A DNA stretch of 18,631 nt from Synechococcus sp. (GTDB lineage Bacteria; Cyanobacteriota; Cyanobacteriia; Thermostichales; PCC-7336): NCBI GenBank assembly GCA_051439425.1, contig JBFRWD010000130.1, forward strand, positions 1 through 18,631. The letters are read 5' to 3'. Shown in pieces: positions 1-18,631 of this stretch. Every line of letters begins with the position of its first letter. Position 1 is the stretch's first letter. The notes below the pieces were generated by a model. The model saw only the letters and a list, made by a program, of their open reading frames with translations, was not told where the DNA came from and did not search any database. A program made the translations under genes and the position numbers.

Positions 1-604
1 CGTGATTGAGCAAAATGATGCCAATTTGCGAGCGAGCATAGTTGCCCTGCAAGTCTTGGAGCCGCCCTTCAATGTGTTGGGCCATGAGCTGATGATATTC
101 GGGGCGGTCGAAAAAGCTTGGTAAGTAAAGCAGGTCTTCTATCCAATCGTGCTCGCCATCCAATGCTTCGTTGATCTGCTGAAGGGCCAGACCACTCGTA
201 TAGATGGAATCTACCACCAGCAACGGATAAATGAGTAAGCGGTTGTATCCCTGCTCGCGAATTTGCTGCAGGACCTGATGGGGGAGAAAAGGCTCGCAAA
301 AGTTAAAGACCTTGAACACCGCCACCCGATCGCCGTATCGCGCCTGCAGTGCTGTTTCAAGTCCGGCCCGCTGAGCTTCGAAAATTTCGTTGTGGGGAGA
401 ACGATAGTTGTTTTGCTTGCTCCACTCGCGGCGATCGGTAAACTCCAATGCCTTCGCCAGCCAGGGGATGGAAAACTCTGGAAATTTAATAAATTTTGAT
501 GCCAGCAGACGCAGTGCCCGCTCATTGTAATCTGCAAACTCCCGGTATTCCTCGACTTCTCCGTAACCAGATAGTAGGACGGCTACTTTTGCACTGTCTG
601 TCAT
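1..604 (-). CDS. Ferrochelatase-like (class II chelatase-type) protein, atypical cyanobacterial paralogue; N-terminal part only, continues beyond the left edge
   Basis: Hand translation from ATG at 604-602 stays open to the window edge: MTDSAKVAVLLSGYGEVEEYREFADYNERALRLLASKF...SPHNEIFEAQRAGLETALQARYGDRVAVFKVFNFCEPFLPHQVLQQIREQGYNRLLIYPLLVVDSIYTSG...LPSFFDRPEY...IGIILLNH. The SP..Q..., 'I..G...L.YPL....S..TSG' and 'PSF' pattern follows the ferrochelatase layout. It is missing from the ORF track because its stop codon lies outside the window. Confidence 0.8.
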   Translation of the reverse strand, partial: MTDSAKVAVLLSGYGEVEEYREFADYNERALRLLASKFIKFPEFSIPWLAKALEFTDRREWSKQNNYRSPHNEIFEAQRAGLETALQARYGDRVAVFKVFNFCEPFLPHQVLQQIREQGYNRLLIYPLLVVDSIYTSGLALQQINEALDGEHDWIEDLLYLPSFFDRPEYHQLMAQHIEGRLQDLQGNYARSQIGIILLNH

Positions 605-924
605 ACACACTCAAAGCAACTCCTACCTGCTAGGTAAAGTCACTAGCCTCCAGTTACAGCTCCTCGTCCGATGTATACCGTTATGTTCGAGAAAAAGGCT
701 GGTAACGGAATAACAGCGAACTTGGTCTATCCTAAGTGCCGCGATCGCAGGATGGGAGATGCTCTAATGAAGTCTTCCGTTCACCTGCTGAGCAAACGAC
801 TGGCAGGCAAAGCAATCGAGTGAGTACATGTGCTCAATATCGCGCAATGACATCTACCAAGGGCAGTTGAACAGAAGAAATCCCTTCGGTATTGAACAGT
901 TTTGATTTGAATGGTTCATTCGTT

Positions 925-942
925 TTTAAGAATTGTTACATA
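925..942 (+). promoter_or_regulatory. HLR1-like (RpaB) direct repeat upstream of the sigma factor
   Basis: TTTAAGAA-TT-GTTACATA versus consensus KTTACAWW-N2-KTTACAWW (6/8 and 8/8). Confidence 0.4.
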
Positions 943-1094
943 ATGATTTCGTAGTCAGATTTTATGTATTGCCACGCGAAAGACTTCTGAAACGGCTGAC
1001 AGTCCTACGTATCAAAAGTTTTTCTCATTGTGCGAGCCGCTGTGATGTTACGACCAGCGACTTGCACCATCAATCCTCTCCACGTGCATGTGAA

Positions 1095-2042
1095 ATGAAG
1101 ACTCCTAAATCAGATAGCGTTAGAGATTATCTCCAAGCGATCGGTCGCATCCCATTGCTGACTCACGAAGAAGAGATTCACTACGGCAATCAGGTTCAGC
1201 GACTGGTGACGTTAAACGCGATTGAGGCCGAGCTAAGCGATGAGTTAGAACGCGAGCCAACCTCTACAGAGTGGGCTCAAAAAGCCGGTATCTCAACAGT
1301 TGAGTTGAAGCAGGAGCTCGCCCAGGGCGAGCGAGCCAAGCGCAAAATGGTTGAAGCTAATTTACGTTTGGTCGTATCGGTTGCGAAGAAGTTCTTGAAT
1401 CGTAATGTTGATTTCCTCGACTTAATTCAAGAAGGAAATATTGGATTGCAAAGGGGCGTTGAGAAGTTCGACCCTGGAAAAGGCTATCGCTTTTCCACTT
1501 ATGCTTTCTGGTGGATTCGTCAGGGAATTACCCGTGCGATCTCGCAAAAGAGTCGCACCGTGCGTTTACCCGTGCACATTGGCGAGAAGCTTAATAAGCT
1601 AAAAAAAGTCCAACGCACCCTTGCTCAAAAACTAGGCCGATCTGCATCGGTAGAAGAGCTAGCTAAAGAGACTCAACTGAAAGTCAAAGATGTCCGCACT
1701 TGTCTCCAACATTTTCGTCGTACTGTGTCTCTGGACGTCCCGGTTGGTGATGGAGAAACGAACTTAGGGCAGTTACTTGAAGATACTGGGCCATCGGCTG
1801 AAGACTACGTTATTCAAAGCAGTCTTAAAGCAGACGTCACACAGTTAATGTCGGAACTCGATCCAAAGGAGAAAAACGTTCTGGCTTTAAGATTCGGGAT
1901 GGATGGAGAACAATCCCTGACCTTGCGGAAAGCGGCTTCAGTTTTGAATCTCAGTGCAGAGCGAGTTCGCCAAATTGAACGACAAGCCCTCAAAAAACTA
2001 CGTCGAAATAATGGAGAACTTCAAGAGTATCTCGTCTCATGA
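1095..2042 (+). CDS. sigD: Group 2 RpoD-family sigma-70 factor, SigD/RpoD3-like (315 aa)
   Basis: Region 1.2 [21 protein letters not shown]; region 2 [37 protein letters not shown]; region 4.2 ERVRQIE; no region 1.1. ATG at 1095 is preferred over the TTG at 933 because similarity starts there. The SigD subtype call rests on recalled similarity. Confidence 0.92.
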
Positions 2043-2449
2043 ACGCCGGCAGAGACTTCGAAGCTTGACTTTAGTACTGTGAATCTCTCGTGGCTGACGT
2101 GGCCTTACCGGCCATTGCAGATTCAGCTCGAAAACTTCATTCTAAGACTTATATCTAGCGGCTTGAAGTGAATTCTAGTGATGGGTTAAGTCTTTAGAAA
2201 AACAGTGTTTCCCGATACATTGCCGATGGTGTCTTTCATCTTGACCGATTGGCTTTGTCAATTCGAGAAGTCTAGAGCGAAAAATGACCAAGTTGCAATT
2301 CTGGTTTTGAAATTTTCCCGCTCTGAACTTATAGGAAATTCGGTTGATAGGTATAAATTCATGGTCGGATTTCCCAGTCTGCTACCTATTCAATATTCGG
2401 TTTTCCACCCTGTAGCTCTCTAGAGAGTACGAATAGATTGATAGCGGTA

Positions 2450-2467
2450 GTTACAAAAGTTCACAAG
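2450..2467 (+). promoter_or_regulatory. HLR1-like (RpaB) direct repeat upstream of clpC
   Basis: GTTACAAA-AG-TTCACAAG (8/8 and 6/8 to KTTACAWW). Confidence 0.45.
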
Positions 2468-2620
2468 TGTAAATTGGCTTGTTGGCTGTCTGAAATCGTA
2501 GTCAATGACTAGTTCTATCTCTTAGCTATTTGTTTCTGTTCGCTATGCAATCGCTGCGCTGACCATCGTTCATTTATGGGTCACGCGACATCGATGTTTC
2601 GCCAATTGCAAGGAGCAATC

Positions 2621-5086
2621 ATGTTCGATAAATTCAACAGAGAAGCGATTGCGGCAATCGCCATTGCTCAGCAAGAAGCTCGTCTTCTAAAACAAAGTTC
2701 TGTTGGTCAGGAACTCCTGTTGGTGGGGATCGTTGCTCAGGGAGGCAGCGTTGTCGCAAAAGTCTTGAGAGACTCGGGACTGACTCTACGAGTTGTACAA
2801 GAGGCAGTTGAGGAATCGATTGGACAAGGGTCGGGCTCCTCACCAGCTGATATTCCCTTTGCTGTCAACATCAGACATGTTTTGGAGCAAGCCATAGAGC
2901 AGGCTCGCCAGTGGGAGCACGACTTTATCGGTTCCGAGCACTTGTTATTGGCTTTGCTGACCGATACCGATGGTTCAGCTGCAAGCATTGTTCGTAATTT
3001 AGGTGTCGAGCCAGACAAAATCTGCAAGCAAACGGTCTCGGCATTGGCGGAGAAACGGGCAGTATTAGCAGGAGACAAGCGCAACAATGGAGCCGCATCT
3101 CCCGGGACTCAAACATTAGCGGAGTTTTCCACCGACCTAACTCAACTTGCAGCCGACAACAAAATCGATCCGGTCGTAGGCCGATCTTTAGAAATTGAGC
3201 GGGTGATTCAAGTCCTTGGCCGCCGCAACAAAAATAATCCCGTTCTGCTCGGCCCTCCCGGAGTTGGCAAGACTGCGCTTGCGGAAGGACTGGCACAGCG
3301 CATCGTCAATCAAGATGTACCGCAAGCACTGATTGGAAAGTCAGTTGTCAGCTTGAACGTCGGCTCTCTGCTAGCAGGCACTCAGTTCCGAGGGGAATTT
3401 GAAGGACGTCTAAAGCAAATTATGGGCGAAGTGCAGGAGTCAGGTGACGTCATATTAGTCATAGACGAAATCCACACCTTGGTCGGAGCTGGGGCTCAAG
3501 GTGGCGCTATGGATGCAGCAAACCTTCTCAAACCCGCACTTGCCCGAGGAAAGTTGCAGTGCATTGGAGCCACGACTCTAGACGAGTACCGCCAGTACAT
3601 CGAAAAAGATGCAGCATTAGAACGTCGTTTCCAGCCCGTGATGGTGGACGAACCCAGCGTGGAGGACACCATTGAAATCCTGCGAGGCGTACGGCCGCAA
3701 TACGAACAGCACCATTGCCTTGCCTTTGCGGATGAAGCTCTTCAAGCTGCTGCAACTCTGTCCGCTCGCTACATCAGCGATCGCTACCTGCCGGATAAGG
3801 CAATCGACCTAATTGACGAGGCCGGTTCGCGAGTGCGCTTGCGTCACAGCCAACAGTCTGCCAGTCATGCTTTCAAGCAAGAGCTGCGTCAAGTTGCAGC
3901 GGAAAAGAATGACGCAGTACAAGCTCAAGATTTCGAGCGAGCCAGTCAATTGCGCGATCGCGAAATCGAGCTCGAGAATCAACTTCAACAGACGGGTAAC
4001 GCCGATCGAGACAGTAGTCAGATTGTTGTGGAAGCAGAAGATATTGCTCAGGTGCTTGCGTCCTGGACAGGAATTCCGGTCAATCAGATGACTGAGGCGG
4101 AATCTATCAGATTGTTGAAGCTGGAAGAGACCTTGCACGAACGTCTGATCGGTCAGGAGGACGCAGTAAAAGCGGTTTCCCGTGCCATTCGCCGCGCCCG
4201 AGTTGGCTTGGGAAATCCTAACCGGCCCATCGCCAGCTTTATGTTCTGCGGTCCGACAGGAGTGGGTAAAACCGAACTGACCAAAGCACTCGCTGCGAGC
4301 GTCTTTGGCTCAGAAGAAGCCATGATTCGTCTGGATATGTCCGAGTACATGGAACGGCAGTCGGTCTCCAAACTAATCGGCTCGCCTCCCGGTTATGTCG
4401 GCTACGGCGAAGGGGGGCAGCTGACAGAAGCGGTTCGCCGCCAACCCTACTCTCTGCTGCTCCTGGACGAAATTGAAAAGGCCCATCCCGATGTGTTCAA
4501 CCTCCTGTTGCAGTTATTGGAAGACGGTCGCTTGACCGATTCCCAAGGTCGGGTGGTCAACTTCAAAAATACCTTGATTGTGATGACCTCCAATCTGGGG
4601 GCGCAGGCCATTGAAAAAAGTGGCAGCGGTCTCGGTTTCGATATTTTCAACAGCGATGAAGCGACAGCTCAATACAATCGCACGACTGCCCAAGTCAAAG
4701 AGGCATTGCAACTGGCTTTCCGACCGGAATTCATCAACCGGCTGGATGACATAGTTGTTTTCCGCCAGCTCAACCGGGATGAAGTACGGCACATTGCCGA
4801 TTTGATGCTGCGGGAGGTTTCCAGTCGCCTTGCCGAACGGCAGATTGATATCGAGGTCACCGAGGCTTTTTACACCCGTCTAGTTACTGAAGGATACGAC
4901 CCCACCTACGGTGCTCGTCCTCTCAGGCGGGCGGTCTCTCGATTGTTGGAAGATCCTTTGGCGGAGGCCATTCTGGCAGAGCAAATTCGGTCGGGCGATA
5001 CTGCCATGCTGGATATTGATGAAGATGACAGGGTGCAGGTCCTGCCAAAGCAATCTCATGCCCTCGTCGGCGTTGCCGCTAGTTAA
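2621..5086 (+). CDS. clpC: ATP-dependent Clp protease ATPase subunit, ClpC-type paralogue (821 aa)
   Basis: AGGAG RBS at 2611-2615 before ATG 2621. Double Clp-N repeat; Walker A GPPGVGKT and GPTGVGKT; Walker B LVIDE and LLLDE; UVR-type middle domain ([17 protein letters not shown]); GYVG pore loop; LGF ClpP-docking loop; GARPLRR sensor 2. Confidence 0.95.
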
Positions 5087-5412
5087 TAAAGCCATGGCTT
5101 GGGGTCATGGGGGCTTGATATCCCTCGATCCCGAGCCAGGAACTGGAAAAATGCTCGTCCCCATTACTGTTCAAGATCGCATCGGGACAACCTTTCTAAG
5201 TGGCATCTACAAACCGTAAAGCATCTACTGGAACGCCAAATAGAGGAGGACTACCGCCGTTTGGCGACTGCACAGTCCTCCGTCAAGTGCCCAACAAAGT
5301 TTCACGGCAACCTATATCTCCTTTAGCCGTTCGGCAAGCTAACTGCACGCCGGGCCTGTTATCCAAAGTTACTCTGAAATTCTCCTTCCGATTCTGTACG
5401 GCCCTATCAATC

Positions 5413-6354
5413 ATGACTCACCCAATTGATACCAGTTCTTCCTTCAGCCAAAGTCCCGAACTGGACATGGCATACCTTCAGCAACTCATCCGTCGACAAG
5501 CCGAACATTCCCCGCTGTATGAAAATGTGGCCATTATCGGATGTGGATACGTGGGGTCGTCGTTAGCTGATTTTTGGCAACAGCGGGGACACACTGTCAC
5601 CGGAACAACCACGAGTGCTCTACGCATCCCAGAACTTAAATCGAGGACTTCGCGAGTAGAGGTTCTCGCGGGCAACGACCTTGAAGCCATGCGAAGGGTT
5701 GTTCGGGACCAAGACACTGTTGTGTTGAGTGTTGCCCCAACTGGCATTCGTGCAGCTGATGGCAATGCTTACGCTCGGACCTATCTCGAAACGGCAAAGA
5801 CTTTAGTCAAAGCTGCAAACCAATCATCGAGAGTCAAGCAATTAATTTATCTCAGCAGTTGCTCTGTTTATGGCGATCGCCAGGGAGATTGGGTGGATGA
5901 ATCCACTTCGCTGGTTTCCTACGACGAGCGCAGTCAGGTATTACAGGCCGCAGAAGAAGTGTTACTTCAGGGGACGCAATGCAGAACTTGTATCCTGCGC
6001 CTGGGGGGAATTTACGGGCCGGGTCGGGAACTGGTGAATATGTTCGCAGGCCTTTCGGGGATGACATTGCCTGGAAAAGGCGATCGCTTTAGCAATTGGA
6101 TTCATCTCGACGACATTGTTACTGGGATAGAGTTTGCAAGGGCCAATCAACTTCAAGGAATTTACAATTTGGTTGATGACAGCCAATTAGCCATCCGACA
6201 ACTGATCGAACTAGTTTTTGCACGCTACAGCTTGCCTGGAGTTTTTTGGGATACATCTCAACTGAATGCCCCCCGCCGCGCTAGTTTGCGCGTCAGCAAT
6301 CAGAAGATTAAGGATGCTGGCTTCAGTTTGGCATACCCTAAAGTCAGCCTTTAA
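5413..6354 (+). CDS. NAD(P)-binding atypical SDR / NAD-dependent epimerase-dehydratase family protein
   Basis: Rossmann motif IIGCGYVG, plus LSSCSVYGD, LRLGGIYGPGR, NWIHLDD and SNQKIK; no YxxxK. ATG 5413 chosen as start; the GTG extension from 5200 shows no recognisable homology. Confidence 0.88.
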   Translation: MTHPIDTSSSFSQSPELDMAYLQQLIRRQAEHSPLYENVAIIGCGYVGSSLADFWQQRGHTVTGTTTSALRIPELKSRTSRVEVLAGNDLEAMRRVVRDQDTVVLSVAPTGIRAADGNAYARTYLETAKTLVKAANQSSRVKQLIYLSSCSVYGDRQGDWVDESTSLVSYDERSQVLQAAEEVLLQGTQCRTCILRLGGIYGPGRELVNMFAGLSGMTLPGKGDRFSNWIHLDDIVTGIEFARANQLQGIYNLVDDSQLAIRQLIELVFARYSLPGVFWDTSQLNAPRRASLRVSNQKIKDAGFSLAYPKVSL

Positions 6355-6919
6355 GCATCTTCAACAGTCAGAACTATTGATGACTTAAGTGAAGGGAAGA
6401 TTATCTTTCTTCATACCTGAACTGAAATCTACTTTTGGTAAGGTTGGCGGATGCCAACCACAAACCTTGAGACTGTGCTGAGACAAGGTTGCCTAGTGGT
6501 GTTTGTTTTGGTCGTATTGGGTAAGCTGGCTTTGCCAAACCAGAAATATTAATCTGAAAAGAAGCGTATTTTAGCAATTGGCTTAATTGCTTTGTGAAAG
6601 CACGAGCTTTAAACCCTGTAAATATACTGAGAAATCAAGCCAAACGCCTGTCCCAGTAGCTTTTGCTCAAATTTATGTTAGCGGAATGAAGAACTTTCGG
6701 ATATCCATATAGTAGTATCTAGGGCAATATATTTGTCACAAAATCACACAAGAAAGAACCGACATACTGGGCCCTAGTTGGCTTGCAACTACAGTCAGAC
6801 TTTCAATGCTATTTTCATCAGAAAATAATGCAATAACCATAACAGTTTCGCTTGAATATTATTGGCGTAGAGACTAATATGAAGATATATGAATTACTCG
6901 CATTTGCAGGAGAACTCAC

Positions 6920-7063
6920 ATGGATTCTCAAGATAATCGCTACGGTTTCACTGGTTTCGCAGAAGCTTGGAACGGTCGTCTGGCCATGCTGGGCTTTGTC
7001 ATTGGTGTTGCAACCGAGCTCTTAACTGGTCAAAGCATCTTGTCTCAGATTGGTCTGATGTAA
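6920..7063 (+). CDS. hli: High-light-inducible protein (HLIP/SCP, one-helix CAB family), 47 aa, HliC-like
   Basis: MDSQDNRYGFTGFAEAWNGRLAMLGFVIGVATELLTGQSILSQIGLM*: chlorophyll-binding ExxNGRLAM motif and ELLTG; AGGAG RBS at 6908-6912. Shorter than any ORF in the supplied track. Confidence 0.96.
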   Translation: MDSQDNRYGFTGFAEAWNGRLAMLGFVIGVATELLTGQSILSQIGLM

Positions 7064-7105
7064 GAGCATCTACCCAACTCCAACCTTTGAAACTATTGCT
7101 ATATT

Positions 7106-7133
7106 GCCTTCGTTGTATGCGGAGGCTTTTTTT
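7106..7133 (+). terminator. Rho-independent terminator of hli
   Basis: GCCTTCG-ttgtatg-CGGAGGC stem (one G-U pair) followed by T7. Confidence 0.75.
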
Positions 7134-8228
7134 AGCACTATCCCTCCAAGTGAAGAATAGACAGATAGAACGAGCGGAGTAAAAGGGGAACTCTAAAGAT
7201 GAAGCTTAAATATCAAGATTTGAAGGGAAAAATCGCTACGCTGTAAGCTGTACAATCAGTGTCATTGCATCAACTAAGTCTTGATTTTTGTTTCACCCTG
7301 ACGTTAGTTCGTGAAAACATCAAGAGGTATGTCGAGAAAGGTTTACACACTTTGAAAAGAAAGCACCATCAGTTCCGATCTGCTCTCTCTATTGAGCAGA
7401 TCGTTTAATGCTCTGTCCGCAAGCAGGAGATGCCAAACATTTGGTGTTGAAAATTTTTTTTGAAGATGCGACAAGAGAGAAGCATGCGGTCTTTATATGA
7501 GCAGTTCGACGGTTATAAACGCTTAAGATCGAAGAAGCTAGTAAGGTTATAAGGCCATTTTTCCAAGAAAGAAATGGACCGTTGGAGATCGACCGCAACG
7601 CGTAATCAACGGGCAATTTGTAAGGAATTTCCAGTGGGTGAGCTGGTTCCATTGTTAAGCTTGGAGCAAATTTAGCGCTCACTAGGCTGCACGCCCACTA
7701 ACAGATGGGAACTCGAGGATATGCCAGTTGTTCCTCTCTACAGAGGTAGAAATGATTTCTCGATATATACGTTGAGCATGATGTTTACCACTGTCACTAT
7801 CACGGGCGACCTCTGCTTAAGTAGCCCGATCGAATTAAACGCAAGATAGAAATCTGACAGCCCTTACAAGGCCTCAGGCCCTTGCAACATTCATTAGGAC
7901 GACCTACTTAGAAGCATTTGTGGTCACTAAACCTCAGCGTCCGCTGTGACCCAGACTTTGACTAACTGTCCGATTTGGAGGCCTGAGTGGATTTGAGAGC
8001 TCATTCAAATTATTGTGGCAAAGCCTATCTAATTGCCACCTTACTCACCTGTCTCTTCACTGATGAAAATCAAAATTGTGTTTAAGTAGATGGCAATTTG
8101 GCGAAATCTCGGGGAATGAAAGCTATTCAGAGTTAGGGGTACTTTCAGCAGGGCTACAGGGTGCTATCTCAAACCACGGCACCGTAGATTAGTTAAATAT
8201 TACGATCTAGACCTTCGAGGGATGCGGT

Positions 8229-8273
8229 AAAAAAGCCCAACTCACAGATGAAGCGACAATCTGTGGGCTGGAC
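8229..8273 (-). terminator. Rho-independent terminator of the DoxX gene
   Basis: Minus strand GTCCAGCCCACAGAT-loop-ATCTGTGAGTTGGGC then T6, 8 nt after the stop codon. Confidence 0.75.
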
Positions 8274-8281
8274 CTCCATTA

Positions 8282-8821
8282 CTACTTCGATAGAGCGCCA
8301 GCTTGTTCTGAGCTTTTAGAAGCAAAGGCTGTTTCCAGTCTCATGATTTGTTTTGCTCTTGTCGATAATGCACTTGCATCCAGTTTAGAGAGTATCAATG
8401 CATCGAAGGAAAACAGGCCAGCACCATTAATTACGAAAAACAGGAAACTGCATGCATAGACTGCAGATAACTCTAGGTAAGGAATATTGAAGCCAGATAC
8501 CAGGATGTGATGATACATTGCAACACACATCGTCCCAAACAGGCCAAGGGCGGCAGGACGTGTCAAGAGCCCAATTGCGACTAATGGTGCCCCAATCAAC
8601 TCCGTGAAAGCTGCAACATAACTGAAAAATAGGGGGAACGGTAAGCCAATCACTTCGACGTAAGCCGTCGAAAATCCTTGTATATCGGACAGCTTATCTA
8701 TGCCGTTGTGAACCATCATGATGCCAAGGCAAGCTCTTAGAAGAGCCCAACTGCACTGAGACCAGAACCCAGGACTGACATTGGATTTGAAGATACTTCT
8801 CAAGGATGCGGGAGTGTTCAT
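8282..8821 (-). CDS. DoxX family membrane protein (179 aa)
   Basis: LLRACLGIMMVHNGIDKL, ELIGAPLVAIGLLTRPAA and GAGLFSFD motifs with about four hydrophobic segments. ATG at 8821 is preferred over TTG at 8842. Confidence 0.9.
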   Translation of the reverse strand: MNTPASLRSIFKSNVSPGFWSQCSWALLRACLGIMMVHNGIDKLSDIQGFSTAYVEVIGLPFPLFFSYVAAFTELIGAPLVAIGLLTRPAALGLFGTMCVAMYHHILVSGFNIPYLELSAVYACSFLFFVINGAGLFSFDALILSKLDASALSTRAKQIMRLETAFASKSSEQAGALSK

Positions 8822-8863
8822 TGCGAAATTACCGAGATGCAAGTTAGTTGATTGAGCATTCCT

Positions 8864-8892
8864 ATGATAACGTCTACGTTAAGTTTTATAAA
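8864..8892 (-). promoter_or_regulatory. Putative DoxX promoter: HLR1-like repeat plus -10 box
   Basis: Minus strand TTTATAAA-AC-TTAACGTA (7/8 and 6/8), 5 nt, then TATCAT (TAnnnT). Confidence 0.45.
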
Positions 8893-9156
8893 GGCAGTGC
8901 AGCTGCTTTTCATGCTTTGAATGATTTAACTAATAGCACCGGATGAATATTTGGACTTTCCTAAGCCATTATTTTTCAAGGACAGAAACTCAGTTAAAAG
9001 ATTCTCTCTATGTGTTTTGATCGTGAGTTCATGATACAGAATCAGTAAGGTTAGCTTGATAAAATGCATTAGAAAAAATTTAAGAATAATATTTTGAAAT
9101 AAGTTATTATTCGTGTCTTCAGTATTGTTTGGAAAATTACTTCATCTTCCGTCTTT

Positions 9157-10815
9157 ATGAGTTGTACAGTCGTCTGGTTCCGGCGAGATCTGAGAATTTT
9201 CGATCATGCTCCCCTATTTCGCGCTACTCAGCGGGGAGCTGTGATTCCAGTCTTTGTATTAGATCGTTCACTGCTATTTCATCCCGAAACTGCAGTGGTC
9301 CGTGTAGCATTCATGCTGGATTGTTTGCGATCGCTTCATCGAGACCTTAGCGATCTCGGCGGTCGATTAATTGTCCGCTATGGTGATCCTGCGGTTGTTT
9401 TACCTAACCTAGTCAGAGCAACCAATGCCGATGGAATTTATTCCTACATCGATTTCGAACGGATATACGGGCGGGTAAGAGATGCCAAACTCAATCGAGC
9501 CCTAGCGAATCAGGATCTAAAGATCCGGTGGTTTGAACCTCCCGGTACAACTCCCGAACTGGTTTCATACCCCACTTATCGAGATCTCTGGTACTCCCAA
9601 ATGCAGGAGCCCCTCATCCCCGCGCCATCAGCCGTTCAGGTACCATCAGCCGTTTGTAGTAATCCCATTCCCACACTTACCGAGCTGGGGATCGTTCACG
9701 ACGGCAAATCTATCCCTGCCGGTGGGAGCAAACCTGCACGGAAACTACTAGAAGAATTTTTGGACGAGAAGTGCGATCGCTATTACTGGCAATTGTCCTA
9801 TCCAGGAGCTGAAGCCACTTCCGGCCTCAGTCCCTATATTAAATTCGGGACGATCTCTGCGCGGGAGTGCTATCAGACCGCGCAGCAAACCCTGAATCAG
9901 CGTACAAATCCAAAAATTCAGCGCAGTCGCAAACAATTTATCTCTCGGTTGCGCTGGGGAAGTGGATTTGCTCAACGATTCCGATATCTGCCTCAACTTG
10001 AGGTGCGATCGCTGTACAACATTTTCGACTCAGAAGAGTGGCAATTTAGCGAGAGCCTATATCGGGCATGGCAGGAGGGGCAAACGGGGTTTCCCATCAT
10101 TGACGCGGCTGCTCGGTGCCTAAGTGCGACAGGGGGCTGGAAGCAAATGAATTTTCGCGTCCGAGCGATCTATGCCAGTTTTCTGACTAACCTCATGGGT
10201 ATGGACTGGCGCTACGGTGCCTTGCACTTCATGCGGCACCTCATCGATGGCGACTGCCCGATCGACCATTACCAGTGGGCAATGCAAGCGGGGGTGACCC
10301 ACTGTATCAACAAAACTTGGACCCGGATTTACAATCCCCAGCAGGTGGCCGTCGATCGCTGCGATCCAAAAGGTACTTTCATTCACCGGTGGGTGCCCGA
10401 AGTGGCCCACTTGCCTCCCGAACAATTGGGGCTTCCTCCGAAGCTACGGAATTATCCGACCCCGATTTTGGATTACAAACACGCTCGCCAACAACGTGTC
10501 CAGCAACTGGAATGCTTGCGCCAAAACCTTCTAAACCAAAAGAACGTCTTGCCCTTTCTTTCCTCATTTCCTGAATCGTTGAAACCATTTGGGGCAGAGC
10601 TCCACACCTGCGACGTTAAATGGTCAGAAGCTACTGAGGTAGAGTTGTTTCCATCCGGTTTGAATGTAGACGAGTTAGGACTCAATGAGGCTAAGCTGCT
10701 TCGCACTTGGTTTGTCGCACATGTCAACATCACGCCTCGCAAAAACAAATCAAGGGCTATCTCTAAAAATTCTTCTCAAGAAACAACAGATTCGCGACAA
10801 CTGAAGTTGTTCTAG
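9157..10815 (+). CDS. Cryptochrome/DNA photolyase family FAD-binding protein with about 100-aa C-terminal extension (552 aa)
   Basis: VVWFRRDLR..DH, TSGLSPYIKFGTISAR, AWQEGQTGFPIIDAA, DWRYG, LIDGD, RIYNP, DPKG.FI.RWVPE and YP.PILD motifs. Confidence 0.92.
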   Translation: MSCTVVWFRRDLRIFDHAPLFRATQRGAVIPVFVLDRSLLFHPETAVVRVAFMLDCLRSLHRDLSDLGGRLIVRYGDPAVVLPNLVRATNADGIYSYIDFERIYGRVRDAKLNRALANQDLKIRWFEPPGTTPELVSYPTYRDLWYSQMQEPLIPAPSAVQVPSAVCSNPIPTLTELGIVHDGKSIPAGGSKPARKLLEEFLDEKCDRYYWQLSYPGAEATSGLSPYIKFGTISARECYQTAQQTLNQRTNPKIQRSRKQFISRLRWGSGFAQRFRYLPQLEVRSLYNIFDSEEWQFSESLYRAWQEGQTGFPIIDAAARCLSATGGWKQMNFRVRAIYASFLTNLMGMDWRYGALHFMRHLIDGDCPIDHYQWAMQAGVTHCINKTWTRIYNPQQVAVDRCDPKGTFIHRWVPEVAHLPPEQLGLPPKLRNYPTPILDYKHARQQRVQQLECLRQNLLNQKNVLPFLSSFPESLKPFGAELHTCDVKWSEATEVELFPSGLNVDELGLNEAKLLRTWFVAHVNITPRKNKSRAISKNSSQETTDSRQLKLF

Positions 10816-10911
10816 GCAACATAGCTTAGAAAGTAACTGATTGAGATTTTGCGACATACCCAGCAAAACTTGCCAAGAAATAACCTCTCCATAAGTAAGA
10901 CTGTCAGCACA

Positions 10912-11343
10912 TTAGGAATAGCGTCCGATAATCTCCGCAAAGCCGGGTACTGCGTCCTCAACATCTCCCTTCAGAGACTTGCGAACCTGTTTGTATGCCG
11001 CTACAACAATCTTGTTTTTCGAATTGGAGACTATTCCATCCGTCATAGTCAAGAGAGCATCTGCTGCTTCAGTTTTGCAGCTTGTGAGGAATTCTACCGG
11101 CGAACCTTGTTCTACACCGGCATCCCACAGAGGCTGAAGAGCATCCAATGCTTGCGGAAGTAGCCTTTGCAGTGCGCGAGTGACATACGTTGGGCCAATG
11201 CCTTTTAAGGCTCGATAAGCCGTCTTGACCGTTATGCCATAAATACCGCTCTTCGCTGCAACCTGTTCGTCAAGAAGCGTTGCACAATCAGCCGCCATAC
11301 TCGCCTTGGTCTCTTCATCCTGAATCGTATCGCTTAGCCTCAT
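10912..11343 (-). CDS. Conserved hypothetical protein, DUF6918-like (143 aa)
   Basis: AGGAGG RBS upstream (around 11354-11359); helical protein with the DC..L.DEQVA.KSG..G...K.AY...K pattern recalled for this family. Confidence 0.75.
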   Translation of the reverse strand: MRLSDTIQDEETKASMAADCATLLDEQVAAKSGIYGITVKTAYRALKGIGPTYVTRALQRLLPQALDALQPLWDAGVEQGSPVEFLTSCKTEAADALLTMTDGIVSNSKNKIVVAAYKQVRKSLKGDVEDAVPGFAEIIGRYS

Positions 11344-11977
11344 ATCTCTGGACCTCCTGCGAGCTACAGACAGCTTGCCCCAGGAGGTGTCGCTATCTAC
11401 CTATCTTGAATAGATCATGATGTGTCATTAATCAAGCTTGATTTAAACCAGGAGGGGCATGTCATTTGCATGCATCGGGCACGGTTCAGCTCAACACTAC
11501 ATTGCGACCATTGCTGTTAACGCGAGAGCAAGTGGTAGGTGCCGAACAAGCAGATTGGTTCGGCATGATATTTTCTACTCATCAATCCAGTCACGCTCTA
11601 TTTTGATCGATCGAATAGAACGATCTTAGGCTGCAACTCATTTCCCTCTACGTATATTTTCATTATATTTTTTGCTGTCGATTAAAGTCAGAAATAGGGT
11701 CTGCTTCAGCCCGCCAGACCGTTAATGCAGCTGCAGCGATCGAACCCCATATGCATGCTGTTCTCAAGCTTTGAAAATAGACAAATTATGCAAAGGAGTT
11801 TACAAAAATGATTGGGTTGCTAGGAACATCAATCCTGAAAGAAAACGATTACGCAGCACGATTACGCTGACGGACTCCTACATTGACTCATTCGAGTATG
11901 TACTTATTCGAAATGAAAAATCTAGGTTACCAAATCACTCGATTCAACAGGTTGGTGAGGGCTATCGAACTTACAGG

Positions 11978-12358
11978 TTAGTTCACTATCTGTTTACGCC
12001 TGGGCAAGGGATAGTAGCTTAGTAGTGGTTTGATCGTCCGATCCCAATTGTTTAGGTTTCGGTATATCGCAATATTCTGCTTGACCAGACGAATGTGTTC
12101 CTTGATTGTCTCTTGAGTAAATCCTGCTGCTCGAATAAACACACTGAACTGGTCATTTTCTTCAATAATGAGGGGGACACCGGCTATTTGTGAATAGAAC
12201 GAAAAGTAATTCTTAGCTAGCTTGCGAACCATTTTGAGGTCATCTATGTTTGATAGGATCTCGTACCAGTCTGCATCTAGATATAGTATTTTCTTGATCG
12301 AGTTGGCATCTTCCGGACACAATAGCTGCCAATCTGAAGAGGAGGCTAGGATATACAT
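11978..12358 (-). CDS. Hypothetical protein (126 aa)
   Basis: ATG-initiated ORF in an AT-rich stretch with protein-like composition; no recognisable motif. Confidence 0.45.
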   Translation of the reverse strand: MYILASSSDWQLLCPEDANSIKKILYLDADWYEILSNIDDLKMVRKLAKNYFSFYSQIAGVPLIIEENDQFSVFIRAAGFTQETIKEHIRLVKQNIAIYRNLNNWDRTIKPLLSYYPLPRRKQIVN

Positions 12359-12863
12359 GTCAATGCAAGGTGCTAGTCTTTAAGTACTAACATTATTCCC
12401 CGAGGTTCATCATCAATTATCATGCCTAGTGTCTTGACTACAGTTTAATCCTTATCTTCATAAAAAAGTTACTTTCTTGTTGGCTATTATGTGTATCCAG
12501 CATCCAGAAGATATCTGTAAACGATGAGTAGTATCCAGGTTGCAATGTTCCCGCTTTGGAGATTTTAGATGAGTTTGCTGATGAGCGACTGTCTCATATC
12601 ACACTGCGTGGGCCAGGGAAAAAACCGATATATCTGTGACAAAGTATCGTTCACGAGTATGGCTATTTCTGCAGTTTGATTTAAATTCGACTCACAATTT
12701 TTATAGCTCTCAGGGCTTCACAGTACTGTCGTGTTCCGATCAACGATTGCTGTTAGCATTCAGTCTTAGCAAGCATTTACGTGAATATTACTTCTAAGAA
12801 TAAAGCCAACAATCTCACTGTAGGTAAAAACGCTGGTATTCCTTTTTTAATATCTAATGTAGA

Positions 12864-13400
12864 TTACAGCCTCCAAAGATAGATGGGATAAGTATTGATG
12901 GCATCGGAAGCTTGGCTAGTTGCGTCCGGTTGCCAATCTCCCATATGAAATGAATGACTAAGAATGCGAGTGCCTGGTGCTAGTTGCGAGCGTAGTTTTT
13001 CTTTCAGCTTGAGATTTGAATCGGGCAGCAGGTAAAGCGTGACCACAGTGGCAAATGAGATGTCAGCAGTTAGTAAGTCCTGCTGTTTGAATGAAACCAA
13101 TTGCTCTAAGCCCATGGATTTTGAGCGATCGCGAGCAACACTAATGCAATCGGGATCGATATCGATGCCAACTCCCTTTGCTCCATACCGCTCGGCGGCT
13201 GTTAATACAATACGTCCATCACCACAACCCAGGTCGTACACCACATCATTTGATGTCACATTGGCCAATTTCAACATGGCCTCTATCACAACGGGCATCG
13301 TGCGCACGTAGGGGGCCAAATTGTTTGTAGATGGTTTTGAAGAGGGTTGAAAGCCTTTGGGGGGCACAGGGGGTCTCCAAGCTGGGGTGGCAGGCGGCAA
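12864..13400 (-). CDS. Class I SAM-dependent methyltransferase
   Basis: APYV.T...VIEAMLKLA, motif I VYDLGCGDGR, GVGIDID, ATVVTLYL and PGTRILSHSF. Start uncertain (TTG at 13400, Pro-rich leader). Confidence 0.9.
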   Translation of the reverse strand: MPPATPAWRPPVPPKGFQPSSKPSTNNLAPYVRTMPVVIEAMLKLANVTSNDVVYDLGCGDGRIVLTAAERYGAKGVGIDIDPDCISVARDRSKSMGLEQLVSFKQQDLLTADISFATVVTLYLLPDSNLKLKEKLRSQLAPGTRILSHSFHMGDWQPDATSQASDAINTYPIYLWRL

Positions 13401-13401
13401 T

Positions 13402-13545
13402 CTAAGGAAAACAATCGTCTAGAACGGTACGGTATCGGGGAGAGACGCGATCGCACAACCAGACGCCATTATCGCTGCGATAAAACAATTGCCCATCTCG
13501 ATCCATAGCAGCTGCGTCAACTTCGAGGATAACGGGTTTTATCAC
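13402..13545 (-). pseudogene. kptA: C-terminal remnant of RNA 2'-phosphotransferase (KptA/Tpt1)
   Basis: [36 protein letters not shown] matches the KptA C-terminal signature. The upstream catalytic Arg/His motifs are absent. Confidence 0.75.
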
Positions 13546-13691
13546 GTTAGCCTTTCTAGGTAGTCTGAGCTGGAAGCGAGTTTGACAAAGTCGAGAAAAC
13601 CTATTGGCAAAAGTAGGCAACGAGGTGAAAAATCCCCCCAAGGAAGTCGTGTTATGTTAACAATTATGAACAGCCGTTTCTGAACGTATTC

Positions 13692-14168
13692 ATGAGTATT
13701 TACGACTACACCGTAACCACCATTGATGGCGAATCCAAATCGATGGGCGAGTTTCGCGATCGCGCTCTGCTAATCGTCAACGTTGCTAGCAAGTGCGGCT
13801 TCACCCCTCAGTACAAAGGACTAGAGTCGCTGTACCGCAAGTATAAAGACCAAGGCTTTGAGATTCTGGGTTTCCCTTGCAATCAGTTTGGTTCTCAAGA
13901 GCCTGGGACTGAAACGGACATTAAAGAGTTTTGCTCTACCACTTACGATGTCACCTTCCCCATGTTCTCGAAGGTGGATGTGAATGGCGGCAAAGCCGAT
14001 CCTCTGTATCAATACCTCAAGTCCGAGCAGAAAGGGTTACTGGGCACTGAAGCCATCAAGTGGAATTTCACCAAGTTTTTGGTTGATAAGTCTGGCAAGG
14101 TTGTGAAGCGCTATGGTTCGAATGACAGCCCTGAAAAGTTGGACAAGGAGGTAGCAAACGTTCTCTAA
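13692..14168 (+). CDS. gpx: Glutathione peroxidase family protein (Cys type, probably thioredoxin-dependent)
   Basis: NVASKCGFTPQY, GFPCNQFGSQEP, resolving Cys in EFC, and IKWNFTKFLV. Confidence 0.97.
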   Translation: MSIYDYTVTTIDGESKSMGEFRDRALLIVNVASKCGFTPQYKGLESLYRKYKDQGFEILGFPCNQFGSQEPGTETDIKEFCSTTYDVTFPMFSKVDVNGGKADPLYQYLKSEQKGLLGTEAIKWNFTKFLVDKSGKVVKRYGSNDSPEKLDKEVANVL

Positions 14169-14489
14169 GTCCATCAAGCCATAGCTGTTTGGGTGACTTC
14201 GTCAAGATGTTATCGATCGGCGGTCGTCCAAGACGAGCTTCGTGACATTAAGCCGATCTCAAGACAGTAGAGTCAGAAACCAGCGATTTCCTCTCTGCTG
14301 TTGCGCAGCTGCGGATATAAAGGCGATCGAGCTCCAGGTTTGGAAGCACGATCGCCGTTTAATGGCTCCAACATGACCGTAGGAATGGACTTGTCAGAGT
14401 TTGCCATGACTGGCTCATTCGCCCACCAGGGTGCGCGAGTCTTCGCTATGGGTGCCTAGTTCTATGCGAGCCAGTGCTAACCCGTACAT

Positions 14490-14529
14490 AAAAAAACTGT
14501 ACGATGCCACCACAGTGGCGATCGCACAG
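14490..14529 (-). terminator. Rho-independent terminator of cyAbrB
   Basis: Minus strand CTGTGCGATCGCCAC-tgtg-GTGGCATCGTACAG followed by T7. Confidence 0.75.
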
Positions 14530-14553
14530 ATCGAAAACAACTTTAGATTTTGC

Positions 14554-14907
14554 TCAGTCAACTCGCGTCAGTGCAATTTGCTTTTTGCCTAACTTAATTT
14601 CAAATTCATCACCTGGTTCCAATCCCATTTCATTGGTGTAAGCAGCACCAATCAACAGGTTGCCGTTCTTGTGAACCGAGACTCGGTAGGTGGCGGACCG
14701 GCCCCTTCCACCTCCTTTCGATTCCACATCAAAGTTCATTCCTTCGGCTTCGAGCAGAGCGTTATAGAACGCCATCAGGCTAATTCGTTCCTGACCGTTC
14801 TTGGTGCTGGTCACGTACCCGCAGGCTCTAGCGATATCTTTCTTGTTAGCGCCCTTCATTTGGGACACTTTATCTTGCAGTTTCTTCCCGGTTAATGCTT
14901 CAGCCAT
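14554..14907 (-). CDS. abrB: Cyanobacterial AbrB-like transcriptional regulator (cyAbrB)
   Basis: LTG..L..KV, ARACGY, FYNALLEA.G and YRVSVHKNGNLLIGAAYT..MGLEPGDEFEIKLG.K.I.L signature. Confidence 0.95.
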   Translation of the reverse strand: MAEALTGKKLQDKVSQMKGANKKDIARACGYVTSTKNGQERISLMAFYNALLEAEGMNFDVESKGGGRGRSATYRVSVHKNGNLLIGAAYTNEMGLEPGDEFEIKLGKKQIALTRVD

Positions 14908-15012
14908 GTTTCAACAATACAACTGTGACTATTGATAACAGTATCTCCAATATTCATGGCTGTTGGCAAGTCGTAATACCAATTTCTATCTATAGATAAT
15001 TATCAGCGATTC

Positions 15013-16437
15013 CTAGAAGCATTTACCAGCAGGGTTGCTCGTATTTGAAATCACTTTCATCATCTCGTTGGCTGCCATTGTGCGAGCAGTTGATTTACTC
15101 TGGCCCAGTCCAAAAGCAGAATGCTCTTGCCAAACGAGTTGGCACTGCCATTCAGTACCTTCACCGCTATAGCGATAGGTTGCTTCACCAAATCCCAATT
15201 GCCCCATTGAATTGATAACGCTAATGCTATTCAACATGGGCTGATTTTCTAACACCGCCCCCAGCACCCGGTCTTTCACCTCAGCCTCAAATTTTCCATT
15301 CATCACCACAGCGGCATGACGGGGGGTGAATTTATCTTCGGCCATCCAGCAATGCAATTGCTCTAGCAATGGGACGCTAGCGTCTCCTGACTCTGCAGCT
15401 TGTTCCAACAACCCTGAAAACTGGTTCGAGGTCAGATTAGTGAGTGCGATTGGTGTCTGCAACGTCTTCTCGCGGCGGGCGATCGTTTTCTCCCGCTGCA
15501 TCGCTTCGTAGGCCACCACGCGATCCGCAATCCGCTCGCACAATCCCTTCAAGATAAGGGGATTCCAGACCGATTTCCCTCTGTCCATGGCAGCCACCAA
15601 CTGCTGCTGATTGATTAAGTCTTCCACCCGTCTGAGGGGGCTACTGGTACGGGCATAGCCCGACAGTTTTAGCGCCCAGTGAGGGCCAACCTTGGGTCGG
15701 TGTTCGGCTCTGGGCAAACAATGGGAAATTAATGGTGCCAACACCTGCGGGTCATCTCCCATCTTCTGAACCAACTCTTTGATGTCCTCCACCTTGAGCA
15801 CGTCCTGCACTCGATACATGCCGGGCATCTTGGCTTTGGAGAGTGTTTTAGCCGCCAGTGCGTTGTAAGCAATCGCGGTGGAGGCAATTAGTTGATGGCT
15901 GCCGGAGACCACCTGTCCGATATCGTTGCGGAATTCGCCTACAACGGCCTTACCCCATATGCCCTGCCGCCCGCGATCGAGCCACATTGCCGCCTTGGAT
16001 AGCATCTGTAATTGGTCGGCAAATTGGCTCGTTTCAGTACCGGCCAAAATCCGGTCAGCTTGCTCGTAGCTGAATCGAGCTTGCGAAGCCAATCGGGCTC
16101 GGTGAAACGAATAGTCGCAGATGGTTCCATCCGGTTGCAGCAGAATTTGCAAGGCGATCGCCGGTCGTTCTTTCAGGGGTAGCAGGGAATGCGCTTCGGT
16201 CAATTCGGCTGACAGCATCGGTTGGGTGCAGCGACTGCCTCGATAGCGAGATTCCAACCATACCAATGCGTGCTGCATGGGGTCGGAGAAAGGGGCCACA
16301 CTATTGGAAACGGCCGCAATTGAGATCCACAGTCGCAACTGCTCGCCTTCATCCACCACCCACACCGCATCATCGAGGTCTTTCGAACTCTCTCCATCAA
16401 TAGTGATTCCTAGCAGATCGATCAATTCGCACCTCAA
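15013..16437 (-). CDS. RNB-domain (RNase II/R family) exoribonuclease with C-terminal dsRBD-like domain (474 aa)
   Basis: TIDGESSKDLDDA (four catalytic Asp), SHQLI...AIAYN, YRVQ, HWAL...Y...SSPLRR..D..NQ. TTG start with AAGGA RBS and an in-frame TGA just upstream. Confidence 0.85.
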   Translation of the reverse strand: MRCELIDLLGITIDGESSKDLDDAVWVVDEGEQLRLWISIAAVSNSVAPFSDPMQHALVWLESRYRGSRCTQPMLSAELTEAHSLLPLKERPAIALQILLQPDGTICDYSFHRARLASQARFSYEQADRILAGTETSQFADQLQMLSKAAMWLDRGRQGIWGKAVVGEFRNDIGQVVSGSHQLIASTAIAYNALAAKTLSKAKMPGMYRVQDVLKVEDIKELVQKMGDDPQVLAPLISHCLPRAEHRPKVGPHWALKLSGYARTSSPLRRVEDLINQQQLVAAMDRGKSVWNPLILKGLCERIADRVVAYEAMQREKTIARREKTLQTPIALTNLTSNQFSGLLEQAAESGDASVPLLEQLHCWMAEDKFTPRHAAVVMNGKFEAEVKDRVLGAVLENQPMLNSISVINSMGQLGFGEATYRYSGEGTEWQCQLVWQEHSAFGLGQSKSTARTMAANEMMKVISNTSNPAGKCF

Positions 16438-16925
16438 ATAGGGTTTTTCCTTTCAGCTTGGACCAAGCTGTCCGAACGCAGTCAGATCAGGGGGAAGCGT
16501 AGCTAACGCAGTGGTATCGCTACTGCTAGAACAACACCCGCTACACCTCACATGAGACGATACGATGCCTTATCTCCAATTATTTGGGATTGCTATAGGA
16601 TTGTTAACTTTGTGCCTGAACAAAAAAATAGTGCTGAGTTTTGCTAAATCCAATCAACTTGACGATATCAACAGGGCTGCCACTCAAACTATTTGTAAGG
16701 AAAGTCCTCTTGAGTTATTTTGAAGCTATAAAATTAAAGCTGTATTAGCGGTGTTGAAAGCCATATTAATCTAGGCAATACGTTCGAGCCATAGACGGCT
16801 CATCTTAACTCAACTAGTATATTGCCCCTTTTTTGTAGTGGTTCGCATGGCTGATTTTTAGAGAAGAAAACGGTATCGCGTTCAATCTCACCCTCAATTC
16901 TGCTTGTTTCGAGGAAGTACCGACC

Positions 16926-17270
16926 ATGACTAGCAAAGATGAATCAAAAGCTGGCTTGGCAACCTACGATCGCGGAGGAGCCTTGGGGTTGCGCCCTATT
17001 GCACCGGCCCGATTGCATATTGTGTCAACGTTTATGGGCAATCGTCCCGTCGTGGACACTGGCCTGAAAGTTGCATCTACTTACGGACACGGCCGCCCGA
17101 TCGAAGCGGGTCCGATAAAAGTAGCAGAAACATTTGGCAACAATCGTCCCGTTATGGCCAGCACCCACAAGGTTGTGGGCACATACATGGGCAATCGACC
17201 GATTATGTCCAGCGGCCTCAATATTGCGGGTACCTACCTTCCCGGTGGGCTATTTCACGGGGAAGGTTAG
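16926..17270 (+). CDS. Hypothetical 17-aa tandem-repeat protein (114 aa)
   Basis: GAGGA RBS at 16911-16915; five in-register 17-aa repeats with an RP[IV] core. Confidence 0.85.
   Translation: MTSKDESKAGLATYDRGGALGLRPIAPARLHIVSTFMGNRPVVDTGLKVASTYGHGRPIEAGPIKVAETFGNNRPVMASTHKVVGTYMGNRPIMSSGLNIAGTYLPGGLFHGEG
16986..17240 (+). repeat. Five degenerate 51-bp (17-codon) coding tandem repeats
   Basis: GLRPIAPARLHIVSTFM / GNRPVVDTGLKVASTYG / HGRPIEAGPIKVAETFG / NNRPVMASTHKVVGTYM / GNRPIMSSGLNIAGTYL. Confidence 0.85.
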
Positions 17271-17324
17271 CGGGATTCTCCCTCTCGCCACAGTTATCCT
17301 GGCAGTTTTGCAAATTCTTTTGAG

Positions 17325-18148
17325 GGGACTGTCAAATTAAGGCGAGATCACCCAGCTAGAACACTATTTCTCTCAGATTAAGTCTGGCGTATTGATTTAG
17401 GCAGCGATATTCACATTGGTCACTTCCTGCCAGCTCTTTAACCGCTGGCTCATCGTTTCTCGATATTCAGTTGCTGTGAGTTTGTGCTGACGGGGATGGA
17501 AATGCCCTCGTATCGGTTCGAATGCAGAGAGAAACCGTTGGGCCTGACCGGGAGATTTGAAGCGACCCATCCGTTTCTCTCTCAACCTTGTCGGACGGTG
17601 GGAATTCTAGGCTCGGTTGTTGAGGCCCTTGTGCTGCCTGCGATCTACCCCCTTTAATATCTTTTTCATAGCAGCACCGTAGTTTCTCAGTTTGTCTGTC
17701 ACGACAACCCTGGGGGGGCAGCCTGTGGTTTGAGCAGTTTACGAAAGAATTTGTTGGCTACCCTCTGATTCCGACGAGTCTGTATCAAGATGTCTAGAAC
17801 TTGTCCATGCCGATCGGCGGCTCGCCACAGATAGTATTTCTTTCCGTAAATTTTCACCTCGACTTCGTCCAAGTGCCACTTGTCAGCTGGCTTAGGGTGG
17901 CTACGAGGTAACTGGTTGGCGTAGACCTGGGCAAACTTGCGGCGCCAGTAGCGGATCGCTTCGTAAGTCACCTCGATCCCGCGATAGAGCACATCTCGAT
18001 ATCGCGATAGCTCAGAGGGAACGTGTAATACAGCCAAACGCAAAAAGAGACGATCTCGGAGGGGAAGCGATGACGCTTGTAACTTATGCTCATTCCCTAA
18101 GCCTTACATAGACTGGGGGCTCCGCTGCTGAGTTTATATGACTGTGCC
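17325..18148 (-). mobile_element. IS6-family insertion sequence, degenerate (about 824 bp)
   Basis: Imperfect terminal inverted repeats GGGACTGTCAAATTAA (17325-17340) and GGCACAGTCATATAAA (reverse complement of 18133-18148), 12/16 identical, enclosing an IS6 transposase. No target duplication visible. Confidence 0.85.
17397..18093 (-). pseudogene. IS6-family DDE transposase pseudogene
   Basis: MSISYKRHRFPSEIV...LSYRDIE / LYRGIEVTYEAIRYW...WHLDE...YLWRA.D..G.VLD / PRVVVTDKL..Y.AA...NNRA*NSHRPTR.RE.RM.RFKS. Frameshifts near 17995 and 17715, and a TAG at 17607-17609. Confidence 0.92.
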
Positions 18149-18631
18149 CTATAGTATGCAACGCCGAGGTCGCAACCTGTTTCGGAGCATCTTCCTACAG
18201 ATCCCCCTCATTCCACCTGAACGTCCTGCACGTCCCGGTAGCCCGGACAATATCGCTAATTGCGCCGCACTTACATAGGTTCTATGGAGGACAGTGGAGT
18301 CGCCTGTGGGGTATCCGATCGCAAAGGAACGCTAACCTGAGCAAGGACGCTAAGTATTGGGCTATCGGTTCGGCTACTTTTCCCCACGTTAGCAACGCAA
18401 CTCGCCAGTCTCCTCGATCAATCGCCACGTTCAAAGTTATGTTTCAAATAGTAGTTTATAGACCCAAATAGAGTACATTGAATTTGAAGCCAAAAGCTTC
18501 AGATGCGTTCAACGAAGGAGTTTCTACTCTGGTTAACTTATCAAGTAAAGACCATCAAAAACAGCAACCCAAGCTAAGATTGTCGAACCTTCCTCTTATT
18601 TCTTAAGAGAGTAACGAAAGTGAGCATTGTT

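Follow-up and report, generated by a model that had tools for sequence, protein, structure and literature searches.

A cyanobacterial photolyase-family protein with a cryptochrome-like flavin site and a conserved C-terminal tail of the sliding-clamp-binding type

The window examined here, meaning the whole stretch of 18,631 nucleotides of a Synechococcus sp. contig that was analyzed, carries on its forward strand a gene for a 552-aa protein. Both Pfam domains of the cryptochrome/photolyase superfamily are present above their cut-offs (PF00875, 97.2 bits against 26.6; PF03441, 163.6 bits against 27), and the protein is a member of that superfamily by its two-domain test. The AF2 model has a mean pLDDT of 92.3 and a pTM of 0.91, and its top Foldseek match is the A. 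nidulans photolyase 1owl (TM 0.88, normalised by target length), which is also the best sequence match (E 5.2e-61, 209.9 bits). Database sources name the protein deoxyribodipyrimidine photo-lyase, and the same genome has further, separate genes for a class I photolyase of canonical type and for a DASH paralogue. The original prediction had placed the gene at 9157..10500; the start is right, but the end stops after the photolyase-homology region, 105 codons short of position 10815. The features of the gene are the following.

9157..10815, + strand: whole CDS (from the ORF list), 552 aa plus stop, photolyase/cryptochrome-family protein with a C-terminal extension
9166..9528, + strand: N-terminal alpha/beta (antenna) domain, residues 4-124 (PF00875, E 1.3e-27, 97.2 bits)
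9937..10509, + strand: FAD-binding helical domain, residues 261-451 (PF03441, E 5e-48)
inside 9937..10509, + strand: remodelled lesion pocket R264, G268, F333, A337 and M376, from the mapping to E. coli Phr
10039..10278, + strand: span of the three Trp-triad codons (W295 10039-10041, W351 10207-10209, W374 10276-10278)
10264..10266, + strand: codon of Asp370 at the site of E. coli N378, the flavin N5 neighbour, flanked by I369 (site 377) and H371
10510..10716, + strand: folded part of the C-terminal extension, residues 452-520, with the LRTWFVAHV helix (pLDDT 84-94 per 10-residue block)
10717..10797, + strand: disordered basic linker, residues 521-547 (pLDDT 43-57)
10798..10812, + strand: C-terminal pentapeptide QLKLF (residues 548-552), predicted to bind the beta clamp

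Neither conserved neighbours nor an upstream LexA-type box connects the gene with replication or with the SOS response. None of the 11 neighbours in the window recurs beside the gene at more than one of the 80 related loci, and no conserved neighbour gene was found among these loci; the largest neighbour cluster, a PAS-type sensor, occurs at 16 of them with varying side and strand, and a DnaQ-like exonuclease lies downstream at six. The LexA-type pattern, scanned in what we take to be its cyanobacterial form, matches the window twice with one mismatch, where 3.95 such matches are expected, and neither match falls in the upstream stretch 8843-9156. Rfam and tRNA scans of the window returned no RNA genes.

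The protein was aligned with E. coli K-12 Phr (L005:2008-3423) and with the two paralogues from the same genome, class I and DASH. From the DGD anchor (D364/D366) to W374 the alignment is gap-free, and an HMMER alignment to 1owl gives an identical register. Relative to E. coli Phr, E274 is replaced by R264, N341 by F333, M345 by A337, N378 by D370 and W384 by M376. These replacements, along with a retained Trp triad, had been proposed in the original prediction; its residue numbers (R264, F333, A337, W295, W351, D370 at 10264-10266, W374 and M376) are all correct, and its equivalences, N378 to D370 included, hold in alignment to the real K-12 sequence and the paralogues. Beyond that list, R226 is replaced by S214, R278 by G268, A377 by I369 and G381 by Q373, and a two-residue insert (K329, Q330) precedes NFRVRA. 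The residues kept include W277 (W267 here) and the triad W306, W359 and W382 (W295, W351 and W374), as well as R334, R390 and R401, which align with E. coli R342, R397 and K407. The FAD contacts are also in place, with Y210, T221, S222, S225, W328, R336, D364 and D366 aligning to the E. coli set Y222, T234, S235, S238, W338, R344, D372 and D374.

All six residues that we used as a test for class I CPD photolyases differ in the 552-aa protein (R264, F333, A337, M376, S214 and D370), and the genome's canonical class I paralogue keeps all six (E274, N341, M345, W384, R226 and N378). These replacements, and family scores that all fall below their cut-offs, bear out the proposal of a degenerate CPD pocket in a protein that is not a canonical CPD photolyase. 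The catalytic His pair of 6-4 photolyases presumably sits where E. coli Phr has N341 and M345; F333 and A337 occupy these positions, and the protein is not of the eukaryote (6-4) type in this respect. At the flavin N5 site, D370 is the plant-cryptochrome-like Asp that had been anticipated, and it is accompanied by Ile at site 377. The available text of PMC9356274 names Asp at site 378 as a mark of plant cryptochromes, associates a hydrophobic residue at site 377 with a lower photoreduction yield, faster FADH- reoxidation and less repair, and reports from mutants of three photolyases that a residue of the Ile type at this site destabilises fully reduced flavin.

Among 120 orthologues with 65-100% identity, R264, G268, F333, A337, D370, H371, W374, M376 and W351 show no variation, nor does the motif around D370 and H371, and W295 is present in 119. 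Because its states are fixed throughout this set, the altered pocket is not a product of chance decay. The FAD contacts Y210, T221, S225, W328, R336, D364 and D366 are likewise present in all 120, and position S222 (E. coli S235) holds Ser in 30 members and Thr in the other 90. Separately, four clade-specific cysteines (C321, C367, C383 and C402) occur in every one of the 120. An iron-sulfur or metal site built from them was judged unlikely, as C383 is replaced by A, R or G and C402 by F in some deeper members. FeS-BCP/CryPro proteins are marked by an N-terminal domain of the PF04244 type and an iron-sulfur site of four Cys, and a Pfam search of the 552-aa protein gave no PF04244 match; it does not fit that group.

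Every curated photolyase/cryptochrome family model scored the protein far under its cut-off. The best NCBIfam model, TIGR03556 (8-HDF type), gave 251.4 bits against 884.6, followed by PRK10674 (class I) with 178.4 against 506, TIGR02766 (plant cryptochrome) with 152.1 against 603.85, and TIGR02765 (Cry-DASH) with 148 against 317.05. Class I 8-HDF photolyases (A. nidulans/S. elongatus PhrA; 1owl and 1tez) share with the protein both domains, the FAD contacts and the Trp triad. They differ from it in the six replaced lesion and flavin-site residues, including Asp for N378, in the two-residue insert, in a 100-residue C-terminal extension, and in the family score. In a tree that used the DASH paralogue as outgroup and was built without plant sequences and without VcCry2, all 47 rows with the E274R/N341F/M345A states form one clade (SH-aLRT 100). 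The cyanobacterial clade of our protein (eight rows, SH-aLRT 100) lies near the base of this lineage. A phylogeny had been suggested as a check; the present tree sets the clade within the E274R/N341F/M345A lineage and apart from cyanobacterial class I photolyases. A recent duplication of a cyanobacterial class I photolyase, and with it a sister relation to that group, is rejected by an AU test (p-AU 0.0077, lnL difference 87.9) in which the constrained group was named after the tree had been seen.

Within the lineage, the flavin N5 site is not uniform. In the sister cyanobacterial group it alternates between Asp and Asn among close relatives, and Asp by itself is therefore a weak functional marker; for the same reason, the plant-type photocycle is perhaps dispensable to the lineage. 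The largest branch has His at the N5 site and has lost W382, the triad's proximal Trp; classical photoreduction may therefore be missing from part of the lineage. Our clade differs from that branch in having the full Trp triad together with Asp at N5. Plant cryptochromes (Arabidopsis CRY1/CRY2) resemble the protein in the triad, the C-terminal extension and Asp at N5, the plant Asp being documented in the available text of PMC9356274. However, the plant cryptochrome 1u3c matches it with 124.3 bits, against 209.9 for 1owl, and the plant tail is long, disordered and engaged in signalling, whereas the extension found here is largely folded and has a clamp motif at its end. As plant cryptochromes match more weakly than photolyases do, Asp370 is probably of independent origin. 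In sequence score the clade lies nearer to class I photolyases than do plant cryptochromes, a comparison that stands apart from the tree, which holds no plant sequences.

The E274R/N341F/M345A lineage probably corresponds to the published NewCRY (Emmerich et al. 2020, PMC7736829), which is the NCRY of Vicedomini et al. 2022 (PMC9016551); the correspondence was made from the published description, with VcCry2 outside our tree. NewCRY is defined by the loss of E274 and N341 in bacterial proteins that carry a CPD photolyase annotation (PMC7736829), and the 552-aa protein, with R264 and F333, has lost both. According to the available portions of these papers, the group makes up about 8% of all photolyase/cryptochrome sequences (PMC7736829), and its sole studied member is Vibrio cholerae VcCry2, cited in both as binding FAD with no repair seen. 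A signalling role has already been argued in both from the loss of E274 and N341, and Emmerich et al. regard signalling as the sole feasible role (PMC7736829). As such, the suggestion that our protein belongs to a poorly characterised clade stands, but the wider lineage had been published with the same signalling argument. The clade shares with NewCRY/NCRY the bacterial two-domain architecture, the CPD photolyase annotation without E274 and N341, the co-occurrence of a real photolyase, the terminal extensions and the nesting in class I in ordinary trees; in our tree it lies inside the E274R/N341F/M345A lineage (SH-aLRT 100). It differs in that Table S1 of PMC7736829, as far as available, labels clade members 'classI' (rows 4331 and 4335), row 4331 having 544 aa, the same length as the clade ORF at locus L125; the VcCry2 row falls in a block labelled 'classA'. 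Neither the N5 residue nor a clamp motif is mentioned in the available NewCRY/NCRY descriptions of PMC7736829 and PMC9016551, and the available portions of PMC7560933 and PMC9649867 contain nothing bearing on the clade.

The C-terminal extension consists of three parts. The folded part (residues 452-520) is conserved throughout the clade and is missing from the class I paralogues. The linker that follows has a median length of 22 aa (16-45) in the 120 members, a median net charge of +5 (+2 to +9) and 35% K+R, and its sequence itself varies among members. At the very end, the motif Q[LMFIV]x[LFIM][LFWMIQR] lies within the last 15 residues of all 120 orthologues, and the strict form Q[LM]xL[LF] within the last 15 residues of 108. 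The beta-clamp consensus is given as QL[S/D]LF or QxxLF in the available text of PMC12309361, and QLKLF fits it at the C-terminal end behind a flexible linker. The modal terminal form in the clade, QLSLL, is identical to the end of the genome's DNA polymerase IV (DinB).

The terminal motif is rare in the genome, and among photolyase-family rows it recurs in the wider lineage but not in class I-like sequences. When Q[LM]xL[LF] was sought in the last eight residues of the 3207 ORFs of at least 150 aa, three carried it against 1.4 expected: the 552-aa protein, Pol IV/DinB with QLSLL, and a DUF72 protein. By group, the motif is present in none of 72 class I-like rows, 17 of 18 clade rows, 6 of 24 other Asp/Asn-type rows and 15 of 61 His-type rows. 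Pol IV resembles our protein in bearing a terminal QLxL[LF] pentapeptide behind a flexible segment and in using, by the model described below, the same DnaN cleft; the difference lies in the cargo carried on the clamp, here a photolyase-fold flavoprotein. In a literature search, no report of a photolyase or cryptochrome that binds the clamp turned up.

In a complex model with DnaN, the tail is predicted to dock in the canonical protein-binding pocket with a score of 0.73, the best of three controls scoring 0.00. The mark for this score is reached by 116 of 157 solved complexes and by 2 of 215 mismatched pairs. Tail residues 544-552 touch DnaN residues 173, 175-178 and 389-396, and QLKLF is modelled in the hydrophobic cleft; the runs share at least 74% of contacts, and the partner's pLDDT, never lower than 48, drops below 50 in one run or more. 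Solved peptide complexes exist for E. coli beta, to which this DnaN aligns, and the score may only mirror resemblance to solved clamp-peptide complexes.

These observations are, in our tentative judgement, best explained by a cryptochrome-type flavoprotein that is tethered to the sliding clamp and works through light reduction. The broader proposition, that the protein is a non-CPD, cryptochrome-like flavoprotein tethered to the clamp whatever its output, is somewhat probable; within it, a light-gated regulator is a real possibility and a repair enzyme is rather unlikely. The original prediction of a photoreducible signalling protein is thus upheld as regards the non-CPD, cryptochrome-like site, but not as regards a free blue-light receptor, as the invariant clamp-type tail points to work on DNA. 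The protein would be an FAD-binding member of the photolyase fold in which recognition of cyclobutane dimers has been lost. The flavin site would be cryptochrome-like, with photoreduction through the Trp triad, Asp370 next to N5 as the likely proton donor, and Ile369 disfavouring a stable FADH-. In the C-terminal extension, a folded cap would be followed by a basic flexible linker and then by the terminal QLxL[LF] peptide, which would enter the protein-binding cleft of DnaN; if the peptide does so, the protein would work on DNA-loaded clamps, at replication forks, gaps or repair sites. Blue light could take oxidised FAD to the neutral radical via the triad, with a proton from Asp370, and a change in the pocket and the folded C-terminal segment might then alter the action of the clamp-bound protein on DNA. 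Alternatively, light may decide whether the protein holds the clamp cleft against competing partners, for instance Pol IV. The full proposal, in which blue light gates access to the sliding clamp through the Asp/Trp-triad photocycle and thereby acts directly on replication, on the filling of gaps or on translesion synthesis, is speculative and on balance doubtful. The canonical class I and DASH paralogues, which would cover ordinary photorepair, count in favour of the clamp-tethered cryptochrome.

It is also conceivable, though unlikely, that the clamp recruits the protein as a photolyase for damage other than the CPD of duplex DNA, such as a photoproduct in the single-stranded gaps left behind forks or another base adduct. 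The fold and the retained W267, R334, R390 and R401 would suit such an enzyme, and the pocket, invariant in 120 of 120 orthologues, could be its substrate site, with the clamp motif bringing the enzyme to the damage. Most known clamp partners are enzymes that act on DNA, which favours repair over regulation, and the only annotated partner in the genome scan is a polymerase. A precedent exists in the DASH 'cryptochromes', which later proved to be single-strand photolyases (PMC7736829, available text). Against this stand Asp at N5 and Ile at site 377, which disfavour the FADH- required by all known photolyases (PMC9356274), and the related VcCry2, cited in PMC7736829 and PMC9016551 as binding FAD without repair. 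F333 and A337 at what we take to be the 6-4 His-pair sites also speak against it.

A free blue-light receptor, with the pentapeptide serving some end unrelated to the clamp, such as a degradation or partner-binding tag, is improbable. The cryptochrome-like flavin site and the loss of the CPD residues agree with it, as do the C-terminal extensions that the available text of PMC9016551 describes as typical of signalling cryptochromes and the view of Emmerich et al. (PMC7736829) on the role of NewCRY. However, the tail fits the clamp consensus in 120 of 120 orthologues while the linker varies freely, the genome's Pol IV ends in the same kind of pentapeptide, the tail docks in the canonical DnaN pocket in the complex model, where the controls score 0.00, and no partner gene is conserved alongside. 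A light-independent role, in which the scaffold would serve flavin redox chemistry or nucleotide binding in the dark, whether or not the clamp is bound, is less credible still: the lost proximal Trp of the His-type branch and the free Asp/Asn switching in the sister group would accommodate it, but a triad and Asp370 that are invariant in 119-120 of 120 orthologues are hard to explain without photochemistry. Finally, an ordinary CPD photolyase, as the database name and the best structure and sequence matches among class I photolyases would have it, is scarcely tenable for a protein in which E274, N341, M345, W384, R226 and N378 are all replaced, which scores 251.4 against 884.6 bits (8-HDF) and 178.4 against 506 (class I), and which shares its genome with a canonical paralogue bearing every one of those residues.

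The conserved clamp-type tail offers NewCRY/NCRY, a family without a known function or partner, a candidate partner in DnaN and a site on DNA, and it speaks against taking a free signalling receptor as the default. Such a tail also occurs in about a quarter of the remaining NewCRY-type members sampled, which come from other bacteria. Hundreds of entries named 'deoxyribodipyrimidine photo-lyase' are very probably misnamed. The strict conservation of the plant-cryptochrome Asp by N5 in a bacterial lineage also provides a natural system for asking what this residue does. If a light-reading protein does sit on the replication clamp, cyanobacteria would possess a direct route from light to genome maintenance, and if light gates access to the clamp, this would be the first mechanism for the large orphan NewCRY-type family.

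The photolyase/cryptochrome-family gene occupies positions 9157-10815 on the plus strand and encodes 552 aa; the original prediction had ended it at 10500, 105 codons before the true stop. In Pfam, PF00875 (residues 4-124) and PF03441 (residues 261-451) are both matched well over cut-off. The protein falls well under the cut-off of all curated NCBIfam family models, including those for 8-HDF photolyase (251.4 bits vs 884.6), class I photolyase (178.4 vs 506), plant cryptochrome (152.1 vs 603.85), and DASH (148 vs 317.05). Among solved structures, 1owl, the 8-HDF photolyase of A. nidulans, ranks first (E 5.2e-61); next come, in order, the photolyase of E. coli, class III, DASH, and plant CRY1. 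An AF2 model computed from a 90-row alignment (mean pLDDT 92.3, pTM 0.91) matches 1owl with a TM of 0.88 when normalised to target length.

Flavin and lesion-pocket residues were assigned by aligning the window protein and two family members from the same genome with E. coli K-12 Phr as reference, where literature numbering equals the index minus one.

Residues of E. coli Phr and their counterparts in the window protein
E274: R264
W277: W267
R278: G268
W306: W295
N341: F333
M345: A337
W359: W351
N378: D370 (codon 10264-10266)
W382: W374
W384: M376

The alignment bears out the residue states first read by eye, namely Asp370, the Trp triad, and a changed lesion pocket, and adds R226 to S214, A377 to I369, G381 to Q373, and a two-residue insert ahead of NFRVRA. 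Because no gap interrupts the alignment with Phr between the DGD motif and W374, Asp370 is placed by homology in the N378 position. According to the relevant portions of Wen et al. (2022, PMC9356274), site 378 holds a conserved Asn in CPD and 6-4 photolyases as well as DASH proteins, Asp in plant cryptochromes, and Cys in insect cryptochromes, and N378D by itself does not convert E. coli photolyase to a cryptochrome. The same portions report that photoreduction yield is lower, FADH- is reoxidised faster, and repair suffers when site 377 holds Ile, Leu, or Val. Ile369, which occupies site 377, is invariant in the present clade. The genome also encodes a 474-aa paralogue in which all canonical residues are kept and a 503-aa DASH-type paralogue, so that other genes take care of ordinary photorepair.

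A word-indexed search of proteins gave a list of 120 orthologues (539-573 aa, 65-100% identity), and those with a named source are all from thin filamentous and related cyanobacteria. R264, G268, F333, A337, D370, H371, W351, W374, and M376 are present in all 120 listed orthologues, as are the FAD-contact residues Y210, T221, S225, W328, R336, D364, and D366, and W295 is present in 119. As judged from these alignments, the altered residues are a trait of a conserved clade and not decay. Four cysteines (C321, C367, C383, and C402) and two histidines (H371 and H382) are likewise kept by 120 of 120 clade members and by none of the class I enzymes, which suggests a possible metal or redox site, although the deepest members do not keep it. 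Among species-representative genomes, a relative is encoded in 274 of 280 candidate stretches, the best 80 of which again come from Leptolyngbya-like cyanobacteria. Across an even sample of the phylum, orthologues of at least 50% identity occur in only 7 of 401 genomes, the window genome included, so its distribution over the phylum is patchy.

In an exhaustive representative search, identity goes down from 53% (P0121) to 40-43%, and from there to about 35%. The 177 sequences scored at key columns split cleanly into a class I-like set, with E/Q-N-M at 274/341/345 together with N378 and W384, and a second large set whose residues at these three columns are R, F, and A, here called the R-F-A lineage. 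Site 378 is N in 83, H in 62, D in 31, and L in 1 of these sequences, and within the R-F-A set the N5 site holds either Asp/Asn with W382 kept or His with W382 lost. The His type forms the largest R-F-A branch (representatives P0134-P0268; 62 of 177 scored), and the W382 that it has lost is the proximal Trp of the triad. A 69-row tree (IQ-TREE quick search, LG+C20, DASH outgroup) places the present clade inside the R-F-A lineage. All 47 R-F-A rows form one clade nested among class I rows (SH-aLRT 100), and the present clade forms a group of 8 rows near its base (SH-aLRT 100), quick-search support of this kind needing caution on long branches. Of the 47 rows, 18 have D at the N5 site, 10 have N, 18 have H, and 1 has L, and the basal branches have D. 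Grouping the present clade with cyanobacterial class I enzymes, a group named after the tree was obtained, was rejected (87.9 lnL units worse, p-AU 0.0077). The phylum search also returned a second cyanobacterial group of about 515 aa (loci L043-L051) with LRW[HR]DSF, GWMNFRMRA, and DGDLAI[DN][HN]WQWQM, in which close relatives differ in having Asp or Asn at the N5 site; the C-terminal end at L043 is QQLSLDFGDLHS.

By its published description, the NewCRY/NCRY family probably corresponds to the R-F-A lineage. In the sections available of Emmerich et al. (2020, PMC7736829), NewCRY makes up 8% of the superfamily, is confined to bacteria and haloarchaea, was earlier annotated as CPD photolyase, and is without E274 and N341. 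The corresponding text of Vicedomini et al. (2022, PMC9016551) describes NCRY as the same group, with terminal extensions and hidden inside class I in trees. In the entries seen of Table S1 of PMC7736829, members of the present clade are labelled 'classI': row 4331, with 544 aa exactly as long as the Stenomitos frigidus ULC18 orthologue, is from Leptolyngbya frigida ULC18, and row 4335, with 554 aa, is Leptolyngbya sp. O-77 / Cyanobium PCC 7001. The row of VcCry2, the NewCRY member from Vibrio cholerae, sits within an 889-node block labelled 'classA', the label being that of the block. The portions available of these two papers make no mention of the His-at-N5 environment of the largest R-F-A branch. 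Neither the N5 Asp nor, most notably, the predicted clamp-binding tail features in the portions available.

Class I enzymes have nothing that corresponds to residues 452-552. In the AF2 model residues 452-520 are folded (pLDDT 84-94) and residues 521-552 are disordered (pLDDT 43-57); compared over 120 members, the latter segment is a basic linker of unconserved sequence (median length 22 aa, net charge from +2 to +9, 35% K+R). The last residues are QLSLL in 55 members, QLNLL in 26, QLKLF in 6, QMNLF in 5, QLSLF in 5, and similar in others, such that Q[LMFIV]x[LFIM][LFWMIQR] occurs within the last 15 residues of all 120 and the strict Q[LM]xL[LF] in 108. The bacterial clamp-binding consensus is given as QL[S/D]LF or QxxLF in the part of PMC12309361 that treats it, and at sequence level the terminal pentapeptide of the clade is this consensus. 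Among 3207 genome ORFs of at least 150 aa, Q[LM]xL[LF] falls in the last 8 residues of three, against 1.4 expected from internal 8-mers: the window protein, a DNA polymerase IV (IMS family), and a DUF72 protein. The polymerase (355 aa; locus L146:633-1700, window genome G000:C170:4632-5699, minus strand) ends in QLSLL, the commonest tail of the clade. The DUF72 protein (189 aa; locus L147:580-1149, G000:C12:6079-6648, minus strand) ends in EEQLDLF and, being one of only three long ORFs with such a C-terminus, may be another unrecognised clamp client.

Modelled as a complex, tail residues 521-552 (40-row alignment) and the DnaN of the genome (19-row alignment) scored 0.73 in 3 of 3 runs, the best of three controls scoring 0.00. 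Of 157 solved complexes 116 reach the mark of this scale, as do 2 of 215 mismatched pairs. At least 74% of contacts are common to the runs, with partner pLDDT of at least 48. Tail residues 544-552 are predicted to contact DnaN 173, 175-178, 269-274, 347-349, 373-375, and 389-396, including the invariant TDGHRL loop and the C-terminal strand, which we take, from alignment to E. coli beta, to be the canonical cleft. As many clamp-peptide complexes are already solved, passing the mark points to likeness to a clamp-binding motif and is not proof of binding. Of 72 class I-like sequences none has a clamp-type C-terminus; one is present in 17 of the 18 rows of the clade (the exception, P0048, ends in QFTLF), in 6 of the 24 remaining sequences of the Asp/Asn type, and in 15 of the 61 of the His type, where QLSLPL, QLNLF, and QMALF are among the forms. 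The motif thus recurs across the R-F-A lineage as a whole and, in this sample, is missing from true photolyases. A literature search for a photolyase or cryptochrome as clamp partner found nothing relevant.

The neighbouring genes in the window are ordinary housekeeping genes.

Annotated features around the photolyase-like gene
2-610, minus strand: ferrochelatase fragment
933-2042, plus strand: sigma-70 factor
2576-5086, plus strand: ClpB/ClpC-type chaperone with UVR motif
8282-8842, minus strand: DoxX
10912-11343, minus strand: DUF6918
13692-14168, plus strand: glutathione peroxidase
14554-14907, minus strand: AbrB-like regulator
15013-16437, minus strand: RNB exoribonuclease
17699-18043, minus strand: 114-aa ORF that matches just the first part of an IS240-type DDE transposase domain (positions 2-56 of a 139-position profile), probably a transposase remnant

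Each of the 11 neighbouring ORFs tested, a set without the ferrochelatase fragment, stands next to the orthologues in at most 1 of 80 loci. At 6 of 80 related loci, L127:8360-9139 among them, a gene for a DnaQ-like 3'-5' exonuclease is found immediately downstream on the other strand, too small a number for a conserved partner. No LexA-type box was found upstream of the photolyase-like gene, and Rfam and tRNA scans found no RNA genes in the window. The stretch 6355-8281, nearly 2 kb, holds a sole ORF of 97 aa without family match, and no Rfam or tRNA match.

The protein thus has a photolyase fold in which FAD-contact residues are kept and CPD-contact residues lost, with an N5/377 pair of cryptochrome-like type, all three Trp of the triad, and, carried by a flexible basic linker, a clamp-type tail. 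We consider it fairly probable that this is a non-CPD, cryptochrome-like, clamp-tethered protein. It would bind FAD and rest oxidised; blue light would reduce the flavin to the neutral radical via W374-W351-W295, with Asp370 donating the proton, while the protein is tethered to DNA-loaded clamps. As mechanism we favour, though with the odds slightly against it, a light-gated action at the clamp in which the protein either regulates or competes with other clients such as Pol IV. The main rival is a clamp-delivered photolyase for a lesion other than CPD; the prevalence of enzymes among clamp clients and the invariance of the pocket within the clade would suit it, but the Asp/Ile flavin site speaks against such an enzyme and we regard it as unlikely. 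We give lower odds to a free signalling receptor, to a redox role in the dark, and to a residual CPD photolyase. The original prediction of a cryptochrome-like, poorly characterised protein that is not a CPD photolyase is retained and agrees with the NewCRY/NCRY idea as set out in the available portions of those papers; its free signalling receptor has become the less likely part. The protein gives experimental work on a large orphan family an unusually direct starting point.
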